Assembly (NCBI GenBank): GCA_944391085.1
Contig: CALXSE010000011.1
Location: 4,012 to 68,011 of the forward strand
Direction: 5' to 3'
From: an uncultured Kiritimatiellota bacterium
GTDB taxonomy: Bacteria; Verrucomicrobiota; Kiritimatiellia; RFP12; DVOR01
Length of the DNA stretch: 64,000 nucleotides
The position numbers were made by a program, and so were the translations under genes. The notes under the pieces were generated by a model. The model was not told where the DNA came from and did not search any database. It saw only the letters and a program-made list of their open reading frames with translations. Below are positions 1 through 64,000 of this stretch, in pieces. Each line of letters opens with the position of its first letter. Positions within the stretch are counted from its first letter, which is position 1.

Positions 1-173
1 ACGCCGAGGCTGGGGGCGAGGTGGCCGCCGGTCTTGGAGACGACGGCGACCATGCGGGCGCGGAGCTCCTCGGCAAGGCGCGGGAGGTCGGCCTCGGGGA
101 GCGCCTTGACGTCGGCCGGGGAGGCGATGGCGTCAAGGAGCGGCGTGGCGATCTCTGGCGCGGGCGTGGTCAT
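1..173 (-). CDS. dxs: 1-deoxy-D-xylulose-5-phosphate synthase, N-terminal fragment (gene runs off the left edge of the window)
   Basis: My own translation of the minus strand from the ATG at 173 gives [58 protein letters not shown]. This is a typical Dxs N-terminus including GGHLxxSLG. The start forms an ATGA overlap with the prc stop. It is absent from the ORF track because it is truncated. Confidence 0.8.
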   Translation of the reverse strand, partial: [57 protein letters not shown]

Positions 174-2317
174 TGGGCACCGAAGAGGCGGAAGAGGCGC
201 AGGCCAAGGTCGCCGTCGGTGTCGACGGGGGCGTCTGGGCCGCCGCGCAGGTCGATGTAGTCAGAGAGGATGCGCAGGGATTCGCGCAGGACGGGGTCGT
301 TCTCGACGGTGGGGCCTTCCTTGCGGGCCTTGGCCGAGCCGCCGCGGAGGGCGTCCTCCTGGAGCTTCTCCATGGCGCGCTCGGCGCGCATCCGCTCGCG
401 GCGCGCGTCGATGTTGAGGGGGACGGTCTGCTCGGCGTTGGCCCGGCGGACGTGGGCGATGAGGCTCTGCGCGGCCTGATATTGCGCGTCGTCCCTGAGG
501 CGGGCGTCGGAGGCGGCCTTGAGACGGGGCAGGAAGGGGGCGACGTCCTCGGTCTTGGCGTAGTAGGCCGGGGGGATCTCGGTGTAGGGAAGGGCGCCGG
601 GGAGCTGATCCTCGCCGAGGTCGAGCGCGTCGTAGATGGAGGGGAGGACGAGGTCGGGGACGACGCCGCGGAGCTGGGTGGTGCCGCCGTTGATGCGGAA
701 GAAGCAGGCGGAGGTGACGCGGTCGGCGCCGTAGACCTTGTTGTCGCCCAGGCCCAGCACCGTCTGGACGGTGCCCTTGCCGTGGGTCTTGGAGTCGCCC
801 ACCACAAGGGCGCGGCCGTAGTCCTGGAAGGCGGAGGCGACGATCTCGGAGGCGGAGGCGGAGTTGCGGTTCACCAGCACGAGCAGGGGCTTGCGGAAGG
901 CGACGCGGCCCTGGGCGTTGAGGGTCTGGACGCGCGAGCGGTCGCGCACCTGGACGGCGGGGCCGGTGACGAAGAGCCCGGTCATGGCGAGGGCCTCGGC
1001 GAGGGAGCCGCCGCCGTTGTTGCGCAGGTCGATGACCAGGCCGTCGACGTGCTCCTGGTTGAAATCCTGGATATAGCGCAGCAGGTCGCGCGTCATGGAG
1101 CGCGCGTCCGCGCCGTCCGCGCCGCCGACCATGCCGGCGTAGAAGGTGGGGATGCGGACGTAGCCCAGGCGCCGCTCGCCGCCGTCGGGCAGGGTCAGGC
1201 GCTCGACGCGCCCGGTGACGGCCTGCTCCTCGAGCTTGACCTCGTCGCGCACGAGGTCGACGAGCTTGGTGCGCGAGCCGGATTTGTCGGAGGCGGGGAT
1301 GACGCGCAGGACCACCTTGGAGCCCTTGGGGCCACGGATTTTGCGGACGGTGCGCGAGAGGGGCTTGTGGCGGATGTCCTCGATGGGGCCGTCTCCCTGG
1401 CCCACGCCGATGATGAGGTCGCCCTCCTGCAGGCGGATGTCGCGCGGGTCGCGGGCCGCGGGGCCGCCGGACATCAGCTCCATCACGCGCACGGCGCCGT
1501 CGTCGTAGCGCAGGCTCGCGCCGATGCCGCAGAGGGTGAGGTTCATCTCCATGCTGAAGTCCTCGAAATTCATCGGGGACATATAGTCGGTATGCGGGTC
1601 GTAGGCGTTGGCGACGGCCGAGAGGTAACGCTGGAGGACGGTCTCGGAATCCATCTCGGCGAAGGCGTCGCGCAGGGCGCCGTAGCGCTTGGCGAGGATG
1701 ACGGGGACGGGCTCGTCGAGATCCTCGTCGCGCGGGTCCTCGTCCTCCTCGGGCTCCTTGCCCTCGGCCTGGGCCTGGGCGGCCTCCTCGGCATCGAGCT
1801 CCTTGGCCAGGGTGAGGGCCAGGTACTCGTTCTTGAGGCAGGCGCGCCAGAGGGCGCGCTGCGCGGCCTCATCGGCGGGGCGCTCGGCCTTGCGGCGCTT
1901 CCAGAAGTAAGACTCGTCCACGGTGAAGTCGAAGGGCTCGGGCTCCTTGAGGATGGCCTCGACGAAGTCGCACCGGGCCTCGAGGCGCTCGCGGATAAGC
2001 TGCATGAGGTCATAGCCAAAGGAGAGATCCCCGCGGGCGATCATGTCGTCGAGGCGCTCCTTCTGCGGCTCCAGGCGCGCGAGGTCGGCCTGCGTCAGCA
2101 ACGAGCGGTCGTAGTCGAGCGCGTCCACCAGGTTCGTCCAGGCGACGGCGGAAAGGCGGTCCCCGAAGCGTTCGCCGGAGAGGTGGTTGAGGGCCAGCTG
2201 GCGGGTGACGCGGCGGGCGATCTCGGGGTAGACCGGCTCGGGGGCGACGGGGGCGACGGCGGCCCGAAGCGCCGCAGCGGCCAGCAGGCCAAGGAGGGCA
2301 AGGAGGCGTTTGTCCAT
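170..2317 (-). CDS. prc: S41 family C-terminal processing (tail-specific) peptidase, secreted
   Basis: Internal ATG at 2317 (MDKRLLALLGLLAAAALRAAVA signal peptide) within ORF 170..2704. Contains a PDZ-like region and the S41 catalytic block LVNRNSASASEIVASAFQDYGRALVVGDSKTHGKGTVQ. Confidence 0.85.
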   Translation of the reverse strand: MDKRLLALLGLLAAAALRAAVAPVAPEPVYPEIARRVTRQLALNHLSGERFGDRLSAVAWTNLVDALDYDRSLLTQADLARLEPQKERLDDMIARGDLSFGYDLMQLIRERLEARCDFVEAILKEPEPFDFTVDESYFWKRRKAERPADEAAQRALWRACLKNEYLALTLAKELDAEEAAQAQAEGKEPEEDEDPRDEDLDEPVPVILAKRYGALRDAFAEMDSETVLQRYLSAVANAYDPHTDYMSPMNFEDFSMEMNLTLCGIGASLRYDDGAVRVMELMSGGPAARDPRDIRLQEGDLIIGVGQGDGPIEDIRHKPLSRTVRKIRGPKGSKVVLRVIPASDKSGSRTKLVDLVRDEVKLEEQAVTGRVERLTLPDGGERRLGYVRIPTFYAGMVGGADGADARSMTRDLLRYIQDFNQEHVDGLVIDLRNNGGGSLAEALAMTGLFVTGPAVQVRDRSRVQTLNAQGRVAFRKPLLVLVNRNSASASEIVASAFQDYGRALVVGDSKTHGKGTVQTVLGLGDNKVYGADRVTSACFFRINGGTTQLRGVVPDLVLPSIYDALDLGEDQLPGALPYTEIPPAYYAKTEDVAPFLPRLKAASDARLRDDAQYQAAQSLIAHVRRANAEQTVPLNIDARRERMRAERAMEKLQEDALRGGSAKARKEGPTVENDPVLRESLRILSDYIDLRGGPDAPVDTDGDLGLRLFRLFGAQ

Positions 2318-2318
2318 G

Positions 2319-3035
2319 TCAGAGTCCTTCCGTGAGCGTGAGGGCCCCCAGCCGCGCCACGCAGCGGGCGACGGCCGCGGCGTCGAGGACGGCGGGGCCG
2401 AGGGTGAGGGCGGAGACCAAATCCAGATGCGAGCAGACGAGGATTTCATCGACGTGCGCCGACGCGTCGGCGAACTGCGGCCCGGCAAAGCAAAGCACCC
2501 CGCGCAGCGCCTCGGGGCAGACCTCCGCGGCGCGGGAGACGGCGTTGACGGCGCGGCGCACCTGCTCGATGGGCGAGCTGCTGAGGGGGCGGCCGTTGGC
2601 CAGGATCTGCGCGCCGGAGACGGAGACCTCGCCGCTCCAATGCTTCGTCTCGATGACGAAGAGGCCCTGCGGGCCGACGGCCACGTGGTCGACGTCGCGC
2701 CCATCGGGCAGGAGCACGCCGTTAAGGACCGTCCAGGCGGCGGGCAGGTGGGCCAGCTCGCCGGCCACCATCTCCTCGCCGCGCGCGCCCTTGAAGAAGC
2801 CGTAGACCAGCGCGGGCTGGCGCCTGCGGTACGCCGCGAACCCCGCGACGGCCGCGGCCAGCGCCGCCGCGCCCGCCCACCACGGCACGAGCCCGGCGCC
2901 GCCCACCGTCAGCCCCACGCCCGCGCCGAAGGCGAAGCCGAAGGCTGCCACCGGCCAGAGGACGCGCCTGAGGCCCCTGCGGCGCGCGGCGTCTCCGGGG
3001 ACGCCTTTCATCGTGGCTCTGGAACGAAGCGGCAT
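2319..3035 (-). CDS. NERD (nuclease-related domain) membrane-anchored protein
   Basis: 238-aa ORF. Two N-terminal TM helices are followed by HVAVGPQGLFVIETKHWSGEV, typical of NERD domains. The start could instead be M9 at 3011. Confidence 0.7.
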   Translation of the reverse strand: MPLRSRATMKGVPGDAARRRGLRRVLWPVAAFGFAFGAGVGLTVGGAGLVPWWAGAAALAAAVAGFAAYRRRQPALVYGFFKGARGEEMVAGELAHLPAAWTVLNGVLLPDGRDVDHVAVGPQGLFVIETKHWSGEVSVSGAQILANGRPLSSSPIEQVRRAVNAVSRAAEVCPEALRGVLCFAGPQFADASAHVDEILVCSHLDLVSALTLGPAVLDAAAVARCVARLGALTLTEGL

Positions 3036-3047
3036 GGCGGGCCTTTC

Positions 3048-4151
3048 TCAGGGCAGTTTTCGGAACAGCGCCGCCGCCGCCGCCCCGAAGACGATGCAGG
3101 GCAGGGAGACGGCGAGCGCAGGCTTGATGACGTCGGCGTTGGAGAGGGACATCGACGCGGCCGTGAGCACGTAGTAGGAGAGGAAGAGCCCCAACGCCAA
3201 CAGGATGCCGCGGAAGACCGACTGCCGCCCCGAGGCGATGCCCGCGGGGATGGCGAAGAGCGTCACCAGCACGATGGAGAAGGGCGCGGCGTAATGGTTG
3301 TAGGTGACGTAGGAATCCTCGTTCTTCTGGCGGGTGGACATCCCGCTCTGCTCGCGGATCTCGCGGTTGGCCTCACGGTCGCCGACCGAGGCCAGGGAGA
3401 GATCCGAGAGGTTCTGCACCAGGATCTGCTGGGGCGTCTCGGGCGCGTCGTACAGCGCCAGGGAGGGGAACGTCTCGGGCGCGCCCTCCTGGTCGTTGAG
3501 CTCGTTGTAGCGCGTGCGGCGCACGCCGCCGAGCAGCCACCACGCGCCGTCGAGCCACCGGGCGAGGGGCGCGGCGTAAGCCACGCGCTGCGAGCCGTCC
3601 GGGCGGAAGAAGGTGACGCGGACGTCCCGGAGCGTCTCCGGATGCTCCGGCGAGAGCTCGCCGATGATCCAGCTGTGGTCGCCCCGCGGCGCGAAGAAGC
3701 CCCCGGGCATCGCCTCGCGCCCCGTCGCGCGGAAGTCGGAGTTCTTGATGGCCATGGCGCGGGCGGCGGCCGTGGGCTTGTAGAGCTCGGTGTTGGCGAA
3801 GGAAAGCCCCGCGGCCACGAAGGCCGCCAGCAGGATGGGCGCGGCGATGGTGCCCATGCCGATGCCGCCGGCGCGCATGGCCACCAGCTCGCTGTGCCGG
3901 CAGAACTGCCACATGGTATAAAGCGTGGAGAGCAGGAAGACCGCCGGGAGCAGCCACTCCAGGTACATCGAGAGCGTCCCCGCCAGGAAATCGAACGCCA
4001 CGCGCCAGGTGACGCTCGACTTCGGGTCGAAGCAGGCCCCGATGAGGTCAAAGCTCATGAAAAGCAGCGTCAGCGCGCAAAGCCCCACCAGGCAGATGGT
4101 CGCCGGCACCGCGAAGGAGCGCAGGACATAACGGAACAGGATGCCGCTCAT
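3048..4151 (-). CDS. LptF/LptG family permease (YjgP/YjgQ)
   Basis: Internal ATG at 4151 (MSGILFRYVLRSFAVPATICLVGLCALTLLF) within ORF 3048..4646. Topology is multi-TM, a large periplasmic loop, then C-terminal TMs. ATGA overlap with the upstream gene. Confidence 0.75.
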   Translation of the reverse strand: MSGILFRYVLRSFAVPATICLVGLCALTLLFMSFDLIGACFDPKSSVTWRVAFDFLAGTLSMYLEWLLPAVFLLSTLYTMWQFCRHSELVAMRAGGIGMGTIAAPILLAAFVAAGLSFANTELYKPTAAARAMAIKNSDFRATGREAMPGGFFAPRGDHSWIIGELSPEHPETLRDVRVTFFRPDGSQRVAYAAPLARWLDGAWWLLGGVRRTRYNELNDQEGAPETFPSLALYDAPETPQQILVQNLSDLSLASVGDREANREIREQSGMSTRQKNEDSYVTYNHYAAPFSIVLVTLFAIPAGIASGRQSVFRGILLALGLFLSYYVLTAASMSLSNADVIKPALAVSLPCIVFGAAAAALFRKLP

Positions 4152-4711
4152 TGCCCGATCACCTCCCCCAGCGCAAAGGCCGCGCACACCGCCGCCGCGC
4201 CAGACGCCAGGAAAAGCGCCGCGGTCAGCCGGCGGAGCCCCGGCCGGCCGGCCAGCGCGTCGCACGCCGCCCGGAAGACCCACGGGTAAAAGACCACCAC
4301 CATCCCAAAGGTGAGGCTCGTGTAACCTACCGAGACGGGCACCAGGCGCCACGCCGTCGCCTGCTCGCGCACCGCGAGGATGACGGGCATCGGCCACAGC
4401 ATCATCAGCCCGCCCAGCGCCCGCGCGCACAGCAGGTTGCCCAACAGCAACCACGTCAGCGCCAGGCAGACCGCCGCGCCCACGATCGTCCGCGCCGGCG
4501 TCAGGAAGGCCAGGAAATCGATCGGGTGCAACGTCAGCTGCGCCGCCACCCACGCCCAGCAAAGCGCCGAGAGCCCCCACCCCAGCGCCCGGGCCCGCGG
4601 CAGGCGCGCCACCGCCGCCCCGGCGCCCGGCGCGAAGAGAAAACACCCAAAGGCCGCCAGCGCCGCGGCCAGCGCCCCCACCATCACCCGCGCCAAAGCC
4701 AGCTCACTCAT
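4148..4711 (-). CDS. hypothetical polytopic membrane protein
   Basis: 187-aa hydrophobic ORF in the same array, with start and stop overlaps to both neighbours. No motif recognised. Confidence 0.6.
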   Translation of the reverse strand: MSELALARVMVGALAAALAAFGCFLFAPGAGAAVARLPRARALGWGLSALCWAWVAAQLTLHPIDFLAFLTPARTIVGAAVCLALTWLLLGNLLCARALGGLMMLWPMPVILAVREQATAWRLVPVSVGYTSLTFGMVVVFYPWVFRAACDALAGRPGLRRLTAALFLASGAAAVCAAFALGEVIGQ

Positions 4712-5864
4712 CGCCGCCCTCCTTCCCGGACGCGCCGACCAACCGCTCCGAGGTCGCCCGCAGTTCCCCCCACGAGGCCTTGACGAAGGCCGTCAGCGGG
4801 ATGGCCAGAAGCAACCCCAGGAACCCGCCCAGCCGCGTCCAAAAGAGCAGGGCGAAGACAATCTGCCACGCGGCCAGCTTCATGCGGTTGCCCTGGATGT
4901 AGGGCTGCATGACGTAGCCGTCGAAGGTCTGCACGGCGCAGTAGACCGCGAAGATGGCCAGCGTATACCACGGCCCGCCGGAGACGAACGCCACCGGCAA
5001 CGCCACGCACAGCCCCAACGTCGCGCCCAGATACGGCACCAGGTTCATCAACCCCAGCACGAAGCCGATGAGGAAGCCGTTGGGCAGCCCCAGCAGCTGG
5101 AAGCCCGTGCCGTAAAGGATGCCCTGCAGCACCACGTCGATGATCTGCCCGCGGAAGTACGACACCACGATGTCGCTGAAGTTCCGGAAATACCGCGCCA
5201 CCGCCGCGCGCCCGCGCTCCCCCAGGAAGGGCAGTTTCGCCGCAAAGCCCTCCCCCGTCAGCGGCTCCTGCATCACGAAGAGCAGCCAGTAGAAGAAGGT
5301 CAGCAGCCACAGCAACGTCGTCGCCCCCGCCGAAAAGACCGCCCCGCCCACGGACATCCCCTTGCCGAACCACGCCGCCAGCTGCGTCAGGATGATCGAG
5401 CCATCCGCCCCGAAGACCCTCGGCAGGCTCGGCACCAGCCCCTGCACCAGCTCCCGCGCGTTGGGGAAGCGCGCCACCAGCTCCGCGCGCACCTGCTCCA
5501 TCACCCCCGGCAACACCTGCAGCAGCGCCGTGCCCTGCTCATAGAAGAACGACCCGAAGAACCACACCAGCAGCGCCAGCGGGATCAGGATCGACAGCGC
5601 GAAGGCCACCGCCGTCGGCACGTCATGCCGGCACCACCGCCGCAGCCGCGCATACCACGGCCGCGTCAGCAGGCTCAGGAAAAAGGCCACGATCACCGGC
5701 CCGACGATGTGCAGGAAATAGCCCAGCACCTCCAGCACCAGCCACACAAAGGCCACGAACCCCACCGCCAGCGCGGCGGCGCTCAAAAAGGTCAGCGACG
5801 CGGCGACCACGCGGTTCTGCGCCTCGCCCAACGTCACGAAACGCGCGCCCCTCTGCTCAGGCAT
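4704..5864 (-). CDS. AI-2E family transporter (PerM/UPF0118)
   Basis: 386 aa, multi-TM. The block GFVLGLMNLVPYLGATLGLCVALPVAF is typical of the AI-2E family. Confidence 0.8.
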   Translation of the reverse strand: MPEQRGARFVTLGEAQNRVVAASLTFLSAAALAVGFVAFVWLVLEVLGYFLHIVGPVIVAFFLSLLTRPWYARLRRWCRHDVPTAVAFALSILIPLALLVWFFGSFFYEQGTALLQVLPGVMEQVRAELVARFPNARELVQGLVPSLPRVFGADGSIILTQLAAWFGKGMSVGGAVFSAGATTLLWLLTFFYWLLFVMQEPLTGEGFAAKLPFLGERGRAAVARYFRNFSDIVVSYFRGQIIDVVLQGILYGTGFQLLGLPNGFLIGFVLGLMNLVPYLGATLGLCVALPVAFVSGGPWYTLAIFAVYCAVQTFDGYVMQPYIQGNRMKLAAWQIVFALLFWTRLGGFLGLLLAIPLTAFVKASWGELRATSERLVGASGKEGGDE

Positions 5865-6639
5865 CGCCGTCCTCCCCCGTCTTGAAACTCTCGGATCGGA
5901 TGGCGCGCACGGTCAGCTTCGTCACGCGCCCCATCCCCGGCCGGCGCACGCGGAACTCCCGGGGCACCCAACGCCCCTCCTCGCGCCCCAGCCGCTGCAC
6001 ATACATCTGGCGCACGGCCTTCCCGTCCGCGTCCAACTGCTCGGTCTGCAACAGGTTGCCGCTGCCTTTGTCCACCCACAGGCGCACCGCCGCCAATCCC
6101 GGCACGGGCGCCGGCGGCGTGGCCTCCAGCACCACGCAGTCGCGGCTGTTCTGGCGCGTCCGGATCCCCTTGGCGGCGATTTCCGCCTCGTCCAGCCGCC
6201 GCACGTCGGGCCACCAGAGGTAATCGAAGGAGAGATCCATCCACGTCAGGTCACTCTCGCCGATGGGCGTGTTCAGGCGCACGCCCTCCACGCGCGTGCC
6301 GTCGTCCTGCGTCAGGGCCAGGACGGGCGCGCCGCCGCGGCGCGTCAGCTCGGCGCGCAGCAGCCGCGTGCGGTCGCCCTGCGCGCGGAAGAGGTCGCAC
6401 GTCGCCGAGGGCTCCCCGCCCGACCAATCCAGCGTCAGCGCATAGGGCCGCTCCGTCTCCTCCAGCCCGCGGGCCTTGGCGGTGATGAGCGAGCCGGTGA
6501 CGGCGACGCGCTCGCGCGGGAACATCGAGCGGGCCTGGACCAGGATCTGCCGCGGCGAAAGCCCCGCCGTGGCGTCCTCCGCGCGGAGGGGCGCGCCCAG
6601 GGCCAGCGCGGCCAACAGAAGGGCTGCCAGGCGCCTCAT
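5857..6639 (-). CDS. secreted protein, outer-membrane lipoprotein-sorting (LolA-fold)-like
   Basis: Internal ATG at 6639 with signal peptide MRRLAALLLAALALGAPLRA. The beta-rich ~260-aa body resembles lipoprotein-sorting or DUF4367-type proteins. The function call is weak. Confidence 0.55.
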   Translation of the reverse strand: MRRLAALLLAALALGAPLRAEDATAGLSPRQILVQARSMFPRERVAVTGSLITAKARGLEETERPYALTLDWSGGEPSATCDLFRAQGDRTRLLRAELTRRGGAPVLALTQDDGTRVEGVRLNTPIGESDLTWMDLSFDYLWWPDVRRLDEAEIAAKGIRTRQNSRDCVVLEATPPAPVPGLAAVRLWVDKGSGNLLQTEQLDADGKAVRQMYVQRLGREEGRWVPREFRVRRPGMGRVTKLTVRAIRSESFKTGEDGDA

Positions 6640-7733
6640 TGCCCGTCGGCCCTTTCGATCAGCTCGCGCGAGAGCGCAAAGCCCGCCAGCGGCCGCATCC
6701 ACGCGGCGCGCAGGGCCTCTTCGCGCCACGGCTGGTAGGTGTCCACGTCGTGCGGCAGGGAGAGCTTGCGGCGCAGGGCGCGCCCATGCCTGCGGAAGAA
6801 GACGCGGTCGGTGGCGTCGTCGAACCACTGCGGGGACAGCGGGTCCACCTTCCGCGCCGTCGCCGCGCCGGTGGTCAGCCCCAGGCGCAGGTCGGAAAGC
6901 AGGTCGAGCGCCTCGGCCTCGCCCATCATCGTGGCGGCCTTGAGCACGGCCTTGGCGCGGGTGAGGATGTCGAGGAAGACGAACGGCTCGTCGCGCAGCA
7001 GCCGCCAGCGCGCCTCGGTCTCCTGCTCGGAGACGCGCACCAGGAACTCCCGGAAGTGCCCCGCGATTTCGGCCGTCGTCCCGCCCAGCGAGAAGCGGTT
7101 GAAGAGGATGATCAGGCTCCCGGGGGGCGGGTTCTCGGGATGCTCCAGCTCCACGAGCGCGCCCTTCGCCTCGGCCGCGTTGCAGAGCTCGTTCAGGTAG
7201 CCGAAGTGGGCCAGCCCCCCCAGGTGCATCCACGAGCGGATGCGCATCCCCGTGCCCACGAGCGTCGGCTGGGCCGTCAGGTACCCCAGGCCTGGCGCGG
7301 AGACGAAGCGCAGCGGCTCGGCAAGCGCGTCCACGAAGGCCCGCAGCAGCGCCGTCTTCCCCACGAAGTCCAGGAACGTCCCGCTCACCGAGAAGGTCAG
7401 GTGGTTGGCGCTCATCACCTCGCACCAGACCGTCGTCTCGCCGTCGCCGGCCGTCGCCTTGAGCAGGCGGTAGCCCGGGCCGCGCTCGCCGCGCGGCGAG
7501 AGGCCGTGGCAGACCTCGCCCATCTCGGCCAGGTCGTCGTCGTCGGTCACGTCCTCCGCGGCCACGCACGCCAGGAGCGCCTCCTGCAGCCGCCGCCCGA
7601 AGGCCTTGGCCGCGCGCTCGCCCATGCTCCCGGGGAAGACGGCCCCGCGCACGTTGCGCACCAGGGAGATCTGCGTCTTCGTGCAGAAGAGGCGCAGGTT
7701 CCGCTCCGCCGCGGCCGAGGGCTCATACGCCAT
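6636..7733 (-). CDS. mcsB: protein arginine kinase McsB-like (ATP:guanido phosphotransferase domain)
   Basis: ATG at 7733 (MAYEPSAAAERNLRLF). The guanidino-kinase core includes LTAQPTLVGTGMRIRSWMHL. Lies directly downstream of the McsA-like gene. Confidence 0.75.
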   Translation of the reverse strand: MAYEPSAAAERNLRLFCTKTQISLVRNVRGAVFPGSMGERAAKAFGRRLQEALLACVAAEDVTDDDDLAEMGEVCHGLSPRGERGPGYRLLKATAGDGETTVWCEVMSANHLTFSVSGTFLDFVGKTALLRAFVDALAEPLRFVSAPGLGYLTAQPTLVGTGMRIRSWMHLGGLAHFGYLNELCNAAEAKGALVELEHPENPPPGSLIILFNRFSLGGTTAEIAGHFREFLVRVSEQETEARWRLLRDEPFVFLDILTRAKAVLKAATMMGEAEALDLLSDLRLGLTTGAATARKVDPLSPQWFDDATDRVFFRRHGRALRRKLSLPHDVDTYQPWREEALRAAWMRPLAGFALSRELIERADGQ

Positions 7734-8286
7734 CGCCCGGCCCCCCTTCCGCGCCGCGCAGGGCGTCAAGCGCCGCGCGCAGACGTTTGGCCTCGCGGTA
7801 ATCCTCGCGCCGCAGCGCCTCGCCCAGGCGCCGCTCCAGGTCGCGCTCGGCCCCGGCCCGCTCCGCGCCGGGCAACGGGTCGCCCTTGTACGCATGGCCG
7901 CCCTGGCAGTCGTCGAAAAGGGCGCGCAGGGGCTTGGCGAAGGTCTTGTAGCACTGCGGGCAGCCGATGAGGCCGACCGAGCGGATCGCCTCCATCGTCG
8001 CGCCGCACCCGGGGCAGCGCGGCTCGCCGCCCCCGGCTTCCGGGTCGGCAAGGCCCTCGAGCATCTTGCCCAGGCGCCCGAAGAGCTCGCCCATGGGCGA
8101 GCCCCCCTGCCGCGGCGCCTCCCCGTCCGTATCGATGGCCGCCACCTGGATGCCGCGCGATTCGTCGAAGGCACGCTCGCGCTCGGCGCAGGCGTTGCAG
8201 ACGTAGAGCTCCTCGCGCTTCCCGTCGGGCCGCGTCCGGTACAGCACGGTCTCGGCGTCCTGCCGATGGCACAGCTCACACTTCAT
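7723..8286 (-). CDS. mcsA: McsA-like activator (paired CxxC zinc fingers plus UVR domain)
   Basis: ATG at 8286. The protein starts MKCELCHRQ...CNAC and continues with CPGCG...CPQC. The C-terminal part, LERRLGEALRREDYREAKRLRAALDAL, is UvrB/C-like. Confidence 0.7.
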   Translation of the reverse strand: MKCELCHRQDAETVLYRTRPDGKREELYVCNACAERERAFDESRGIQVAAIDTDGEAPRQGGSPMGELFGRLGKMLEGLADPEAGGGEPRCPGCGATMEAIRSVGLIGCPQCYKTFAKPLRALFDDCQGGHAYKGDPLPGAERAGAERDLERRLGEALRREDYREAKRLRAALDALRGAEGGPGDGV

Positions 8287-8831
8287 GACGCTCGGCCCTC
8301 CGCGATGCGGCGCAGGGCGGCCATCAGCGCCTCGGGCTCCGGCAGGCGCCCCGTGCCCTTGACCCCGCAGGCCAGCTCGCCGGCCTCCGGGTCCAGGAGG
8401 CGCGCGCCGCGGGCCTTGAGCGCCTCGGCGTTGGCCTGGGTGGCCGGGTTCGCCCACATGGCCGCGTTCATCGCCGGGGCCAGGATCAGCGGCCGCTCGC
8501 ACGCCAGGGCCGCCTGCGTCAGCAGGTTGTCGGCCAGGCCGTACGCCAGCTTCGACAACGTGTTGGCCGAGCACGGCGCCACGACGAACAGGTCGCACCA
8601 CCGCGCCAGCTCGATGTGCAGGGGGCGCCAATCCGCGCGCGGCGCGAAGGCGTCCGTCTCCACCGGGTGCTGCGAAAGCGTCCGCCACGTGATCTCGCCC
8701 ACGAAGTCGAGCGCACGCGGCGTCGCCGCCACGCGCACCTCCCACCCCTCGCGCACCATCAGGCGGACAAGGGAGCAGACCTTGTAGCACGCGATGGCCC
8801 CGGTCACGCCCAGAGAGACCTTCACGCTCAC
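8283..8831 (-). CDS. coaC: phosphopantothenoylcysteine decarboxylase-type flavoprotein (CoaC domain only)
   Basis: 182 aa with a GTG start that overlaps the gmk stop (GTGA). Motifs LGVTGAIACYK...VVAPCSANTLSKLAYGLADNLL...PAMNAAMW. Confidence 0.8.
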   Translation of the reverse strand: MSVKVSLGVTGAIACYKVCSLVRLMVREGWEVRVAATPRALDFVGEITWRTLSQHPVETDAFAPRADWRPLHIELARWCDLFVVAPCSANTLSKLAYGLADNLLTQAALACERPLILAPAMNAAMWANPATQANAEALKARGARLLDPEAGELACGVKGTGRLPEPEALMAALRRIAEGRAS

Positions 8832-9421
8832 AGCTCGCCCCCCTTCACCAAAAGGATGTCCCGCAGGCGGCGATAGGCCACCTGCAGATCGTCGTTCACC
8901 ACGCGGTAAGCGAACTCATGGGCGCGCGCCAGCTCGCCCTGCGCGTTGGCCAGGCGCGTCTCGATGCTCTCGGGGCTGTCCTCCCCGCGCCCCTCCAGGC
9001 GCCGGCGCAGCTCCTCCACGCTCGGCGGCTCGATGAAGACGTCCACGAACCCTTCGCGCAGCGGGTCGCCCGCCGGCAACCCCGCCACGAAGCGCCGCAC
9101 CGACGCCGCCCCCACCACGTCGATGTCCATCAGCACGCTCTGCCCCTCGGCGAAGGCCTCGCGCACCGGCCCCGCGGGCGTGCCGTAACGGTTGCCGTGG
9201 ACGGTGGCGGATTCCAGCAGCAACCCCTCGCGCTCCTGCCGCGCGAACGCCTCGGGCGTGAGGAAGAAGTAATCCACCCCGTCCTCCTCCTCCCCGCGCG
9301 GCGCGCGCGTCGTGCACGAAATCGAATAGGTGATCTCCGGGAACTCCCGCAGCAGCAGGTCGCACAACGTGCTCTTGCCCGCCCCGCTGGGCGCGCTCAT
9401 CACAATCAGCAACGGCTTCAT
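8828..9421 (-). CDS. gmk: guanylate kinase
   Basis: Internal ATG at 9421. MKPLLIVMSAPSGAGKSTLCDLLL (P-loop) is followed by SCTTRAPRGEEEDGVDYFF. Confidence 0.9.
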   Translation of the reverse strand: MKPLLIVMSAPSGAGKSTLCDLLLREFPEITYSISCTTRAPRGEEEDGVDYFFLTPEAFARQEREGLLLESATVHGNRYGTPAGPVREAFAEGQSVLMDIDVVGAASVRRFVAGLPAGDPLREGFVDVFIEPPSVEELRRRLEGRGEDSPESIETRLANAQGELARAHEFAYRVVNDDLQVAYRRLRDILLVKGGEL

Positions 9422-9457
9422 CAGACGCCTTTTCCTTTCCAACGCCATAACCCTATA

Positions 9458-9470
9458 AGCATACCAAAAA
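9458..9470 (-). promoter_or_regulatory. extended -10 promoter (TTTTTGGTATGCT) of the gmk...dxs array
   Basis: Motif match. It lies about 37 nt upstream of the gmk ATG. Confidence 0.5.
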
Positions 9471-9561
9471 CCCGCCCCGCTTGCGCGGACGGATGCCGCG
9501 CGCCGCCGGTTGGGCCCCGGCGGACGCACCGGCCGGGCAGGCATCCCATGCGGCGTGGCCC

Positions 9562-9588
9562 CAAAAAAGCCCCGGCGGCGCCGGGGCT
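9562..9588 (-). terminator. intrinsic terminator after the mini PEP-CTERM gene
   Basis: Minus strand AGCCCCGGC-gcc-GCCGGGGCT followed by TTTTTT. Confidence 0.7.
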
Positions 9589-9610
9589 CCCACAATAGTT
9601 GTTCATTCTC

Positions 9611-9724
9611 TTACACACGACGCCGCAACGCCACCCCGGCCACGCCCAGCGCAAGCAACGCCAGCGCCGTCGGCTCAGGCACAACGATGGGTTTCTCCGG
9701 GTCAGACATAAACGCACGTTTCAT
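9611..9724 (-). CDS. 37-aa peptide consisting essentially of a PEP-CTERM sorting signal
   Basis: MKRAFMSDPEKPIVVPEPTALALLALGVAGVALRRRV. An AAGGA RBS lies 5 nt before the ATG. The gene has its own promoter (9776..9804) and terminator (9562..9588). The tail is near-identical at protein level to the C-terminus of the CDS at 25976..26617. Confidence 0.6.
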   Translation of the reverse strand: MKRAFMSDPEKPIVVPEPTALALLALGVAGVALRRRV

Positions 9725-9775
9725 CTTTGTCCTTATCCGCCCCATACGGGGGCTCTCCTTTTCAGAAACGCGCTT

Positions 9776-9804
9776 ATAATACCACCCCCCCCCCATTCGG
9801 TCAA
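9776..9804 (-). promoter_or_regulatory. sigma70-type promoter TTGACC-17nt-TATTAT (TG-extended) with a G10 homopolymer inside the spacer
   Basis: The minus strand reads TTGACCGAATGGGGGGGGGGTGGTATTAT. It lies 45-50 nt upstream of the mini PEP-CTERM CDS. Confidence 0.6.
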
Positions 9805-9914
9805 GTGCTTCTTCTCGCCCTGCCCTTTTTCCTGTCTTCGCCCCGGCAAAAGGCCGACGGGAAAGCGGCGCCCGCTTCCCAGATGCGCTCCCGTGGCGGG
9901 GGCCGTGCGGGGGG

Positions 9915-10532
9915 TCAGCGGAGGGCGGCCCAGCGGTCTTGGAGGCGACGGATGGCGTCGTAGGGCGCGGGGTCGCGGCAGACGGCGCGGACGACGGCGA
10001 AGGCGGTGGCGCCGGCGGCGGCGACGGCGGGGAGGCGCGCCTCGTCGATCCCGCCGATGGCGATGGTGGGCCAGGGGGCGGCGCGGATGATGCGCCCGGC
10101 CTCGTCGGGGCCAAGGGTGGGATCCGGGATGGCTTTGGTGGGGGTGGCGTAGAGGGGGCCGACGCCGATGTAGTCGGGGGAGACGGCCCGGGCGGCCTCC
10201 ATCTGGGCATGGGAATGGGTGGACAGGCCGAAGAGGCGGAGCGCGGGGAAGGCGGCGCGGGCCTCGGGGAGCGGCATGTCGCCCTGGCCGAGGTGGACGC
10301 CGTCGGCCCCGGCCTCGGCGGCGAGCGCGGGGTCGTCGTTGACGATGAACAGGGTGCCAGTGCCGCGGGTAAGGGCGCGCAGGCGGCGGGCGGTGGCGAG
10401 GACGTCGGCGCGGGGGGCGCGCTTCATGCGCAATTGGAGGTAGCCGACGCCGGCCTTGACGGCGGCTTCGGTGACGGCCTCATAGCTGGTGACGGGGTCG
10501 GTGACGACGAGGCAGAGTCCGGAGAGTGTCAT
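9915..10532 (-). CDS. thiE: thiamine-phosphate synthase
   Basis: 205 aa. Motifs YLQLRMK...VHLGQGD...GLSTHS...DYIGVGPLYATPTK...IAIGGI. Confidence 0.9.
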   Translation of the reverse strand: MTLSGLCLVVTDPVTSYEAVTEAAVKAGVGYLQLRMKRAPRADVLATARRLRALTRGTGTLFIVNDDPALAAEAGADGVHLGQGDMPLPEARAAFPALRLFGLSTHSHAQMEAARAVSPDYIGVGPLYATPTKAIPDPTLGPDEAGRIIRAAPWPTIAIGGIDEARLPAVAAAGATAFAVVRAVCRDPAPYDAIRRLQDRWAALR

Positions 10533-10712
10533 GGTTGGGCTGGGGAGGTTGAAGGCTTAGGCGCCCCTGCGGGAGACAGAGGCCCGGCGAGGGCGGGCGC
10601 ACAAACGGCCGGGACGCGCCCCGCCGGGTCTCCGCGCCAACGCGGTCGCCCCGGGCGGCAGGGAGAGGCGGGCGGCAGGCCTTGCCGCCCGCGCCCGTCC
10701 CCAGGCGCGCCC

Positions 10713-11495
10713 TCAGGGACGGAGATCCTGAAGGATGAGCTCGGCGACCTTCTTGCCGGATTTGAGCATCCCGCCGAAGATGGGGCCCATGCGGAAGCCG
10801 CCCTGGACGTTGTTGGCGGCCATGCCCGAGGCATAGAGCCCGGGGTAGAGGCGCTTGGTGTTGAGGACGGTGGTGCGCTCGCCGTCCTCCATCCACATGG
10901 GCTTCTCGCCCATGATGCCGCCGGTGGGGGAATCGACCTTGATGCCGGCCTTGTCGACGGCCTTGTGGACGATCTCGGAGGGATGGCCGGTGCCGTCGAG
11001 GACGGCGCGGGCGGTGACGACGACGGGATCGACGTGCATCTCCAGCCGGCGGACGGGGTTCCAGTTGACGACGAGGCCGCAGACCTTGCCCTCGCGGACG
11101 CAGATATCCTCGACGCACATGGTGTTGAAGATGACGGCGCCGGCCTTGCGCGCGCCGAAGATGAGCCCGGAGGCCATCTCGACGGAGTCCAGGGTGTGGT
11201 AGCCGTTGCCAAGGTCGCGGGTGGAGACGCCGAAGTCGTGGAGGATGGGCGCCGCGTCGTCCTGGACGACGACCTCGTTGAACAGCATCCCGCCGCCCCA
11301 GGTGCCGCCGCCGGGGGCGAGCTTGCTCTCGAAGACGGCCACCTTGAGCCCGGCCTGCGCCAGGTAACGGGCGGCGACGAGGCCGGAGGGGCCCGCGCCG
11401 ACGATGCCGACGTCCACCGCCAGGTGGCGCTCGAACTTCTCGAAGAAGGCGCGCACAATCGCGCCGGAAATGGTCTCTTCCATCACGTCGGCCAT
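10713..11495 (-). CDS. thi4: Thi4-family thiazole synthase (sulfide-dependent ADP-thiazole synthase type)
   Basis: [19 protein letters not shown] is an FAD/NAD fold motif. [31 protein letters not shown] is also present. The ATG at 11495 has an AAGGAG RBS 6 nt upstream. The track start at 11501 is a TTG. Confidence 0.85.
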
Positions 11496-11511
11496 GGCCA
11501 ACTCCTTTCTG

Positions 11512-11539
11512 GGAAAAGAAAAGCCCCGGCAAGCGGGGC
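11512..11539 (-). terminator. intrinsic terminator after tig
   Basis: Minus strand GCCCCG-cttgc-CGGGGC followed by TTTTCTTTTC. It abuts the thi4 RBS. Confidence 0.65.
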
Positions 11540-11558
11540 GTTTGGGAAGCGGCGGGCC

Positions 11559-12851
11559 TCAGAGCACCGCGCAGGCAGGCACCAGGGCGTTGAGCACCTT
11601 CTGGCAGAGGGCGTCCTCAAACACCTGCTCCAGGCGGCCGTTGTTGCGCAGGCGGCGGACGACCTCCTTGGCGGGCATCCGCAGGCGCTCGGCCAGGGAC
11701 GTGATGGCGCCGTCGGCCTCCTGGGCGGAGAGCTTGAGGTCGCGGGCCTTGGCGGCGGCCAGCAGGGTGTAGTGGCGGCGCAGGCGCTGGGCGGCGCGCT
11801 TCTCGGCCTCGGCGTAGACGGGATCCTTGCGCAGGCCCTCGGGGTCGTCCTTGAAGCGCTCGAGGGGGTTGGACTGGTCGCTGGAGAGCTCGTCGTACGT
11901 CCAGCGGTCAAGCACCGTCTGGGGCAGGTCGAAGGAGACGGAGGCGTCGATGGCGGCGATGAGGTCGTTGAGGGCGCGCTGGCCTTCCTCGTACTGGCGG
12001 GTGAGGGCCAGGCTCTCCTTGACGTTCTGGCGGACCTCGTCCATGCTCTTGGCGTTGAAGCGGGAGACGACCGCCGCGTCGTCGGCGGGGACGTACTTGC
12101 GCAGGGTCTTCAGGGTGAGGTCGTAGTGGACGGCCTTGCCGGCGAGGTCGGCGACGCGGAAATCCGCCGGGAAGGCGACGTCGAGCGCGAAGGCCTCGCC
12201 GGGCTTCTTGCCGCGGAGGGCCTCGGCCAGGCCGGGGATGAAGGCGTCCGTGCGCAGCTGCATCCAATAGCCGGCGTCCTCGGCGTAGCGCGCGGCGGCG
12301 TCGGAGAGCCCCTCCTTGGAAAGGTCGGAGGTGAAGGAGACCTCGGCCAGGTCGTCCTCGGCGGCGGCGTCCTCGCCCTCGGCGTTGCGGAAGGAGGCGG
12401 CCATCTTGCGCACGTCGGCAAGGCGGGCCTCGAGCATCTCGTCGGTGACCTCGGCGTCGATCTTGCGGACATGCCACTTGGCCTCGTCGGGGAGGGCGAC
12501 GGCGGGCTCGAGGTCGCAGACGACGGTGGCGGAGGCGGAGGCGTCCTCGGCCTTGAAGTCCTTGAGGTCGACGACGCGGGCCAGCTCGCGGCCCTTGTCC
12601 TTGGCGGCCTTGGCGGCGGCGTCGACGAAGAGGTTGACGATCTCCTGGTTGGAGGATTGCTCGATTTCCTTGCCGTAAAGCGCCTGGATGCGCGCCGGGG
12701 GCACCTTGCCGGGGCGGAAGCCGGGCAGGCGCACGCGCTTGGCATACTCGCCGCGGACGCGCTTGCGGATGGGGACGATCTCCTCGGCGCCCGCCTCGAC
12801 GCTGACAATCACGCGGCAGGGGCCTTCCTCTTTGACAATCTCGCTCTTCAT
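11559..12851 (-). CDS. tig: trigger factor
   Basis: FRPGKVPPARIQALYGKEIEQ is the ribosome-binding TF signature region, and the PPIase and C-terminal domain layout follows. The ATG at 12851 (MKSEIVK) has an AAGGA RBS. The track start at 12875 is a TTG. Confidence 0.9.
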   Translation of the reverse strand: MKSEIVKEEGPCRVIVSVEAGAEEIVPIRKRVRGEYAKRVRLPGFRPGKVPPARIQALYGKEIEQSSNQEIVNLFVDAAAKAAKDKGRELARVVDLKDFKAEDASASATVVCDLEPAVALPDEAKWHVRKIDAEVTDEMLEARLADVRKMAASFRNAEGEDAAAEDDLAEVSFTSDLSKEGLSDAAARYAEDAGYWMQLRTDAFIPGLAEALRGKKPGEAFALDVAFPADFRVADLAGKAVHYDLTLKTLRKYVPADDAAVVSRFNAKSMDEVRQNVKESLALTRQYEEGQRALNDLIAAIDASVSFDLPQTVLDRWTYDELSSDQSNPLERFKDDPEGLRKDPVYAEAEKRAAQRLRRHYTLLAAAKARDLKLSAQEADGAITSLAERLRMPAKEVVRRLRNNGRLEQVFEDALCQKVLNALVPACAVL

Positions 12852-12890
12852 CGGTTGGGTGTCCTTTGGGTTCAAATCGATTGGCCAGAC

Positions 12891-12899
12891 AACATACCA
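12891..12899 (-). promoter_or_regulatory. extended -10 (TGGTATGTT) upstream of tig
   Basis: Motif match about 40 nt upstream of the tig ATG. Confidence 0.4.
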
Positions 12900-12923
12900 T
12901 ATCCGGCCGAAAAAGGAAAGCCT

Positions 12924-14519
12924 TCAGCGCGCCGCCGCGCGGGCCAGGCAGCACCCGCCCCCGCGGAGCCGCGCAAAGAGGGCGCTGGCGCGGTAGGCCG
13001 CCGGCAGGTCATACCCAAAGTCGCGCACGTTCCCGCCGTCGGCCTCGTAAAAGCCGCAGGGCTGCAGGCGCCCGTCGTGCGCCAGGAAGCAGAAGCCCGC
13101 GCCGGCCAGGCACCCGTTGAGGCGGCTGCGCGGCGTCAGCCCCCGGGCCTTGGCGCGGGCCAGCACGCGCGGCTCGCAGGTGACATGGACGGGCAGCGCG
13201 CCCTCGGCGTCAAGGTCGAGGATCTCGTCGAGCGCGGCCTCGGTCTGCGCGTCGTCCAGGCACTGCCCGGCGATGGCCGCGCCGCGCCCGACGGGCACCA
13301 GGAAAAAGTAGTCGATGCGCGTGGCGCCCTGGGCCAGCGCCAGGTCGCGCATCGCCCGGAGCGTGCCGCGGGTGGCGCGGGTGACGGTGTGGTTCAGCTG
13401 GAAGGGCAGCCCCGCCTCCCGCGCGGCGGCCATCGCGCGCAGGGCCATGTCGAAGGCCCCGGGCACGCCGCGGAAGGCGTCGTGCGCCGCCGCGTCGGGC
13501 CCGTCGAGGCTGATGGAGAGGGCGCGCACGCCGGCGGCCTTAAGGGCGCGCAGGCGCCCGGCCGTGGCGAAGCGGCCGCAGGGGGCGAGCACGCAGGGGA
13601 ACCCGAGCGCCGTGGCGCGGCGGACGATGTCCTCGAGGTCGTCGCGGTACATCGGCTCGCCGCCGGTGAGGATGAGCAGGGGCTTGCCGCCCCCGGGATA
13701 GGCCGCCGCGAGGGTCTCGAGCACGCGGCCGCAGGCCTCGGCGGAGAGCTCGCCGGCGCAGGCGGCGTCCCGCGCGGCGCCGCGGCAATGCCTGCAGGCC
13801 ATCGGGCAGCGCCGCGTCAGCTCCCACGCCAGCACGCGGATGGGCAGGGGCGCGGGGGCGAGGGCCTCGACGGCGCGCAGGGCCGCGGGCAGGTCGCCGT
13901 AGCCCGGGAGGAGGCCCTCGGCGTCGGCAAGCTCCCGGGGCGTCTTCCAGCCGGCGACGGAGACGGCCAGGCAGGGCAGGCCCGCGGCGTGGGCGGCCTG
14001 GATGTCCTTGGGCGTGTCGCCGACGAGGAGGCAGGGCTCCGCGCCCAGGTCCCGGGCGCGTCGGCAGGCCAGGCGGGCGAGGGCGTCGCGGTCGGTGTCG
14101 TCGCCCGCGTAGGCGCCGAAGTCGAAGAGGTCGGCCAGGCCCGCATGGATGAGCTTGGCCCACGCGGTGGCGCGGATGTTCCCGGTGACGACGCCCAGCA
14201 GGAAACCGCGGCCGCGCAGGGCCTCGAGGAAGGCGCGCGCGCCGGGGTAGACGGCGGGCGGCGTTTGGGCCAGGCGCGGCTCAAGGCGCTTGGCCAGCTC
14301 GATGTAGAAGCGTTCCTCGCGCGCCGGGGTGGAGGCGACGCCGCAGGCCCGGGCCAGGTCGCGGACGACGCCGGTGTCGGTGGCGCCGACGAAGGAGACA
14401 GACGCCACGTCCACCCCCACCCCATAGGCCGCGCGGAAGGCCTCGGCGAAGGCGGGGCGGCCGATGCCTTTGGCGTGGAGGAGCGTGCCGTCGATGTCAA
14501 AGAGGATTGCGCGTCTCAT
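12924..14519 (-). CDS. fusion protein: HAD-superfamily phosphatase (N) plus radical SAM/SPASM enzyme (C)
   Basis: The N-terminal part has FDIDGTLL...VVTGN...VGDTPKDI (HAD motifs I-IV). This is followed by ELTRRCPMACRHC (CX3CX2C), LILTGGEPMYR, and the SPASM-like block GCLAGAGFCFLAHDGRLQPCGF. It is a single uninterrupted frame. Confidence 0.8.
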   Translation of the reverse strand: MRRAILFDIDGTLLHAKGIGRPAFAEAFRAAYGVGVDVASVSFVGATDTGVVRDLARACGVASTPAREERFYIELAKRLEPRLAQTPPAVYPGARAFLEALRGRGFLLGVVTGNIRATAWAKLIHAGLADLFDFGAYAGDDTDRDALARLACRRARDLGAEPCLLVGDTPKDIQAAHAAGLPCLAVSVAGWKTPRELADAEGLLPGYGDLPAALRAVEALAPAPLPIRVLAWELTRRCPMACRHCRGAARDAACAGELSAEACGRVLETLAAAYPGGGKPLLILTGGEPMYRDDLEDIVRRATALGFPCVLAPCGRFATAGRLRALKAAGVRALSISLDGPDAAAHDAFRGVPGAFDMALRAMAAAREAGLPFQLNHTVTRATRGTLRAMRDLALAQGATRIDYFFLVPVGRGAAIAGQCLDDAQTEAALDEILDLDAEGALPVHVTCEPRVLARAKARGLTPRSRLNGCLAGAGFCFLAHDGRLQPCGFYEADGGNVRDFGYDLPAAYRASALFARLRGGGCCLARAAAR

Positions 14520-14527
14520 GGCCGCAG

Positions 14528-14538
14528 ATTATAGCACA
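14528..14538 (-). promoter_or_regulatory. extended -10 (TGTGCTATAAT) 8 nt upstream of the HAD/radical-SAM ATG
   Basis: Perfect TATAAT preceded by TG. Implies a leaderless or near-leaderless mRNA. Confidence 0.55.
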
Positions 14539-14541
14539 GCC

Positions 14542-16257
14542 TCAGCGCAGGGCCTCGGCGGCGCGCAGGAGCGCGGCGTCGAGCGCCTCGAGGTCGTCCT
14601 CGTAGGGGCAGCCCGGCCCCATGCCGCGCGCGACGGTGAAGCGTGCGAGGGCCTCCTCCAGCGGGGCGAGGGCCCCGGGGCGGCCGAGCGCGGCGGCCCT
14701 GGCGCGGAGGAGGCGGATCTTCTCGAAGGTCTCCACGCCGTTGCGCAGGGCCTCCCAGCGCAGGCTCGGGCGGTCGCCGGGGTAGACGAGCGAGGTGTCG
14801 GCGGCGGGCCAGTTGGCGGGGCGGTAATCCTGGCTGGCGAAGGGGTTCTCGGGCCAGGAGTGGTAGGCCCAGCGGAGGAAGCCGTCGAGGCCATAATGCG
14901 CGGCGGCGGGCAGGAGCCACTCGGCCTCGGCCAGGGCGGAGTGGGCGAAGGTGTTGGGGCGCGGCTGGGCGCAGCAGACGTAGAAGGTGGTGCGCTTGCC
15001 CTGCGCGCGGCGCGCGGCGGCCAAAGGCGCAAGGCGCTCGCTGATGTCCAACCCGTACGAGCAGTCGTCGAAGTCCGCGGTGACGGCGCTGGGCGCGTTG
15101 CATGCCGCGACGATGCCGAGGGTGGGCGCGTGGCGGCGCACCACCTCGAGCGTGGGGCGGAAGAGCGCGTCGGGGCGCTCGTCCATCGCCAGGCGCACGC
15201 GCCCTTCCCAGCCCTTGGCGCGGACGTGGGCCACGAGCGCCTCGAGGAAGGGCCCCCAGAAGGCCTCGTACTCGGGCGTGCCGGGGGTGAGCCGGGGCGC
15301 CACCGTGCGCCCCTGCGCCTCGTCGTGGTAGGCGAAGGTGAGCGACCAGGGCAGGAGGCCGTAACAGTTCACCGTGGCCTCCGCCAGGCCGGCCTCCTCG
15401 CTCATGAAGGCGACCCAGCGGTCGAAGACGGAGAAGTCATACGCCCACGAGCCGTCCTTGCGCCGGGTGACGCGCACCATCGCGCCGAAGGCGTCGTAGG
15501 TCTGCCGGTCCCACGCCTCGTCGATGAGGGTGGCGGTGATGGTCTTCTGGCCCGCGTCGGCCAGGCGGCGCATGGCCGGGCGCAGGAGGGCGAAGTGCGC
15601 GGGCGACCACATCGGCACGTCGTGCCAGCGGGCGACGGCGTCGGGGTGCTGCCAGATGTCCAGGTGGCAGGCCCACTCGCGCGGCGGCGGGAGGGTCTCG
15701 GGGTCGATCGTCAGCGTGACGGGGGCGGAGAGGGGCGTGCCGTTGACGCGGAGGGCGAGCGTGCCCGTGGCCCGGCCCGGCGCGGCGTCGGCGGGGATAT
15801 CCACGGTCAGCACGAGGGGCCGCGTCACGCCCGCGAAGGTCGTCTGCGCCGTGCCGTCGAGGATGTCGGCGAAGAGGACGCCCCCGCCAGTCGTGTAGCG
15901 CACCAGATCCAGCCGCACGGGGATTTCGCGGCCATCCTCGGCGCGCAGCGCGCACGGCTCCAGGCGGAGCTCGCTGAAGCCGGCGGGGCTCTCGATGAGC
16001 ACCTGCGCGCAGACGCGCTCGCCGCGCCAGCCGCGCATCGCCAGCCCGGGGCGCTTGGGCGCGGGGACCGCGCTCGGCACGTCGCGCCCGAAGCGCTGGC
16101 GCATGGAGACGGGCGTCAACCAAGGCTTGGCCCCGGCCCGGAGCACCGCGGCGGGGCGGCCCTGCGGGTCTTTGCCGTCGGGCTCGTAGGCGGGGTGGCG
16201 GGCCGGCTCGGCCAGGGCGGAGGCGGCGAGGAGGCAGGCGAGCGGGGCGAGCTTCAT
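14542..16257 (-). CDS. secreted DUF4091-type glycoside hydrolase-like protein (GH123-like)
   Basis: Internal ATG at 16257 with signal peptide MKLAPLACLLAASALA. The architecture (beta-sandwich followed by a TIM-like region) and the C-terminal block FLRWAYHSWPENPF are typical of DUF4091 proteins. Confidence 0.65.
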   Translation of the reverse strand: MKLAPLACLLAASALAEPARHPAYEPDGKDPQGRPAAVLRAGAKPWLTPVSMRQRFGRDVPSAVPAPKRPGLAMRGWRGERVCAQVLIESPAGFSELRLEPCALRAEDGREIPVRLDLVRYTTGGGVLFADILDGTAQTTFAGVTRPLVLTVDIPADAAPGRATGTLALRVNGTPLSAPVTLTIDPETLPPPREWACHLDIWQHPDAVARWHDVPMWSPAHFALLRPAMRRLADAGQKTITATLIDEAWDRQTYDAFGAMVRVTRRKDGSWAYDFSVFDRWVAFMSEEAGLAEATVNCYGLLPWSLTFAYHDEAQGRTVAPRLTPGTPEYEAFWGPFLEALVAHVRAKGWEGRVRLAMDERPDALFRPTLEVVRRHAPTLGIVAACNAPSAVTADFDDCSYGLDISERLAPLAAARRAQGKRTTFYVCCAQPRPNTFAHSALAEAEWLLPAAAHYGLDGFLRWAYHSWPENPFASQDYRPANWPAADTSLVYPGDRPSLRWEALRNGVETFEKIRLLRARAAALGRPGALAPLEEALARFTVARGMGPGCPYEDDLEALDAALLRAAEALR

Positions 16258-16259
16258 GG

Positions 16260-16727
16260 TCAGTGGGCCTCGGTGTGCCGGCCGGGGGCGGCCAGGTAGG
16301 CCGGGAGGTCGGCGATGAGGTGGGCGGGGAGCAGGTTGGCGGCGGCCAGCGAAGGCGCGTCGAAGGGCACCCACGCGAAGGCGATCCAGGGCTCGGCGGC
16401 CTTGGGCGCGGCGGGGGGCCGCGGCAGGCCGGGGACGTCGAGCAGGAAGATGAGGTTGACCTCGCAGTGCGGCTCGCCCGCCTGCTCGAAGGCGTTCTCG
16501 GAGACGGCCAGGAAGGCGCCCGCCTCGGCGTCCAGGCCGAGCTCCTCGCGCACCTCGCGCACCAGCGCCCGGCGGGCGGTCTCGCCGAATTCGACGTGGC
16601 CCCCGGGCAGGTAGCATCGGCCGCCCTTGGCGGGCTTGCAGACCAGGAGGTGGCCGTCCCGCAGGCAGACGCCGCGGGCGATGGTCTCGATGTTGGCGTT
16701 CTCGTAAGGCATGGCCGTTCCCTTCAT
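16260..16727 (-). CDS. NUDIX hydrolase
   Basis: Nudix box GGHVEFGETARRALVREVREELGL. Confidence 0.85.
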   Translation of the reverse strand: MKGTAMPYENANIETIARGVCLRDGHLLVCKPAKGGRCYLPGGHVEFGETARRALVREVREELGLDAEAGAFLAVSENAFEQAGEPHCEVNLIFLLDVPGLPRPPAAPKAAEPWIAFAWVPFDAPSLAAANLLPAHLIADLPAYLAAPGRHTEAH

Positions 16728-16764
16728 GGAAGAGGCCGCCCGGCGGGGCAGCCTCCGGCGGGGC

Positions 16765-17289
16765 TCAGCGCCCGCAGCAGTGCTTGTATTTCTTGCCGGA
16801 GCCGCAAGGGCAGGGGTCGTTGCGCCCCACCTTCGGGGCCTCGCGCACGATGGTGACGCCCTTCTGCCCGGCCTCGGGGGTGATCAGCTCGCCGTCGATG
16901 AAGCGCCATTCGCCGCCGACGCGCCGGAAGACGGAACGCTCGTGGTGCGAGAAGGGGCGCTGCTTGACGGTGTAATGGGCCACGAACTCCACCGTTCCCT
17001 CATCGTCGTCCACCCCGCCGCCCTGGACGCCGAGCACCTCCATGCCCGTCCAGACGGAGTTGCGGGCCCACTTGTGCGAGCCCTCGGGGTCGAACTCCGC
17101 GCGCACGGCGTCGCCGCTCGAGGCGTAGAGGAAGTCCACGTCGTCCGTCGCGTAGGCCGTGTAGCGGGCGCGCATGAGGGCCTCGGCGGTGAGGGCCGCC
17201 CGGGTGCCGCCGAGGATGGGGCCGCAGCAGTCGCCGTAGGCTTTGCCGGAGTGGCAGGGGCAGGGGTCGGAGGCTTCGGGTTTGGTCAT
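16765..17289 (-). CDS. ychJ: YchJ family protein (UPF0225) with SEC-C metal-binding motifs at both ends
   Basis: N-terminal [13 protein letters not shown] and C-terminal [13 protein letters not shown]. Confidence 0.8.
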
Positions 17290-17298
17290 GGTCGCTCC

Positions 17299-18327
17299 TT
17301 AGATGAGGCCGCGGCGGATGAGCTCCTCGGCGATTTGGACGGCGTTGAGGGCGGCGCCCTTGCGGATGTTGTCGCCGCAGCACCACAGCGCCAGGCCGTT
17401 CTCGACGGAAGGGTCGACGCGGATGCGCCCGACGCCGACGTCGTCCTGCCCGCCGAAGTCCTTGGGCATGGGGTAGACGGCGTTGGGCAGGTCGTCCACC
17501 ACCTTGACGCCGGGGGCCTTGGCGAGGACGGCGCGGGCCTCCTCGGCCGTGAAAGGCCGCTCGAACTCGGCATGGACGGCGATGCTGTGGGCGTAGAAGA
17601 CCGGGACGCGGACGCAGGTGCAGGCGATGCGCAGGCCCGGCGCGCCGAGGATCTTGCGGCTTTCGAAGGTGAGCTTGGCCTCCTCGGTGGTGAAGCCGGG
17701 CATCTCGGGCTTGGCGCCGCCGATCTGCGGGAGGACGTTGGCGGCGATCTGGTGGGCGAAGGCCTTGGGCACGGTCGGCTCGCCGGCGGCCAGCTGGCGC
17801 GTCTGCAGCTCCAGCTCGTCGATGGCCGCGCGCCCGGCGCCGGAGACGCTCTGGAAGGTGACGGCGGTCATGTGGCGCAGGGGGTTCACGCGGTGGAGCG
17901 CGGCCACGCCCATGAGGGTGATGATGGTGGAGCAGTTGGGGTTGGCGATGAAGCGCGCGCCGCCGCGCACCATGCGCTCCATGTCGTCGGCGTTGATCTC
18001 GGGGATGACGAGGGGGACGTCCTCGCGCATCCGGAAATCGTCGCCGTTGTCGATGACGATGGCGCCGGCGTCGGTGGCCGCCTTGCCCCACATCTTGCTG
18101 GCGCCCTTGGCGCCCTCGGTGCCGGCGAAGAGCACCACGTCCAGCCCCTCGAAGGCCTCGGGCGTGGTGGCGCGGACGCGGAAGGTTTCCCCGGCGATCT
18201 CCTCGTCGCGGTCGCGCGTCGCGAGCACGCGGATCTCGGAGGCGGGGAACTTGCGCTGGCGCAGCACCTTGACCATCTCGGTGCCGACGGCGCCGATGCC
18301 GACCAATCCGACTTTGTATTCCTTCAT
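17299..18327 (-). CDS. asd: aspartate-semialdehyde dehydrogenase
   Basis: ATG at 18327 (MKEYKVGLVGIGAVGTEMV). The block NPNCSTIITLMGVAALH holds the active-site Cys. QSVSGAG is also present. Confidence 0.9.
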   Translation of the reverse strand: MKEYKVGLVGIGAVGTEMVKVLRQRKFPASEIRVLATRDRDEEIAGETFRVRATTPEAFEGLDVVLFAGTEGAKGASKMWGKAATDAGAIVIDNGDDFRMREDVPLVIPEINADDMERMVRGGARFIANPNCSTIITLMGVAALHRVNPLRHMTAVTFQSVSGAGRAAIDELELQTRQLAAGEPTVPKAFAHQIAANVLPQIGGAKPEMPGFTTEEAKLTFESRKILGAPGLRIACTCVRVPVFYAHSIAVHAEFERPFTAEEARAVLAKAPGVKVVDDLPNAVYPMPKDFGGQDDVGVGRIRVDPSVENGLALWCCGDNIRKGAALNAVQIAEELIRRGLI

Positions 18328-18360
18328 GAAAGCACTCCAATCTGTCGAAAGACGTCCGCT

Positions 18361-18371
18361 ATGATAGCACA
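18361..18371 (-). promoter_or_regulatory. extended -10 (TGTGCTATCAT) upstream of asd
   Basis: Motif match 33 nt upstream of the asd ATG. Confidence 0.5.
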
Positions 18372-18372
18372 A

Positions 18373-18858
18373 TCACTCGAAGTCCAGGCGCAGCGCGCGC
18401 CCTTCCACCGCCAACGTCCGGAGCGACCCTTCCAGGGTGACGCCGCGCATCTGCGCCAGCGTGCGGACGGCCACGGTGAGCGTGTTGCCCGCCACCGTGA
18501 GCCCGGGCTTGCCGGCGACGGCCGCGGCCAGCTGGCCCATCAGCTGCGTGGCGATGGCCCCGCCGCCCATCATGGCCAGGGAGACCTTCTCGAGCGTGAC
18601 GTCGAGCGCCGCGCCCTCCTGCGCCGGGGCCAGGCGGATCTGCGCCTCCACCGGCACGGGCAGCAGGCCCATCGAGGCCTTGCACTTGAAGACCACGAGC
18701 CCCTCCTTGAGCTCCACGCGCGGGTTCTTGATTTTCTTGAGGCCCTCGCCCTGCGGCCCCTCGGCCATCTTGGCCAAGGCGCCCTCGAGGCCCTTGTTGA
18801 TGTCGTCCTCGGTCACGGCCAGTGCCAGCTTGCTCAGCGTCATCTGCGGTTTCTCCAT
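18373..18858 (-). CDS. hypothetical protein
   Basis: Only the C-terminal part of ORF 18373..19152 looks coding (MEKPQMTLSKLALAVTEDDINKG...). An alternative start at 18843 has a GGAGA RBS. No motif recognised. Confidence 0.55.
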   Translation of the reverse strand: MEKPQMTLSKLALAVTEDDINKGLEGALAKMAEGPQGEGLKKIKNPRVELKEGLVVFKCKASMGLLPVPVEAQIRLAPAQEGAALDVTLEKVSLAMMGGGAIATQLMGQLAAAVAGKPGLTVAGNTLTVAVRTLAQMRGVTLEGSLRTLAVEGRALRLDFE

Positions 18859-18876
18859 TCGATTGCGATGGGGGCC

Positions 18877-18888
18877 ATTATAGCAAAA
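18877..18888 (-). promoter_or_regulatory. extended -10 (TTTTGCTATAAT) upstream of the hypothetical CDS 18373..18858
   Basis: Perfect TATAAT. The T-run is shared with the csoR-family terminator. Confidence 0.55.
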
Positions 18889-18914
18889 GGAGGCCGCCGG
18901 GAGGCGGCCTCCTT
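18883..18914 (-). terminator. intrinsic terminator after the CsoR-family gene
   Basis: Minus strand AAGGAGGCCGCC-tccc-GGCGGCCTCCTT followed by TTTG. Confidence 0.7.
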
Positions 18915-18932
18915 GCGTCGGGGCGGCGCGCG

Positions 18933-19220
18933 TCAGTCCTCCAGGCGGCAGAAGTAGTCCACGGCCTTGGTCTCGCGGCGGATGATCTCCTCGGCGTCGC
19001 CCTTCGCGACGCCGTCGCGGGCGCATTCCTTGAGGTGATGGACCAGAAGCAGCTGGCCCACGCGGTGGAGGGCGCTCTTGGCGGCGCTCACCTGCAGGAT
19101 GATGTCGGCGCAGGCGGCCTTGCGGTCGATCATGCGGCTGATGCCGTTGCATTGGCCGATGATTTTATGGAGGCGGCGGTGGATCGCCTCGATGTCCAAA
19201 TCCGTGGGTTCTTCCTTCAT
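18933..19220 (-). CDS. CsoR/RcnR/FrmR family metal-sensing transcriptional repressor
   Basis: 95 aa. RLHKIIGQCNGISRMI...ILQVSAAKSALHRVGQLLLVHHLKEC fits the Cys/His ligand pattern of the DUF156 family. Confidence 0.8.
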   Translation of the reverse strand: MKEEPTDLDIEAIHRRLHKIIGQCNGISRMIDRKAACADIILQVSAAKSALHRVGQLLLVHHLKECARDGVAKGDAEEIIRRETKAVDYFCRLED

Positions 19221-19295
19221 GTTGCTCTCGCCTTTGTTCGTTTGCTCTTTCTATATGGTTTCACCGGAAGACCGGTGCCCAACCAATTGCCGTTT

Positions 19296-19303
19296 ATTAT
19301 ACA
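19296..19303 (-). promoter_or_regulatory. extended -10 (TGTATAAT) upstream of the CsoR-family gene
   Basis: Perfect TATAAT with TG. A possible -35 TTGTTT lies at a 17-nt spacing. Confidence 0.5.
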
Positions 19304-19341
19304 ACGGAACAGACGTGCAAACAACACTTTTTTGCCCGTGG

Positions 19342-19382
19342 AAAAAAGCGGCGGCGCCCGCCGCTGGGGGGGCGGGCGCCGC
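19342..19382 (-). terminator. intrinsic terminator after the prepilin-type gene
   Basis: 12-bp stem GCGGCGCCCGCC / GGCGGGCGCCGC with an 8-nt loop, followed by CGCTTTTTT on the minus strand. Confidence 0.75.
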
Positions 19383-19404
19383 GGGGTGCGAGGACGCGCC
19401 GGGC

Positions 19405-20154
19405 TCAGTTGCCCGAGCCGGTCTCGAGGAACTTGAAGGCGTTGCCGTCCTGCTCGATGTCGGTGAGCTTGCCGTTGCCCAGGCCCGAGACCATGTCGCG
19501 CATCAGCACGCCGGCCGCGTCAAAATCCCGGCCCGACCCGTCGCGGTAGATCAGCACGCAACCATCCTTGCCGAAGGGCTGGTTGTCGGTCAGCAGGGTG
19601 TCGTAATCCGCGCCGGTGTCGTTGCCGGCGGTGCCGGCGAAGGTGGAGCCGTTGATGTTGCGGGAGATGAGCACGGGGGTGGTGCCCGCCGCGCGCCCGG
19701 CGTTGGAGGCGATGGTCCACGCGCAGTTGCGGTCGGTGATGGTCGTGCCGGTGGCCTCGGTGTAGCCGTCGGCCACGAGGTCGGCGGGCTCGATCTCCTG
19801 GAGCACCTTCAGGCGGTTGCGGCGGTTCGTGTCCGTCTCCTCCATGTAAAGCGCCTCGGTGAAGTAGTCGGCGGTGGAGCTGAAGGCCTGGTAGAGATCC
19901 GGGCCGGTGGGCTTGTCGCCGTCATACTCGCCGTTGCTGTCCGCCGGCCACGCATAGCCGCGGTAACGGCCCGTCGCGTCCGCCGTGATGATCGCCTGCA
20001 CGATGTGCCGGCCCACGTTCATCATGCCCGAGCGCCGGGCCGAGGCCAACGCGCCGGTGATGGGGCCGAAGAGGGCGCCTGCCAGAATGCCGATAATCAC
20101 GATGACCACGAGCAGCTCGATCAACGTGAAGCCTTGCTTGCGGGATGCTTTCAT
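19405..20154 (-). CDS. prepilin-type N-terminal cleavage/methylation domain protein (orphan pseudopilin-like)
   Basis: The N-terminus MKASRKQGFTLIELLVVIVIIGILAG is the class III signal. The gene has its own promoter and a strong terminator. Confidence 0.85.
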   Translation of the reverse strand: MKASRKQGFTLIELLVVIVIIGILAGALFGPITGALASARRSGMMNVGRHIVQAIITADATGRYRGYAWPADSNGEYDGDKPTGPDLYQAFSSTADYFTEALYMEETDTNRRNRLKVLQEIEPADLVADGYTEATGTTITDRNCAWTIASNAGRAAGTTPVLISRNINGSTFAGTAGNDTGADYDTLLTDNQPFGKDGCVLIYRDGSGRDFDAAGVLMRDMVSGLGNGKLTDIEQDGNAFKFLETGSGN

Positions 20155-20209
20155 TTCCGTACTCCTTTTAAGTCATGGTTCGGGCTCTGACCGCCCTCGC
20201 ACGTCATGT

Positions 20210-20239
20210 ATCCTAGCACAGCCCCGCCCGCATGGTCAA
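20210..20239 (-). promoter_or_regulatory. promoter TTGACC-18nt-TAGGAT (TG-extended) of the prepilin-type gene
   Basis: The minus strand reads TTGACCatgcgggcggggctgTGcTAGGAT. Confidence 0.5.
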
Positions 20240-20329
20240 ACATTTTTTGGGCGCCGGCGCGCCCCCCGGGCCGCCGCAGGCCGCCCGCGCACCCCCGGCA
20301 GGGCACAAAAACCTTGCGCGGAAGCGCCC

Positions 20330-20342
20330 TTTTTGCTAGTCT
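20330..20342 (+). promoter_or_regulatory. extended -10 (TTTTTGCTAGTCT) upstream of the H1-like/DksA gene
   Basis: Motif match about 70 nt upstream of the ATG at 20414. Confidence 0.45.
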
Positions 20343-20413
20343 TTCCCTGTTCCGTGCGAGGGCATGGGCCACGCGCCCCCTCGTGCCTTGGAGCCCCAAC
20401 AAGGAGTGACACC

Positions 20414-21235
20414 ATGGCGACAAAAACGACAGCCTCCAAGCCGGCCAAAAAAGCGGCCGCCAAGCCCGCGGCGAAAAAGGCCGCCCCCGCCACCAAAGCC
20501 GCCGCCAAAAAGCCCGCGGCCAAGGCCCCCGCGAAGGCACCGGCCAAGCAATCCCCCGCCAAAAAGGCCACTCCCCTGAAGAAGGCCCCCGCCAAGAAAC
20601 CCGCCGCCGCGACCAAGAAGACCGCCGCCAAGGCGCCCGCCAAAAAGGCCACTCCCGCCAAGGCCGCCGCCCAAAAAACCGCCGCCGCGACCAAGAAGCC
20701 CGCCGCCAAGCCCGCGGCCAAGGCCCCCGCCAAGAGGCCCGCGGCCAAGGCGCCCGCCAAAAAGCCCGCGGCGAGGGCGCTCAAGCCCAACTACGCGATC
20801 GTCCGCCCCTCCGGCGCCAAACCGGCGAAGTCCGCCGACAGGCCCGCCCCCGCCAAGCAGCGGTTCAGCGACGCCACGCTCGAGACCTTCCGCAAGCGCC
20901 TCATCGCCGACCGCGAGGAGATCCTGTCCCAGCTCAACTCCGCGCGCTCCAACGCCCTGCGCCAGACCGACGAGGAGAACGTGGAGGAGGACGGCTCCAA
21001 CGCCTTCAACCGCACGGCCGACCTTACCCGCGCCGACGGCCAGCATATGCGCCTGCGCGCCATCGACGACGCCCTGCGCGCCATCAAGAACAAGACCTAC
21101 GGCGTGTGCGCGATGTGCGGCAAGCTCATCCCCACCGAGCGCCTCAAGGCCGCCCCCTTCGCCATCCGTTGCGTGGCCTGCAAGGAGCAGTGGGAGCAGA
21201 CCCTTGCCAGAGAGCGCCGCGCCCAGAACCAATAA
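20414..21235 (+). CDS. fusion of a Lys/Ala/Pro-rich histone-H1-like tail with a DksA/TraR C4 zinc-finger domain
   Basis: ATG at 20414 with an AAGGAG RBS at 20401. About 120 aa of AKKAAAKPAAKK-type repeats are followed by a DksA-like coiled coil and CAMCGKLIPTERLKAAPFAIRCVAC. Confidence 0.8.
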   Translation: MATKTTASKPAKKAAAKPAAKKAAPATKAAAKKPAAKAPAKAPAKQSPAKKATPLKKAPAKKPAAATKKTAAKAPAKKATPAKAAAQKTAAATKKPAAKPAAKAPAKRPAAKAPAKKPAARALKPNYAIVRPSGAKPAKSADRPAPAKQRFSDATLETFRKRLIADREEILSQLNSARSNALRQTDEENVEEDGSNAFNRTADLTRADGQHMRLRAIDDALRAIKNKTYGVCAMCGKLIPTERLKAAPFAIRCVACKEQWEQTLARERRAQNQ

Positions 21236-21253
21236 GCGCGCCCGGGGCAAAAC

Positions 21254-21288
21254 AAGGCGGGGCATGGGCAACCATGCCCCGCCTTTTG
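21254..21288. terminator. bidirectional intrinsic terminator between convergent genes
   Basis: 14-bp stem AAGGCGGGGCATGG / CCATGCCCCGCCTT, flanked by an A-run on one side and a T-run on the other. Confidence 0.75.
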
Positions 21289-21401
21289 CGTCCCCATGGC
21301 GCCCCACGAAAGACCGGGATGGACGGCGCGCGGAAGCCTTCCCCGTGCGCCACGGTCGGCGGACGGGGAGGCACGGGGGCGGCGGCGAAGGCGCCCCGTG
21401 A

Positions 21402-22307
21402 TCAGCTGAGGGGCTTGCGGGGATTGTTGGCCTTGATGCGCTCGATCTTGTCGTGGTCGCTCTTGCGCTGGTCCTCGCTTTTCTGGATGAGGGCGTCGAG
21501 GTCGGCACGCATCCCGTTGAGGCGCTCGGTGTCAGCGGTGGCGGGGTCGAGGAGGGATTGCGTGGAGCGGCGGACGAATTCGTTGGGCAAAGACCAGAAG
21601 ACGTTGCGGACGTAGAACTCCGGGGTGGCGCGGTGGAGGAGGACGACCTCGCCGGCGGGGGAGATGTTGAGGCGGGGGGTGACGAGGGGAAGGTAGGCGC
21701 CGAGCATGACGGTGGGGAAGGTGCGGCCGTCGGGGGTGTCCTGGATGCGGAGGAAGAGGCGGTCGATGTGGTTGCGGGGCCAGCGCACGAGGGTGAAGTG
21801 GCGCTGGCGGGTGGGGTCGTTGGCAAAGAGCTGGGTGCCCTCAAGGACAACGCCGCCGGGGACGAGGTCGACGGCCTTGGGCTGGGTGTCGTGCCGCACG
21901 CCGTGGACGATGGCGCCGAAGGTGACGAGGTATTTGCCCTGGCGCGAGAGGTCGGCGCAGACGGAGAGGTCAAGGTCGAAGACGCGCTCTTCGTTGGGCC
22001 TGAGGGTGAGGGGCTTGGGGAGGCAGCCGTTGGGCTCGCGGGCGAGGTTGCGGCGCTGAGGGTCGCCATGGCGGATGACCTCGAAGGCGCCGGCAGGGTG
22101 GTCGCCCTTGCCAAGGGTGAGGGGCGCGGGGGTGTTGTTGCGCACGAGGACGCGGACGGGGACGGTCTCGCCCAGGACGTAGCTGCCGGCCTCGATGGCC
22201 AGGCCGACGGAGACGGGGGCGAGGCGCTTGGGGGCGTCCGGGCGCTGGGCGACAAGGAGGGCGGGCAGGAGGGCGAGGAGGGCGAGGAGGTGGTGGGCGC
22301 GGCGCAT
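21402..22307 (-). CDS. hypothetical secreted protein
   Basis: Internal ATG at 22307 with signal peptide MRRAHHLLALLALLPALLVA. The start overlaps the upstream stop by 1 nt (TGATG). No motif recognised. Confidence 0.6.
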   Translation of the reverse strand: MRRAHHLLALLALLPALLVAQRPDAPKRLAPVSVGLAIEAGSYVLGETVPVRVLVRNNTPAPLTLGKGDHPAGAFEVIRHGDPQRRNLAREPNGCLPKPLTLRPNEERVFDLDLSVCADLSRQGKYLVTFGAIVHGVRHDTQPKAVDLVPGGVVLEGTQLFANDPTRQRHFTLVRWPRNHIDRLFLRIQDTPDGRTFPTVMLGAYLPLVTPRLNISPAGEVVLLHRATPEFYVRNVFWSLPNEFVRRSTQSLLDPATADTERLNGMRADLDALIQKSEDQRKSDHDKIERIKANNPRKPLS

Positions 22308-24919
22308 CAGGCTTCCTCTTTCTGCGGGGGGGAGAAGTGGGTAAGCCCCTGGGTTCCCCTGCGGTTGGGGAAGACGAAGGAGAGCACCCAGGCGACGACG
22401 ACGCAGGCGGCCAGGCCGATGCCGCCGTACGTGAAGAAGTGCAGCCCGGGGAAGACGTGGCCGATGCCCAGGCTGATGACGTAGTTGACAACGAGCGCGA
22501 CCATCGCGGCCACGCCGCCGACGCGCGGCATGAAGATGCCGATGAGGAAGAGCGCCGAAAGGCCGCCGGTGAGCGTGCCGATGAAGTTCTGGAACTCGTC
22601 GAAAAGCGAGCGGCTGGGCAGGACGGAGAGCACGAGCGCCGCGGCCACGCCCAGGACGCCGACGACGATGACCAGCCAGCGGCCCCAGCGCACCTGCGCG
22701 TCGCCGTCCATGTCCTTGCGGAAGCGGGCGACGAAGTCGGTGACGATGGAGGTGGCCGAGCTGTTGAGGTTGGTGGCGAGGGTGGAGATGGTGGCCGCGA
22801 AGATGGAGGCGACGATGAGGCCGGCGACGATGGGGTGTAGCTCGATGGCCATGAAGGTGGGGAAGATCGAGTCGCTTTTGGGCATCGTCACGTCCATCAG
22901 CTCCGGATGCTTCACGTAATGGGTGTAGAGGGCGGTGCCGATGAGGTAGAAGATGACCGAGGAGAGGACCGAAAGGACGCCGTTGAACCAGATGGAGCGG
23001 GCGGCGGACTTCTCGTCGGGCGTGGTGATGTAACGCTGGACGACGCATTGGTCGGCGGTGTAGCTGTTCAGGTTGCTGACCAGGCCCATGACAAGGACCA
23101 CCCAGAAGACCGGCTCGCCGAAGAGGAAACGGAAGTCCCAGGTGCGGAACTTCTCCGCGCCCCAGGCCACGGAGGCGAACTCGCTCACGCCGCCCGAGCC
23201 GACGACCAGCGCCACGAGCACGACGATGGCGCCGCACAGGAGGATGAGCCCCTGCACGAAGTCGCACCAAATCACGGCGTCCACGCCGCCGAAGAAGCAG
23301 TACACGATGGTGGCGACGCCGCACAGGAGGATGGCCAGCCAAATCGGGATGTCCGTCACCGCGCCCAGCGCGATCGCCGGCAGCAGCGTGACGACCGCCA
23401 CGCGGCAGACCATGAAGACGTTGAAGGCCGCCGCGCCGAAGAGCCGCACGCCCACGTTGAAGCGCCGCTCCAGGTACTCATACGCGCTGGTGATGTTCAG
23501 CCGGCAGAAGAAAGGCAGGTAGAAGAAGATGGCGATCGGCGCCATCGCCAGGATGCACAGCGCCATCGTGAAGTACCGCCAGTCCGAGATATACGTCATC
23601 GTCGGGATGGAAATGAAGGTGATGGAGCTGAGCATCGTCGCGTAAATCGAGACGCCCGCCACATACCACGGGATGCTCTTGCCCCCGCGGAAATACGTGT
23701 CCGCCGTCTTCGGCTTCAGCGCGAAGTAAATCCCCATCCCCGCCATCGAGGCGAAGAAGAGCCCGATGACGATCCAGCTCTCCCACCCAAAGCGCCACCC
23801 CTGCCGCTCAAACCCGGCCACCCCCACCTCCGCCGTCCGCACCTGCGGCTTCACCTCGCCCCCCGCCACGATCAGGCGCACGCCCCGGCCCGCGCCCGCC
23901 GGCAGGATGGCCGCCGCCGCGCCGCACCGCGCGTCCATCCCCGCCGGCAGCTCGCCGAGCTCCGACCACTTGCCCGTCACCGCGTGCCAGGCATAGACCC
24001 TGCGGTTCCAGCCGAATGCCTCCGGCGGCTCCTTCAGCTTGCTCGCCCACCCCGCCGGCAGCATCCGGTTCGCGGCGTCCCACATCTCCCCGTCATAGCC
24101 GCCCACCAGGAGCACATGCTGGTCGCCCACCGGCAGGAAGGCCGCCCCGATGGCGCAGACGGGCGCGGACTCGAGCGGCTTCCACACCCAGTTCCCGTCG
24201 AAATCCTTCGTGAACCCCCACCCGTCCGTCGTCGCCTTCGGCTTCCCGTCCGCCCCCACGACCGACCCGCCGAAGACCGCCAGGATCGGGCTCTTCTGGT
24301 CGCCGTTCTGGCTCGCCGCCACCGCCTGCCAACGCGCCGCCCCGGGCAACGGCGGCAGCTCGCCCCACACCCACGCCCCGCCCTGGCGCTTCAGCGAGAA
24401 GACGCGGTTCGTGGGCTTGCCGTCCAACAGGCCGCCCGCGAAGACCGCCCCGCCGCGCCACGAGGCCCCCGCGGTCATGGACAGCGTCCCAAAGGGGAAA
24501 TCCGGCAACGCCTCCGTCGAGCCGTCCGGGGCCAGGAGGAAGGCCTTGGACGTCGGCCCCTGCGCCGTCACGCCGCCCACGCACGCCAGGCGCGGCTCCG
24601 GGGCGAGCGCCGTCCCGGCCTCCACCACCGCCGCGCCGCCCTCGGCCACCCCCGCCGGCAGCGCCCCCAGCCCCTGCCAGGCGTTCGCCGCCGGGTCATA
24701 CGCCGCGATGGCCGCCGAATACCCCTTCGCCTCCGCGAAGGTGGAGCCGCCCGCCGTCACCAGCCTGCCCCCGAGCACGCCGGAGAAGGCCCGCGCCACG
24801 GCCTCGGGCGCGGCCGCCGGCGCGGCCTCCCCCTCCTGCCAGGACAGCCGCATCGGGCCCGCGGCAAGCACCCCCGCCGCGACTGCGGCGAATACCGACA
24901 ACAAACCTCGCATACGCAT
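22307..24919 (-). CDS. fusion protein: Kelch/cyclically-permuted mutarotase (NanM-like) domain plus sodium:solute symporter
   Basis: A signal peptide is followed by ~380 aa of Kelch-type beta-propeller repeats. Then come 13-14 TMs with the SSS block YFRGGKSIPWYVAGVSIYATMLSSITFISIP. Confidence 0.8.
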   Translation of the reverse strand: MRMRGLLSVFAAVAAGVLAAGPMRLSWQEGEAAPAAAPEAVARAFSGVLGGRLVTAGGSTFAEAKGYSAAIAAYDPAANAWQGLGALPAGVAEGGAAVVEAGTALAPEPRLACVGGVTAQGPTSKAFLLAPDGSTEALPDFPFGTLSMTAGASWRGGAVFAGGLLDGKPTNRVFSLKRQGGAWVWGELPPLPGAARWQAVAASQNGDQKSPILAVFGGSVVGADGKPKATTDGWGFTKDFDGNWVWKPLESAPVCAIGAAFLPVGDQHVLLVGGYDGEMWDAANRMLPAGWASKLKEPPEAFGWNRRVYAWHAVTGKWSELGELPAGMDARCGAAAAILPAGAGRGVRLIVAGGEVKPQVRTAEVGVAGFERQGWRFGWESWIVIGLFFASMAGMGIYFALKPKTADTYFRGGKSIPWYVAGVSIYATMLSSITFISIPTMTYISDWRYFTMALCILAMAPIAIFFYLPFFCRLNITSAYEYLERRFNVGVRLFGAAAFNVFMVCRVAVVTLLPAIALGAVTDIPIWLAILLCGVATIVYCFFGGVDAVIWCDFVQGLILLCGAIVVLVALVVGSGGVSEFASVAWGAEKFRTWDFRFLFGEPVFWVVLVMGLVSNLNSYTADQCVVQRYITTPDEKSAARSIWFNGVLSVLSSVIFYLIGTALYTHYVKHPELMDVTMPKSDSIFPTFMAIELHPIVAGLIVASIFAATISTLATNLNSSATSIVTDFVARFRKDMDGDAQVRWGRWLVIVVGVLGVAAALVLSVLPSRSLFDEFQNFIGTLTGGLSALFLIGIFMPRVGGVAAMVALVVNYVISLGIGHVFPGLHFFTYGGIGLAACVVVAWVLSFVFPNRRGTQGLTHFSPPQKEEA

Positions 24920-24931
24920 GACGTCTTCCCT

Positions 24932-25603
24932 TCAACCAAGCGGCAACCGTTCAAACAAAGCCCGCGGCATCAGCCGCAGCGCCGCCGCGACCCAACGCCA
25001 ACGGGGCGTGACGTAGGCCACGGCCTGCCCACGCTCCAACGCCTTTAGTATACAAAACGCCGCCGCCGTTGTCGAACACCGCCAAAAGGCGCTCGCCTGC
25101 CCCATCGCCGTGTCCACGAACCCCGGCACGAGCGAGACGTAACGGCAGGCGTGGCCCCCGTGCCGCGCCAGTCGGCGGTACCCTTCCATCGCGTTGAGCA
25201 TATAGGCCTTCGAGGCCGAATAGCCATTCGTCCGCTCCAGCCCCCTCACCCCCGCCACGCTCGCCGTCGCCGCGAAGGTCTCGCAATGGGTCAGCGCCCA
25301 CCCCGCCACCCGCTCGAAGGCCAGCACGTTCAGGCGCAGCGTCCGCTCCGTCAGTCCCCAGTCCGGGCGCTCCGAGCGCTCCCCGAAGCCGGCGTTGAAG
25401 ACCACCGTGTCCGCCCCCACCGCCCCGATGCGCGCCAGGGCGTCCGGCGCCGTCACGTCCAACGCCAGCGTCTCCCCGCCGATCTCGCGCAGCAGCGCCT
25501 CGCGCCGACCCGCCGCCACGGCCTCGTAGCCGCGCGCCCGCGCCGCCTCCACCAGCGCCCGCCCGATCCCGGACGTCGCCCCGATCACCAAAATCCGCCT
25601 CAT
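24932..25603 (-). CDS. SDR family oxidoreductase
   Basis: ILVIGATSGIGRAL (TGxxxGxG), NAG, and YSASKAY (YxxxK). Confidence 0.85.
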   Translation of the reverse strand: MRRILVIGATSGIGRALVEAARARGYEAVAAGRREALLREIGGETLALDVTAPDALARIGAVGADTVVFNAGFGERSERPDWGLTERTLRLNVLAFERVAGWALTHCETFAATASVAGVRGLERTNGYSASKAYMLNAMEGYRRLARHGGHACRYVSLVPGFVDTAMGQASAFWRCSTTAAAFCILKALERGQAVAYVTPRWRWVAAALRLMPRALFERLPLG

Positions 25604-25609
25604 GCCCCC

Positions 25610-25621
25610 ATGATACCAAAA
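25610..25621 (-). promoter_or_regulatory. extended -10 (TTTTGGTATCAT) 6 nt upstream of the SDR ATG
   Basis: Motif match. Implies a leaderless mRNA for the SDR/symporter/hypothetical operon. Confidence 0.55.
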
Positions 25622-25643
25622 GCCGTTTGCCCCGGCCGGGCGG

Positions 25644-25655
25644 TTGTGTTATCCT
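25644..25655 (+). promoter_or_regulatory. extended -10 (TTGTGTTATCCT), divergent from the SDR promoter
   Basis: Motif match. Would drive the structured RNA at 25662..25786. Confidence 0.4.
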
Positions 25656-25661
25656 GATGGC

Positions 25662-25786
25662 ACGCCGTGGGAGAGCCACGGCGACACCCGCACAGTGCTG
25701 CGCAAGTTGTCCGTTCGAACCTGAGAAATTCGCGCTTTAGGCAACAAGACAAGGCAAGGTGCGCCAATTTTGGCGCATCCCTTTTC
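25662..25786 (+). ncRNA. candidate small RNA or attenuating leader upstream of the PEP-CTERM protein gene
   Basis: Lies downstream of the putative -10 box. Contains hairpin GCCGTGG-gagag-CCACGGC. Ends in the 9-bp hairpin GGTGCGCCA/TGGCGCATC followed by CCTTTTCG. The CDS begins 190 nt further on. Confidence 0.35.
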
Positions 25787-25975
25787 GTGTTCCTAAAGAG
25801 GCTTCTCAGGGCCTGAACGGAGACCGGCGAGGGGTGCGTCCCTTTTGGGGGCGGCCCCGGCGGCGACGGCGGGCGGCGCACGCGGGCGCGTGTCCGCGGC
25901 GCGACAGCCGAAGGGCCCACCTCCCGCCCCAGTCCCCCTCGGCCACCCTCGGGGCGGAAGGAGCAATCCAACCAC

Positions 25976-26617
25976 ATGAAACGCGCATACTTCGCCGCGG
26001 CCTTCGCCGCCGTGGCCCTTTCCGCCGCTCAGGCGGTGACCTTCGACTGGGTGGAATCAAGCGTGAGCAACAATTCCCCGGTGTCGATCGGCAATGGCTA
26101 CAGCGCCTCCACGGGCTTCACCGTCGCGGTCGTCCTCTCCGGCGGCTCCCTGCCTGCGGAGGACAGCTACCAAACGCTGCTGACGCTCAGGAACAACGCG
26201 ACCTCGAACCAGCAGGTGAGGCTGCAAGTCGGCTCGGACGGGACGTTCTACACCGAGACCAGAATCGGCTCTGATTGGGGCGGGAACACGCCTGTGACCA
26301 CAGCGCCGGACTTCTCCTGGAACGGCACCGACTCCCTCGTCGCGGCCATCGTCTTCGGCGATACGACGATCTCGTTCTACGCCAACGACACGCTGCTCGG
26401 CACGATGGCGACGCCGGACAGCTGGAAGACCGGCGATTGGACGGATGTCTTCGTCGGCGCCCAGCCGTACGGCGCCACGTGGAGCGGCGACGCCCAGCTG
26501 GCCGTGGCGGCCGGCGTGGCGACCGGCGACGAAATCGCCGCCCTGCCCGAGCCGACGGCGCTTGCCCTGCTGGCCCTCGGCGTGGCCGGCGCGGCGCTCC
26601 GCCGCCGCGTGGCGTGA
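25976..26617 (+). CDS. PEP-CTERM sorting-domain protein with a LamG/concanavalin-like body
   Basis: Signal peptide MKRAYFAAAFAAVALSAAQA. The C-terminus LPEPTALALLALGVAGAALRRRVA fits PEP, a TM helix, then an Arg cluster. A GGAAGGAG RBS is present. Confidence 0.85.
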   Translation: MKRAYFAAAFAAVALSAAQAVTFDWVESSVSNNSPVSIGNGYSASTGFTVAVVLSGGSLPAEDSYQTLLTLRNNATSNQQVRLQVGSDGTFYTETRIGSDWGGNTPVTTAPDFSWNGTDSLVAAIVFGDTTISFYANDTLLGTMATPDSWKTGDWTDVFVGAQPYGATWSGDAQLAVAAGVATGDEIAALPEPTALALLALGVAGAALRRRVA

Positions 26618-26628
26618 ACGGCCCCCTC

Positions 26629-26678
26629 GGCCATGCAAAGAAGGCCCCCGGCGCTTGCCGGGGGCCTCTTGCATGGCC
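26629..26678. terminator. long bidirectional hairpin between convergent genes
   Basis: GGCCATGCAAAGAAGGCCCCCGGC-gctt-GCCGGGGGCCTCTTGCATGGCC, an almost perfect 23-bp stem. Confidence 0.7.
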
Positions 26679-26692
26679 AAAGGGCGGGGCGC

Positions 26693-27727
26693 TCAGGGAG
26701 CCGCGGGCGCGGGGTCGTCGGCGAAGAGGGTGGCGAGGTAGGCCTTGACGGCCTCGACGGCGGCCTTGGGCTTGCAGTGGAGGTCGCAGCCGGCGGCGCG
26801 GAGGTGGCCGCCGCCGCCGAAGTGCGCGGCGATGGTGGCGGCGTTGAAGGTGGCCGGCTCGTTGCGGGTGCGGACGCTGAGGCGGGTGACGCCGGGTTTA
26901 TCCTTGGTCTCGTAGAAGAAGAGGCAGACCTGGGCGGTGGGGATGGAGCGGGGGATGTCGATGGCGTCCTCGATCTCGCTCTTGGCGACGCCGGCGCGGC
27001 GGAAGTCCCTAGCGGTGAGGCAGATGAGGGCGACGCGCCCGCGGAACCAGGTGGCGAGGGAGTCGTAGGCCTTGCGCTTGAGCAGGACGGCGCCCTCGCT
27101 GGCGTACAGGAAGAGGCGGTCGTTGATGGCCGAGGAGTCGACCCCGAGGGCGAGCAGGTCGGCCGCGGCCCGGAGCGTGGAGGGGTGGGTGCAGGAATAG
27201 GCGAAGCGCCCCGTGTCGGTGACGAGGGCCACCCACAGGGCCTCGGCGGCGGGCAGGTCAAGCGCCCAGCCCTGGCGTTTGGCGAAGCGGTGGACGAGCT
27301 CGCCGGTGCTGCTGGCGTCCGGGACGACCCAGCGGGCGACGCCGTAGGGCTTGGAGGTGGCGTGGTGGTCGACGACGAGCGCGGGGAGCCTGGCGGCGGC
27401 GTCGCGCAGGGGGTCGGGCAGGCGCTCGGGCCCGCCGCAGTCGAGGATGAACACGCAGTCGTAGTCGCGCGCCTTGACGTTGGTGGGGGCGACGCAGGCG
27501 GCGTAGTCCAGCAGGAACCTAGGCGGCCCCATCCCGAGGGGCGAGAGGGCGACGGTGGGCTCCCAGCCGTTGGCCTTCAGGAGCCGGGCCATGGCCACGC
27601 ACGAGCCCACCGCGTCGCCGTCGGGGCGGACGTGCGCGGTGAGGAGGACGCGCCGGAAGCGGCGCAGGGCCTCCATGACGGCCTTGATGCTGCCCCGCTG
27701 ACGGTGCTTCGTGAGGTTGGGGGACAT
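26693..27727 (-). CDS. nrnA: DHH family phosphoesterase (NrnA-like oligoribonuclease/pAp phosphatase)
   Basis: Contains HVRPDGDAVGS and DHH (VVDHHAT). The DHHA1 block GGGGHLRAAG is also present. The ATG at 27727 overlaps the greA-like stop (TAATG). Confidence 0.8.
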   Translation of the reverse strand: MSPNLTKHRQRGSIKAVMEALRRFRRVLLTAHVRPDGDAVGSCVAMARLLKANGWEPTVALSPLGMGPPRFLLDYAACVAPTNVKARDYDCVFILDCGGPERLPDPLRDAAARLPALVVDHHATSKPYGVARWVVPDASSTGELVHRFAKRQGWALDLPAAEALWVALVTDTGRFAYSCTHPSTLRAAADLLALGVDSSAINDRLFLYASEGAVLLKRKAYDSLATWFRGRVALICLTARDFRRAGVAKSEIEDAIDIPRSIPTAQVCLFFYETKDKPGVTRLSVRTRNEPATFNAATIAAHFGGGGHLRAAGCDLHCKPKAAVEAVKAYLATLFADDPAPAAP

Positions 27728-29886
27728 TAAGCGTTGGGCTCGTACTGGGTGGGGATGGCCGCCAGCCACGCCTTGACGGCCTCGTCGAGCGGCTCGATGG
27801 CCACGAGGGTGGCCGGCTCGGCGCCGCGCTCGGCGGGGAGCTCCACCTTGGCGCCGGCCTGTTGCCCGAGGAGGGCGGCGGCCAGGCGGGAACGGCTGGA
27901 GATGATGTTGAGCGCCTCGTCGCGGTCAAGCTCGCCGAGGATGGTGTAGGTGGCGCGGCCCCGGGCCGTCTCGACGGTCACGCGGGTGCCGGGCTCGGCC
28001 GTCTCGCAGGAGACGCCGGCGAAGTCGGTGGCCTTGAGCAGCTTGAGGGTGCGGTCCATCTCGTCCTGGCGGCCGAGGAGGACGCGCTGGTGGTCCTTGG
28101 CGAACTGGTATTCCGCGTTCTCGCGCAGGTCGCCGTAGCTGCGGGCGGTGGCGATGTCCTTGGCGTTGGCGGGGATCTCGACGTTGGTGAGGTGGTCGTA
28201 GGCCAGGCGGTAGGCCGCGAGGGAACGCGCCGAGGTCAGGTGCGCGCGCTCCTGCGGCTGGCGCTCGGTGCGGCGCAGCTTGGCGAGCGTGGGGTCGAAG
28301 CGGGCCATGCGCACGAGCACGTTGCGCTTGCTGGCGGCGTCCCACTCGTTGGCCGTGGAGGCCTGGATGCGCTCGAAGACGACGCGGCGGTCGAAGTCCG
28401 AGAGTTCCTTGCAGACGCCCTCAAGCCACTTGGCGCTGTCGAAGAAGGCCTGGAGCGCGTTGCGCATCTTGAGGCTCTCGCCCGTGAGGCGCTGCTCGAC
28501 GATGTGGATGGCCTGCGTGATGAGCTCGTTGAGCGCGGGCGCGCCCCAGGCCTCGGCGTCGGTGCGGTTGCGCAGGGCCCAGACCACGAGGGTAGGCACG
28601 GGGCTGGCCTGGCGGGCCAGGAGCTTGCGCACCTCCGCGCCGGCCTCCTCGTCGCCGGCCAGCGCCCCGAGCGTCGCGCCCAGGGCGACGCTGTTGAGCT
28701 GCGGCAGATGTGCCAGGATCAGCGCCTTCTTCTCCGGCGCCACCGCGAGGATGAAGCGCACCGTGGCGGCCACGTCGCGGGCCGAGAGGCCCTTCATCGC
28801 GGCCAGGAAGTTATCCTGCTCGTCCTTCTCGGTCAGCGCCTCGGCCTGCCTGGCGCGCTCGGCGTCGGAGGAGAGGCCCAGGCGGGCCAGGAGCGCGGCC
28901 ACCTGCGCGTAACGCGGGTAGTCGGCGCGGTCGGCGCCCTTGAGGGCGAAGTTCAGGCGGTTGGCCACCGTGTCGCGGTAGCCGTCGGGCAGCTCGCCCT
29001 TCTTGTCGGCAAGCATCGCCAGGGTGCCGTCGTAGATCGCCTTGATGTCGCGCAGCTTGGCGAACTTCTTCAGCCAGGCGTCGCCGAAATCCTCCTCCGC
29101 CTCCAACAGGCGGATGGGCTCGGTCCGCTTGGCGGGGATCTCCACGGGGCGGGCCTTGTCGGCCTTCAGGCCCCGGCGCGCGGCGTCCCAGAACCCCTTC
29201 CACGCGTCCTGCGCCACCAGGCCGGCCGAGGCCAGGCGCTCCTGCAGGCGCTGGATCGTCAGCGGCCCGTAGCTCTCCAGGGCCAGGCGCACCAGCTCGG
29301 CCGGGCGCTTCTGCGCCATCTCCACGATTTCCTCGCGGTTCTTCAGCAGGCGCGTCATCAGGTGCGCGTCGTCGGCGATCTCCAGGTTCTGCCCCGCCAC
29401 CGCCAGGCTCATCGCGTGGCCCTTCTTCCCCTCAAAGTCGATGATCGCCTTCCCGTAAAAGGCGTCGATGCTCTGCACCTGCCCGAAGCCCCACGACTGG
29501 CTGCTCACGTACACCCCCGGCTTCAGCGCCAGCAGCACCGACAGCCGCCGCACGATCGCCGACGCCGTCGCCGAGGCCAACCCCACCGAGTCCACCATCA
29601 GCTTCTCGTCGGCCGTCGCCGCGCTCCGGCGCACCACCTCGCGCATCTGCGCCAGATCCACCCGCTTCAGCTCCGCCCCGCGCGCCGCGAAGAACGCCAT
29701 GCACGCCAGCGCCCCGCGCAGATCCTTGTGCTCCACGGCCTTCTCCGTGGCCGCCGCGAACGCCGTCGACGCGCCGGAGGCATCGTTCGCCAGCTGCTCC
29801 CCGATGGCCGCCAACGCCTCCTTGAAATCCGGCGTCTCCCCGTCCAGCGCGTTCTGGATACGCATGTTGAAAGCGCTCTTGTCCAT
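27727..29886 (-). CDS. greA: long-form GreA/GreB family transcript-cleavage factor (about 560-aa N-terminal extension)
   Basis: ATG at 29886 (MDKSAFNMRIQ). The C-terminal ~150 aa carry ARSYGDLRENAEYQFAKDHQ (the acidic tip) and the GreA C-terminal domain block PGTRVTVE...YTILG. Confidence 0.75.
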   Translation of the reverse strand: MDKSAFNMRIQNALDGETPDFKEALAAIGEQLANDASGASTAFAAATEKAVEHKDLRGALACMAFFAARGAELKRVDLAQMREVVRRSAATADEKLMVDSVGLASATASAIVRRLSVLLALKPGVYVSSQSWGFGQVQSIDAFYGKAIIDFEGKKGHAMSLAVAGQNLEIADDAHLMTRLLKNREEIVEMAQKRPAELVRLALESYGPLTIQRLQERLASAGLVAQDAWKGFWDAARRGLKADKARPVEIPAKRTEPIRLLEAEEDFGDAWLKKFAKLRDIKAIYDGTLAMLADKKGELPDGYRDTVANRLNFALKGADRADYPRYAQVAALLARLGLSSDAERARQAEALTEKDEQDNFLAAMKGLSARDVAATVRFILAVAPEKKALILAHLPQLNSVALGATLGALAGDEEAGAEVRKLLARQASPVPTLVVWALRNRTDAEAWGAPALNELITQAIHIVEQRLTGESLKMRNALQAFFDSAKWLEGVCKELSDFDRRVVFERIQASTANEWDAASKRNVLVRMARFDPTLAKLRRTERQPQERAHLTSARSLAAYRLAYDHLTNVEIPANAKDIATARSYGDLRENAEYQFAKDHQRVLLGRQDEMDRTLKLLKATDFAGVSCETAEPGTRVTVETARGRATYTILGELDRDEALNIISSRSRLAAALLGQQAGAKVELPAERGAEPATLVAIEPLDEAVKAWLAAIPTQYEPNA

Positions 29887-29971
29887 GTCTCCGAATCCTT
29901 TCCGATGAAAGCGACGCCCCCCCGCGCCGCGACGGCAGACCGCCGACGCGCCACCAAGGGCACTCCCATAC

Positions 29972-29983
29972 ACAATAGCAAAA
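29972..29983 (-). promoter_or_regulatory. extended -10 (TTTTGCTATTGT) upstream of the long greA
   Basis: Motif match about 85 nt upstream of the ATG at 29886. Confidence 0.45.
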
Positions 29984-30050
29984 TCCCCCCAAACGCCGCA
30001 ACCGCCCCACCCCGCGCCCGCCCGCCGCCCCTCCCCCGAGCGCCCTGCGG

Positions 30051-30061
30051 TTTGGTACAAT
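30051..30061 (+). promoter_or_regulatory. extended -10 (TTTGGTACAAT) 6 nt upstream of the trkA ATG
   Basis: Motif match. Implies a leaderless mRNA. Confidence 0.55.
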
Positions 30062-30067
30062 GGGCGC

Positions 30068-30736
30068 ATGAAACGCATCGGCATCATCGGCTCGGGCCGC
30101 TTCGGCGAGGCCCTCGTGCAGGCGCTCGCGGCCCAGGGCGCGGAGGTGCTCCTCATGGACACCGACCGCCGCAAAATCCAGGAGCTCTCCGAGTACGTCA
30201 CCAAGGCCATCGAGGGCGACGCCACGAACATCCACGCCCTCGAGGAGGCCGGCTTCGGCAGCTGCGACACAGTGGTGGTGGCCATCGGCGAGAACGTCGA
30301 GGGCTCCATCATGGCCACGGTGAACTGCAAGGACCTCGGCGTCCGCACCGTCGTCGCCAAGGCCTCCACCGACGTCCACGGCCGCGTCCTCCGCCGCGTC
30401 GGCGCCGACGTCGTCATCTTCCCCAACCGCGACCGCGCCCAGCGCCTCGCGCGGAGCCTCCTCACCGTCAGCCAGGTCGACCTCTTCGAGATCGCCGACG
30501 GCCTCTGCGCCGCCGAGATCCAGGCCCCCGACGCCGTCGCCGACAAGACCCTCGCCGAGGCCGACGTCCGCCGCGCCCACGGCATCACCGTCCTGGCCAT
30601 CCGCCGCCTCGACGACGCCGACCCCGCCGCGCCCCGCCGCCTCCTCATCCCCCAGGCCGACACCCCCATCCGCAGCGACGACCACCTCCTCGTCTGCGGC
30701 GCGTCCGACAAGATTGACGCCTTCGCCCAAGCCTAA
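30068..30736 (+). CDS. trkA: TrkA/KtrA-type potassium uptake regulatory protein (RCK N plus C)
   Basis: IGIIGSGRFGEAL is the Rossmann motif. An RCK_C domain follows. The ATG lies 6 nt after a TACAAT -10 box. Confidence 0.85.
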   Translation: MKRIGIIGSGRFGEALVQALAAQGAEVLLMDTDRRKIQELSEYVTKAIEGDATNIHALEEAGFGSCDTVVVAIGENVEGSIMATVNCKDLGVRTVVAKASTDVHGRVLRRVGADVVIFPNRDRAQRLARSLLTVSQVDLFEIADGLCAAEIQAPDAVADKTLAEADVRRAHGITVLAIRRLDDADPAAPRRLLIPQADTPIRSDDHLLVCGASDKIDAFAQA

Positions 30737-30751
30737 CCCCCAGGAGCCCCC

Positions 30752-31243
30752 ATGGAAGCAGAGGAAGTCGTCGTCCGCCGCGCCACCCTCGAGGACGTGT
30801 TCGCCATCCACCGCCTCATCCAGAGCTACCCCCACGAGCTCATCCTCAGGCCCGTCAACAACCTCGTCGAGAACATCGACCGCTTCACCGTCGCCGTGCG
30901 CGGGCGCGAGCTCATCGCCTGCGCCGGCTGGCAAATCCTCCCCGAGATCGGCTGCCCGGAAGGCGCCACCGTCGAGCTCCAATCCGTCGCCGTCGCCAAG
31001 GCCTGGCGCGGGCGCGGCATCGGCAAGCGCCTCGTCCGCTTCGTCCTCCAACGCATCGACGGCTTCAAGCCCGCCCAAGCCCTCGTCCTCACCTTCCAGC
31101 CCGAGTTCTTCGGCTCCCTCGGCTTCCGCGAGGTCCCCAAGACCCAGATCATCCACAAAATCTACCGCGGCTGCGTCTACTGCACCAAACACACCAACCC
31201 TTTCACCTGCCCCGAGATCGCCATGGCCCTCCCCCTCCGCTGA
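30752..31243 (+). CDS. GNAT family N-acetyltransferase (short ArgA-like)
   Basis: Acetyl-CoA binding block QSVAVAKAWRGRGIGKRLV. A CAGGAG RBS is present. Confidence 0.8.
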   Translation: MEAEEVVVRRATLEDVFAIHRLIQSYPHELILRPVNNLVENIDRFTVAVRGRELIACAGWQILPEIGCPEGATVELQSVAVAKAWRGRGIGKRLVRFVLQRIDGFKPAQALVLTFQPEFFGSLGFREVPKTQIIHKIYRGCVYCTKHTNPFTCPEIAMALPLR

Positions 31244-31268
31244 CCGCCCCGCCAAGGGCGGCGCGGCG

Positions 31269-33776
31269 TCACCAGCCGGCGGGGGATTCGCCGGCGTGGC
31301 GGTCGACGCCGGCGTAGGAGAGGCTCGCGTCCTCGTAGCGCTTGAAGTTCAGCACGGCCAGGTTCATCAGCTCGTCGTTGAAGAGGCGCAGGGAGACGAG
31401 CAGCCGGAAATCTTCCAGCGTCAGCCCCGTCACCCGCTCGAAGAGCGCCGTCTCCAGCTGCTCGATCACCTCGCGGAGCGACCGCTCGCGATAATCCGTC
31501 AGATACATGAAGACGGGGAGGCGCGCGGCGAACTTGATGAGCTTCTCCTGCACCTGCCTGCGCAGGCTCTTGAGCTCCTTCTCCTCCGGCGTCTCCCTGG
31601 GCCGCTCGCGCGCCTTGCCCGGCCCGTCCCGGGATTCGCGCTTGCCCTTCTTGATGGCATCCGTGCGGTTGATGATGGTCTCGATGGTGTCCCGGCCGAG
31701 GTTGCGGTCGGCGATGATCTTCCCGATGGCGTCCAGCGCCGCCGGGTTTCCCTGCACGCGCCTGAGCGTCTCGTTGTCCACGTTCACGAGCAGGGCGCTC
31801 TGCCAGCGGCGGGCCAGGAGGGTGGCCGCGTCGCCGGTGAAGGCGAGCTCCAGCACCTGCGCGGCGTTGATGGGGGTGAGCCTCCCGCCGTCGGAATAGA
31901 GGATGGGGAGGAAATGGATGAACTCCCCTACGCGCGCCTCGTCCGTCTGCGGGGCCGTCTCGTTGCAGCTCAGCTTGCCGCTGTACTCCGCCACCTGGCG
32001 CAACGCCCGGTTCGGCGCGAAGTCCAGCACGTAGCACTGCCGCTTGATGATGACCTCCCCGCCCTGCGCGTCGCGCGTCGTCCACGGGCTCTGCACGCGG
32101 AAGGCCGCCTGGAAATAGGTCTCCGGGCTCTGCAGGTTGCGCAACATCAGGATGCCGCCCCACGGCCGTACCGTCACGCCCGTGGTCAGCTTGCCGCACG
32201 TCAGCGTGATGGTCTTCGAGGCCATCGGGTCCTCCATCCGCGCCTCCACCGCCTCCAACGCCGCCGCGCCCATGCCCACATGCTTCCCCGCGCACACGAT
32301 CACCCCAAAGTCCCGCCACCACGCGTTCCGCTTCGCGCGCAGCAGCGCGGCCATCGCCTCGCACGCCGCCACGCTCGGCAGGAACCACACCGAGTGCCGG
32401 AGCGCGTCGGCCAACGCCCCGTGCGCGAAGGGCAGCGCCACGGGCTCGTGGCTCCTCAGCCCCTCCACCTCGCTCGGCAGGTAACGCCCCCGCAGGTAAT
32501 CCAGCCACTGCTGCACGTTCTCCTCCCACACGAACCGCGGCCGCCCGTCCGCCTCCTTCGCGGTCGAGAAGAAGGTGTTCAGGTCAAAGGTATCGAACTC
32601 CCCCTGCTCCGCCACCTTGCGGATGGCCTCCGGCAGGCGGTAGGTCAGCATCACCATCTGCGGCAACGCCGCATAGGGGTTCGGCCCCGGGCCCTTCCAC
32701 GCCGCCTTGGCCCGCTGCTCATCCGCGTACGTCCACCCATAGACCTGCTCCTCGATGAACTCCCCGCTCGCCAGCGACCGGAAGGGCGTCCCGGAAAGAT
32801 AAAGGTAACGCTCCGCCCGGATGGGCAGATCCGCCTCGGACAGGCGCCCCGCGCCCGTGGGCGCCGCCCCCTCCGCGGCCTCTGCGGCCTCCACCTCCTT
32901 CTCCTCGTCCTCCTTCGCGAAAAGCTCCTGCGCCCGCTCCCGCCACGCGCCGTAGTGATACTCGTCAAAGATGACCAGATCCCACCGCTCCTCGCGCACC
33001 CACCTGTGCTGCTCCTTGATGCCGCCGAGCGCGTTCAGCCCCAAAAAGTCCTGGAACGACCCAAAGCAGACGATGGGCCGCCGGCCGTCCGCGGCCAGAT
33101 ACTGCTCCTCCAGGCCCGGCGCCGACGGGTCGCCGTCCCGCCGCCGGATGAACTGCCACCCCTCGAAATCCACATGCGTCAGGCAATCCTCCTCCCACGC
33201 GCTCACCACCGCCGGCTTGAACGTGAGGATAAGGATCCGCCTGAACCCCATCGCCTTCGCCAGCTCATAGGCCGCGAAGGTCTTCCCGAAGCGCATCTTC
33301 GCGTTCCACAGGAAGCGCGGCCTCGTCCCCGGCTCCTCCCGCGCCTTCCGGCGGAAGTAATCCGCCGTCACCCGCACGGCCTCGGCCTGCTCCGGGCGCA
33401 TCGCGAAGTCCCGCGTCCGCCCCCGCTGGAACTCCCGCCGGTTGCGCGCCGCCACGATGGCCGCGCGCACCACCTCCACCCCACACCGAACCCACTCCCC
33501 CGCAAGCCGCCGCACCCCCTGCCGCCTCAGCTGGCGAAAGACCGCATGGTCGCCGAAGGTCGTCCCATCCCGCCGCATCGCCGACTCCCGCAACACGACC
33601 TCATAGATGGCGTGCGGCATCTTGATGGCCGCCACCTGCTCGCGGATGCGTATCTCCACCTCCCGCTCCGTGTAGCCCACCTTCAGCAGCCCCTCGTAAC
33701 CCTCCGCCTTCAGCCGGTAGGCATAGATCGTCGGCCGCACCGCGGCCCGCCCCTCAAGCACAAACGCTTCCGCCAT
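31269..33776 (-). CDS. T5orf172/GIY-YIG-like domain fused to an SF2 (DEAH, type III Res-like) helicase; putative restriction/defence subunit
   Basis: The N-terminal TIYAYRLK...LLKVGYTEREVEIRIREQ...GEWVRC is a T5orf172-type pattern. Helicase motifs are FGKTF (I), VIFDEYHYG (II), LSGTPF (III) and QAAFRVQSP (VI). The start lies 1 nt after the methyltransferase stop. Confidence 0.8.
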   Translation of the reverse strand: MAEAFVLEGRAAVRPTIYAYRLKAEGYEGLLKVGYTEREVEIRIREQVAAIKMPHAIYEVVLRESAMRRDGTTFGDHAVFRQLRRQGVRRLAGEWVRCGVEVVRAAIVAARNRREFQRGRTRDFAMRPEQAEAVRVTADYFRRKAREEPGTRPRFLWNAKMRFGKTFAAYELAKAMGFRRILILTFKPAVVSAWEEDCLTHVDFEGWQFIRRRDGDPSAPGLEEQYLAADGRRPIVCFGSFQDFLGLNALGGIKEQHRWVREERWDLVIFDEYHYGAWRERAQELFAKEDEEKEVEAAEAAEGAAPTGAGRLSEADLPIRAERYLYLSGTPFRSLASGEFIEEQVYGWTYADEQRAKAAWKGPGPNPYAALPQMVMLTYRLPEAIRKVAEQGEFDTFDLNTFFSTAKEADGRPRFVWEENVQQWLDYLRGRYLPSEVEGLRSHEPVALPFAHGALADALRHSVWFLPSVAACEAMAALLRAKRNAWWRDFGVIVCAGKHVGMGAAALEAVEARMEDPMASKTITLTCGKLTTGVTVRPWGGILMLRNLQSPETYFQAAFRVQSPWTTRDAQGGEVIIKRQCYVLDFAPNRALRQVAEYSGKLSCNETAPQTDEARVGEFIHFLPILYSDGGRLTPINAAQVLELAFTGDAATLLARRWQSALLVNVDNETLRRVQGNPAALDAIGKIIADRNLGRDTIETIINRTDAIKKGKRESRDGPGKARERPRETPEEKELKSLRRQVQEKLIKFAARLPVFMYLTDYRERSLREVIEQLETALFERVTGLTLEDFRLLVSLRLFNDELMNLAVLNFKRYEDASLSYAGVDRHAGESPAGW

Positions 33777-33777
33777 C

Positions 33778-35286
33778 TCACGCCTCCATCGGCTTCACCA
33801 TACCCTCAATGAACGCGACCTCTTCGTCCGTCAGCCCATACTTCGCGTACAGCTCCGCGTCCGTCCACGGCCTCGAAAAGTCCTGCAGGGGGACAAGCCG
33901 ATAAACGCGTTTTGTCGCATGTTGAGTATTTTTCAAGAGTAAGATTAGGAATCGACAGAAACAAGTAGACATATACTGTTTGACATTTTCTGCGACCCTC
34001 TGGTCTTTGTATACACCTATTACAAGATAGGTCTCAGAGCAACACGATTCGGGTTCCGCAAGAAAAGGTTTTCCTATCACTTGATAGGGGAAATCGCCAC
34101 GTTCGCCATAAGCATAGGAAATCATTACCTTCCAACGGTCTATCCACGCTTGTTTCTCGGGCACGTCCGCGCGGGCAATGTAACGGGGTTCCTTTGTAGC
34201 GTTTTTACTGGCATACAGGCGGACATCTCCTTTTTCTTTGCCGACATGTCCCAATACCTTCGTCTCCAGGCCAAAGGGCCGTCTTTCACTCACCAGCAAA
34301 GCGAAGGAATGTTCCTTTTTCGCGCGCACCTTCTCCACGATGGACAAAGCCTCGTTGAAACGGATGAAGGCCTCCGACCAAGGGAAAAGCAATGTGCGCC
34401 GGGTCTCGGAGGTCGCCCGCTTCCCGACGTTGCGGAAGGTGCAAAGCCCGCGATAGTCGCGTTGCCAATGGAAATAACAAACCCCGCCCGAGATATCCAC
34501 CCCATCGCCGAAGCAAATCTTGGAGTCGAAGTAATCCACAATCGTTTTCAGGCGTTCGTCGCGGAGCATCGTCTCACGGAACCGAACGAGGCCTTTTCCC
34601 CCCGTGAACCAACGGGCGGGAATAATCATGACAAGGTGATTCGGATGCAGTGCCTTGGCCTGTTCGACGAAGAGGTTGTAGATGGGCGTGGCGCTGGCGC
34701 TGTCGCTGCCGTCATCCAGTTGATACGGGGGGTTGCCGATGATGACGTCGAACTTCATGTCGAAGAGCCTTTCTGGGTTGACGCCATGGATAAAGGCGTA
34801 GGCGTGGGATTCGGCGCGCTTCCCGAAGACCTCCGCGGAGGCGCCGCAGAGCGTACACCTGCCGCCCTTCCAGGCGTGCGCGGCGGGCGGCAGCGGGATG
34901 TTGCCCTCGGGAGTGTCGAAGTGGGAGATGGCGTATTCGCCGTCGGCGGACTTGGTGCAGTAGACGGTGCGGCGGGAGGTGAGGGCGGTGAGCTCGGTGA
35001 TGGCCAGCCCAAAGAGCTGCCGGTGGAAGATGTGGTCCAGGCGCTCCTGCAGGTCTGGGAAGGTCGGTTCCAGCCCCTTGATGAGGCGTTTGGCGATTTC
35101 GCGGAGGAAGACGCCGCTCTTGCAGCAGGGGTCGAGGAAGGTGGCCGAGGGGTCGGAAAAGAGCCCCTGCGGCAAGAGGTCGAGCATGGCGTTGGCCACG
35201 CGCGGGGGCGTGAAGACCTCGTCGTTGGACAGGTTGGCCAGGCACTCCAGCACGTCCGGGTTGCGCACAATCTTCTCCGTTTCCAT
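33778..35286 (-). CDS. gamma-class N6-adenine DNA methyltransferase (Eco57I-type methylase domain) with a C-terminal recognition-like region
   Basis: EVFTPPRVANAML (motif X), FLDPCCKSGVFL (motif I) and DVIIGNPPYQ (motif IV). The 3' half is visibly AT-richer than the genome. Confidence 0.85.
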   Translation of the reverse strand: METEKIVRNPDVLECLANLSNDEVFTPPRVANAMLDLLPQGLFSDPSATFLDPCCKSGVFLREIAKRLIKGLEPTFPDLQERLDHIFHRQLFGLAITELTALTSRRTVYCTKSADGEYAISHFDTPEGNIPLPPAAHAWKGGRCTLCGASAEVFGKRAESHAYAFIHGVNPERLFDMKFDVIIGNPPYQLDDGSDSASATPIYNLFVEQAKALHPNHLVMIIPARWFTGGKGLVRFRETMLRDERLKTIVDYFDSKICFGDGVDISGGVCYFHWQRDYRGLCTFRNVGKRATSETRRTLLFPWSEAFIRFNEALSIVEKVRAKKEHSFALLVSERRPFGLETKVLGHVGKEKGDVRLYASKNATKEPRYIARADVPEKQAWIDRWKVMISYAYGERGDFPYQVIGKPFLAEPESCCSETYLVIGVYKDQRVAENVKQYMSTCFCRFLILLLKNTQHATKRVYRLVPLQDFSRPWTDAELYAKYGLTDEEVAFIEGMVKPMEA

Positions 35287-35301
35287 GGCACACTCCTTCC
35301 G

Positions 35302-36021
35302 TCAAAGATCCAAGGTCATCTGGACAACGCCCGGGGCGACCGCCTCCACGGCGCGGCGTACCCCGGGCGGCGGGGCGTCGGCAGACAAGGGCGCGAGCGC
35401 ATGGTAGGGCACGGGGGGAAAGGCGTTGTTGGGGAGGGCCGCGAACGGAAGACTGTCCGAATCGTCGAGCAAATCGGCGAGGGAACACTCCGCGCGGGCC
35501 ACGGCGTCGCCCTGCCACCGCCACTCGGTGAAGACGATCGGCGGGTGGGTCTCCGTCCCCTCGGGGTGGAGCGTATCGCCCAGGACGATGTTCCGCTCCA
35601 GGACAAAGCGGGCGGCGGCCAGATAGACGGGGAATTGACGTTGCCCGCGCAGGCGCTTGCCGTGCGCCGCCTCCCAGCGGGCGAGGAGCGCGGCGCGGCA
35701 GGCGGCCACGTTGTCGGGCAGGATGTCGATGCCGTAGAGCGAGGTCAACGCCTCGAAGGCCGCGCGGCGGAAGCGGGCCGTATCGTTGCGGCCGCCGACC
35801 AGCCGGCGCGCCGCGCGCAGTTTCCGCCTGAAAATCTCGACCAGGAAGTTGCCGTCGCCGCAGGCGGGCTCAAGGAAGCGGGCGCCCACGTCGGCGCATT
35901 GGGCGGCCACCAAATCGCACATGTCGCGGACGAGCCAATCGGGGGTAAAGACCTCCCCATGGTCCCGCACGCGTTTACGGGACTTGATCAGTCTCTGTTC
36001 CGTCTCCCTGGCCTTCGCCAT
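35302..36021 (-). CDS. methyltransferase-like protein: SAM-binding N-terminal module only, motif IV degenerate
   Basis: EVFTPDWLVRDM (motif X), FLEPACGDGNFL (motif I) and LYGIDI (motif II). Where NPPY is expected the sequence reads THPPIV. ATG at 36021; the track start at 36024 is a TTG. Confidence 0.7.
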   Translation of the reverse strand: MAKARETEQRLIKSRKRVRDHGEVFTPDWLVRDMCDLVAAQCADVGARFLEPACGDGNFLVEIFRRKLRAARRLVGGRNDTARFRRAAFEALTSLYGIDILPDNVAACRAALLARWEAAHGKRLRGQRQFPVYLAAARFVLERNIVLGDTLHPEGTETHPPIVFTEWRWQGDAVARAECSLADLLDDSDSLPFAALPNNAFPPVPYHALAPLSADAPPPGVRRAVEAVAPGVVQMTLDL

Positions 36022-36051
36022 CAAAAAAGCACGCCTTCCTTGTCCGTGCTT
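36022..36051 (-). terminator. terminator-like hairpin plus U-run immediately before the first gene of the R-M-like operon
   Basis: Minus strand AAGCACG-gacaaggaagg-CGTGCTT followed by TTTTG, then the ATG. It shares 4 nt with the long stem at 36048..36166. Confidence 0.4.
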
Positions 36052-36166
36052 TAGCTGAGGCCTTCGGAGCCCTTAAAAGAACACGCACAAAGAAGACGTG
36101 CCACAACGGCACGCCTTGCTCGACATGTTGCCCTTTTAATGAAAGTTCCGAAGTTTCAGCTAAAGC
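36048..36166. repeat. 119-bp imperfect inverted-repeat element (about 25 bp pairable arms plus an apical hairpin), low GC
   Basis: GCTTTAGCTGA (36048-58) pairs with TCAGCTAAAGC (36156-66). CTTCGGA (36062-68) pairs with TCCGAAG (36147-53). TTAAAAG (36073-79) pairs with CTTTTAA (36133-39). An apical hairpin CGTGCC/GGCACG lies at 36097-36113. Confidence 0.6.
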
Positions 36167-36221
36167 AACCGTATCTGCGCAAAGCGCAAACAAAGCCGCG
36201 GCTTTCCCGCGACGTGCCTTC

Positions 36222-36233
36222 AAGGTAACAAAA
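36222..36233 (-). promoter_or_regulatory. possible extended -10 (TTTTGTTACCTT) for the R-M-like operon leader
   Basis: Weaker motif match about 200 nt upstream of the ATG at 36021. Confidence 0.3.
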
Positions 36234-36264
36234 GCGAAGGGGTTCAGGCAAGCCGGGCGGGCGG

Positions 36265-37017
36265 TCAAACGCGCAGGGGGCGGGCGAGGGCAAGGACGTA
36301 GACGCGCTTGGCGCCGGCGCGGCGCAGAAGCCGGGCGCAGGCGTCGCAGGTGGCGCCGGTGGTGAGGACGTCGTCGACAAGGAGCAGCGTCTTGCCGCGG
36401 AGGCGGTCGGGATGGGCGGGGCGGAAGGCGGCCTCGGCGTTGCGCAGGCGCTCGGCGCGGCCCAGGCGCGTCTGCGAGGGGACGCCGGTGGAGACGCGGC
36501 GCAGGAGCCCGGCGCGGCAGGGGAGGTGGAGCTGGCGGGCCAGCTCGCGGGCGAGCAGCTCGGCCTGGTTGTAGCCGCGGGCGCCGCGCTTGCGCCGGAG
36601 CATGGGGACGGGGACGACGGCGTCGATGCGGGGGCGCAGGGGGGCAAGGCGGTCAAGGTAGAGGGCCACGAGCAGGCGCGCGAGGTCGCGGGTGAGCCAG
36701 ATGCCGCCGTGGTATTTGAAGTCGTGGACAAGCCGACGGACGTCGCCCTCGTACCGCGCGGCGACGAAGGCGCGCTCAAAGGCGGGGCGGTGGCGGAGGC
36801 AGTCCGAGCAGACGAAGTCGGGCCCCTCCGGCATGGCCGACTCGGCGCCGCAGATCAGGCAGGAGGGGTTGCGCCGCAGGGGCAGGCGCCCCAGGCAGTC
36901 CAGGCAGACGTAGCCATCGCCGGAGGGGCGGCCGCAGAAGAGGCAGTCGCGCGGGTAGAGCGCGTCGAGCGCCCAGCCGCCCCACGTGCGCAAGGTCAGA
37001 GCGAGACGCCGAAGCAT
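36265..37017 (-). CDS. comF: ComF family protein (phosphoribosyltransferase domain)
   Basis: Internal ATG at 37017. Contains an N-terminal 4-Cys zinc ribbon (CLFCG...CLDC...CLICG...CSDC) and the PRTase block LLLVDDVLTTGAT. Confidence 0.8.
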   Translation of the reverse strand: MLRRLALTLRTWGGWALDALYPRDCLFCGRPSGDGYVCLDCLGRLPLRRNPSCLICGAESAMPEGPDFVCSDCLRHRPAFERAFVAARYEGDVRRLVHDFKYHGGIWLTRDLARLLVALYLDRLAPLRPRIDAVVPVPMLRRKRGARGYNQAELLARELARQLHLPCRAGLLRRVSTGVPSQTRLGRAERLRNAEAAFRPAHPDRLRGKTLLLVDDVLTTGATCDACARLLRRAGAKRVYVLALARPLRV

Positions 37018-37568
37018 CGCAGGCCCAGCCCCAGCGCCCCGCCCAGGAGGATGAGGGAGACGGCGCCGATCCTGACCCAGTGCGTGAGGGCGAAGAGGGC
37101 GACGGCGAAGCCGGCGGCGGCCCAGTGGAAGGGCTCGCCCGCGGGCAGGAGCGTGTGGCGCAACAGGGTGACGGCGGCCGCGCCGATGAGCCCGACGACC
37201 ACGGGTTTGGCGCCCTCGAGCGCCGCGCGCACGGCCCAGTGGCGCATGGCATAGTGGAAGGCCCCGGCGATGAGCAGGATGATCACCAGCGAAGGCAACA
37301 CCACGCCGCCGGTGCTGCAGAGGCTGCCCAGGAGGGGGCTGAGGCCGTGCTGCCCGGCCACGTGGACGCCGGAGAAGGTGGCGATGTTGATGGCGAAGGG
37401 GCCGGGCGTGCTCTCGGCGATGCCCACGAAGTCGGTGAACTGCTCGGGCGTGACCCACCCGTGGCGCTCGATGAGCTGCTGCTGGATGAGCGGGATCATG
37501 GCGTAGCCGCCGCCGATGGTGAAGAGCCCCACCTTCAGGAAGGTCCAGAAAAGCATCCAGTAGATCAC
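36996..37568 (-). CDS. chrA: chromate transporter family protein (short CHR, second half)
   Basis: LKVGLFTIGGGYAMIPLIQQQLIERHGWVTPEQF is present. ESTPGPFAIN is also present. The likely GTG start at 37568 overlaps the upstream stop (GTGA). An alternative ATG lies at 37556. Confidence 0.75.
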   Translation of the reverse strand: MIYWMLFWTFLKVGLFTIGGGYAMIPLIQQQLIERHGWVTPEQFTDFVGIAESTPGPFAINIATFSGVHVAGQHGLSPLLGSLCSTGGVVLPSLVIILLIAGAFHYAMRHWAVRAALEGAKPVVVGLIGAAAVTLLRHTLLPAGEPFHWAAAGFAVALFALTHWVRIGAVSLILLGGALGLGLRCFGVSL

Positions 37569-38182
37569 GGCCTGCCCCCTTTCAGGCGCGGGCGCACGCC
37601 GTACCACAGCACGCCGTAGAGCAGCCCGCCGACGATGACCCAGAGCGCGTTCCGCCCCAGCACCGCCACGAGCAGGAAGGCCAGGGCGAAGGCAAGCGCG
37701 TTGGCCGCGTTGCGCGGCACGCCGTGCCCCATCCGCAGGAAGGCCCGCGCGATGAGCACGATCGCCGCCACGCGGATGCCGCCCAGCGCCGCCGCCACCC
37801 ACGCATTCTCGCGGAACTGCAGGTAGAAGCCGCTGACGACCACGATGACCAGCCACGCGGGGAAGACGAGCGCCGCCGTGGCGACGCACCCGCCGAGCAC
37901 CCCCGCCAGGCGGTAGCCCACGAAGGTGGCCGTGTTCACGGCGATCGGCCCGGGCGTGCTCTCGCCCACGGTGATGATGTTGAAGAGCTCGTCCTGCGTC
38001 AGCCAGCCCTTCCGGCGCACAAGCTCCTCCTCCAGCAGCGCCACGATCGCGTAACCGCCGCCGAAGGTGATGCCGCCGAACTTCCCGAAGGTCAGCGTCA
38101 GCGCCCACAGGCGCTTGGCGAGCCCGGCTTCTTTCAGGGCGGATTCCGCGGCGGCCTGTCCCGGCTCGGGGGAGCGGCCCAT
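37565..38182 (-). CDS. chrA: chromate transporter family protein (short CHR, first half)
   Basis: FGKFGGITFGGGYAIVALLEEELVRRKGWLTQDEL is present. ESTPGPIAVN is also present. Confidence 0.8.
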   Translation of the reverse strand: MGRSPEPGQAAAESALKEAGLAKRLWALTLTFGKFGGITFGGGYAIVALLEEELVRRKGWLTQDELFNIITVGESTPGPIAVNTATFVGYRLAGVLGGCVATAALVFPAWLVIVVVSGFYLQFRENAWVAAALGGIRVAAIVLIARAFLRMGHGVPRNAANALAFALAFLLVAVLGRNALWVIVGGLLYGVLWYGVRPRLKGGRP

Positions 38183-38183
38183 C

Positions 38184-39473
38184 TCAGAGCCCGGCCTCCA
38201 GGCGCGCCTTGACGGCGGCGAGATCCGTGTCCGCCGGGGCGGCGCCGGACTTCACGGCGGCCTCGGCCACGGCGTAGGAGACGCGCGCGTAGAGGCGTTT
38301 GTCGAAGGCCTTGGGGATGATGTAGCCGGGGCCGAAGGCCAGCCGCTCACCGGGATAGAGCGCCTGCACCTCTGCCGGGACGGGCTCGCGGGCCAGCTCG
38401 GCCAGCGCCCGGCTGGCGGCCACCTTCATCTCGGTATTGATGGTGCGGGCGCGGACGTCGAGGGCGCCGCGGAACAAGAAGGGAAAGCCCAGGACGTTGT
38501 TGATCTGGTTCGGATAGTCCGAGCGGCCCGTGGCCATGACGTAGGGGCGGCCGGCCATCGCCTCGGCCACCGCCGCCGGCTCGATCTCGGGGTCGGGGTT
38601 GGCCATCGCGAAGACGGCGGGGAACTCGGCCATCGCGCGCACGTCCTCGCCGGAGAGCACGCCGGCGGCGGAGACGCCGATGAAGACATGCGCGCCCACG
38701 AGGGCCTCCTTCAGCGTGCGCTTGCCGGTGTCCACGGCGTGGCGGCGCTTGTGCTCGGTGAGATCCGCGCGGTCGGCGCGGATGACGCCCCTGGAATCGC
38801 ACAGCGTCAAATCCCTGACGCCGGCGGCCTTGCACATGTCGGCGATGCGGATGCCCGCGGCCCCGGCGCCGTTGACGACCACGCGCAGCTCGCCCAGCGC
38901 GCGCTTGGCGATGGCCGCGTAGTTGATAAGCCCGGCCACGGTGATGACGGCCGTGCCCCACTGGTCGTCGTGGAAGACGGGGATGTCGAGCTCCTCGTCC
39001 AGCACGCGCTCGATCTCGAAGCACGCGGGCGCGGCGATGTCCTCCAGGTTGATGCCGCCGTACATGGGGGCGATGGCGCGGCAGACCTCGATGACGCGCC
39101 GGGGGTCGGTCTTGCCCGTGTCCTGCCCGCCCTGGCGGCAATGGCCCACCGGCACCGGCCAGGCATCCACCCCCGCAAAGGCCTTGAAGAGCGCCGCCTT
39201 GCCCTCCATCACCGGGATGGAGGCCGCCGCGCCCAAGTCGCCCAGCCCCAGGATGGCCGTGCCGTCGGAGACCACGGCCACCAGGTTGCGCTTCGCGCTG
39301 AGGTCGAAGGCCGCCTTCGGCTCCGCCGCGATGGCCTTCACCGCCTGCGCCACGCCGGGCGTGTAGGCCAGGCACAGATCCTTCTGCGTCGCCAGGGGCC
39401 GCCGCAGCGCCACCCCCACCTTGCCGCCGTCATGGAACGCGAACACCTCTTCCTTGGAAATCTCGATGGCCAT
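38184..39473 (-). CDS. maeB: NAD(P)-dependent malic enzyme (short form, no PTA domain)
   Basis: LAYTPGVAQ...VAVVSDGTAILGLGDLG...PVMEGKAALFKAFAGVDA...VVNGAGAAG. Confidence 0.9.
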   Translation of the reverse strand: MAIEISKEEVFAFHDGGKVGVALRRPLATQKDLCLAYTPGVAQAVKAIAAEPKAAFDLSAKRNLVAVVSDGTAILGLGDLGAAASIPVMEGKAALFKAFAGVDAWPVPVGHCRQGGQDTGKTDPRRVIEVCRAIAPMYGGINLEDIAAPACFEIERVLDEELDIPVFHDDQWGTAVITVAGLINYAAIAKRALGELRVVVNGAGAAGIRIADMCKAAGVRDLTLCDSRGVIRADRADLTEHKRRHAVDTGKRTLKEALVGAHVFIGVSAAGVLSGEDVRAMAEFPAVFAMANPDPEIEPAAVAEAMAGRPYVMATGRSDYPNQINNVLGFPFLFRGALDVRARTINTEMKVAASRALAELAREPVPAEVQALYPGERLAFGPGYIIPKAFDKRLYARVSYAVAEAAVKSGAAPADTDLAAVKARLEAGL

Positions 39474-39502
39474 GTTGCCCGTCCTTTCTGAAAATCCCGC
39501 TC

Positions 39503-39514
39503 AGTATACCAAAA
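39503..39514 (-). promoter_or_regulatory. extended -10 (TTTTGGTATACT) upstream of the malic enzyme operon
   Basis: Motif match 29 nt upstream of the ATG, with an AAAGGA RBS in between. Confidence 0.55.
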
Positions 39515-39619
39515 TCCCACCCCCGCCACAGCCCCCGCCGCCGCGCCGGGAAGGCCGCGCCCCACCCTTCCCCGGCACCCAAGGCCCGCCCGAGGCCCGT
39601 ATCGCCGCGTCGCGGCGGC

Positions 39620-40050
39620 GTCCTGGCGGAGGCAGGGGCACTTCGTGCCGGCCGTTCCGCCACCTCGCCGCGGGTGCTCGCCCAGGCACGGGGCCGGGTA
39701 ACAGCCAACGCCCAGCCCGACGCGCCGGCCACGGGGGCCCGCCCGGGCGCAAGGACAGGCCGCCCTCCCCGCAACTTTGCACGGGTACGCATAGGTTCCG
39801 CCCAGGCACGGGGCCGGGGGCCCCTCCCGCAACGCGTGCGCGGGGCGCGTGGGTCTCGCCCCCAGCCCATCCGGAAACGCCTCCTTGGTCTTGCCCGCAA
39901 CGCTTGCACGGGGACGCGCGCAATCCCGTCCTGAGACGGGGCTGGGTTGTCTTGGCCGGCGCAAGGTCAAGCGTAAACGTGGGGAGCACCCGGGCGCGGG
40001 GGCGGGCCACCCGCACAAGTCTTGCACGGGGCGCATAAACCCCGCCTTGG
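39620..40050. repeat. degenerate ~58-68 bp tandem repeat field
   Basis: CCCGCAAC-n-TTGCACGGGG-like cores start at about 39767, 39825, 39893 and 40010, with a weak copy near 39958. GCCCAGGCACGGGGCCGGG occurs exactly twice, at 39680 and 39800. Confidence 0.5.
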
Positions 40051-40082
40051 GCGCGGGACGCGAAAAAAAGCAAAAAAGGGGA

Positions 40083-40110
40083 TTGACTGAGAGAAAATGT
40101 TTGATATAAT
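40083..40110 (+). promoter_or_regulatory. near-consensus sigma70 promoter TTGACT-16nt-TATAAT (TG-extended)
   Basis: TTGACT lies at 40083-88 and TGaTATAAT at 40102-10. Confidence 0.65.
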
Positions 40111-40116
40111 TTTAGG

Positions 40117-40175
40117 CGTTTTCTGAGATTCATTCTCAGATGCCGCCCACGGGCGGCGGGGCGATGCCCCTTTTG
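40117..40175 (+). ncRNA. three-hairpin RNA element, copy A (candidate sRNA or leader upstream of clpC)
   Basis: Begins with the 5' box TTAGGCGTTTTC. Hairpins lie at 40122-40140, 40142-40157 and 40158-40170, followed by TTTT. A paralogous copy on the minus strand at 50743..50808 shows compensatory stem changes. Confidence 0.5.
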
Positions 40176-40292
40176 CCGCCTTCGCGCGGCGTTCCCACGG
40201 GGGTGGGACAGTCTGCCTTAGCAACGTTTCCGAGCGTCGAAAGGCCCCGGCCTTTGCGCCGCCGCGGGCGCGTCCTGCGCGGGGGGGCGGAT

Positions 40293-40303
40293 TGTGGTAA
40301 AAT
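40293..40303 (+). promoter_or_regulatory. extended -10 (TGTGGTAAAAT), clpC-proximal promoter
   Basis: Motif match 33 nt upstream of the clpC ATG, with an AGTGAGG RBS. Confidence 0.5.
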
Positions 40304-40336
40304 GGCGGGTCAAAAGATTGAAAGTGAGGTTCGAGA

Positions 40337-42928
40337 ATGGAATTGCCGGATTTGAGTGGGTTCTCGCCGAACGCGCGGCGCGTGATGCGCCAGGCGCAGG
40401 TGGTGGCGCAGCGTCTGGGGCACGACCATGTGGGCTCGGAGCATCTGATCGTGGCGCTGGCGGAGGTGGAGTGCCGCGCGCAGGGGATCCTGCGCACGGC
40501 GTTCAGGACGTCGGCCGACGACCTGTGCGTCCGCGTGGAGGCGCAGGTCGCCTCGGGCGGGGTGCAGGAGGCGAACCCGGCGGGGTTGCCGTGGTCGCAG
40601 CGCGTGCGGAAGATCTGCGACGTGGCGCGCATGGTGGCCGAAACGCGCGGGCGCCAGGGGGTGGACACGACGACGCTGCTCTACGCCATCGTGGCGGAGG
40701 GGGGGCTGGGGGCGTTGGTGCTGCGCCAGCTGGGCGTGACGACCGAGGCCCTGGAGCGGTTCATGCCGCAGGTGGACGCGACGGAGCAGGAGTTCGAGGG
40801 CCCCGAGGCGATGAAGCCGGAGCAGGGCCAGGCGAAGCCCGAGGAGGGGAAGGAGCCGAAGAAGACGCCGGCGCTGGACACCTTCGGGCGGGATTTGACG
40901 GAGCTGGCCGCGCGCGGGAGGCTCGACCCGGTGATCGGGCGGGAGGCCGAGCTGCGCCGCCTGATCCAGATCCTGTGCCGCCGGAGCAAGAACAACGCCG
41001 TGCTCATCGGCGAGGCGGGCGTCGGCAAGACGGCGGTGGTGGAGGGGCTGGCCCAGGCCATCGCGGCCGGGGAGGTGCCCGAGGCGATGCTGGGCAAGCG
41101 GGTGGTGGCGCTGGACATGGCGCTGCTGGTGGCCGGGACGCAGTACCGCGGGCAGTTCGAGGAGCGCCTGAAGCGCGTCATCAACGAGGTGGCGCAGGGC
41201 GGGCGGATCATCCTGTTCCTGGACGAGCTGCACACCATCGTGGGGGCGGGCGGCTCCGAGGGCGCGATGGACGCGGCGAACATCATCAAGCCGGCCCTGG
41301 CGCGCGGGGAGTTCCAGTGCATCGGGGCGACGACGCTCAACGAGTACCGCAAGGGCATCGAGAAGGACGCGGCGCTGGAGCGGCGCTTCCAGACGGTGAT
41401 GGTGGAGGAGCCGACGGTGGCGCAGGCCATCGAGATCCTCCGCGGCCTGGCGCCGAAGTACGCCGAGCACCACGGCGTGCGGTATTCGCCCGCGGCGCTG
41501 GAGGCCGCGGTGCGCCTGACGGCGCGTTACCAGCCGGCGCGGCAGCTGCCTGACAAGGCCATCGACGCGATCGACGAGACGGGCTCGCGCCTGCGCCTGG
41601 CCGCCGCGATGCGCCCCGCGCACCTGCGGAAGCTGGAGCAGGAGCTGCGCGCCCTGACCAAGCAGAAGGACGTGGCGGTGGCGGCGGACAACTACGACGC
41701 CGCGGCCGTGCTGCGCGACCGCGAGACGGCCGCCGCCGAACGCTTCGAGGACGAGCTGCGCAAGTGGCAGGGCCGCCGCGGCGCCAAGCGCCTGGTCGTC
41801 TCCGCCGACGCGGTGGCGCAGACGGTGGCGACGATGACGGGCGTGCCCGTGAGCCAGATGACCGAGGGCGACCGCCGGCGGATGCTGGCCCTGGAGCAGG
41901 AGCTTGACGGGCGCGTCATCGGCCAGCACGACGCGGTCTCGGCCGTGGCGCGGGCGCTGCGGCGGGCGCGGGCGGGGATGAAGGACCCCTCGCGGCCGAT
42001 CGGGTCGTTCCTCTTCCTGGGGCCGAGCGGGGTCGGCAAGACGTTGCTGGCCAAGGAATTGGCCAGGGCGCTCTTCGGCGACGCGAAGGCGCTTGTGCAG
42101 CTGGACATGTCGGAGTACATGGAGAAGCACACCGTCAGCCGGCTGGTCGGCTCGCCGCCCGGTTACGTGGGGCACGAGGAGGGCGGGCAACTGACCGAGC
42201 GCGTCCGCCGCCGCCCCTATTGCGTGGTGCTCTTCGACGAGATCGAGAAGGCCCACCCGGACGTGGCGAACACGTTGCTGCAGATCCTGGAGGAGGGCTG
42301 CCTGACCGACGGGCTGGGGCGGCGCGTGGACTTCCGCAACACGGTGGTCATCCTGACCTCGAACCTCGGGTGCAACTTCGCCGGCGAGGCGCCGACGATG
42401 GGCTTCCTGCCCGGCGAGGCGGCCAAGGGCGTGCTGATGGCGCACGAGGCGCTGCGTACGAAGATCCTGGCCGAGGCGCGCAAGGCGCTCAAGCCCGAGC
42501 TGCTCAACCGGTTCGACGAGACCATCGTCTTCCGCGCGCTCGACCGCGAGGCGATGGCGAAGATCCTGGAGGTGGAGCTGGCGGCGGTGCGCAGGCGCCT
42601 GGCCGCGAACGGCATCCACTTTGAGCTCGACGCGGCCGCGGCCAAGCTGGTGCTCGACGAGGGCTTCAGGCCCGAGCAGGGCGCGCGCCCGCTCCGCCGC
42701 GCCATCGAGCGCCTGGTGGAGGACGCGCTGGCCGACGCCGTGCTGCGCGAGGGCCCCGGGAAGGCGCCCTACCTGCTCTCCCCCGGCGAGCCCGGGCCGG
42801 GCGGGGAGCGGCGCCTTGTGGCCACGCCGCGCCCGACGCCCGCCGCCGCGCCGCGCAAGGCCCCGCGCCAGCCGCCCTCGCGCCGCCGCGCCAAGCCCCC
42901 GCTCCCCGCGGCCTCGTCCACCCGCTGA
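40337..42928 (+). CDS. clpC: ATP-dependent Clp protease ATP-binding subunit ClpC
   Basis: Contains Clp_N repeats, two AAA+ modules ([15 protein letters not shown] and [17 protein letters not shown]) and a UVR-like linker. 863 aa. Confidence 0.9.
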
Positions 42929-42950
42929 CCCGCCCACGGAGGGAACGCCC

Positions 42951-44774
42951 ATGGCCAAGAACCCCGCCGATTACACCGCCGACAGCATCAAGACGCTCGA
43001 CCCGATGGAGCACATCCGCCTGCGCACGGGGATGTACATCGGGCGCAAGGGCGACGGCGCGCAGTATGAGGACGGCATCTATATCCTGCTCAAGGAGGTG
43101 CTGGACAACGCGATCGACGAGTTCATCATGGGCTTCGGCAAGCGCATCGTGGTGAAGCTGGACTACGCGACGGGCGAGGTCGCGATACGCGACTACGGGC
43201 GCGGCATCCCGCTGGAGAAGGTCGTCGCCTGCGTGAGTGAGATGAACACGGGCGGGAAGTACAACGACGACGTCTTCCAGTTCTCCGTGGGCATGAACGG
43301 CGTGGGCACGAAGGCGGTGAACGCCCTCTCGGAGCGCTTCACGGTGCGCGCGACGCGCGAGGGGCGCTTCGTGGAGGCCACCTTCGCGCGCGGCAAGCTG
43401 CTGGGGCGGCAGGAAGGCGAGACCCGCGAGCGCAACGGCACCTTCATGGCCTTTCTGCCGGACGCGGAGATCTTCCCGAAGTTCGCCTTCCGCGAGGAGC
43501 ACGTGGCGCGGCGCCTGAAGATGTACGCCTACCTCAACGCCGGGCTCACCATCGAGCTCAACGGCGAGCCCATCCGCTCGGAGAACGGCCTGATGGATCT
43601 CATCGGCGCGGAGGCCGACGGCGGGCAGCTCTACGGCCCCCTCCATTTCCGCTCCAAGATGCTCGAGGTGGCCTTCACGCACACCAACCACATGGGCGAG
43701 GACTACTACACCTTCGTCAACGGCCAATATACCAACGACGGTGGCACCCACCTCACCGCCTTCAAGGAGGGCTTCCTCCGCGGCGTGCAGGAGTTCTCCA
43801 AGAAGCGCTACGACGGCGACGTGGCGCGCGACGGCATCATCGCCGCCGTCGCCATCCGCCTCAAAGACCCCGTCTTCGAGAGCCAGACCAAGAACAAGCT
43901 CGGCAACCCCGAGATCCGTGCCGCCCTCGTCGCCGAAATCAAGAAGGTCGTCGAGGACGAGCTCCACCGCCACCCCGAGGACGCCCAGCGGCTCCTCGAC
44001 AAGGTCGACGAGACCGCCAAGCTCCGCGCCGCCAGCAAAGACCTCCAGAAGACCATCCGCGAGCGCGCCAAGCAGAGCGCCGTGCGCGTGGAGGAGCTCA
44101 TCGACTGCAAGCGCCACCTCGACAAGGCCAAGGACAAGGGCGAGGACACCATGATCTTCCTGGTGGAGGGCAAATCCGCCGGCGGCACCGTCGGCACCGC
44201 CCGCGACACCCAGACCCAGGCCGTCTTCAAGCTCCGCGGCAAGCCGCTGAACGTCTGCGACCTCCGCCGCGACGCCATCTATAAGAACAAGGAGTTCTAC
44301 GACCTCGTCAAGAGCCTCGGCATCGAGCAATCCCCCGACGCCCTCCGCTACGGCAAGGTCATCCTCGCCACCGACGCCGACGTCGACGGCCTGCACATCC
44401 GCAACCTCCTCATCACCTTCTTCCTGCGCTTCTTCGACCACATCGTCAAGGACGGGCGCCTCTTCATCCTCGAGACGCCCCTCTTCCGCGTCCGCAACGC
44501 CAAGCAAAGCTTCTACTGCTACGACGACGCCGAGCGCGCGGCCGCCATCAAGGCCTGCGGCCCCAAGGCCGAGATCACCCGCTTCAAGGGCCTGGGCGAG
44601 ATCAACGCCAAGGAGTTCAAGGACTTCATCGGCGAAGGCATCCGCCTGACCCCCGTGAACGTCCATGCCGACACCCGCGTCTGGGACACCGTCCAGTTCC
44701 TCATGGGCTCCAACACCCCCGAGCGCCGCCGCTACATCTTCGACAATCTCTTCGTCGACAACACCGATTTCTGA
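42951..44774 (+). CDS. parE: type IIA topoisomerase subunit B, ParE-like (short form)
   Basis: ATG at 42951 with a GGAGGG RBS. Contains MEHIRLRTGMYIG, the GHKL block LKEVLDNAIDE, the Toprim block IFLVEGKSAGG, and ATDADVDGLHI. Confidence 0.8.
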   Translation: MAKNPADYTADSIKTLDPMEHIRLRTGMYIGRKGDGAQYEDGIYILLKEVLDNAIDEFIMGFGKRIVVKLDYATGEVAIRDYGRGIPLEKVVACVSEMNTGGKYNDDVFQFSVGMNGVGTKAVNALSERFTVRATREGRFVEATFARGKLLGRQEGETRERNGTFMAFLPDAEIFPKFAFREEHVARRLKMYAYLNAGLTIELNGEPIRSENGLMDLIGAEADGGQLYGPLHFRSKMLEVAFTHTNHMGEDYYTFVNGQYTNDGGTHLTAFKEGFLRGVQEFSKKRYDGDVARDGIIAAVAIRLKDPVFESQTKNKLGNPEIRAALVAEIKKVVEDELHRHPEDAQRLLDKVDETAKLRAASKDLQKTIRERAKQSAVRVEELIDCKRHLDKAKDKGEDTMIFLVEGKSAGGTVGTARDTQTQAVFKLRGKPLNVCDLRRDAIYKNKEFYDLVKSLGIEQSPDALRYGKVILATDADVDGLHIRNLLITFFLRFFDHIVKDGRLFILETPLFRVRNAKQSFYCYDDAERAAAIKACGPKAEITRFKGLGEINAKEFKDFIGEGIRLTPVNVHADTRVWDTVQFLMGSNTPERRRYIFDNLFVDNTDF

Positions 44775-46081
44775 TGCCCTCCCCGCGCCCACGCCTCATC
44801 GGGCTCCTGCCCGTGGCCATCCTCCTGCTCCTCTTCCTGGGCGTGGGCATTCCCTTCCGCGGGCGCGTGGACCTGCCGGCGATCGTCCCCTTCCTCGCGG
44901 CGCTGGGCGTGGCCTTCCTCCAATGCCGCAGGCACGCCTTCCACGAGCGGCTCAACGTCACCGCCCGGGCCATGGGGCAGGTCGACGTCATGGTCATGTG
45001 CCTGGTCTTCCTCCTGGCCGGGGCCTTCGCGGGGGCAGCGCAGGCCGCGGGCGCGGTCGAAAGCACCGTCAACCTGGGCCTCACGCTCCTCCCGCCCTGG
45101 GCCGCCGTCGCCGGGCTCTTCGCCCTTTCGGCGCTCGTCTCCACGGCCATGGGCACCTCGGTGGGCACCATCGTCGCCTTTACCCCCATCGCCGTCGGCA
45201 TCGCGCTCAAGGCCGGCCTCCCCGGCGCGCTCTGCGTCGGCGCGGCCGTCTGCGGGGCCATGTTCGGCGACAACCTTTCGGTCATCTCGGACACCACCAT
45301 CGCCGCCACGCGCACCCAGGGCTGCGACATGCGCGACAAGTTCCGCGAGAACCTCCGGCTCGTCTGGCCCGCCGCGCTGCTCTCGCTCCTGCTGTTCGCC
45401 GTCCTGGCCCCCGGCGGCGCGCCCCTCGGGGATGGGTTGCCCTACAGCCTCCCGCGCCTGTTGCCCTACGTCGCGGTCCTGGCCGCGGCGCTCTGCGGGG
45501 TGAACGTCGTCCTCGTGCTGGCGCTGGGCACGCTCCTGTCGCTGGGCGTGGGCATCCTCACCGGGGCGCTCCCGCCGGCCGAGGCCTTCAGGGCGGTGGG
45601 CGACGGCGTGGCGGGGATGTACGACATCACGGCCATCTCCATTGTCGTGGCGGGCGTGCTGGGGTTGGTTCGCGAAAACGGCGGAATCGACTGGCTTCTC
45701 GGCCATATCCTCCGGCGCGCCAAGGGCCGCCGCGGGGCGCAGGCCGGCATCGCCCTGCTGGTCTCGGCGGTGGACGTGGCGACCGCGAACAACACCGTCG
45801 CCATCGTCATGGCCGGCCCGGTCGTCCGCGCCGTCGCCGAACGCCACGGCGTCTCCCCGGCGCGCGCCGCCGCGCTCATCGACATCTACGCCAGCGTCTG
45901 TCAGGGCCTTCTGCCCTACGGCGCGCAGCTCCTCTACGCCGCCGCCGGGGCCACCGCGCTGGGGCTGGCGCTCACCCCGGCGCAGCTGATGCCCTGGCTC
46001 TTCTACCCCATCCTCATGGGCCTCACCGTGCCGCTCGTCCTCTTCCTGCGCGGGTTCATCCGCAGGCGCGGTGTGGTATGA
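44774..46081 (+). CDS. nhaC: Na+/H+ antiporter NhaC family protein
   Basis: 435 aa, ~11 TMs. GAMFGDNLSVISDTTIAATRTQGCDMRDKF is typical of NhaC. TGATG overlap with parE. Confidence 0.75.
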   Translation: MPSPRPRLIGLLPVAILLLLFLGVGIPFRGRVDLPAIVPFLAALGVAFLQCRRHAFHERLNVTARAMGQVDVMVMCLVFLLAGAFAGAAQAAGAVESTVNLGLTLLPPWAAVAGLFALSALVSTAMGTSVGTIVAFTPIAVGIALKAGLPGALCVGAAVCGAMFGDNLSVISDTTIAATRTQGCDMRDKFRENLRLVWPAALLSLLLFAVLAPGGAPLGDGLPYSLPRLLPYVAVLAAALCGVNVVLVLALGTLLSLGVGILTGALPPAEAFRAVGDGVAGMYDITAISIVVAGVLGLVRENGGIDWLLGHILRRAKGRRGAQAGIALLVSAVDVATANNTVAIVMAGPVVRAVAERHGVSPARAAALIDIYASVCQGLLPYGAQLLYAAAGATALGLALTPAQLMPWLFYPILMGLTVPLVLFLRGFIRRRGVV

Positions 46082-46101
46082 TAAGGGCAAAAGGAGACAG
46101 C

Positions 46102-48090
46102 ATGAAGGACAATCCCTTTCTTGACGACGGATGGATGCCGAAGTACGACGCGATGACGCCGGAGGCGTGCGCGGCGGCGATGGAGGCGGCCCTGCCGGCC
46201 GCGGCGCGCGCGTTCGAAAGCGTGGAGCGGCGGCTGGACGTGTCATGGCAGGGGTTGGTGGTGGCGCCGGCGCTGGCGTTGCGCGCGCCCTTCGAGGCCT
46301 GGGGCGCCCTTTGCCACCTGACGAGCGTGGTCAACAGCCCCGCCTGGCGCGAGCAGGAGGAGAAGTGGCAGGCGCCGATCATCGCCCTCTCCCAGCGCGC
46401 CGCGCAAAGCCGGCCGCTTTACGAAGGCCTGATGGCGCTGAAGGACGACCCCGCCCTCGCGCCCTGGCAGCGCCACGTGGTGTCGCGCCAGCTCCTGGCC
46501 ATGCGGCAGGCCGGCGTGGGCCTGCCGGCGCCCCAACGCAGGAAGCTGAACGCCGTGCAGCGCAAGCTGGCGCGCCTCTCGATGGCCTTCTCGAACAACG
46601 TCCTCGACGCCGAGCGCGAGGCGAAGGTGGAAATCGCGCCCGACGAAGCCGCCGGCATCCCCGCCGACCTCCTGCAGGGCAAGGGCCCATGGACGCTGGG
46701 CGTGGACTTCGCCACCTATGACGCGGTCATGCGCCACGCCGAGACGCCCGCCGTGCGCGAGCGCTTCTGGCGGGCGCGGGTCTCGCGCGGCGCCGTGGCG
46801 CCACACGACAACACCGCCGCCATCGACAAGATCCTGGCCCTGCGCCGGCAGGAGGCCGAGCTGCTGGGCTACGCGGACTACGCGCACCTTTCCACCGACG
46901 CAAAGATGGCCGGCCGCCCGCAGGCCGTGCTCGACCTCCTCGCGCCGATGGCCGAGGCCGGCCGCCCCGCCGCCAAGGCCGAGGACGCCGCGCTGGCCGC
47001 CTTCGCCAAGGCCCACGGGCACAAAGGCAGGCTCCAGCCCTGGGACAAAGCCTTCTGGGCCGAGCGCCTCTCGCAGGAGACCTTCGGCTACGACGAGGAG
47101 GAACTGCGCCGCTACTTCCCGATGGAGCACGTGCTCGAAGGCCTCTTCGCCCTCATCGACCGGCTCTTCGGCGTGCGCGTCGAACGCCAGGCCGGCGCGC
47201 TCCACGCCTGGCACAGGGACGTGCGCTTCTACCGCCTCTACGAGGGCGGCGAACTCATCGCCGGCCTCTACCTCGACCCCTATGCCCGCCCCGGCACCAA
47301 GAACGGCGGCGCCTGGATGAACGAGATCCGCGGGCGCGACTTCGAGACCCGCCGGCAGCTGCCCATCGCCGTCGTCTGCTGCAACCAGAAGCCCCCGCGC
47401 GGCAAAGCCCCCGCCACCATGAGCTTCTACGAGGTCGCCACCCTCTTCCACGAGGTCGGCCACGCCCTCCAGGAGACCCTCACGCGCGTCGACTCCCCCA
47501 CCTGCTCAGGCATCAGCAACGTCGAGTGGGACGCGGTGGAGATCGCCTCGCAGTTCCTTGAGCAGTTCCCCTACGAGCCCGCCCTCCTGCGCGGCCTCTC
47601 CCGGCACGTCGAGACCGGCAAGCCCCTGCCGCCCGCCCTCGCCGCGCGCGTCGTCTCCAAACGCACCTACCGCGCCGGGAACGCCCTCGTGCGCCAGCTC
47701 CTCTTCGCCGAGACCGACCTGGCGCTCCACGCCAAGGGCTTCCCCCGCAAGGGCGACACGCCCCTCGCCCTCCTGCGCCGCACGGCCCGGCGCCTCATCC
47801 CCGGCGGCCTGCACGAGGACGACCGCTTCCTCAACGCCTTCACCCACATCTTCTCCGGCGGGTACGCCGCGGGCTACTACTCCTACAAATGGAGCGAGAC
47901 CCTCTCCGCGGACATCTACGCCCGTTTCCAGGGCGCCACCGCCGCCCAACGCCGCAAGCTCGGCCGCCGCGTCCGCGAGACCCTCTTCGCCCTCGGCGGC
48001 TCCGCCCCCGCCGCGCAGGTCTTCCGCGACCTCATGGGGCGCGACCCTGACGCCTCCGCCATCCTCCGCCTGGAGGGCCTGCTGGGCTGA
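46102..48090 (+). CDS. prlC: M3 family metallopeptidase (oligopeptidase A-like)
   Basis: ATG at 46102 with an AAAGGAGA RBS. The zinc site is TLFHEVGHALQ. The C-terminal block GGYAAGYYSYKWSE is also present. Confidence 0.85.
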   Translation: MKDNPFLDDGWMPKYDAMTPEACAAAMEAALPAAARAFESVERRLDVSWQGLVVAPALALRAPFEAWGALCHLTSVVNSPAWREQEEKWQAPIIALSQRAAQSRPLYEGLMALKDDPALAPWQRHVVSRQLLAMRQAGVGLPAPQRRKLNAVQRKLARLSMAFSNNVLDAEREAKVEIAPDEAAGIPADLLQGKGPWTLGVDFATYDAVMRHAETPAVRERFWRARVSRGAVAPHDNTAAIDKILALRRQEAELLGYADYAHLSTDAKMAGRPQAVLDLLAPMAEAGRPAAKAEDAALAAFAKAHGHKGRLQPWDKAFWAERLSQETFGYDEEELRRYFPMEHVLEGLFALIDRLFGVRVERQAGALHAWHRDVRFYRLYEGGELIAGLYLDPYARPGTKNGGAWMNEIRGRDFETRRQLPIAVVCCNQKPPRGKAPATMSFYEVATLFHEVGHALQETLTRVDSPTCSGISNVEWDAVEIASQFLEQFPYEPALLRGLSRHVETGKPLPPALAARVVSKRTYRAGNALVRQLLFAETDLALHAKGFPRKGDTPLALLRRTARRLIPGGLHEDDRFLNAFTHIFSGGYAAGYYSYKWSETLSADIYARFQGATAAQRRKLGRRVRETLFALGGSAPAAQVFRDLMGRDPDASAILRLEGLLG

Positions 48091-48092
48091 CC

Positions 48093-48785
48093 GTGTTCCG
48101 GGAAATCCCATCGCCCGTGCCCGACTTCCGCGGCTTCCGCGTGCGCACCTTCCGCCAGGCGCGCGCCGCCCTGTCCGAGCGCACGCTCCGCGGGCGCGTC
48201 TTCCACTTCGTCCCCTGGAAGCGCGTGGCGGGCGTCTTCCTGCCGGCCCACGAGTTCCCCGCGGAGGCCGACGCGCTCGAGGCCGCGTGGGCCGAGGCCG
48301 GCGCGCCGCCCCCCCACCCGCCCGAACCGGGCGAGACGCTTTGCCTTGGGCAAATCCTGCGGGTGCGGCCGCTGTTCGCCGGCGCGGAGGACGCCTGGCG
48401 CGAGGGCGGCGACCTCTTCCTGGCCTATCGCCGCAAACCCGACGCCGAGACCCTCGCCGCGCGGGTCGAGGCCTTCCGCCGCGACGCGCTCCTCTCCCGG
48501 GCCCAGGCCATCTTGACGGGATGGGGCGATCGGCTCCCGCGACAGCCCACGGGGCTGACCGTTTGGCCGCGCCTCAGGAACCGGACGCTGGGGCAATGTC
48601 TGCGCACGGGCGAAATCCGCCTCAACCCGCGCCTGGCCGACTGGCCCGAGGCGATCCTCGAGGAAACGCTCGCCCACGAGGCCGCCCACCTGCTGGAATT
48701 CAACCATTCGCCCCGCTTCTGGCGGGCCCTCGGCGCGCTGCTCCCAGACTGGCTCCCGCGCTCGCTCGTCCACTACCTGGCCTGA
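48093..48785 (+). CDS. YgjP-like (DUF45/M48-related) metal-dependent hydrolase
   Basis: GTG start. The C-terminal part is LNPRLADWPEAILEETLAHEAAHLLEFNHSPRFW (HExxH). Confidence 0.7.
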   Translation: MFREIPSPVPDFRGFRVRTFRQARAALSERTLRGRVFHFVPWKRVAGVFLPAHEFPAEADALEAAWAEAGAPPPHPPEPGETLCLGQILRVRPLFAGAEDAWREGGDLFLAYRRKPDAETLAARVEAFRRDALLSRAQAILTGWGDRLPRQPTGLTVWPRLRNRTLGQCLRTGEIRLNPRLADWPEAILEETLAHEAAHLLEFNHSPRFWRALGALLPDWLPRSLVHYLA

Positions 48786-48802
48786 GCGGCGCGCCCGCCC
48801 CT

Positions 48803-50584
48803 TTAGTTGGCCTGGGCGGCGAGGGCCTCCGACTTTTCCTCGAGCGCCAGATACTGCTCGACGGCCGCGTCGAGCGCGGCCTGCACCTGGGCCAGCTCCG
48901 CCGAAAGCGCGGCGTAATCCGCGCCCGGCGCGGCGAGGGCGGCGTTGAGTTCGGCGACGCGCCCCTCCATCCCCTCGATTTCCCCCGGCAGGGTCTCCAA
49001 CAGCCGCCGCTCCTTGTAAGAGAGGCGCGTGGCGGCATTGTCGCGCCGGGGCGGCGCGGCCTTCCTCGGCTCCGCTTCGGCGGGCGCCGGGACGGGCGCG
49101 GGCTGACGGGCCAGGGCGGCCTGCCAATCGCTGTAGCCGCCGGGATAGGCGGCCACGCGCCCGTCCTCGACGACGAGCACGGAGGTGGCCACGTGGTCGA
49201 TGAAATCGCGGTCGTGCGACACCAGCAGGAGCGTGCCGGGATACGTCGCGAGCTGCTCCTCCAACAGTTCGAGCGTCTCCACGTCCAGGTCGTTGGTCGG
49301 CTCGTCCATCACCAGCAGGTTCCCGGGATTGAGGAAGAGCCGCGCCAACAGCAGGCGCGCGCGTTCGCCGCCGGAGAGGGCCTTGACGGGCGTGCGGGCG
49401 CGCTGCGGGGTGAACAGGAAATCGCCGAGATAGCCGTACAGATGCTTGCGGACGCCGCCGACGGTGACGAACTCCTTGCCTTCCGCGACGTTCTCCGCCA
49501 CGGTGGCCTCCGGGTCGAGCGCCGCGCGCAGCTGGTCGAAGAAGGCCGGCCTCACGTTCGTGCCGAGGCGCTGTTCCCCCGCCTGCGGCGTCAGCCGCCC
49601 GAGAATCAGGTTGAGCAGGGTGGACTTCCCCGCGCCGTTCCCGCCCAGGATGCCGATGCGCTCCCCGCGCAGGATGCGCAGCGACACGTCGCGCAGGACG
49701 GGCCGCGCGGGGTCATACCCAAAGGTGACGCCCTCGCAGCGGTAGACCAGGTCTCCGGCGCGCCCCTCGGCGCTGAGGGTGAGCGTGGCCTGGCCCGCCT
49801 GGGTGCGGCGCTCGGCGAACTCCCGGCGCAGCTTCATGAGCGCGGCCACGCGCCCCTCGTTGCGGCAGGTGCGGGCCTTGACGCCGCGGCGGAGCCACGC
49901 CTCCTCCTCGGTCAGCTTCTTGGCCTTGCGCTCCCAGTAGACGGCCTCGTCGGACAGCAGGTCGGCCTTGCGCCGCAAGAAGGTCTGATAATCGCAGTCC
50001 CAGCCCGAGAGGACGCCGCGGTCAAGGTCGAAGACGCTCTTGGCCACGGCCCGGAGGAAGGCGCGGTCGTGCGTGATGAACAGGCACGCGAAGGGCGCCG
50101 TGGACAGGAAGCGCTCCAGCCACTGGATGGAGGCGATGTCCAGATGGTTCGTCGGCTCGTCCAACAGCAGCAGCTGCGGCTCCCGCGCCAGGGCGCACCC
50201 CAGCAGCACGCGGCGGCGGAGCCCGCCCGAGAGCGCGTTGAACGCGGCCGCCGGCGGCAGGGAAAGGCGCGTGCAGAGCGCGTCGGCCACGTGGGCGCGC
50301 GCAGGGTCGTGCAGCTCCGCCAGCAAAATCTCGTGCACCGTGCCGGGGCGGTCGGCGGGAACGTCCTGCGGCAGGTAGGCCACGCGCGTGGCGGGCGCCT
50401 TGAGCACCTCGCCGGAATCGGGCTCGATGAGGCCGGCGATGACCTTGAGCAGGGTGGATTTGCCCTCGCCGTTGCGCCCCGTGACGCAGGCGCGCGCCCC
50501 GGGCTCGATCGAGAGCGTGATGTTCTCCAGGACGGGCGCGTTGCCGAACCCCACCGTCACGTCATGCAAAGTCACCAAAGCCAT
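48803..50584 (-). CDS. ABC-F family ATPase (Uup-like, C-terminal coiled coil)
   Basis: Internal ATG at 50584 (MALVTLHDVTVGF). Contains two NBDs (GRNGEGKST, GGNGAGKST; LSGGLRRR, LSGGERAR) and no TM domain. Confidence 0.85.
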   Translation of the reverse strand: MALVTLHDVTVGFGNAPVLENITLSIEPGARACVTGRNGEGKSTLLKVIAGLIEPDSGEVLKAPATRVAYLPQDVPADRPGTVHEILLAELHDPARAHVADALCTRLSLPPAAAFNALSGGLRRRVLLGCALAREPQLLLLDEPTNHLDIASIQWLERFLSTAPFACLFITHDRAFLRAVAKSVFDLDRGVLSGWDCDYQTFLRRKADLLSDEAVYWERKAKKLTEEEAWLRRGVKARTCRNEGRVAALMKLRREFAERRTQAGQATLTLSAEGRAGDLVYRCEGVTFGYDPARPVLRDVSLRILRGERIGILGGNGAGKSTLLNLILGRLTPQAGEQRLGTNVRPAFFDQLRAALDPEATVAENVAEGKEFVTVGGVRKHLYGYLGDFLFTPQRARTPVKALSGGERARLLLARLFLNPGNLLVMDEPTNDLDVETLELLEEQLATYPGTLLLVSHDRDFIDHVATSVLVVEDGRVAAYPGGYSDWQAALARQPAPVPAPAEAEPRKAAPPRRDNAATRLSYKERRLLETLPGEIEGMEGRVAELNAALAAPGADYAALSAELAQVQAALDAAVEQYLALEEKSEALAAQAN

Positions 50585-50593
50585 AGCGCGCGC

Positions 50594-50604
50594 ATTATAC
50601 CACA
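50594..50604 (-). promoter_or_regulatory. extended -10 (TGTGGTATAAT) 9 nt upstream of the ABC-F ATG
   Basis: Perfect TATAAT with TG. Implies a near-leaderless mRNA. Confidence 0.55.
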
Positions 50605-50742
50605 CCGCACGTGCCGGGAACCGCCGGCACCCATCGCACGGCTTGGGCGGGGGAGAACGGCCCGCGCCGGCCTTGCGGGCCTGCCACGGGACAACGCCCG
50701 CGGGGGCGGGCAGGGGGCCGCGGACGCGGCGCGCCGGGCGAA

Positions 50743-50808
50743 CCGGCAAGGGCCCAACGGGCCGCCGCTCAGGGCGGCAGAGGCTTCCGCCTCGTGAAAA
50801 CGCCTAAT
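50743..50808 (-). ncRNA. three-hairpin RNA element, copy B (upstream of the ABC-F gene)
   Basis: The minus strand reads ATTAGGCGTTTTC, then the three hairpins GAGGC-ggaa-GCCTC, GCCGC-cctga-GCGGC and GGCCC-gtt-GGGCC, then CTTGCCGG. Confidence 0.45.
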
Positions 50809-50817
50809 ATTATAGCA
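50809..50817 (-). promoter_or_regulatory. extended -10 (TGCTATAAT) driving RNA element copy B
   Basis: Perfect TATAAT with TG, immediately upstream of the conserved TTAGGCGTTTTC box. Confidence 0.55.
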
Positions 50818-50855
50818 TCCATTTCCAGGAATGCAACTCTTTTTTTTGGCGGGAT

Positions 50856-50888
50856 GAAAAAAAAGGGCCCCCGGCGGGGCCGGGGGCC
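50856..50888 (-). terminator. intrinsic terminator after rubrerythrin
   Basis: Minus strand GGCCCCCGGC-ccc-GCCGGGGGCC followed by CTTTTTTTT. Confidence 0.8.
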
Positions 50889-50912
50889 TTTGGCGTGCGC
50901 GCCGGGCGCGCC

Positions 50913-51449
50913 TCAGTAGGCGTTTTCGGGCTCAAGGGCGAAGTAGGCGCGGGGATGCTTGCAGACGGGGCACATCTCGGGGGCCTTGTCGCTGATGATG
51001 ACGGCGCCGCAGTTGAGGCACTCCCAGCGGCGCTTGCCGGTGCGGACGAAGACCTCGCCGGTCTCGACGTTCTTGGCAAGGGCGTTGTAGCGGGCCTCGT
51101 GGCGGGCCTCGACCTCGGCGACGCCGCGCATCTGGCGGGCGATGTCGTGGAAGCCCTCGGCGTCGGCCTCGTCGGCCATGCGCTTGTACATGTCGGTCCA
51201 CTCGTAGTTCTCCCCGGCGGCGGCGGCCTTGAGGTTCTCGAGGGTGTTGCCGATGCCCTGGAGGTGCTTGAACCAGAGCTTGGCATGCTCCTTTTCGTTG
51301 TTGGCGGTCTCCTCGAAGATCCTGGCGATCTGGACGTAGCCCTCCTTCTTGGCGACGGAGGCGAAGTAGGTGTACTTGTTGCGGGCCTGGGATTCGCCGG
51401 CGAAGGCTTCCATCAGGTTCTTTTCGGTTTTGCTGCCTTTGAGTTCCAT
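50913..51449 (-). CDS. rbr: rubrerythrin
   Basis: Internal ATG at 51449. The ferritin-like [13 protein letters not shown]...EEKEHA region is followed by the C-terminal rubredoxin block CLNCG...CPVC. Confidence 0.9.
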
Positions 51450-51482
51450 GGCACTCTCCTTGTTGGGGTTTCGAACGGGGCC

Positions 51483-51493
51483 ATTATACAAAA
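51483..51493 (-). promoter_or_regulatory. extended -10 (TTTTGTATAAT) upstream of rubrerythrin
   Basis: Perfect TATAAT. An AAGGAGAG RBS lies before the ATG at 51449. Confidence 0.6.
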
Positions 51494-51547
51494 CTCCCGG
51501 GGGAAGAGGCAAGGCCTTTTTGCAATCATTCCAAAAACATGGCCGCC

Positions 51548-52537
51548 CTAGCGGTTGCGGAGGGCGGGGTCGAAGACGTCGCGCAGGGCGTCGGCGAGGC
51601 GGTTGAAGATGAGCACCAGGAGAAAGATCGCCAGGGAGACGAAGGCGAGCTCCCACCAGATGCCCTGCCAGAGGCGGGCGCGGGCGTTGTTGATCATGAT
51701 CCCCCACGAGGGCTCGCCCTGCACGCCGATCCCGAGGAAGGAGACGAAGACCTCGGTGGCGACGCTCGCCGGGAAGCGGATGGAGAAGGAGATGAGCACG
51801 ATGTGCATCACGTTGGGCAGGATGTGCAGAAAGAGGATGCGCGGGTGCGAGTAGCCCAGGACGCGGGCGGCCTGGACGTAGGCGCGGTCGCGGTGCTTGA
51901 GCACCTCGGCGCGGATGTTTCGGCAGACGCTCACCCACGTGGTCAGCCCGATGCCCAGGTAGATGCCGAAGAGCCCCTTGCCCGCGATGAGCGCGATGGC
52001 CAGGATGAAGAGCAGCCCAGGCATGGCCGAGACGGTGGCGCACAGCCACACCACCAGGCTGTCCACCTTCCCCCCGAAGTACCCGCCCAGGCACCCGAGC
52101 AGCACGCCCAGCGGGATGGCGATGAGCGAGGTCATGACGCCGACGTGGAAGGCGATGCGCGCGCCCTGGACCAGGCGTTGGAGGACGTCCCGCCCCAGGT
52201 TGTCGGAGCCCAGCCAATACCGGTGGCGCGTCTCGGGCACGGCCGTGCCGTCGGCCAGGGTGCGGGCCGGCCACGCGGCCACCGAGAGCGGCGGCAGGTA
52301 ACGGCTCTCCAGATGCACCTGGTTGTAGGGCGGGACGCGCTCGGGGCCCCAGGTGAGGCACGCGGGCGCGCCCTCCCAGAGCGCCCCCTTGTAGTAGCGG
52401 TAGACGGCCTCGCCGTAAAGCGCGGTGAGGGTGTAGAGCGCGATGGCCACCACGCACAGGCGCGTGACCTTGTCGGCCCACAGGCGCGCCCAGGCGGAGG
52501 GGCCGCGGCGCGCGGCGGTCTCGGCGGCGGCGTTCAT
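51548..52537 (-). CDS. ABC transporter permease (DppC/OppC-like)
   Basis: Has the binding-protein-dependent transport signature region [23 protein letters not shown], and 6 TMs. Confidence 0.8.
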
Positions 52538-53709
52538 TGGGCGACCCTCACGCGGGGGTCAAGCCAGCCGTAGGCGATGTCGGTGAGCAGGTTGACCGCT
52601 TGGTAGAGAAGCGCGCCGAAGATGACCACGGCGCGGACGACGGACATGTCGGCGGAGTTGATGGCGTTGATGGAGACGCTCCCCAGGCCCGGGATGCCGA
52701 AGAAGCTCTCCAGCAGCAGGCTCCCCGTGAAGAGGTAGGGGATGGAGAGCGAGACGTAGGTGACGATGGGGATGAGCGAGTTGCGCAGGACGTGGACGAA
52801 CAGCGTGCGCCCGCGCCCGAGCCCCTTGGAGACGGCGGTGCGGACGTAGGGGCGGTAGATCTCGTCGAGGATGGCCGCGCGGTAAAACCGCACGTCCCCG
52901 CCCAGCGCGCTCACCACCCCGATGGCCACCGGCAGCACCAGGTAATACGCGCTCTCGTAGCCCCAGATGGGGAAGAGCGGCCACTTGAAGCCCAGCAGGA
53001 ACTGCCCCAGCAAGATCCACACCACGTAGTTCACGCTCATCAGCGCCGTCGAAAAGGCCAGGATGCCGCGATCCAGCCACCCGCCCTGCGCCGCCGCGCA
53101 CAGCAACCCCAGCACCACCCCGAAGAGCGCCCCGAAGAACAAAATCGGCACCGAGAGCGAGAGCGTCGGCAGCAGCCCCTGCAACAGCACCTGCGTCACC
53201 GGCTGCTTCGTCTCCAGCGACATCCCCAAGTCCAGATGGACGAGGCCGTTCAGGTAACGTACGAACTGCGAATCGAAGAAGTGGCGCGTGTGCCGCCGGG
53301 CCGCGACCGCGCCGTCCGCCGCCGTCAGGCGCGCGCCCTCCGGCACCTCCACCGCCCCGTCGGCGCCCACGGGGAGCGTCCGCTCCGCACCCGTCCCGAC
53401 GTCGCGCAGGACGGCCTCGCGCGCGCCGGGCAGCGCGTAACGCCCCGGCCCAAGGGAAAAGGCCAGCTCCGTGCCGCCGCCCGGGGCCCTGCGCAGGGCG
53501 TCGAGCTCGGCCCAGTTGCCGCAGAAAAGCGGCAGGTCATAGCCATTGGCCGCGTCGAAGGCCGCGATGGCCTCCTGCGTGGCGTGCTGCCCCAGCACCG
53601 TCTGCGCCGGCGACCCGCCCACCACATAGAAAAGGACAAAGGAAAGCAACAGCACCCCGAACGTCGTGGGCACCATCTCCAGCAACCGTCTCAGTACGTA
53701 ACGTAACAT
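52534..53709 (-). CDS. ABC transporter permease (DppB/OppB-like, with a long periplasmic insert)
   Basis: N-terminus [27 protein letters not shown], and [25 protein letters not shown]. No ATPase or binding-protein gene is adjacent in this window. Confidence 0.8.
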
Positions 53710-53717
53710 CGTGCCCT

Positions 53718-53729
53718 ATTCTAACAAAA
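53718..53729 (-). promoter_or_regulatory. extended -10 (TTTTGTTAGAAT) 8 nt upstream of the ABC permease ATG
   Basis: Motif match. Implies a near-leaderless mRNA. Confidence 0.5.
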
Positions 53730-54114
53730 CCCCGCGCCCCTCCGCGAAGCCAACCGCCAGGCCCGGCACTCCCCGCGCCCACGGGGACGCCCGCCCGTCC
53801 CACTGTCCGCCGCGAACCCACCCCGCCCCAACGCAAGCGCCCTCCCGCGCGCCGGGGGCCGGATTACCCGTGCGGCGCACGACCCCGCGGGCTCGCCCCA
53901 CCCGCCCGTGTGGGACGGCGAACGGCCCCTTTCCCCAGGCCGCATCCCCGCCATGCCGATGCGAGGCCCCGAGGCTGGAGGCGGCTTGGCTCCCCGGGGT
54001 GAGGCGGAGGCGGGGACGCACGGCCCGCCCGCGCCTCGCATGGGGAACGGGACGGCGCGGGGCCCCTTTCGGCGCGGCGCCGAACGCCTCTCGCGCGGGG
54101 AAGGACGGGCGGGG

Positions 54115-54127
54115 TTTTTGGTATACT
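54115..54127 (+). promoter_or_regulatory. extended -10 (TTTTTGGTATACT) upstream of the sulfite-reductase-like gene
   Basis: Motif match 33 nt upstream of the ATG at 54161. Confidence 0.55.
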
Positions 54128-54160
54128 GGCAGGCAAACTTTCTTTCAGCGGGAGGACTCC

Positions 54161-55666
54161 ATGGGATACCACGACGAACTGCTCGGCGCCTGGGCCGATT
54201 ACAACGCCAGGAAGATCACGCCACTCCAGCTCAAGGCGGTCTCCTCCAACTTCGGCATCTACCAGCAGAAGGACGACGCGACGATGATGCGCATCCGGCG
54301 CACGGGGGGCATCGTCACCCTCGGCGACCTGGAGACCGTCTCCGCGCTGCTGGAGAAATACCGCGTGCCGTACGCGCACCTCACCACGCGCCAGGCCATC
54401 CAGCTGCACGGCGTGGCGGCGGCGGACGTGGGGGCCTGTCTGGCCGACTGCGAGGCGGCCGGGCTGCGCTTCCGCGGGGGCGGCGGCAACACGTTCCGCA
54501 ACGTGCTGGTGAACCCGAACAGCGGGCTGCACCCGGACACGGCCTTTGACGTGCTGCCCTACGCGCGCGCCCTCTCCGAGGCGTTCTATGCCTTCGACAC
54601 GGCCTATGCCCTGCCGCGCAAGATCAAGATCGCCTTCGCCGACCGCGCGGCCGACCGGATGCTCTGCGCCATCCAGGACCTGGGCTTCGTGGCCGTGGTG
54701 AAGGACGGCAGGCGGTGCTTCGAGACGTGGCTGGGCGGCGGCATCGGCAACAAGCCGCGCGTGGCCTTCAGGCTCTTCGAGGCCCTCCCGGCGGAGGCGT
54801 GCATCCGCGTGGCGATGGCCGTGACCGCGCTGTTCCATGACCACGGCGACCGCGCCTGCCGCGCCACCGCCCGCCTCCGCTTCCTGCGCGCCAAGCTCGG
54901 CGACGAGGGCCTGGCCGCCCTCTTCCGGGAGTACTACGCCCAGGCCGACGAGCGGGGCTACCCGTGGTGCCGCGAGGCCGACCTCCGGCCCGAGACGTAC
55001 CCGTTGACCACCTTGCCCGAGGGGGAGGCGCCCGCCGCGGGCTTCGAGGATTGGCGGGCCGTGGCCTGCGAGCCGTTGGCGGACGGCACCTTCGCGGTGC
55101 GGCTCTTCGTGCCCTTCGGGAACTTCACGCGGCCGATGCTGGCGCGGTTCTGCGCCTTCCTGAGGAAATACGGCCTCACGCGCCTGCAGCTGCTCGTCTC
55201 GCAGGACTTCGTCGTCCCGCGCGTCCACAAACAATGTCTGGCGGCGCTCTACAACGCGCTGCTGCGCGAGTTCCCGGACTTTGACCTGACGCTGCGCTCG
55301 TACGTGGGGCACATCCCCACCTGCATCGGCAACACCGTCTGCAAGATCGGCGCGGCGGATTCCCCGCGCATCGGCGAGCGCCTAGCCCGCGCCCTCGACG
55401 CCTGGCTCCCCGCCGACACGCCCGAGCGGCGGGCCCTCGCGCGCATCGTCACCACGGAGGTGCGCATCAGCGGCTGCCCGAACAGCTGCACGGCCCACCC
55501 CGCCGCGAAGTTCGGCTTCCAGTGCCGCAAACTCGGCGGGCAGGACGTGCTGATCCCGTTCAGCCCGGCCGCCGTGGAGCCGCCGACGCTCGGCGAGCCG
55601 CAGGCCACGCCCATCGCCGTCGACGACCTGCCGCATTACCTGCTGGCGAACCTGGGCCTGAGCTGA
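54161..55666 (+). CDS. nitrite/sulfite reductase family hemoprotein (siroheme/4Fe-4S type)
   Basis: ATG at 54161 with a GGGAGG RBS. The duplicated NIR_SIR ferredoxin-like and 4Fe-4S halves are present. Cys cluster CIGNTVCKIG...SGCPNSC. Confidence 0.75.
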   Translation: MGYHDELLGAWADYNARKITPLQLKAVSSNFGIYQQKDDATMMRIRRTGGIVTLGDLETVSALLEKYRVPYAHLTTRQAIQLHGVAAADVGACLADCEAAGLRFRGGGGNTFRNVLVNPNSGLHPDTAFDVLPYARALSEAFYAFDTAYALPRKIKIAFADRAADRMLCAIQDLGFVAVVKDGRRCFETWLGGGIGNKPRVAFRLFEALPAEACIRVAMAVTALFHDHGDRACRATARLRFLRAKLGDEGLAALFREYYAQADERGYPWCREADLRPETYPLTTLPEGEAPAAGFEDWRAVACEPLADGTFAVRLFVPFGNFTRPMLARFCAFLRKYGLTRLQLLVSQDFVVPRVHKQCLAALYNALLREFPDFDLTLRSYVGHIPTCIGNTVCKIGAADSPRIGERLARALDAWLPADTPERRALARIVTTEVRISGCPNSCTAHPAAKFGFQCRKLGGQDVLIPFSPAAVEPPTLGEPQATPIAVDDLPHYLLANLGLS

Positions 55667-55692
55667 GGCCGCGCGGGGACGGCGGGGCGCGG

Positions 55693-55704
55693 TTTTGGTA
55701 TCAT
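55693..55704 (+). promoter_or_regulatory. extended -10 (TTTTGGTATCAT) upstream of the DUF1846/rpe/MATE genes
   Basis: Motif match 47 nt upstream of the ATG at 55752. Confidence 0.55.
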
Positions 55705-55751
55705 AGCGCCCCGTTCCGGGCCGACGGGCCCGCCAATCTTGGGAGCGAAAG

Positions 55752-57272
55752 ATGAGACAGAACGGGTTTGACAACGAGGCTTACCTGAAGGCGCAGGCCG
55801 AGGGGCTGACGAGGCGCGCGGAGGCCTTCGGCAACAAGCTTTACCTGGAGTTCGGCGGCAAGCTGATGTTCGACTACCACGCCGCGCGCGTGCTGCCGGG
55901 CTATGACCCGAACGCGAAGCTGCGCCTGCTGCGCGCGCTGGGGGACCAGGCCGAGATCATCCTCTGCGTCTACGCCGAGGACATCGAGCGCAAGAAGATG
56001 CGCGCGGACTTCGGCATCTCGTACGACGACGACGCGCTCAAGCTCATCGACTCGCTCCGCGCCTGGGGCATCCACGTCTGCGCCGTGGTCATCACCCGCT
56101 TCGACGGCCAGCCCGCGGCGCTCCAGTTCCGCAACAAGCTCGAGGCGCGCGGCATCACCGTGAAGCTCCACCGCGCGGTGCCGGGCTACCCCTCGAACCT
56201 CGACCTGGTGGTCTCGCCCGAGGGCTACGGCGCGAACGCCTACGTGGAGACGACGCGCCCGATCGTCGTCGTCACCGGCCCCGGCCCGGGCTCGGGCAAG
56301 CTGGCCACCTGCCTGACGATGCTGTACCACGACCGCATGGCCGGGCGCCCGGCGGGCTACGCGAAGTTCGAGACCTTCCCGGTGTGGGACCTGCCGCTGA
56401 AGCACCCCGTGAACCTGGCCTACGAGGCGGCGACGGCGGACCTGGGCGACATCAACATGATCGACCCCTTCCACCTGGAGGCCTACGGCAAGGCGGCGGT
56501 GAACTACAACCGCGACGTCGACGCCTTCCCCATCCTGCGCGAGATCTGGACGCGCCTGGACGCCTCGGGCTCGTGCCCTTACCGGAGCCCGACGGACATG
56601 GGCGTGAACCGCATCTCCACCGGCATCGTGGACGACGCGGTCTGCCAGGAGGCCGCGCGCCAGGAGGTCATCCGCCGCTACTTCCGCCACCTCTCAGACG
56701 CCGTCGCCAAAGGCTCCAGCGACAAGCACCCCGTGGAGATCGTCGAGCGCCTGATGCGCCAGCTGGGGCTGCGGCCCGAGGACCGCCCCGTTGTCGTCCC
56801 CGCGCGCCAGGCCGCGCACGACGCCTCGCTCTCGCACACGCTCGAGGGCGTGGCCTGCGGCGCGGCGCTGGAGCTGCCCGACGGCACGGTCGTCCAGGGC
56901 AAGAACTCCCCCAGCCTCCACGCCGCCGCCGCCACCGTCCTCAACGCCGTCAAGCGCCTGGCCGGCATCCCGCGGGGGCGCCACCTGCTCGCCCCGGAGA
57001 CGATCGCCTCGGTCACCCACATGAAGCAGGGCATCCTCAAGGGCAAGTACGGCTCGCTGAACCTCGACGAGACGCTCGTCTCCCTGGCCATCTGCGCCGC
57101 CACCGACCCCGCCGCCAAGGCCGCGCTCGAGCGCCTGGCCGACCTGCGCGACTGCGAGATGCACCTGTCGCACATGCTCACCCCCGGCGACGAGGCCGGC
57201 CTCCGCCGCCTGGGCATCCGCGCGACGAACGACCCGCTCTTCGCCACCGCCGAGCTCTTCGTCGACGCCTGA
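55752..57272 (+). CDS. DUF1846 (UPF0371) family protein
   Basis: 506 aa. The N-terminus FDNEAYLKAQAEGLTRR...LYLEFGGKLMFDYHAARVLPGYDPNAK is characteristic of UPF0371. Confidence 0.7.
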   Translation: MRQNGFDNEAYLKAQAEGLTRRAEAFGNKLYLEFGGKLMFDYHAARVLPGYDPNAKLRLLRALGDQAEIILCVYAEDIERKKMRADFGISYDDDALKLIDSLRAWGIHVCAVVITRFDGQPAALQFRNKLEARGITVKLHRAVPGYPSNLDLVVSPEGYGANAYVETTRPIVVVTGPGPGSGKLATCLTMLYHDRMAGRPAGYAKFETFPVWDLPLKHPVNLAYEAATADLGDINMIDPFHLEAYGKAAVNYNRDVDAFPILREIWTRLDASGSCPYRSPTDMGVNRISTGIVDDAVCQEAARQEVIRRYFRHLSDAVAKGSSDKHPVEIVERLMRQLGLRPEDRPVVVPARQAAHDASLSHTLEGVACGAALELPDGTVVQGKNSPSLHAAAATVLNAVKRLAGIPRGRHLLAPETIASVTHMKQGILKGKYGSLNLDETLVSLAICAATDPAAKAALERLADLRDCEMHLSHMLTPGDEAGLRRLGIRATNDPLFATAELFVDA

Positions 57273-57284
57273 GGAGGACGCCCC

Positions 57285-57968
57285 ATGACGATCCGCATCC
57301 TGCCTTCCCTGCTGGCCGCCGACCTGGCGCGCCTGGGCGAGGAGATCGCCCGCGCCGCGCAAAGCGGCGCCGACGGCCTGCATCTGGACGTGATGGACGG
57401 GCACTTCGTGCCGAACCTCTCCTTCTCCCCGGCCGCCGCGGGGCTCTGCCGCGGGCTCCTGCCGGCGGGCGTCGAGCTGAACGCGCACCTGATGATGACC
57501 AACCCGGACAGATACGCCGGGCGCTTCGCCGAGGCCGGCGCCGACACCGTCCAGTTCCACCTTGAGCTGCGCGACGGGCTGAACGTCCGCGCCCTGGCGG
57601 CCGACCTCCACGCGCGGAAGGCCCGCGTGGGCCTGGCCCTCAACCCCGAGACGCCCGCCGAGGCGGCCCTCCCCTTCCTTGACTGCGCCGACGAGATCCT
57701 CTGCATGACCGTCCACCCCGGCTACGGCGGGCAGGCCTTCATCGCCGACGTCCTGCCGAAGATCCGCGCCCTGCGCGGGCGGGCGCCGGCGCTGGACATC
57801 ATGGTCGACGGCGGCGTGAACGGCGAGACCGCCGCGCTGGCCGCCGAGGCCGGCGCCAACGCCTTCGTCGCCGGCTCCTACCTCTTCGCGCAGGCCGACA
57901 TGGCCGCCGCCGTGGCCGGGCTACGCGGGCGGTGCGCCGAGGCCTTCGCCCGGGCCTGGGGCAGGTGA
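57285..57968 (+). CDS. rpe: ribulose-phosphate 3-epimerase
   Basis: PSLLAADLARLGEEI...LHLDVMDGHFVPNLSF...MTVHPGYGGQAF...VDGGV. Confidence 0.9.
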   Translation: MTIRILPSLLAADLARLGEEIARAAQSGADGLHLDVMDGHFVPNLSFSPAAAGLCRGLLPAGVELNAHLMMTNPDRYAGRFAEAGADTVQFHLELRDGLNVRALAADLHARKARVGLALNPETPAEAALPFLDCADEILCMTVHPGYGGQAFIADVLPKIRALRGRAPALDIMVDGGVNGETAALAAEAGANAFVAGSYLFAQADMAAAVAGLRGRCAEAFARAWGR

Positions 57969-57970
57969 GC

Positions 57971-59404
57971 ATGGCGGCGGCGACGCGGGCCTCGAAGGAA
58001 TTGGCGCGCTTCCCGGTGGGGAGGCTGCTGTGGAAGTATTCCGTGCCGGCCATCATCGGGATGCTGGTGATGGCGCTCTACAACGTGGTGGATCGGCTGT
58101 ACGTGGGGCGGTGCGTGGGGCAGGAGGGGCTGGCGGGCTTCGCGCTGACCTTCCCGCCGATGATGGTGATGCTGGCCTTTGGGCTGCTGTTCGGGGTGGG
58201 GACGGCCACGCGCATCTCCATCGCGATGGGGCAGGGCAAGCGCACGGTGGCGCAGTGCTACCTGGGCCAGGCGGTCTGCTTCTACGTGCTGCTCTCGCTG
58301 AGCGTCTACCCGCTGTGCGCGCTCTTCGTGGAGCCGATCCTGTGGGCTACGGGCGGCACGGAGAAGACGATCCCGTGGGCGGCGGATTACCTGCGCGTCG
58401 TCTTCCTCTGCGCCATCCTGCAATACGTCGGCTTCGGGCTGAACCACACGATGCGCGCCGAGGGCCACCCGAACAAGGCGCTCTTCACCATGCTCTTCGG
58501 GGCGGTGGCGAACGCCATCCTCGACCCGTTCTTCATCTTCGACGAGGTCCCCCTGGGCTTCTGCACGCTCCCGGGGCTGGGGCTCAAGATCCAGGGCGCG
58601 GCGATCGCGACGGTGCTCTCGCAGGGCGTCTCCTCGGCGTGGGTGCTGGCGCACTTCCTGCGCCGGGGCGCGGCGTTGCGCCTGCGCCTGGGCTTCGTGC
58701 GCCTGTACCGCCCGCTTTTCTGGAAGGTCATCGTGGCGGGGCTGCCGCCCTTCGCCCTCAACCTGGTGGGCAGCGGCGTCACCGCGCTCTACGCCATCCT
58801 GTTCCGCGCCTTCGCGCCGGACGCGCGCACGGCGGAGGTGGAGATCGCGGCCGTCGGCGTGGTGATGACGGTGCAGATGCTCGTCTGCATGCCCGTGCTC
58901 GGCGTGGCGCAGGGGATGCAGCCCATCCTCGGCTTCAACTACGGCGCGCGCAACTACCGGCGCATGGCGCGGGCCTTCACCCTGGCGGCCTGGTGGGGCG
59001 GCGGCTACATCTTCGTGCTCTCGGCCGCGGTCATGCTCCTGCGCAGGCCCCTCTTCCTGCTCTTCTGCCGGGAGGAGATGGCCGCCGACCTGCTGGCCGT
59101 GGGGCCCACGGACATGCTCGTCTTCTTCTGCGGCTTCTCCTTCGTGGGCTATGCCATCCTGGTGGGGCAATACTTCCAGAGCATCGGCCGCGGCGGCGTG
59201 GCGCTGGCGATGAGCCTCTCGCGCCAATGCTTCCTCCTGGTGCCGCTCATGTTCCTGCTCCCGCCGCTCCTGGGCCCCATCGGCGTCTGGTGGGCCGCGC
59301 CCATCTCGGACGTCCTCTCCGTGCTCATCGCCCTGACCTTCCACCTTCACGAACGCCGCCGCGTCAACCGCCTCATCGCCGCGCAGGGGGCCGCCTGCGC
59401 CTGA
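57971..59404 (+). CDS. MATE family efflux transporter
   Basis: ATG at 57971, 3 nt after the rpe stop. LLWKYSVPAIIGMLVMALYNVVDRLYVG is present, and there are 12 TMs. Confidence 0.8.
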   Translation: MAAATRASKELARFPVGRLLWKYSVPAIIGMLVMALYNVVDRLYVGRCVGQEGLAGFALTFPPMMVMLAFGLLFGVGTATRISIAMGQGKRTVAQCYLGQAVCFYVLLSLSVYPLCALFVEPILWATGGTEKTIPWAADYLRVVFLCAILQYVGFGLNHTMRAEGHPNKALFTMLFGAVANAILDPFFIFDEVPLGFCTLPGLGLKIQGAAIATVLSQGVSSAWVLAHFLRRGAALRLRLGFVRLYRPLFWKVIVAGLPPFALNLVGSGVTALYAILFRAFAPDARTAEVEIAAVGVVMTVQMLVCMPVLGVAQGMQPILGFNYGARNYRRMARAFTLAAWWGGGYIFVLSAAVMLLRRPLFLLFCREEMAADLLAVGPTDMLVFFCGFSFVGYAILVGQYFQSIGRGGVALAMSLSRQCFLLVPLMFLLPPLLGPIGVWWAAPISDVLSVLIALTFHLHERRRVNRLIAAQGAACA

Positions 59405-59424
59405 CCGAACAAGGAGAACCCGCC

Positions 59425-61071
59425 ATGCGATTGCCCGCCGCGCTCACCGCACTCTGCCTCGCCGCCGCGCTCCACGCAGAGGCCCTCCCCATCGAGGCCC
59501 TGCCCGCGGCGTTCCTGCGCGGCGAACGCCCCGCCGCCTGGCCCGGGGACGGGATCACCGTGGTGGAATGCTGGGCCCGCTGGTGCGGCCCCTGCCTCCG
59601 CGCCATGCCCCACCTCGAGGCGCTCCACCGGGAGCTCAGGGACGAAGGCGTCCACGTCATCGGCCTCAACGTCTGGGACCGCGGCACCGACGCCGAGATC
59701 CTCGACTTCCTCTCCAAGCAGCCCACGCCCCCGACCTACGACCTCGCCGTCGACCGCGCCGGCGACCTCCCCAAACGCCTCGGCGTCAAGGGCATCCCCC
59801 ACGCCATCGTCCTCCGCGGGGGCGATATCGTCTGGCAGGGCCACCCCGCCGCCCTCACCGCCGAGAGGCTCCGCGCCTGGCGCGACGAACGCAAGGCCCG
59901 GGAAGAGGCGAAGGAGGCCGACCCCATGGCCGCGCTCCTCGACCTGGAGCGGCAGGCCGACGCCGCCGCGGCCAAAGGCGACTGGGCCGCCGCCGCCGAC
60001 CTCCAGCGCCGCGCCCTCGCCGCGCACCCCCTCGCCGCCAAAGCGGGGCGGATTCCCACCCTTGAGGGAGCCGGGCCCGCGCTCCCCAAGGCCGACCCCA
60101 TCCCCCCCGCCGCCCTCACCGCCGAGGGCGACGCCGCCCCCTACGCCGCGCTCCTCGGCGCGCCCCTCCCCGCCGACGACGTGCCCACCCTCCTGGCCTA
60201 CTGGCCCAACCCCTTCTGGATCAAAAGCCTCAACTGGACGACCCTCTCCTTCCTGCCCGACCGCCGCATCGGCAAGGCCCTCCCCTACCCCCACCGCGTC
60301 ATCGTCGTCGTTCCAGACCGCGCCAAGCCCCACGCGACGGACCTCCTCGCCCCCCTGGCCTGGCGCGGCGCCGACCTCCGCTTCGTCCCGGGCGACCCCG
60401 GCGAACGCTTCGGGTTCAACGGCCGCAACAACCCGCCCTTCGTCGCCTACTTCCGCGGCGGGCGCCTGCTCTGGAAGGGCCCCCTCGAGGTCCTGCCCGC
60501 CGCCCTCCGCGCCCAGGCGCCGCTCGCCGACCCGGACGCCCTCCACACCGCCCTCGCCGCCGAACAGGAGGCGCAGGACTTCTTCCTGGGGACCTTCCGC
60601 GCCCTCCGCAAGGCCGACGACGAGGCCGCCCGCGAGGCGCTCCTGCGCGAGGCCGCCGCGCGCCCCATCCCCCGGGGCTGGGGCGCCCTGCTCATGCCGG
60701 ACTTCTTCGCCGCCCCCTACCGGGCCAAAGACCTCCCCGAAGGCAAACGCCGCCTGGCCTGGGCCATGGAGACCTTCCACGGCGACCCCGGCGCCCTCGA
60801 GATGCTCCGCAAGGTCGTCGACGGCTGGCCCGAGCTCTCCCTGGCGGCCATGCCCGAGCGCAGCCGCATCGCCGAGCGCCTCGGCGAGCTCAACGACCGC
60901 GACGACCCCGCCTATGCCCAGGCCTGGTTCGCCGTCGCCGCCGAGGAAGCCGGGCGCGCCGGCGACGGCGCCCGCGCCCAGGCCCTCTACGCCCGCGCCC
61001 TCGAGGCCTCCCCCGCCGCCTGCCGCCTGCGCCAGTTCCGGGCCGGGCTCCCCGCCCTCCCCAGCCGCTGA
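59425..61071 (+). CDS. secreted thioredoxin-fold (TlpA/ResA-like) protein with a ~400-aa C-terminal extension
   Basis: ATG at 59425 with an AAGGAGA RBS. A signal peptide is followed by VVECWARWCGPCLRAMP and GIPHAIVL. The remainder is unassigned. Confidence 0.7.
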   Translation: MRLPAALTALCLAAALHAEALPIEALPAAFLRGERPAAWPGDGITVVECWARWCGPCLRAMPHLEALHRELRDEGVHVIGLNVWDRGTDAEILDFLSKQPTPPTYDLAVDRAGDLPKRLGVKGIPHAIVLRGGDIVWQGHPAALTAERLRAWRDERKAREEAKEADPMAALLDLERQADAAAAKGDWAAAADLQRRALAAHPLAAKAGRIPTLEGAGPALPKADPIPPAALTAEGDAAPYAALLGAPLPADDVPTLLAYWPNPFWIKSLNWTTLSFLPDRRIGKALPYPHRVIVVVPDRAKPHATDLLAPLAWRGADLRFVPGDPGERFGFNGRNNPPFVAYFRGGRLLWKGPLEVLPAALRAQAPLADPDALHTALAAEQEAQDFFLGTFRALRKADDEAAREALLREAAARPIPRGWGALLMPDFFAAPYRAKDLPEGKRRLAWAMETFHGDPGALEMLRKVVDGWPELSLAAMPERSRIAERLGELNDRDDPAYAQAWFAVAAEEAGRAGDGARAQALYARALEASPAACRLRQFRAGLPALPSR

Positions 61072-61154
61072 CCCCCGCCGGCCGCGTGCGGGGAGCGGCG
61101 GCCCCCCACGCCCCGCCCGGGGCGGCGAGGGGCGGGGAGCGTGAACTTTTGCGC

Positions 61155-61183
61155 TTGCACTTTCGCTCGGAATGGGGTATTCT
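61155..61183 (+). promoter_or_regulatory. promoter TTGCAC-17nt-TATTCT upstream of the repeat lipoprotein gene
   Basis: Spacing and hexamers were read directly from the sequence. The stretch is locally AT-richer. Confidence 0.4.
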
Positions 61184-61219
61184 TTTGATGAGTATGAGAA
61201 CCAACCTAGCGAGGACGCT

Positions 61220-61786
61220 ATGAAGAAATCGATTGTGGCCCTTTTCGCCTGCCTGTCCCTGACCGTCTGCGCGACCGCGCAGGAGGCCGACGGGGCGGCC
61301 GCCGAGCAGCAGCGGCCCGCCCAGCCCACGCGCGTCGAGACGCGCACCATCTCGCCGGTCTGGTTCGCCCTGCAGGGGGACGAGACCGTCGACATCGTCG
61401 GCCTGCGCCTGGGCATCTGCGGCAAGTGCAACGACCTCACCGGCCTGGATCTCTCCATCGCCGGCGAGGCGGTGAACGCCTACGGCCTGCAGCTGGCCCT
61501 CGTGCGCAACAACGTCATCGACCGCGCCGGCGCCCTCCAGATCGCCATCGGCGCGAACGGCGCCGGCGAGCTTTCGGGCATGCAGGTGGGCCTGCTCAAC
61601 GAGGCCACCATCGCCAAGGGCCTGCAGGTGGGCCTCGTCAACGCCACCAGCGACATCCGCGGCGTGCAGATCGGCCTCATCAACTCGACGGACTCCATCT
61701 ACGGCTACCAGATCGGCCTCATCAACGTCATCCGCTCCTCGCCGGTCACCTTCTTCCCGATCCTCAACTTCATGCTCGGGTACTGA
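61220..61786 (+). CDS. lipoprotein with tandem G-x-Q-[VIL]-G-L-[VIL]-N repeats
   Basis: ATG at 61220. The lipobox-like signal is MKKSIVALFACLSLTVCA. Repeats include GLQLALVRN, GMQVGLLNE, GLQVGLVNA, GVQIGLINS and GYQIGLINV. Confidence 0.7.
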   Translation: MKKSIVALFACLSLTVCATAQEADGAAAEQQRPAQPTRVETRTISPVWFALQGDETVDIVGLRLGICGKCNDLTGLDLSIAGEAVNAYGLQLALVRNNVIDRAGALQIAIGANGAGELSGMQVGLLNEATIAKGLQVGLVNATSDIRGVQIGLINSTDSIYGYQIGLINVIRSSPVTFFPILNFMLGY

Positions 61787-61789
61787 GCG

Positions 61790-62218
61790 ATGGCCGATTG
61801 GAAGCAGGAGCTTGAGAACATCTTCCTGAGCGACTCGCAGGCCTCGCGGGCCGAGCGCGAGAACGCGCGCTTCGTCCGCTTCCTGCGCGAGGTCGCCACC
61901 CCCGCGCTCGAGGCGATCGCCGAGGAGATGCGGCGCCTGGGGCGCGTGGCCTCGGTGCGCGCCGCGCCGGCCTCCACCATTCTCACGGTCTACCGCGACG
62001 GCAACGTGGAGGAGATCTGCTACTCCGTCACCCGCCAGTACGTGAACGACGGCATCCTCCCCCGCGCCAACGCCCGCGTGGTGCGCATGAACGCGCGCAC
62101 CACCAACCACGACGAGCCCTTCCGCCCCGAGGGCGTCAAGTACACCATCGACGACGTGACGCAGGAAGACGTCATCCGCTCCTTCCTCACCTTTTACCGC
62201 ATGACGAAAGGCCAGTGA
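61790..62218 (+). CDS. hypothetical protein
   Basis: 142-aa ORF starting 4 nt after the lipoprotein gene stop and followed directly by pgpA. No motif recognised. Confidence 0.6.
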   Translation: MADWKQELENIFLSDSQASRAERENARFVRFLREVATPALEAIAEEMRRLGRVASVRAAPASTILTVYRDGNVEEICYSVTRQYVNDGILPRANARVVRMNARTTNHDEPFRPEGVKYTIDDVTQEDVIRSFLTFYRMTKGQ

Positions 62219-62219
62219 G

Positions 62220-62765
62220 ATGGGCTGGGAAGGCCCGGATCCCTACGCAGGCCAACGCCCGGAGGCAACCCTGGGCGTTTCCTTTCACCGACGCCTCTGC
62301 GTCTGGGTCGGCACCGGCTTCGGCATCGGGCTGGTGGCGCCCTTCGCCCCGGGCACCTTCGGTTCGCTCCCCGGCGTGGCGCTGGCCGCGGCGATGGCCG
62401 CCTGGATGCCCTGCTGGTGGGCGCAGGCGCTCCTTTGCGCGGCGCTCGCGCTCCTGGCCGTGCCCGTCTGCGCCGTGGCGGAGGACTGCCTGAAGAAGAA
62501 GGACGACGGGCGCATCTCGGCCGACGAGTGGATGCTCTACCCCATCGCCACCATCGGCCTGCCGCTGACGGCGTGCCCGTGGCTCATCCCCGCCACCTTC
62601 CTCGTCATCCGCGCGCTGGACGTGGCCAAGCCGCCGCCCGCGCGCCAGCTCCAGTTCCTCCCCGGCGGCTGGGGCATCGTGGCCGACGACTTCGCCGCGC
62701 AGCTCTACGCGCTGGCCGCGAACTGGGCCCTCTGGGTTTGGGTGCTCCGCCCATGGCTCGGCTGA
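62220..62765 (+). CDS. pgpA: phosphatidylglycerophosphatase A
   Basis: VGTGFGIGLVAPFAPGTFGSLPGV...DEWMLYP...GWGIVADDFAAQLYA. Confidence 0.8.
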   Translation: MGWEGPDPYAGQRPEATLGVSFHRRLCVWVGTGFGIGLVAPFAPGTFGSLPGVALAAAMAAWMPCWWAQALLCAALALLAVPVCAVAEDCLKKKDDGRISADEWMLYPIATIGLPLTACPWLIPATFLVIRALDVAKPPPARQLQFLPGGWGIVADDFAAQLYALAANWALWVWVLRPWLG

Positions 62766-63883
62766 CGGCCTGCGCGACCCTCTTCTGCGCGGCGGCGCTC
62801 CTGGCCTGCCGCGCCCTCGCCGCCGCGACGCCCTCGGTGCTCGAGCTGCAGGGGCAGCACGCCGACACGCGCCGGCCGGACATCCTCTTCCTGGCGCCCA
62901 GGCCCACCGCCGAGCCCCAGGCCTACGCCGCGGCGCTCAGCGCCGCGGAGGCCGCCGGCACCGCCCTCCCGAACGCCTTCCTCGCCGACGCCGACTTCCG
63001 GTCCGGCGGGCCCCTGCCCATCCTCGACGCGGCGGGCTACCGCTTCCTGCCGGTGCGCGACGTGCCATGGCGCGAGGCCTGCGAGACCCTCGCCGGGATG
63101 CTCGCCCTGCGCCGGCGCTCGCGCGTGGAGGACGGCATCGCGCTCGACCCGCTCTGCGTGATGCTCTGCGAGGACGCCGCGCCCGGGGATCTCGCCGCCA
63201 CGCTCCCGGCGCTTCTGGCGACGGACGCGCTCGTCATCCTGGCCCCGCAGCGCGGCGGCCTGCCGCTGATCGTCTGCTGGCGCAACGTCGTCTGGCCCGC
63301 GCACCTCGACCCCAAGCCCATCGACGCCGACCATTGGATCCCCACGATGGCCGACATCGTGGGCCTCCCCCCGCCCGCGGAGTGCGCCGCGGCCTCCATC
63401 TTCCCCCTCCTCACCGGCGTGGGCTACCAGCGGCCCCTCGAGGCGCCCCCGACGGGCAGGCCCGTGGCCGGCGAGAAGGGCGCGTATGCCATGCTCAGCC
63501 ACTTCGAGGATTGGGCGGAGCCCTGCCCGTGGGTGCCGGACTTCACCAACGCCACGGCCTGCCGCGCCTCCGAGCGCCTGTTCCTGCCGCACACGCTGCC
63601 GCTCCCGGCCAAGGACGCGGGGCTGGTCGAGCCCTCGCGCGGCACGCAGGGCTTCTACGTCCGCGCCGAGCAGGCCGCGCTGGACCTGACCTTCCCCGCG
63701 GGCGTCTCGGCCGTGGTGCGCGTGGGGCAGCGCCCCGTCTTCTCGGTCTGGGAGCCCGCCGAGCCCGTGCGCTGGCGCCTGGAGGGCCCCGAGCCGCAGC
63801 TCATCGAACTGTTCATCGTCACGCCGCCCGGGTTCGACCACGCGGCGCTGCCGATCTTCCAACCCCCGGACACCCCTGATTGA
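62753..63883 (+). CDS. hypothetical secreted protein (weak resemblance to a degenerate sulfatase C-terminal region)
   Basis: Internal ATG at 62753 with signal peptide MARLTACATLFCAAALLACRALAA. DHWIPTMADIVGLPPP resembles a sulfatase block, but the catalytic N-terminal motifs are absent. Confidence 0.5.
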   Translation: MARLTACATLFCAAALLACRALAAATPSVLELQGQHADTRRPDILFLAPRPTAEPQAYAAALSAAEAAGTALPNAFLADADFRSGGPLPILDAAGYRFLPVRDVPWREACETLAGMLALRRRSRVEDGIALDPLCVMLCEDAAPGDLAATLPALLATDALVILAPQRGGLPLIVCWRNVVWPAHLDPKPIDADHWIPTMADIVGLPPPAECAAASIFPLLTGVGYQRPLEAPPTGRPVAGEKGAYAMLSHFEDWAEPCPWVPDFTNATACRASERLFLPHTLPLPAKDAGLVEPSRGTQGFYVRAEQAALDLTFPAGVSAVVRVGQRPVFSVWEPAEPVRWRLEGPEPQLIELFIVTPPGFDHAALPIFQPPDTPD

Positions 63884-63966
63884 GATGCCATGAGGGCCCT
63901 GGGCGCCCTGCCTGCCCTCGCGCCCGGCACGCCGCAGGGTCCCGGGGGTCGGCGGCAGCCCTACCG

Positions 63967-63978
63967 TTTTGGTATACT
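63967..63978 (+). promoter_or_regulatory. extended -10 (TTTTGGTATACT) for a gene starting beyond the right edge
   Basis: Motif match, followed by AAAGGAGAG (RBS-like) at the very end of the window. Confidence 0.5.
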
Positions 63979-64000
63979 GGGGGGCAACAAAGGAGAGAAC

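Follow-up and report, generated by a model that had tools for sequence, protein, structure and literature searches.

The gap in front of a three-gene restriction-modification (R-M) operon probably encodes a cis-acting attenuator on its minus strand, one that comprises four segments, switches between two states and also gates the ribosome-binding site. We place the likelihood of this reading, which derives from comparative sequence analysis, at about 75%. The data support two mutually exclusive folds, both under selection: a long rod, in which segment 2 pairs with segment 3 (2:3) and an ascending strand with a descending one, and a pair of hairpins formed by the 1:2 and 3:4 pairings.

The window (the whole stretch of DNA analysed, 64,000 nucleotides) contains a comF-like gene with DZR_2 and Pribosyltran domains, whose stop codon (36265) is separated by 243 bp from the ATG of the first gene of the island (36019-36021). 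The G+C content of this gap is about 0.54, against 0.70-0.78 in the surroundings, in agreement with the initial annotation, which described the gap as AT-richer. The long imperfect inverted repeat and apical hairpin that it reported were also found: the arms of the repeat match perfectly over 12 bp (36047-36058 and 36156-36167), and the apical hairpin lies at 36093-36117. Folding of the minus strand (36010-36270), a check proposed at that stage, yields a minimum free energy (MFE) of -111.6 kcal/mol with z = -4.2, and none of 200 shuffles folds as well. The terminator-like hairpin described in front of the ATG is present (AAAGCACG...CGTGCTTT, 36026-36033 / 36045-36052) and is followed by T6, 1 base from the ATG. 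However, it is much weaker than the 3:4 helix (-9.1 kcal/mol in the window copy) and non-homologous across copies of the element, and it was rejected as the terminator in favour of the conserved 3:4 helix. The earlier proposal of an attenuation or riboregulatory leader with mutually exclusive structures thus holds for the existence of two folds, which family covariation resolves, but not for the identity of the competing terminator.

The gap would hold a putative promoter and a 5' leader of roughly 200 nt, whose parts are as follows.

36246-36251, minus strand: -35-like box TTGCCT of the leader's own putative promoter, aligned with the conserved (C)TTGC(A/C) box of 29 copies
36222-36227, minus strand: -10-like box TACCTT after TGT (putative extended -10), weak here; family consensus TGcTATCAT
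36023-36221, minus strand: structured leader RNA, the whole covariance-model match (CM R1, 175.3 bits, E 1.7e-52, model positions 1-196)
36195-36213, minus strand: P1 hairpin GUCGCGG-GAAAG-CCGCGGC with loop pattern G-N-R-A-G, identified by covariation
36172-36192, minus strand: hairpin P2, GCGC-UUU-GCGC, formed by segment 1 alone
36163-36191, minus strand: segment 1 (anti-antiterminator strand), from 1:2 pairing energies and covariation
36132-36162, minus strand: ascending rod strand (P3a, UGAAAC, P3b CUUCGGA, ACUUUCA, P3c); P3a and P3b covary strongly
36108-36132, minus strand: segment 2 (antiterminator 5' strand and 5' arm of the apical hairpin), from 2:3 energies and rod covariation
36079-36102, minus strand: segment 3, the shared strand, partnered by segment 2 (read-through rod) or segment 4 (terminator)
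36052-36078, minus strand: descending rod strand (P3c', AGGGCU, P3b' UCCGAAG, GCCUC, P3a')
36029-36051, minus strand: segment 4 (terminator 3' strand), from 3:4 covariation and duplex energy
36034-36041, minus strand: Shine-Dalgarno (SD) sequence AAGGAAGG within segment 4
36023-36028, minus strand: U6 tract directly 3' of the 3:4 helix, 1 base (36022) before the AUG
25656-25847, plus strand: second leader copy in the window, upstream of a PEP-CTERM gene (136.6 bits with the covariance model, E 1.1e-40)
about 25976-26617, plus strand: PEP-CTERM protein gene behind the second copy (213 aa, MKRAYFAAAFAAVALSAAQA...PEPTALALLALGVAGAALRRRVA)

The -10-like box has a fixed position, 4-5 nt before the conserved GGCACG 5' end, and the true 5' end of the leader RNA probably lies near 36215-36219; a simple sigma-70 scan of the window copy found no consensus promoter. 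P1 consists of 7 pairs, 5 of them with changes on both sides, and 96% of its cells are paired. The 3:4 helix joins 36079-36102 to 36029-36051 over 21 bp with a duplex energy of -34.7 kcal/mol. This GC-rich helix abuts the U6 tract and is, therefore, a predicted intrinsic terminator.

The element is repeated in the source assembly, which represents a gut member of Kiritimatiellia (1.73 Mb, 30 contigs, 89% complete). A DNA search with the window element gave 11 matches, and iterated nhmmer retrieved 29 full-length copies of about 200 nt with roughly 70% identity, or 30 with the covariance model. The aligned copies begin with the (C)TTGC(A/C) box, a spacer of about 17-18 nt, TGcTATCAT and then the 5' sequence GGCACGCC. 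The hairpin with the G-N-R-A-G loop and the GCGC-UUU-GCGC hairpin come next, and are followed by the long rod with a conserved core (GAAAC-CUAGG-AAnUUUC / GGGCUU-UCCUAGG-GCCUC) and an apical GC hairpin. At the 3' side is a tail containing AAAGGAGG, then a U-run.

Covariation across these copies supports both folds. The RNAalifold consensus has compensatory changes in 24 of 32 pairs, and from one subfamily to another the 3' tail and the apical hairpin change together (GCGUGC, GUGCGC, GGGCACG). Duplex energies between segments 1-4 were compared within and across the 29 copies. The within-copy duplexes are the more stable for 1:2 (-24.2 versus -18.8 kcal/mol across copies), 2:3 (-22.8 versus -17.5 kcal/mol) and 3:4 (-29.8 versus -18.8 kcal/mol); for 3:4, a copy's own partner is the best among all 29 in most copies. 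The control pairings 1:3, 2:4 and 1:4 display no difference between within-copy and across-copy energies. The 1:2 helices are 76-82% paired, with double changes in 15 pairs. In the terminator fold, alignment columns 135-148 pair with columns 199-212 (13 pairs, 12 of them double-changed, 89% paired), and in the rod fold the same columns pair with columns 113-125 as part of a 39-pair helix, in which 28 pairs are double-changed. None of 500 shuffles reaches the observed values for either fold, and slid registers are only about 40% paired. The terminator and antiterminator helices thus share one strand and both carry compensatory changes, as in an attenuator.

The mismatches also indicate which nucleic acid folds. 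G-U pairs outnumber A-C pairs in all three helices: 61:6 for 3:4, 181:81 for the rod and 91:33 for 1:2. This excess shows that the folding strand is the mRNA-sense strand (the minus strand of the window), and its strand specificity favours RNA over double-stranded DNA or the template strand.

The energies of the two folds differ by no more than about 10 kcal/mol, against totals of about -90 kcal/mol. Constrained folding favours the rod in 22 of the 29 copies, with a mean ddG of 6.4 kcal/mol, and without constraints 23 copies have the rod (ON) as their MFE structure and 6 have the terminator fold (OFF). For the window copy, the energies are -95.2 kcal/mol (ON) and -86.0 kcal/mol (OFF). The order of folding was derived from thermodynamic MFEs of RNA prefixes, which approximate the kinetics only: when segment 2 has emerged, 1:2 is the MFE structure in 26 of 29 copies, and when the descending strand has emerged, 2:3 is favoured in all 29. 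The model suggests that 1:2 is the first-formed state and the rod the equilibrium state, and energies, pairing and prefix MFEs concur in assigning the role of anti-antiterminator to 1:2. Because the rod is thermodynamically favoured in most copies, the OFF fold must rest on kinetics.

A mechanism can be proposed on this basis. Pairing 1:2 would form first as the RNA emerges and the rod would be reached at equilibrium, so that the choice would be made during transcription. If exchange is slow, segment 3 would stay free and pair with segment 4 as the U-tract is made; the resulting OFF fold, 1:2 plus the long GC-rich 3:4 hairpin ending at U6, would terminate transcription. Since the SD sequence lies inside segment 4, this fold should block translation too. 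In the ON state, 2:3 would pair and the ascending strand would zip onto the descending strand to complete a 120-nt rod, which corresponds to the long inverted repeat of the initial annotation, leaving segment 4 and the ribosome-binding site single-stranded and the terminator absent.

All 29 copies have the start of a same-strand gene 1-244 nt downstream, and in 13 of them the start codon is within a few bases of the end of the element. The downstream genes are classified below.

PEP-CTERM secreted proteins: 14 of the 29 downstream genes
Glycan-related genes: 2 GtrA, 2 acyltransferase-3, 1 GT4 and 1 GT8, and further 1 FrhB-like Fe-S protein and 3 large polytopic membrane proteins
DNA methylase/restriction-type genes: 3, namely the first gene of the window island, an EcoRI-family methylase and a helicase-methylase of more than 1,300 aa
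Unclassified genes: 2, a 419-aa protein with no Pfam domain and an IF-1-like gene

Since the genome has some 30 copies and PEP-CTERM surface proteins follow half of them, the leader is not a control element specific to the R-M operon as had been supposed. In the PEP-CTERM copies, the conserved RNA extends 55-140 nt beyond the U-run and has an extra hairpin covering the SD sequence. A few members of the family have no clear U-run and carry a second, SD-sequestering hairpin instead, and for some copies the regulated step may thus be translation. In the second copy of the window, a further 130 nt of conserved RNA lie between the U-run and the ATG, and the hairpin at the end of this RNA (UCCCGCCCC...GGGGCGGAAGGAG) covers the SD sequence. 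The copy G000:C9:62923-63122 is located 244 nt upstream of the IF-1-like gene (MASDDAIEVNGVVMKVLPATMYRV...), a putative target. The ORFs behind the leaders C9_17008, C7_61809 and C13_59827 are very short (63, 30 and 25 aa) and begin like full-length paralogues; they may reflect frameshifts, pseudogenes or, for C13, the end of the contig.

The island behind the window leader contains three genes.

35302-36021, minus strand: g1, a 239-aa methyltransferase-like protein with a weak MmeI_Mtase match, the first gene behind the leader
33778-35286, minus strand: g2, an Eco57I-type N6-adenine methyltransferase (Pfam Eco57I, 4.6e-29)
31269-33776, minus strand: g3, 835 aa, lacking a Pfam domain; identity with the third genes of Bacteroidales modules 46-57%

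The order leader-g1-g2-g3 recurs in at least 12 Bacteroidales loci with 40-57% amino-acid identity. In about 20 Bacteroidales loci this leader is followed by a homologue of g1 (MDTQIKSK..HGEVFTNPREV..), g2 and the second gene of the Bacteroidales modules have 48-55% identity, and g3 is presumed to be the nuclease partner. The composition of g2 (33778-35286) is 46-57% G+C within a 70% genome, and the protein is about 50% identical to Bacteroidales proteins. These features are consistent with a cross-phylum transfer of the g1-g2-g3 module. The leader ahead of the module in the window is of the Kiritimatiellia subtype, as defined by its P1/P2 domain.

Comparison with related genomes delimits the island. 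In two genomes of the genus (G024 and G018), comF directly adjoins the homologue of the gene at 30752-31243 of the window, which constitutes an empty site, and other genomes of the genus carry different cargo after comF, including a 98%-identical relative (G005) whose identity with the window stops immediately 3' of the comF stop codon. The identity break and the empty site together imply that promoter and leader belong to the island (about 31244-36264), and a leader after comF was found in 0 of the 27 genomes compared. The post-comF site (31244-36264; L167, L177, L180, L195) is a variable hot spot in the genus: it is empty in 2 genomes and is occupied by a GT8-like gene in 1 and by an unrelated gene in the 98%-identical relative. 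Elsewhere in the window, the C-terminal 170 aa of a 994-aa frame (27727-30711, minus strand) match GreA/GreB, and the length of this frame is probably artefactual, high-GC DNA being prone to open frames.

A search with the covariance model, built from the 29 copies of the source genome and thus from Kiritimatiellia only, reveals that the leader is widespread. Of 24 other genomes of the genus, 22 contain between 1 and 34 copies each; genomes from other families of the order have 1-7, and across the phylum, Verrucomicrobiota, the model matches 77 of 401 sampled genomes (39 of 184 genera). An exact-pattern scan for the core over one genome per species identified at least 118 loci. Among the matches listed, most are from Bacteroidota and the rest include Kiritimatiellia and 'Candidatus Spyradenecus'; the Bacteroidota carriers listed comprise Prevotella/Segatella, Xylanibacter brevis ATCC 19188, Pedobacter, Runella, Alistipes, Paludibacter and Chitinophagaceae. 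X. brevis ATCC 19188, several Pedobacter strains, Runella salmonicolor and one Segatella copri strain are cultivable. The Kiritimatiellia-only model scores the Bacteroidota pattern loci at 26-60 bits, and a T4+ run lies about 30-45 nt 3' of the core in 103 of the 119 Bacteroidota and Kiritimatiellia pattern matches listed.

The switch is also recognizable in the Bacteroidota copies. In an alignment of 94 distinct Bacteroidota sequences that was fitted to the model, and whose P3b is set by the pattern used for the search, pairing reaches 93% of the stored structure, with double changes in all 6 pairs of P3a and all 10 apical pairs. Pairing of the tail with the apical 3' arm in 86 copies gives -23.3 kcal/mol for self and -18.2 kcal/mol for cross combinations, a difference attained in 0 of 5000 permutations. 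Among the matches listed, the downstream genes in Bacteroidota are overwhelmingly R-M genes of every type: the g1 homologues mentioned above, EcoRI-family, Dcm and N6_N4 methylases, type III res/mod, type ISP, type IIG enzymes of the MmeI/Eco57I kind, HsdM and Tsp45I. In three Bacteroidales loci (L072, L123 and L128), the first gene behind the leader encodes a small HTH protein (MADQEFHIGKLIQERL...SWLARKLGCDRSNIYHIF), possibly of the controller type, in which case RNA and protein control would be combined there.

Two further contigs with the leader look like binning contaminants and not like copies from Firmicutes: L125 (CAVDHG010000032.1, labelled Agathobacter rectalis; 110 bits, clearly of the Kiritimatiellia type) and L076 (JAFVUY010000041.1, labelled Bacilli bacterium; 41 bits). 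A phage origin was rejected because a set of 50,697 phage records gave no leader match and IMG/VR a single one; the plasmid collection gave no match. The Rfam comparison suggested in the initial annotation returned nothing: with Rfam 15 there was no match at the element in the window at E<=10 or in six copies at E<=1, none at gathering score in 15 loci, and none at E<=0.5 in eight Bacteroidota loci. A description of the leader family was not found in the literature searched, although it may be among the 3,161 unnamed candidate RNAs of the HMP2 catalogue (PMC8040213).

Because the same leader precedes such diverse genes, the question of what sets its state concerns all copies at once. We infer that the input that decides between the folds is shared by every locus and both phyla, and is not a product of the operon. 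Candidate inputs are the elongation or pausing rate of RNA polymerase, or a common small molecule or protein that would stabilise one fold; we favour elongation or pausing rate, or a general factor, acting during transcription. Operon-specific sensing, c-di-GMP and a NusG paralogue are disfavoured. No GGDEF domain was found in the source genome, which makes c-di-GMP unlikely, and a specialised NusG antiterminator (RfaH/UpxY/LoaP) was rejected on the grounds that the 89%-complete genome has a single PF02357 match and thus only one NusG gene. A leader peptide of the trp type was rejected as well, as no ATG column is common to more than 8 of the 29 copies and the top one lies inside the P1 stem.

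Other readings of the leader were considered. In a true riboswitch, a small molecule would bind the phylum-spanning core (GAAAC-P3b-AAnUUUC opposite GGGCUU-P3b'-GGCCUC), stabilise the rod and turn the genes on. The sequence of the core is kept across Kiritimatiellia and Bacteroidota while the 5' domain, the apical hairpin and the tail vary, the expression platforms differ (terminator or SD-sequestering hairpin) as they do in riboswitch families, and the high copy number per genome recalls some second-messenger riboswitches. Nevertheless, we regard this reading as unlikely: a second partner in the OFF-fold mini-hairpins GAAA:UUUC and GGGCUUU:AGGGCCU largely explains why the nucleotides are conserved, there is no sign of a multi-helix junction or pocket, the argument against c-di-GMP applies, and no metabolite logically ties together all R-M types, PEP-CTERM proteins and glycan genes.

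Alternatively, a trans-acting RNA-binding protein or a specialised elongation factor could select the fold by acting on P1/P2 or on the core, in the manner of PyrR, TRAP, LicT or LoaP/UpxY. The conservation of the G-N-R-A-G loop of P1, the near invariance of P2 in the genus, and the resemblance of the regulated surface glycans and acquired operons to RfaH/UpxY regulons would agree with such a partner. The proposal is doubtful, however, given that the source genome has one NusG-family gene only, that tblastn found no credible match to CsrA or Hfq in it, and that the 5' domain differs between the phyla whereas the switch is kept, so that a single conserved partner is not obvious.

It is more doubtful still that the terminated leaders of roughly 195 nt serve as multicopy trans-acting small RNAs, with any effect in cis being secondary. 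The predicted promoter and terminator-like 3' end would suit an independent RNA, and about 30 near-identical core segments could inter-pair. Yet the position and orientation of the element are strictly upstream of a gene, the start codon nearly adjoins it in the 13 copies noted above, the SD sequence is part of segment 4, and the PEP-CTERM copies keep their conserved RNA beyond the U-run.

A selfish DNA repeat (MITE/REP-like) or a DNA-level switch (an invertible element or ssDNA promoter) in place of an RNA is extremely improbable, for although the copies of a long imperfect palindrome are many and dispersed and the gene classes match the usual inverton targets in gut bacteria, all 29 are sense-oriented upstream of genes and diverge to about 70% identity with compensatory changes, target-site duplications are absent, the leader entered with the island, plasmid and phage matches are lacking apart from the one in IMG/VR, the surplus of G-U pairs marks the mRNA-sense strand as the folding one, where an ssDNA promoter would require folding of the template strand, and no inverted-core copy occurs among the roughly 30 copies of the source genome, several hundred in the genus or the 119 pattern matches listed. 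The initial annotation had offered a MITE-like insertion or integration scar as an alternative, with dispersed copies as its sign; the copies are indeed dispersed, but their uniform orientation, divergence and lack of target-site duplications led us to reject it, and the window copy itself is flanked by the comF stop and its own gene's ATG, in fixed orientation and with an empty site in relatives. The G-U excess on the sense strand and the absence of plasmid matches likewise led us to reject an ssDNA (Frpo-like) promoter of a transferred strand.

Control of R-M systems is known to operate via controller proteins, antisense RNAs and DNA inversion. Neither Rfam nor the literature searched yielded an RNA terminator/antiterminator leader for R-M systems, and no report of an RNA attenuator for R-M systems or PEP-CTERM proteins was found in that literature. 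The leader constitutes a new RNA family whose type of logic is known and whose degree of multiplication is unusual, as seen from the at least 118 exact-core matches in species-representative genomes and the up to 34 copies per genome. Its expansion in Kiritimatiellia indicates a general-purpose control module and not an R-M accessory, which constrains what the leader can sense, and suggests that defence and surface-variation genes are co-regulated by an RNA mechanism in gut bacteria. It also provides a clean natural example of one sequence selected for two complete alternative folds.

A broader and rather speculative idea, which we hold to be unlikely, is that the portable leader defines an RNA-level regulon of phage-facing genes through a common signal or cross-talk in trans. 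If so, R-M systems of every type in Bacteroidota and Kiritimatiellia and some 30 surface-protein and glycan-decoration loci in Kiritimatiellia would be under a single signal, which could for instance be altered transcription elongation or a metabolite made during infection or stress. In the other version, the leaders would cross-talk in trans via the complementary segments that they share, and defence and surface would be switched together with no protein regulator.

The proposed two-state attenuator resembles three-helix attenuators (E. coli trp, B. subtilis pyr/PyrR and T-box leaders) in its 1:2, 2:3 and 3:4 segments, in the U-tract after 3:4 and in the presumed co-transcriptional decision. 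It differs from them in having no leader peptide, no T-box or Rfam match and no known binding protein, and two further complementary strands lengthen its antiterminator into a 120-nt rod. With kinetic ON riboswitches such as the pbuE adenine riboswitch, it has in common a 5' leader acting in cis, two folds close in energy, an outcome probably set co-transcriptionally, and the presence of terminator and SD-sequestering variants in one family. In contrast to these, it has no recognisable aptamer or ligand, and its conserved nucleotides are mostly explained by double pairing.

Similarities extend to systems that govern the same kinds of genes. Like the C proteins and antisense RNAs of R-M systems, the leader heads many R-M types and plausibly limits or times their expression; unlike C proteins, it would act via RNA structure and not as a DNA-binding protein, and it also precedes non-R-M genes. 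Phase-variation switches (the invertible promoters of Bacteroides and the C. difficile cwpV switch) have the same targets, namely R-M methylases, glycan-modifying enzymes and surface proteins, and the cwpV switch likewise determines whether a leader terminator forms; for the leader, by contrast, there is no evidence of DNA inversion, and the alternative folds occur in a single DNA orientation. MITEs and REP elements are similarly short, palindromic, multicopy and intergenic. The leader is distinguished from them by the absence of target-site duplications, by a fixed orientation and distance to genes, by strand-specific G-U pairs, and by a deep divergence with compensatory changes.

Follow-up and report, generated by a model that had tools for sequence, protein, structure and literature searches.

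Two diverged promoter-and-hairpin cassettes upstream of clpC and an ABC-F gene in a gut Kiritimatiellia-like species

Two diverged non-coding cassettes of about 210-245 bp, each located just 5' of a gene's ancestral promoter, are present in the 64-kb stretch of DNA analysed here (hereafter the window). Copy A lies 5' of the clpC operon and copy B 5' of an ABC-F gene. The feature is genuine, selected for and limited to one gut Kiritimatiellia-like species; it is statistically unusual, and it is better supported than the usual two-copy motif because strain polymorphisms spare its stems. A first-pass annotation had described a structured, paralogous non-coding element behind a near-ideal promoter, and such an element was borne out at both loci, but the length given there was too short: homology runs from 40071 to about 40192, a fourth hairpin is shared and the arrays are longer. 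Judging from the sequence, we tentatively favour the view that each cassette, in a lineage-specific manner, supplies its gene with an additional distal promoter and a structured 5' leader. The window (70.7% GC) comes from a gut-metagenome contig (ENA ONAT22-1 scaffold_489), and the closest named homologues of its ClpC are mostly from Kiritimatiellia MAGs. The Kiritimatiellia are common, little-studied gut and sediment anaerobes; to our knowledge, nothing is known of non-coding regulation in this group.

The features of copy A and its downstream gene are the following:

40072 to 40080, forward strand: A-tract AAAAAAGGG, at about -46 to -38 as read from the sequence; it fits the proximal UP-element pattern
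40083 to 40110, forward strand: predicted distal promoter P1, with TTGACT (40083-40088), a 16-nt spacer and TGaTATAAT (40102-40110)
40112 to 40123, forward strand: box TTAGGCGTTTTC, which spans the discriminator (TTAGG) and the predicted start (about 40116-40118) as far as the first bases of the transcript
40122 to 40140, forward strand: hairpin 1, TCTGAGA-ttcat-TCTCAGA
40142 to 40157, forward strand: hairpin 2, GCCGCC-cacg-GGCGGC, stem sequence identical to copy B
40158 to 40170, forward strand: hairpin 3, GGGGC-gat-GCCCC, with TTTT directly after it (four other strains have TTGT)
40175 to 40190, forward strand: hairpin 4, GCCGC-cttcgc-GCGGC, kept in copy B and absent from the first-pass annotation
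40193 to 40208, forward strand: hairpin 5, TCCCAC-gggg-GTGGGA
40209 to 40276, forward strand: remainder of block A, with no counterpart in the sister species, several strain polymorphisms and no U-tract terminator
40277 to 40336, forward strand: proximal promoter P2 of clpC (TGg-TAAAAT, -10 at 40298-40303) and a Shine-Dalgarno-bearing 5' UTR
40337 to 42928, forward strand: clpC, from Pfam families on called genes

Those of copy B and its surroundings, all on the reverse strand, are:

50916 to 50927, reverse strand: 3' end of the rubrerythrin gene, GAAAACGCCTAC(TGA), complementary to the box at 11 of 12 positions
50615 to 50858, reverse strand: block B as a whole, about 245 nt, versus about 65 unrelated nt in the sister species
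50839 to 50847, reverse strand: A-tract AAAAAAAAG, at about -46 to -38
50809 to 50836, reverse strand: predicted distal promoter P1, with TTGCAT (50836-50831), a 16-nt spacer and TGcTATAAT (50817-50809)
50796 to 50807, reverse strand: box TTAGGCGTTTTC
50695 to 50793, reverse strand: six-hairpin array
50793 to 50780, reverse strand: hairpin 1, GAGGC-ggaa-GCCTC
50778 to 50764, reverse strand: hairpin 2, GCCGC-cctga-GCGGC
50763 to 50751, reverse strand: hairpin 3, GGCCC-gtt-GGGCC
50747 to 50733, reverse strand: hairpin 4, GCCGG-ttcgc-CCGGC
50730 to 50717, reverse strand: hairpin 5, GCCGC-gtcc-GCGGC
50708 to 50695, reverse strand: hairpin 6, CGCCC-ccgc-GGGCG
50585 to 50599, reverse strand: proximal promoter P2 of the ABC-F gene, with TATAAT at 50599-50594, nine bases before the ATG and no Shine-Dalgarno sequence (leaderless type)
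48803 to 50584, reverse strand: ABC-F ATPase gene, from Pfam families on called genes

The two predicted distal promoters share one architecture, consisting of a UP-like A-tract, a -35 hexamer, a 16-nt spacer and an extended -10. The consensus for proximal UP elements is reportedly AAAAAARNR, as ascribed to Estrem et al. in 1999; in the A-tract of copy A, position 40078 is G or A depending on the strain. P1 of copy A scores 11/12 plus the TG, better than any other -35/-10 match in the window (both strands), and the earlier choice of TTGACT-16-TGaTATAAT as the best promoter was thereby confirmed; it is invariant across the five strains. In copy B only 3 of the 6 bases of the -35 match, hence its absence from the list of the promoter scan, and its spacer carries strain SNPs at 50826 and 50820. 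The 64 kb contain only about a dozen TAnAAT hexamers (both strands), the majority within evident TGnTAtAAT promoters, and two of these belong to copies A and B. As had been claimed, each cassette is co-directional with its downstream gene (clpC or ABC-F); the gene-proximal -10, which was placed at about 190-210 nt, follows the distal -10 by 193 nt in copy A and by 215 nt in copy B. The distance from the box to the ATG is 225 nt in copy A and 223 nt in copy B.

Promoters with a UP-like A-tract, an extended -10 and an AT-rich discriminator are typical of highly expressed stable RNAs, and in this combination the two copies differ from the other promoter-like sites listed in the window. Such promoters would suit the main alternative, possible but rather doubtful, in which the cassettes are two paralogous stand-alone small RNA genes, each giving an abundant RNA of about 90-110 nt. 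The array would then confer stability, whereas the 5' end (GCGUUUUC) or the body would act in trans, as a seed or as a protein-binding platform.

A 19-nt string, TATAATnTTAGGCGTTTTC, occurs at exactly two sites, 40105-40123 on the forward strand and 50814-50796 on the reverse strand, with 0 expected from shuffles. The 12-nt box begins 1 base past the -10, and its first four to six bases are probably promoter discriminator, so that half of the box would lie upstream of the start. A start near 40116-40118 would yield a transcript opening with GCGUUUUC..., not with UUAGGCGUUUUC as had been read. The box also varies among strains, because strain L047 carries a 1-nt insertion at the predicted start (gTTAGGCaGTTTTC, or TATAATgTTAGGCaGTTTTC in a wider reading). 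The shared 12-nt box of the first-pass annotation is thus common to both copies, but part of it is discriminator rather than RNA and one strain interrupts it. Both the insertion, which falls in the proposed seed, and the probable position of half of the box upstream of the start argue against the stand-alone small RNA.

The box has a near-complement in the end of the rubrerythrin gene, at a stop region that shares the strand of box B and is 120 nt upstream of it. If the antisense of the two boxes is set aside, this stop region is the one place in 128 kb (both strands) with an exact GAAAACGCC, as might be expected of a target for a small RNA. Against this, GAAAACGCC is only weakly improbable as a 9-mer (about 0.3 expected), and the rubrerythrin end is identical in the sister species, which is without copy B. 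The complementarity could be a coincidence, a target or a trace of the origin of the box.

Hairpins were scanned as perfect stems of at least 5 bp, admitting Watson-Crick pairs only, with loops of 3-7 nt. Against a background of 9.3 perfect hairpins per kb, the 64 kb of the window have just two clusters of at least four non-overlapping hairpins in 80 nt, namely 40122-40208 (5 hairpins) and 50695-50793 (6 hairpins). Arrays of at least five hairpins are absent from 150 kb of sequence from relatives (seven related loci together with an unrelated match, L013), in which two four-hairpin clusters were found, both within clpC coding sequence. The three hairpins noticed at first were recovered in both copies. 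The shared hairpin-2 core is likewise present, but in copy B hairpins 2 and 3 are compatible only if hairpin 2 is taken as GCCGC/GCGGC. The 11 detected hairpins differ from one another in both stem and loop. As detected, the stems are Watson-Crick only, a property that would also suit palindromes acting at the DNA level and to that extent speaks against the distal-promoter reading.

Folding energies single out copy A more clearly than copy B. After correction for GC content and by comparison with all 78-nt windows on both strands, copy A falls in the lowest 0.25% and copy B in the lowest 3%. Copy A alone folds into its hairpins (z = -3.8), whereas the folding z-score of copy B against its own shuffles is not significant; for this reason the evidence for copy B is the array count and the comparison with A, and not the energy. 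Copy A can also take up an alternative fold, with the arms of hairpins 2 and 4 exchanging partners.

Such switching would be in keeping with a cis-acting RNA that modifies its own polymerase (putatively by antitermination, as in the put sites of phage HK022) or with a condition-sensing attenuator or thermometer, and two paralogous structured RNAs directly 3' of strong promoters, in front of long or stress-related units, are what either would call for. We nevertheless regard this as very unlikely. The alternative pairing is weaker in copy B, neither copy has a conserved leader peptide when both are read, and no Rfam family matches. Loops and bulges, which contact with a polymerase or a ligand would be expected to keep, are not conserved. 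The hairpins are also too distant from the start codons (put at 130 nt or more) to mask a ribosome-binding site, and the ABC-F gene has none.

Several established types of regulatory RNA were compared with the cassettes and set aside. Leader-peptide (ribosome-mediated) attenuation is used for many ABC-F resistance genes; here, copy A has an AUG at 40140 without a Shine-Dalgarno sequence, and none was seen at the equivalent position of copy B. A ROSE-type thermometer, or any other in RNA, would use its last hairpin to cover the Shine-Dalgarno sequence or the start codon; here the arrays stop 129 nt (A) and 111 nt (B) short of the ATG, and the ABC-F gene has no Shine-Dalgarno sequence. A sponge of the CsrB/RsmZ type would carry GGA in its loops; it is found in 1 of the 11 (GGAA in copy B hairpin 1), and this loop reads GAAA in other strains. 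Operators fared no better. For the CIRCE/HrcA operator (TTAGCACTC-N9-GAGTGCTAA) the box has no inverted partner inside the element, and for the tandem GGTCAAA heptads of CtsR there is a single GGTCAAA, in the proximal 5' UTR of clpC and outside the cassette. Features matching a palindromic operator across the -10, Fur/PerR, RfaH ops or rRNA boxA were not found.

The question of termination bears on both of the more probable readings. Hairpin 3 with its following UUUU had been proposed as a terminator; however, this tract, the only U-run between P1 and either gene, is UUGU in strains L029, L031, L032 and L047 and CUUG in copy B, and the terminator scan was silent there. As the hairpin-3 terminator fails, the main argument for a discrete RNA of about 60 nt or a classical attenuator is removed. 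The same scan called no intrinsic terminator between P1 and the gene in either cassette, and it does call the canonical rubrerythrin terminator nearby. Read-through from P1 is therefore the simplest expectation, since no U-tract terminator precedes either gene. It is not assured, because in very GC-rich bacteria U-less or tandem hairpins may terminate transcription. A stand-alone small RNA would have to end in this manner, through processing or through the action of Rho at the C-rich sequence beyond the array, with P2 insulated from it. That neither copy has a canonical intrinsic terminator or a conserved U-run, in a genome that possesses canonical ones (as after rubrerythrin), weighs against such an RNA.

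BLASTN aligned 40071-40191 of copy A with 50848-50732 of copy B (123 columns, 67% identity, E 7e-9), and the best ungapped stretch has 72% identity over 53 nt. A covariance model built from copy A alone recovered copy B at 34 bits (E ~1e-7), with hairpins 2 to 4 in register. In the resulting alignment 97.6% of cells are paired, compared with 38-60% in controls that shift the 3' partners by 1-3 columns. Changes on both sides are found in four pairs (one from A-U to G-C in hairpin 1, and G-C to C-G flips, two in hairpin 3 and one in hairpin 4) and no core pair is broken; this comparison is descriptive, as statistical support for covariation cannot be drawn from two independent lineages. Compensatory substitutions had been proposed for hairpins 1 and 3. 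Hairpin 3 indeed has its two flips, but hairpin 1 shares a GAG/CUC core and contributes one compensatory pair. The leader 3' of the array shows no conservation between A and B; this difference, together with a total of only two known copies, which limits generalisation, is a point against the distal-promoter reading.

The stems could also be followed within the species, using four further strain sequences (L029/L030, L031/L032 and L047), which share 97.8-98.9% identity; L047 was the sole match of a protein search with a spurious ORF spanning the non-coding stretch. Block A varies at 8 sites and block B at 12. Not one of these 20 polymorphisms disrupts a stem, where stems account for 118 of the 450 nucleotides (p ~0.002), and within the arrays all 5 polymorphisms spare them (p ~0.007), one being a deletion in a C-run that borders hairpin 5 without breaking its stem. 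Loops do vary among the strains, as in GGAA to GAAA and CUGAG to CUGCG. Since both the strain polymorphisms and the A/B changes keep pairing while loops vary, selection is on the stems as such and the loops are free. A selected stem is equally to be expected of a stand-alone small RNA.

Comparison with related genomes places the cassettes as lineage-specific blocks. The sister species (L014, L015) has 94% ClpC identity and 93.5% nucleotide identity in flanking genes, yet it is without both cassettes and keeps both proximal promoters. Its homology with the window ends at 40277, just 5' of the clpC proximal promoter; the stretch containing this promoter and the 5' UTR (40277-40336) is 88% identical, and the 5' UTR and the rubrerythrin terminator are also conserved. 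The clpC cassette is absent as well from L016 and L039 (ClpC 84-85% identical), which have differing upstream neighbours and other short palindromic repeats, and from L037 and L038 (77-79%), where there is no match resembling the extended -10 or the box. Because the sister species lacks both copies and retains both proximal promoters, the cassettes are blocks placed in front of genes with pre-existing promoters and not ancestral clpC or ABC-F leaders. Nor are A and B recent duplicates of each other, given 67% identity on a short timescale; they must derive from an older family or an outside source, unless both were lost in the sister lineage. That the genes retain their own conserved promoters and that relatives do without the cassette alone gives it the behaviour of an independent unit, as a small RNA gene would be.

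The same comparison raises the possibility that the cassettes are DNA-level elements with no RNA function of their own, either clustered palindromes like those of REP/BIME or a promoter block that is mobile or was imported by recombination, in which case the palindromes would matter as DNA (protein binding, recombination) or be by-products of insertion. We consider this unlikely, but a number of observations agree with it. All of the scanned stems are Watson-Crick palindromes, and each block, when set beside the 93.5%-identical sister species, is a replacement or an insertion. Copy A lies at a synteny break, the left neighbour of clpC being different in the sister species, and adjoins a repeat-rich, length-variable stretch of about 550 nt at which contigs from two other samples end. 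Relatives have other short palindromic repeats 5' of clpC, and the 67% identity of A and B implies an older family or an outside source. Duplicated promoter regions 5' of unrelated genes have already been described (PMC3575422). On the other hand, terminal inverted repeats or target-site duplications, the marks of a MITE or insertion-sequence derivative, were not seen at the block ends, where segments are replaced with respect to the sister species. The hairpins are not copies of one unit, as they would be in a REP family, and a further copy was sought without success in 71.5 kb of this genome and in 150 kb from relatives. Moreover, the fixed order of promoter, start and hairpins on the transcribed strand of both copies points to transcription.

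Further copies, whose existence the first-pass annotation had suggested checking, were found in none of the collections searched. That annotation had counted a lack of such copies, or of statistically supported covariation, against its own proposal, and both points now apply in part. The copy A covariance model was run against the 64-kb window, about 7.5 kb beyond its ends and six related loci; beyond copy B it found nothing in the 71.5 kb of genome or in the relatives. Exact scans for TATAATnTTAGGCGTTTTC, which miss variants such as that of L047, covered 185,579 GTDB species genomes, the JGI metagenomes and IMG/VR and gave 11, 12 and 2 matches, respectively, and 2 matches for the box-plus-hairpin-2 pattern. 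Such numbers are about what chance would give, the contexts are nearly all unrelated and low in GC, and the matches were put down to coincidence. L021, for example, matches on the antisense strand of a Clostridia rpsJ leader, and several others are halves of AT-rich terminator palindromes. The match in a Verrucomicrobiota MAG (L013) lies beside the ribosome-binding site of a gene on the opposite strand, has no hairpin array and was rejected. Another (L022), which may or may not belong here, reads TGgTATAATcTTAGGCGTTTTCtgagcctctgaggcc on a contig of 46% GC that stops there. A weak collinear match (E = 3) 5' of clpC in L014, GGCGTTTTCTG, is the tail of a terminator-like hairpin, CCCCGCAGGGG-CGTTTTCTG, and not homology. 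Plasmid and phage collections gave no match by blastn. The lack of further family members in the searched collections counts against the small RNA genes, and the lack of a match to the element in plasmids, phages and IMG/VR against a mobile DNA block.

The statement that the element belongs to no recognised RNA family also held. Rfam 15 gave 0 matches for the whole window at the gathering threshold and 0 for 39900-40400 at E up to 10; for 50500-51000 at E up to 10 it gave only sub-threshold matches centred on the rubrerythrin terminator and none on the element.

In the reading that we tentatively prefer, an added distal promoter with a structured leader, the UP-like A-tract, -35, 16-nt spacer, TGnTATAAT and AT-rich discriminator would together form a strong promoter of the housekeeping type. 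From their consensus, RNA polymerase is predicted to initiate at about 40116-40118 in copy A and 50801-50803 in copy B, where a short start region, (G)GCGUUUUC, is conserved. The array, made up of five or six perfect GC stems of small size, would be transcribed next, and transcription would presumably read through across the proximal promoter into the co-directional run headed by clpC (clpC, gyrB, antiporter, M3 peptidase, YgjP-like) and into ABC-F. The hairpins would act through their stems, and not their loops, as a generic structural 5' domain; they may protect against 5'-end-dependent decay, shield the untranslated leader from Rho or damp the read-through.

The ABC-F gene itself is of interest in this respect. 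It looks leaderless from P2 and might be poorly translated from a long P1 transcript, an observation that runs counter to the distal-promoter reading and fits a stand-alone RNA or transcriptional interference better. Seen from the side of the small RNA, a read-through message would be of little use to a leaderless-looking gene with no Shine-Dalgarno sequence.

A more far-reaching proposal is that A and B belong to an undescribed family of promoter-plus-RNA cassettes, transposable or spread by recombination among gut Kiritimatiellia, that would rewire stress and translation genes and whose array RNA would have an activity of its own, either as a trans regulator pairing with the rubrerythrin stop region or as a put-like cis modifier. 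It requires an older, larger source family, because the copies share only 67% identity and neither occurs in the sister species, whose flanking genes are 93.5% identical, and we hold it to be improbable.

Should transcription be confirmed, the cassettes would be a clear case of promoter gain, in which a strong promoter and a structured 5' RNA came to precede a proteostasis gene (clpC) and a translation-factor gene (ABC-F) in one species, with the sister species lacking the cassette as a natural control. Selection on the stems alone, in arrays of five or six hairpins, could reveal a role for such arrays in RNA stabilisation, Rho shielding or promoter insulation. The cassette is also a compact natural part that can be tested in high-GC hosts. 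If it is merely a species-private small RNA or leader, it would be one among many.

Among known systems, the mRNA-stabilising 5' stem-loops of the E. coli ompA and the B. subtilis aprE and ermC leaders consist of one or two hairpins within a few nucleotides of the 5' end. Like them, the arrays have stable hairpins near the 5' end, follow a strong promoter and would depend on stem rather than loop; unlike them, they are tandem series of five or six hairpins, the first about 4-10 nt past the predicted start, and their stabilising effect is putative. OmrA/OmrB and RybB are trans-acting small RNAs with a conserved 5' seed and a variable body. The resemblance here lies in a paralogous pair with its own strong promoter, an identical 5' end and a diverged structured body; in contrast, the cassettes have no Rho-independent terminator, their would-be seed is partly upstream of the start and interrupted in L047, and they occur in one species.

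The putL and putR RNAs of phage HK022 are two larger stem-loops with conserved internal features that act in cis on the transcribing polymerase. As in that phage, there are two diverged paralogous stem-loop RNAs per genome, each 3' of a strong promoter, but the present arrays comprise five or six minimal hairpins with free loops on a cellular chromosome and have no similarity to put in sequence or in Rfam. REP elements are made up of many copies of one consensus unit and usually lie 3' of genes. The cassettes share with the REP, BIME and REPIN sequences their clustered, GC-rich, perfect intergenic palindromes, without inverted ends or target duplications and variable among close relatives. They differ from these in that each hairpin is distinct, the array is fixed behind a promoter and two arrays are known; in the window, the contig ends and the relatives, one unit repeated in many copies was not observed.

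REPs are also cited in the study of putative mobile promoters and promoter reuse by Nijveen, Matus-Garcia and van Passel (2012), in which the blocks can carry post-transcriptional elements (PMC3575422). Putative mobile promoters were defined there by an identity of 80% or more across 50 nt or more, located at -150 to -50 of the start codon (PMC3575422). The present copies have lower identity (72% over 53 nt ungapped, 67% over 123 nt) and are found at about -266 to -145, and what they conserve is the core promoter and the pairing of the array, not the overall sequence. Like mobile promoters, they are a homologous non-coding promoter region 5' of unrelated, non-paralogous genes (clpC and ABC-F) in one genome, with no known mobile element and no Rfam match. 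In concept, the cassette is closest to promoter reuse and mobile promoters (PMC3575422), and it resembles also the 5' stem-loop leaders and the small RNAs with a 5' seed.

In this clade, the region upstream of clpC is a hotspot for short palindromic repeats. Four units of the CCCTAAGGG type lie there in one of the more distant relatives (L016, 9760-9880) and two copies of TAGCCGTGGAAGGTTTGGCnCTTnGnGCCTGCACG in another (L039, 9620-9900); the sister species (L014, 9850-9900) carries a unit resembling that of L039. These short palindromic families are each relative's own. Beside copy A, the promoter and hairpin cassette upstream of clpC in the window, there is a repeat-rich stretch:

39520-40070: non-coding stretch (~550 nt) that separates copy A from the malic-enzyme promoter, with dense short direct repeats

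Among its direct repeats are CGCCCAGGCACGGGGCCGGG (copies at 39679 and 39799) and YTTGCACGGGG, which occurs three or four times. Repeat number here differs from that of the window in strain L047, and the contigs of two other samples (L031 and L032) both end at ~39978, as would be expected at a repeat or at a junction that varies between strains. Strain variation within the region is greatest elsewhere:

~31270-36060: block in which an Eco57I-like methyltransferase/restriction gene is accompanied by two large proteins without a Pfam hit

Identity in this block is 94-95%, compared with 97.8% elsewhere, and the strain comparison leaves an unaligned gap at 33944-34716. An AT-rich (low-GC) intergenic patch occupies 33900-34100, and the block as a whole looks like a mobile defence island.

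The leader next to clpC and the gene for a candidate partner were also located:

40304-40336: clpC proximal 5' UTR, containing GGTCAAAAGATTGAAAG
6636-7733, minus strand: ATP:guanido phosphotransferase domain gene (McsB-like arginine kinase), ~33 kb from the clpC 5' UTR

The GGTCAAAAGATTGAAAG sequence is kept in the 94% relative. GGTCAAA in this UTR constitutes one CtsR-type heptad; the second heptad fails to match. The McsB arginine kinase is the usual partner of ClpC; the McsB-like gene comes after one for a 187-aa protein without a Pfam hit.

The 12-nt box shared by copy A and copy B (the cassette upstream of the ABC-F gene) has a near-complement in the window:

50916-50927, minus strand: rubrerythrin stop region, GAAAACGCCTAC(TGA), complementary to the box at 11 of 12 positions

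Outside the boxes, this is the only exact occurrence of GAAAACGCC in the window, 120 nt upstream of box B and on the same strand. The sister species, which is without copy B, has an identical stop-region sequence.

Two further kinds of promoter are evident:

50585-50599, 14520-14533 and 53710-53723, all minus strand: TGnTAtAAT box ~9-11 bases before the start codon, at the ABC-F gene and two others
19250-19301, minus strand: promoter with A-tract, TTG and TGTATAAT, upstream of a small gene

Since these start-proximal boxes are accompanied by no Shine-Dalgarno sequence at any of the three genes, leaderless mRNAs appear to be common in this organism. The gene behind the second promoter is tentatively CsoR/RcnR-like, judging by a short hand translation. 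Its presence shows that an UP-like A-tract with an extended -10 is not unique to the two cassettes. This promoter has neither box nor hairpin array.

Other repeats seem to be protein-coding. The longest inverted repeat of the window (68 nt, 79%; 9614-9681 and 26544-26611) seems to represent a PEP-CTERM sorting signal at the C-terminal end of two opposite-strand genes, one copy reading ...PEPTALALLALGVAGVALRRRV* in translation; it does not have the look of a non-coding element. A second case is the following:

20457-20767, plus strand: 12/60-nt repeats, degenerate, whose translation would give a tract rich in Lys, Ala and Pro (KAPAKKPAAATKK...)

This tract resembles the basic repeat proteins of the histone H1 or AlgP type.

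Follow-up and report, generated by a model that had tools for sequence, protein, structure and literature searches.

Two copies (A and B) of a module of about 120 nt stand upstream of a ClpC/ClpB-type gene and an ABC-F/Uup-type ATPase gene in an uncultured Kiritimatiellota bacterium, and the pattern of conservation suggests that the module specifies a selected, structured RNA of ~76-80 nt. As judged from sequence, it is a candidate small RNA or promoter-leader module, of a familiar kind, narrow in distribution and without known relatives. Our tentative preference is to regard A and B as a young, lineage-restricted pair of paralogous small-RNA genes with a 5′ seed, a function that we infer. This reading is preferred over that of a built-in leader of the ABC-F gene because close relatives of the organism lack the module.

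The window (the whole stretch of 64,000 nucleotides that was analysed) has a GC content of 70.7%, and its ABC-F and ClpC proteins have their closest relatives in MAGs labelled Kiritimatiellia or Candidatus Spyradenecus, which belong to the PVC group. The gene order ClpC-ParE-antiporter-M3 peptidase-YgjP-ABC-F-rubrerythrin-permeases is shared by the window and a sister species. Copies A and B are 10.7 kb apart and convergent, with copy A in a divergent intergenic region. The ABC-F and ClpC genes are both stress- or proteostasis-related. A terminator scan revealed that canonical terminators are used by this organism, for example after the rubrerythrin gene. The features of the two loci are as follows.

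40063-40190, plus strand: copy A as a whole, with A-tracts at 40063-40077, TTGACT at 40083-40088 and TGATATAAT at 40102-40110.
40112-40123, plus strand: copy A 12-mer TTAGGCGTTTTC.
40122-40140, 40142-40157, 40158-40170 and 40175-40190, plus strand: hairpins 1, 2, 3 and 4 of copy A.
40171-40174, plus strand: linker TTTT after hairpin 3 of copy A (TTGT in four other strains).
40293-40303, plus strand: putative proximal ClpC promoter TGTGGTAAAAT, with GAAAGTGAGG in the 33-nt leader that separates it from the ATG at 40337.
40337-42928, plus strand: ClpC/ClpB-type gene, downstream of copy A.
48803-50584, minus strand: ABC-F/Uup-type ATPase gene (two Pfam ABC_tran domains and ABC_tran_CTD).
50594-50604, minus strand: putative proximal ABC-F promoter TGTGGTATAAT, with 9 nt between its end and the ATG at 50584 (leaderless).
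50608-50731, minus strand: GC-rich spacer of copy B, 124 nt (16 of 124 positions variable among nine strains).
50733-50747, minus strand: copy B hairpin 4, GCCGG-TTCGC-CCGGC, with one pair flipped relative to GCCGC-CTTCGC-GCGGC of copy A.
50751-50763, minus strand: copy B hairpin 3, GGCCC-GTT-GGGCC, with two pairs flipped relative to GGGGC-GAT-GCCCC of copy A; CTT follows, with no U-run.
50764-50778, minus strand: copy B hairpin 2, GCCGC-CCTGA-GCGGC, with the same stem as in copy A and a loop that differs by strain.
50780-50793, minus strand: copy B hairpin 1, GAGGC-GGAA-GCCTC, with a GGAA or GAAA loop depending on the strain (both GNRA).
50796-50807, minus strand: copy B 12-mer TTAGGCGTTTTC, the putative seed, identical in copy A and invariant in all strains, for which an unpaired state at the RNA 5′ end is predicted.
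50809-50836, minus strand: putative distal promoter of copy B, with TTGCAT at 50836-50831, a 16-nt spacer with TG at 50817-50816, and TATAAT at 50814-50809.
50840-50847, minus strand: A-tract of copy B (8 A) in a UP-element-like position just 5′ of the -35 element; its first bases are common to the sister species and the remainder lies in the block shared by A and B.
50917-50927, minus strand: GAAAACGCCTA, part of the final codons of rubrerythrin, complementary at all 11 nt to TAGGCGTTTTC at the 5′ end of the module.

The minus strand from 50817 to 50743 was confirmed by direct sequence check to read TGCTATAAT-ATTAGGCGTTTTC-ac-GAGGCggaaGCCTC-t-GCCGCcctgaGCGGC-GGCCCgttGGGCC-CTTGCCGG, as a preliminary description of this DNA had given it, and the related element that it placed at 40105-40175 was found there, on the plus strand, upstream of the ClpC/ClpB-type gene. 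The three hairpins proposed for the element are present, but a fourth conserved hairpin had been overlooked; the closing CTTGCCGG of that reading consists of a linker and the 5′ arm of hairpin 4 (50747-50743, pairing with 50737-50733). Local alignment of A and B returns one significant block (40071-40191 against 50848-50732, ~120 nt, 67% identity, E 2e-9) that includes the A-tract, the -35 element, a 16-nt spacer with TG, TATAAT, the identical 12-mer and the four hairpins, and that forms an AT-rich island in the GC-rich window. The exact 19-base match common to both copies, TATAATNTTAGGCGTTTTC, occurs twice in the window, against an expectation of 0.00 from shuffled sequences. Homology stops at hairpin 4, and the GC-rich spacers beyond it cannot be aligned. 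Viewed for Rho-utilisation character, the copy B spacer is mildly C-rich (C 0.44, G 0.38) and the copy A spacer is not. The slot of hairpin 1 is occupied in copy A by an unrelated 7-bp hairpin. A cloverleaf or tRNA-like closure, formed by a 5′ AGGCG and a downstream CGCC(U), was rejected, as it consists of 4-5 bp at positions that differ between A and B and involves a motif that is common at 70% GC.

Each copy begins with a strong-looking promoter-like sequence. Copy A resembles a sigma-70-type promoter, with -35 and -10 elements at the usual spacing of 16-18 nt (TTGACT-16-TATAAT with TG, 11 of 12 matches). The corresponding sequence of copy B, TTGCAT-16-TGcTATAAT, has a perfect extended -10 element and a -35 element that matches at only three of six positions, below the cut-off of the scan. 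The window has 14 TGnTAnnnT sites, most of them of the TTTTGGTAnAnT type and without a -35 element; those of A and B alone add a -35 element and an upstream A-tract. Comparison of nine strains revealed that the hexamers and the TG of the copy B distal promoter are invariant, with all three variable sites falling in the spacer. Transcription of copy B would start at approximately 50805-50802, and the distance from the distal -10 element to the start codon is 227 nt at locus A and 225 nt at locus B. The TGTGGTATAAT box indeed ends 9 nt 5′ of the ABC-F ATG, and the tandem arrangement that had been described for both loci is upheld at the level of sequence, each having a distal promoter-like site, a structured segment, a GC-rich spacer and a proximal TGTGGTA(T/A)AAT. 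A weak dyad, GAAAAYG-N17-CGTTTTC, can be read by eye around the -10 element of copy A.

The evidence that the module forms a structure comes from the comparison of A with B and from polymorphism among strains, not from folding energy. Against shuffled sequence, the folding of copy B on its own does not stand out (z = -0.76 and -0.94), and copy A has a z of -3.99. Free-energy minimization returns the four hairpins as the optimal structure for B; for A, they are at most 0.7 kcal/mol above the optimum. GC hairpins are abundant throughout the intergenic DNA of the clade. In a hand alignment evaluated in Python (MAFFT alignments misplaced hairpins 1 and 4), the 20 pairs that can be compared between A and B comprise 13 that are identical, 7 that are changed on both sides, and none that is broken. 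Hairpin 1, whose alignment was guided by structure, accounts for four of the double changes; the other three belong to hairpins 3 and 4, which BLAST aligned without reference to structure. Thus, compensatory pairs and stems that are more conserved than loops, the two marks of a structured RNA, are both present, in two paralogues only and with a structure-guided alignment of hairpin 1.

Selection within the species is visible in nine copies of locus B and five copies of locus A. None of the 108 stem and 12-mer positions varies among strains (0/86 for stems alone), in comparison with 5 of 48 loop and linker positions and 19 of 210 positions of the downstream spacers (pooled Fisher p = 0.0006, a value that is indicative only, as the strains are closely related and non-independent). 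The 124-nt spacer of copy B is approximately as variable as the hairpin loops and looks neutral. The promoter hexamers, 12-mer and stems are under constraint, which does not extend past hairpin 4. It is the combination of seven double changes and no broken pair with stems and a 12-mer that are invariant next to a variable spacer that suggests a selected, structured module.

With regard to termination, copy B continues with CTTGCC after hairpin 3 and with GCGCC after hairpin 4, and near both loci the terminator scan lists the rubrerythrin terminator only, with no intrinsic terminator at the end of the hairpin block. Hairpin 3 of copy B lacks a U-run, as had been remarked. The accompanying proposal that copy A terminates transcription and copy B reads through does not hold among strains, however, since the TTTT that follows hairpin 3 of copy A occurs only in the window strain, and four of five strains have TTGT; the contrast between the copies is therefore not a conserved feature. 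Without a conserved terminator after the hairpins, transcription from the distal promoter may read through at both loci.

The clearest indication of the age of the module comes from the sister species (L024/L025), whose ClpC is 94% identical and whose gene order is the same. Neither module is present in this species, and both proximal promoters and the rubrerythrin terminator are kept. At locus B, 58 unrelated nucleotides replace 235 nt of the window (50843-50609) and the leaderless TGTGGTATAAT-N9-ATG is retained; at locus A, homology to the sister begins only at the proximal promoter, at 40277. The module is likewise absent upstream of ABC-F genes at 75-87% identity in five more distant relatives (L001, L003, L004, L005 and L007) and upstream of a ClpC gene at 85% identity (L026), so that it was found at none of the orthologous loci, six for ABC-F (including L024) and three for ClpC (L024, L025 and L026). 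In the four closest of the five distant ABC-F loci, a TGnTAnAnT promoter of the leaderless type sits 7-9 nt ahead of the start codon, with no Shine-Dalgarno sequence. Given a leaderless promoter and no Shine-Dalgarno sequence, an ABC-F start codon preceded by ~220 nt of distal transcript would be in a poor position for translation. The view that the module is a dedicated, conserved 5′ part of the ABC-F (or ClpC) unit, which the preliminary description had put forward, is thus not supported, given its absence from the sister and from distant relatives, the leaderless ABC-F gene, and the unconstrained spacer. Because the module is missing in a syntenic sister and in distant relatives that keep the proximal promoters, it is, on this comparison, a lineage-specific addition and not an ancestral expression signal of ABC-F or ClpC.

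One of the distant relatives provides a precedent for the position of copy B. In L007, a tRNA-Leu gene that has a promoter of its own, TGCTATACT, and no terminator before ABC-F takes the same slot upstream of a leaderless ABC-F gene, which implies that a small stable-RNA gene in this slot is normal for the clade. The likeness to the window extends to slot, orientation, own promoter and lack of a terminator, but the window element is itself no tRNA. ARAGORN found no tRNA or tmRNA in the window and detected tRNAs in L001, L007 and L024. The hairpin loops of the module (3-5 nt) are too small for a cloverleaf.

Searches for relatives of the module beyond this species were consistently negative. 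Rfam 15 gave no match in the whole window at the gathering threshold, and nothing relevant at permissive E-values for both loci and L020 (the matches at locus B fall on the rubrerythrin terminator, with E >= 0.58, far below gathering). An exact scan for TATAATNTTAGGCGTTTTC of 185,579 species genomes, a collection that apparently does not include this species, returned 11 matches in scattered taxa, approximately the number expected by chance. The only match in the PVC group, in a Verrucomicrobiota MAG (L020), has no proper -35 element and no hairpins and is doubtful. Scanning JGI metagenomes with TGNTATAATNTTAGGCGTTTTC gave a single match (L021) that was taken as chance; its contig is 45% GC and the sole notable ORF resembles, by eye, a eukaryotic THAP zinc finger. 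Two low-GC matches among IMG/VR viral contigs are terminator palindromes, and blastn against phages and plasmids gave only GC-rich chance matches of 25-30 nt. An nhmmer profile of A and B found no third copy in any of the retrieved loci, including ~5 kb past the end of the window. Two copies are thus known across ~69 kb from this species, and ~38 kb from the sister species contains none. No relevant publication on small RNAs in Kiritimatiellia emerged from a search of the literature.

Under the small-RNA reading, each copy would be transcribed from its own sigma-70-type promoter (A-tract, -35 and extended -10) to give an RNA of ~76-80 nt. The RNA would begin with a single-stranded tail of 10-14 nt that holds the invariant GGCGUUUUC and would continue as a series of four GC-rich hairpins. 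The tail would act in trans as a seed for base pairing, and the hairpin block would serve as a stabilizing or protein-binding scaffold. The position of the module in front of ABC-F and ClpC would reflect where it arose or landed, and not a part in the ancestral expression of these genes. This reading is favoured because the 5′ end and the stems are fixed, hairpin 1 has been replaced, and the loops and spacer are free to vary, and also because the module is independent of its neighbouring genes and has the tRNA gene as a precedent in the same slot. Points against it are the lack of a conserved terminator, the orientation of both copies into a downstream gene, the folding of B alone like shuffled sequence, and the limitation to two copies in one species.

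The main rival reading, which we consider somewhat less likely, follows the preliminary description in taking the module as a distal, co-regulated promoter plus a structured 5′ leader, with transcripts that continue past the hairpins and the spacer into ClpC and ABC-F. The identical segment from -10 to +12 would then be a repressor operator or a discriminator or initial-transcribed signal, and the hairpins would act in cis by pausing, stability or attenuation. Consistent with such a leader, both copies are co-oriented with the next gene and not separated from it by a conserved terminator, their distal -10 elements are at similar distances from the start codons (227 and 225 nt), and the genes that would be co-regulated share a stress- or proteostasis-related character. 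The conserved block also spans the promoter and the first transcribed bases, which is the usual location of an operator, and the weak dyad lies there in copy A. However, the sister and the other relatives appear to express the same genes from the proximal promoters alone, the leaderless ABC-F promoter is conserved with no Shine-Dalgarno sequence, and the spacer that would join module to gene is unconstrained. Orientation is uninformative for copy A, given its divergent intergenic region, and has a 50% chance of being as observed for copy B. The compensatory changes in the stems indicate RNA structure and not a DNA operator alone. For ABC-F, a long transcript would probably interfere with the proximal promoter and not add translatable mRNA.

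The gain of the same 120-nt module at two loci that are empty in the sister, each time 100-130 nt upstream of an ancestral promoter, could also be the work of a repeat that carries a promoter and is propagated through insertion or ectopic conversion. Its hairpins would serve its own propagation or be by-products, and its effects on neighbouring genes would be incidental. The AT-rich island in DNA of 70.7% GC, the other lineage-specific hairpin and oligonucleotide repeats in which intergenic regions of the clade are rich, and the break of two assemblies ~130 nt upstream of copy A are all compatible with a mobile origin. Against this stand the lack of terminal inverted repeats and target duplications at either copy, with boundaries set by comparison with the sister species, and the absence of a transposase or recombinase among the ~29 window proteins scanned against Pfam. 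The finding of only two copies in ~69 kb, of none in ~38 kb of the sister and of chance-level matches in genome and metagenome scans also speaks against a mobile repeat, and the purifying selection on stems and 12-mer argues for a host function. We regard such a repeat as improbable.

Slightly less probable still is a more specific version of the small-RNA reading, which takes its lead from the neighbouring rubrerythrin gene. The sequence GAAAACGCCTA (50927-50917) pairs with the RNA 5′ end at 11 of 11 positions (-17.4 kcal/mol) and is the best non-self site in the window; it lies at the stop-codon region of rubrerythrin, 110 nt upstream of the module 12-mer. An exact 11-mer within 110 nt has a chance probability of ~1e-4, a figure for a match that was noticed post hoc. 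One strain has a C-to-T change in the complement that would keep a G.U pair in the RNA. The complement is ordinary coding sequence, found also in the module-free sister species. It is possibly a target site and possibly a coincidence. If it were a target, the 5′ end of the module would be fixed through pairing with the mRNA at the rubrerythrin stop codon, and the module would be a recently born sRNA cassette that has already been copied to a second locus. In a variant of the same improbable proposal, the 11-bp repeat would mark how the cassette was targeted or generated.

The two 11-nt sequences (50927-50917 and 50806-50796) are also the arms of an inverted repeat around a 110-bp segment, and a site-specific recombinase could be imagined to flip this segment, carrying the rubrerythrin terminator and the distal promoter, so as to switch transcription of ABC-F; this is highly improbable. 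A perfect inverted repeat of 11 of 11 positions, 110 nt apart (again roughly 1e-4 by chance), is found, the promoter abuts the right arm as promoters abut a repeat arm in known invertons, and copy A has a weaker partner (11 of 13) 231 nt upstream, but the left arm is ordinary coding sequence that the module-less sister shares and that carries the C-to-T change in one strain, all nine aligned strain assemblies have a single orientation, all members of the rubrerythrin cluster end in ...PENAY with unchanged C-termini, no recombinase was found among the window proteins scanned, the copy A partner (39870-39882) is not significant (9/11 matches occur 14 times in the window), and the homology of A and B that runs past the repeat into the hairpins is left unexplained.

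Several characterized systems resemble the module in part. In paralogous sRNAs with a 5′ seed, such as OmrA and OmrB of Enterobacteria, the single-stranded 5′ end is the most conserved part of the molecule. The module is like these, and like RybB-type sRNAs, as a predicted short RNA with its own promoter, neighbouring paralogues, a conserved 5′ end, a divergent interior (here hairpin 1) and hairpins after the seed. In contrast to OmrA and OmrB, to which it has no sequence or Rfam relation, it lacks a conserved Rho-independent terminator with U-tail, has a body of four GC-rich hairpins, comes from a different phylum in the PVC group, and is present in copies that are 10.7 kb apart and convergent rather than adjacent. 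Like stress genes that have tandem promoters and long structured 5′ leaders, ClpC and ABC-F are preceded by two promoter-like sites in series, here with 190-215 nt of structured, GC-rich RNA between them. They differ in that the nearest relatives have no distal part at their orthologous loci, that the spacer shows no constraint, and that one of the genes is leaderless. The Correia/NEMIS elements of Neisseria and other MITE-like repeats share the size of ~100-150 nt, the position upstream of unrelated genes, the promoter hexamers and the hairpins in transcripts. The module differs from them in having no terminal inverted repeats or target-site duplications and only two copies, and a host function is suggested by the selection that acts on its stems and 5′ tail among strains. 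Promoter-proximal antitermination RNAs (lambda nut boxA-boxB and HK022 put) have a single-stranded box followed by small hairpins near the promoter, with a region ahead that is free of terminators. The box and hairpins of the module, and the GNRA loop in hairpin 1 of copy B, recall this arrangement; however, the likeness to boxA is weak (5 of 8 by eye), the loop of hairpin 1 in copy A is different, and no phage context was seen.

On present evidence, the module reveals no new regulatory principle for ABC-F or Clp genes. To our knowledge, almost nothing has been learned about regulatory RNAs in Kiritimatiellia and other gut bacteria of the PVC group, which are known mostly from metagenomes. For these bacteria the module is a cleanly delimited candidate, with its own putative promoter, an invariant 5′ tail, four hairpins with compensatory change, and purifying selection within the species. 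It is also young enough to be missing in a sister species with the same gene order, which makes it a convenient case for studying the origin and duplication of small RNAs. The 3′ end of the rubrerythrin mRNA provides a concrete target hypothesis for the module rather than evidence of function. If the rubrerythrin-targeting reading were true, the birth and spread of an sRNA would have been caught in an uncultured gut bacterium of the PVC group, with the 3′ end of an oxidative-stress mRNA as its target.

Synteny is broken at copy A, the promoter and hairpin module upstream of ClpC (window 39474-40100 compared with L024 6597-10000, from the sister species, and with L031 14438-15269). In the sister species the genes ahead of ClpC are Gly_transporter (minus strand), L31, RF-1 and a TerB/DnaJ-domain gene, whereas in the window species it is malic enzyme that lies ahead of ClpC, and Gly_transporter is found approximately 17 kb further right than copy B, the module upstream of ABC-F. 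The L031 and L032 assemblies stop shortly past the Gly_transporter gene, with the end of L031 entering an AT-rich stretch.

The upstream side of copy A (39500-40050) is a 600-nt non-coding stretch with GC-rich repeats that recur roughly every 120 nt:

39679 and 39799, repeat unit CGCCCAGGCACGGGGCCGGG
39777 and 39904, repeat unit TTGCACGGGnACGC
39826 and 39894, repeat unit CCCGCAACGCnTGCnCGGGG

The contigs of two other assemblies (L029 and L030) both end within this stretch at about 39977, and in two further strains (L027 and L028) the gene caller placed across it a 234-aa ORF that has no Pfam matches. In the spacer of copy A, in the region of 40233-40246, all four of these strains carry a GNRA-loop hairpin, GCGCC-GAAA-GGCGC. 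This hairpin is destroyed in the window strain by a T for C substitution and a 2-nt deletion, a loss that is consistent with an unconstrained copy A spacer.

In relatives, short oligonucleotide repeats (CTCCAAAC / CTTCCAAAC; CCGTTCTCCGTTCT; GGAAAGGGAAAGG) occur in runs in the intergenic DNA ahead of ABC-F and ClpC:

L003 (distant ABC-F locus), 2860-2925
L005 (distant ABC-F locus), 2740-2800 and 2930-2965
L001 (distant ABC-F locus), 2950-2975
L024 (sister species), 9575-9650 and 9880-9935

Around the ClpC upstream region of L024, purine-rich and pyrimidine-rich runs are opposed as long imperfect inverted arms. Upstream of the more distant ClpC of L026 (85% identical), a palindrome of the form (G/A)ACCCTAAGGGGT(C/T) is present in four tandem copies spaced ~21-22 nt apart (9780-9870); these resemble a repeated dimer-binding site or an array of hairpins, and have no sequence relation to the window element. 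L026 also encodes a counterpart (719 aa, annotated HTH_GRAD and GreA_GreB) of a 994-aa ORF on the minus strand of the window (27727-30711), in which the GreA/GreB N- and C-terminal domains are confined to the last ~170 residues and the ~800 residues ahead of them are without Pfam matches.

At copy B, a perfect 11-nt inverted repeat has its arms 110 nt apart, at 50917-50927 (minus strand) and 50796-50806. The left arm, GAAAACGCCTA, comprises the final rubrerythrin codons immediately 5′ of the TGA, and the right arm lies within the invariant 5′ 12-mer of the module. The sister species, which itself lacks the element, has the rubrerythrin arm too, and in one strain (L039) this arm carries a C-to-T change.

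Throughout the window, promoter-like signals usually consist of a T-tract and, after it, an extended -10 (TTTTGGTAnAnT), and lack a recognisable -35, as is usual for this genome; examples are at 18885, 25618, 39511, 54119, 55696 and 63970.

The window, together with the sister species and four relatives, has a conserved TGnTAnAnT-(7-9 nt)-ATG promoter for ABC-F/Uup:

window, 50582-50604, promoter and ATG
L024 (sister species), 20220-20242, the same
L001, 2983-3005, the same
L003, 2983-3005, the same
L005, 2984-3005, the same
L007, 2993-3013, the same

In L007 a co-oriented tRNA-Leu(TAG) gene (2897-2978), which has a TGCTATACT promoter to itself, lies directly 5′ of the putatively leaderless ABC-F, with no terminator between the two; in L001 the same intergenic region holds tRNA-Leu and tRNA-Gly on the opposite strand. 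Judged only by its distance from the ATG, the conserved ABC-F/Uup promoter would give rise to a leaderless transcript.
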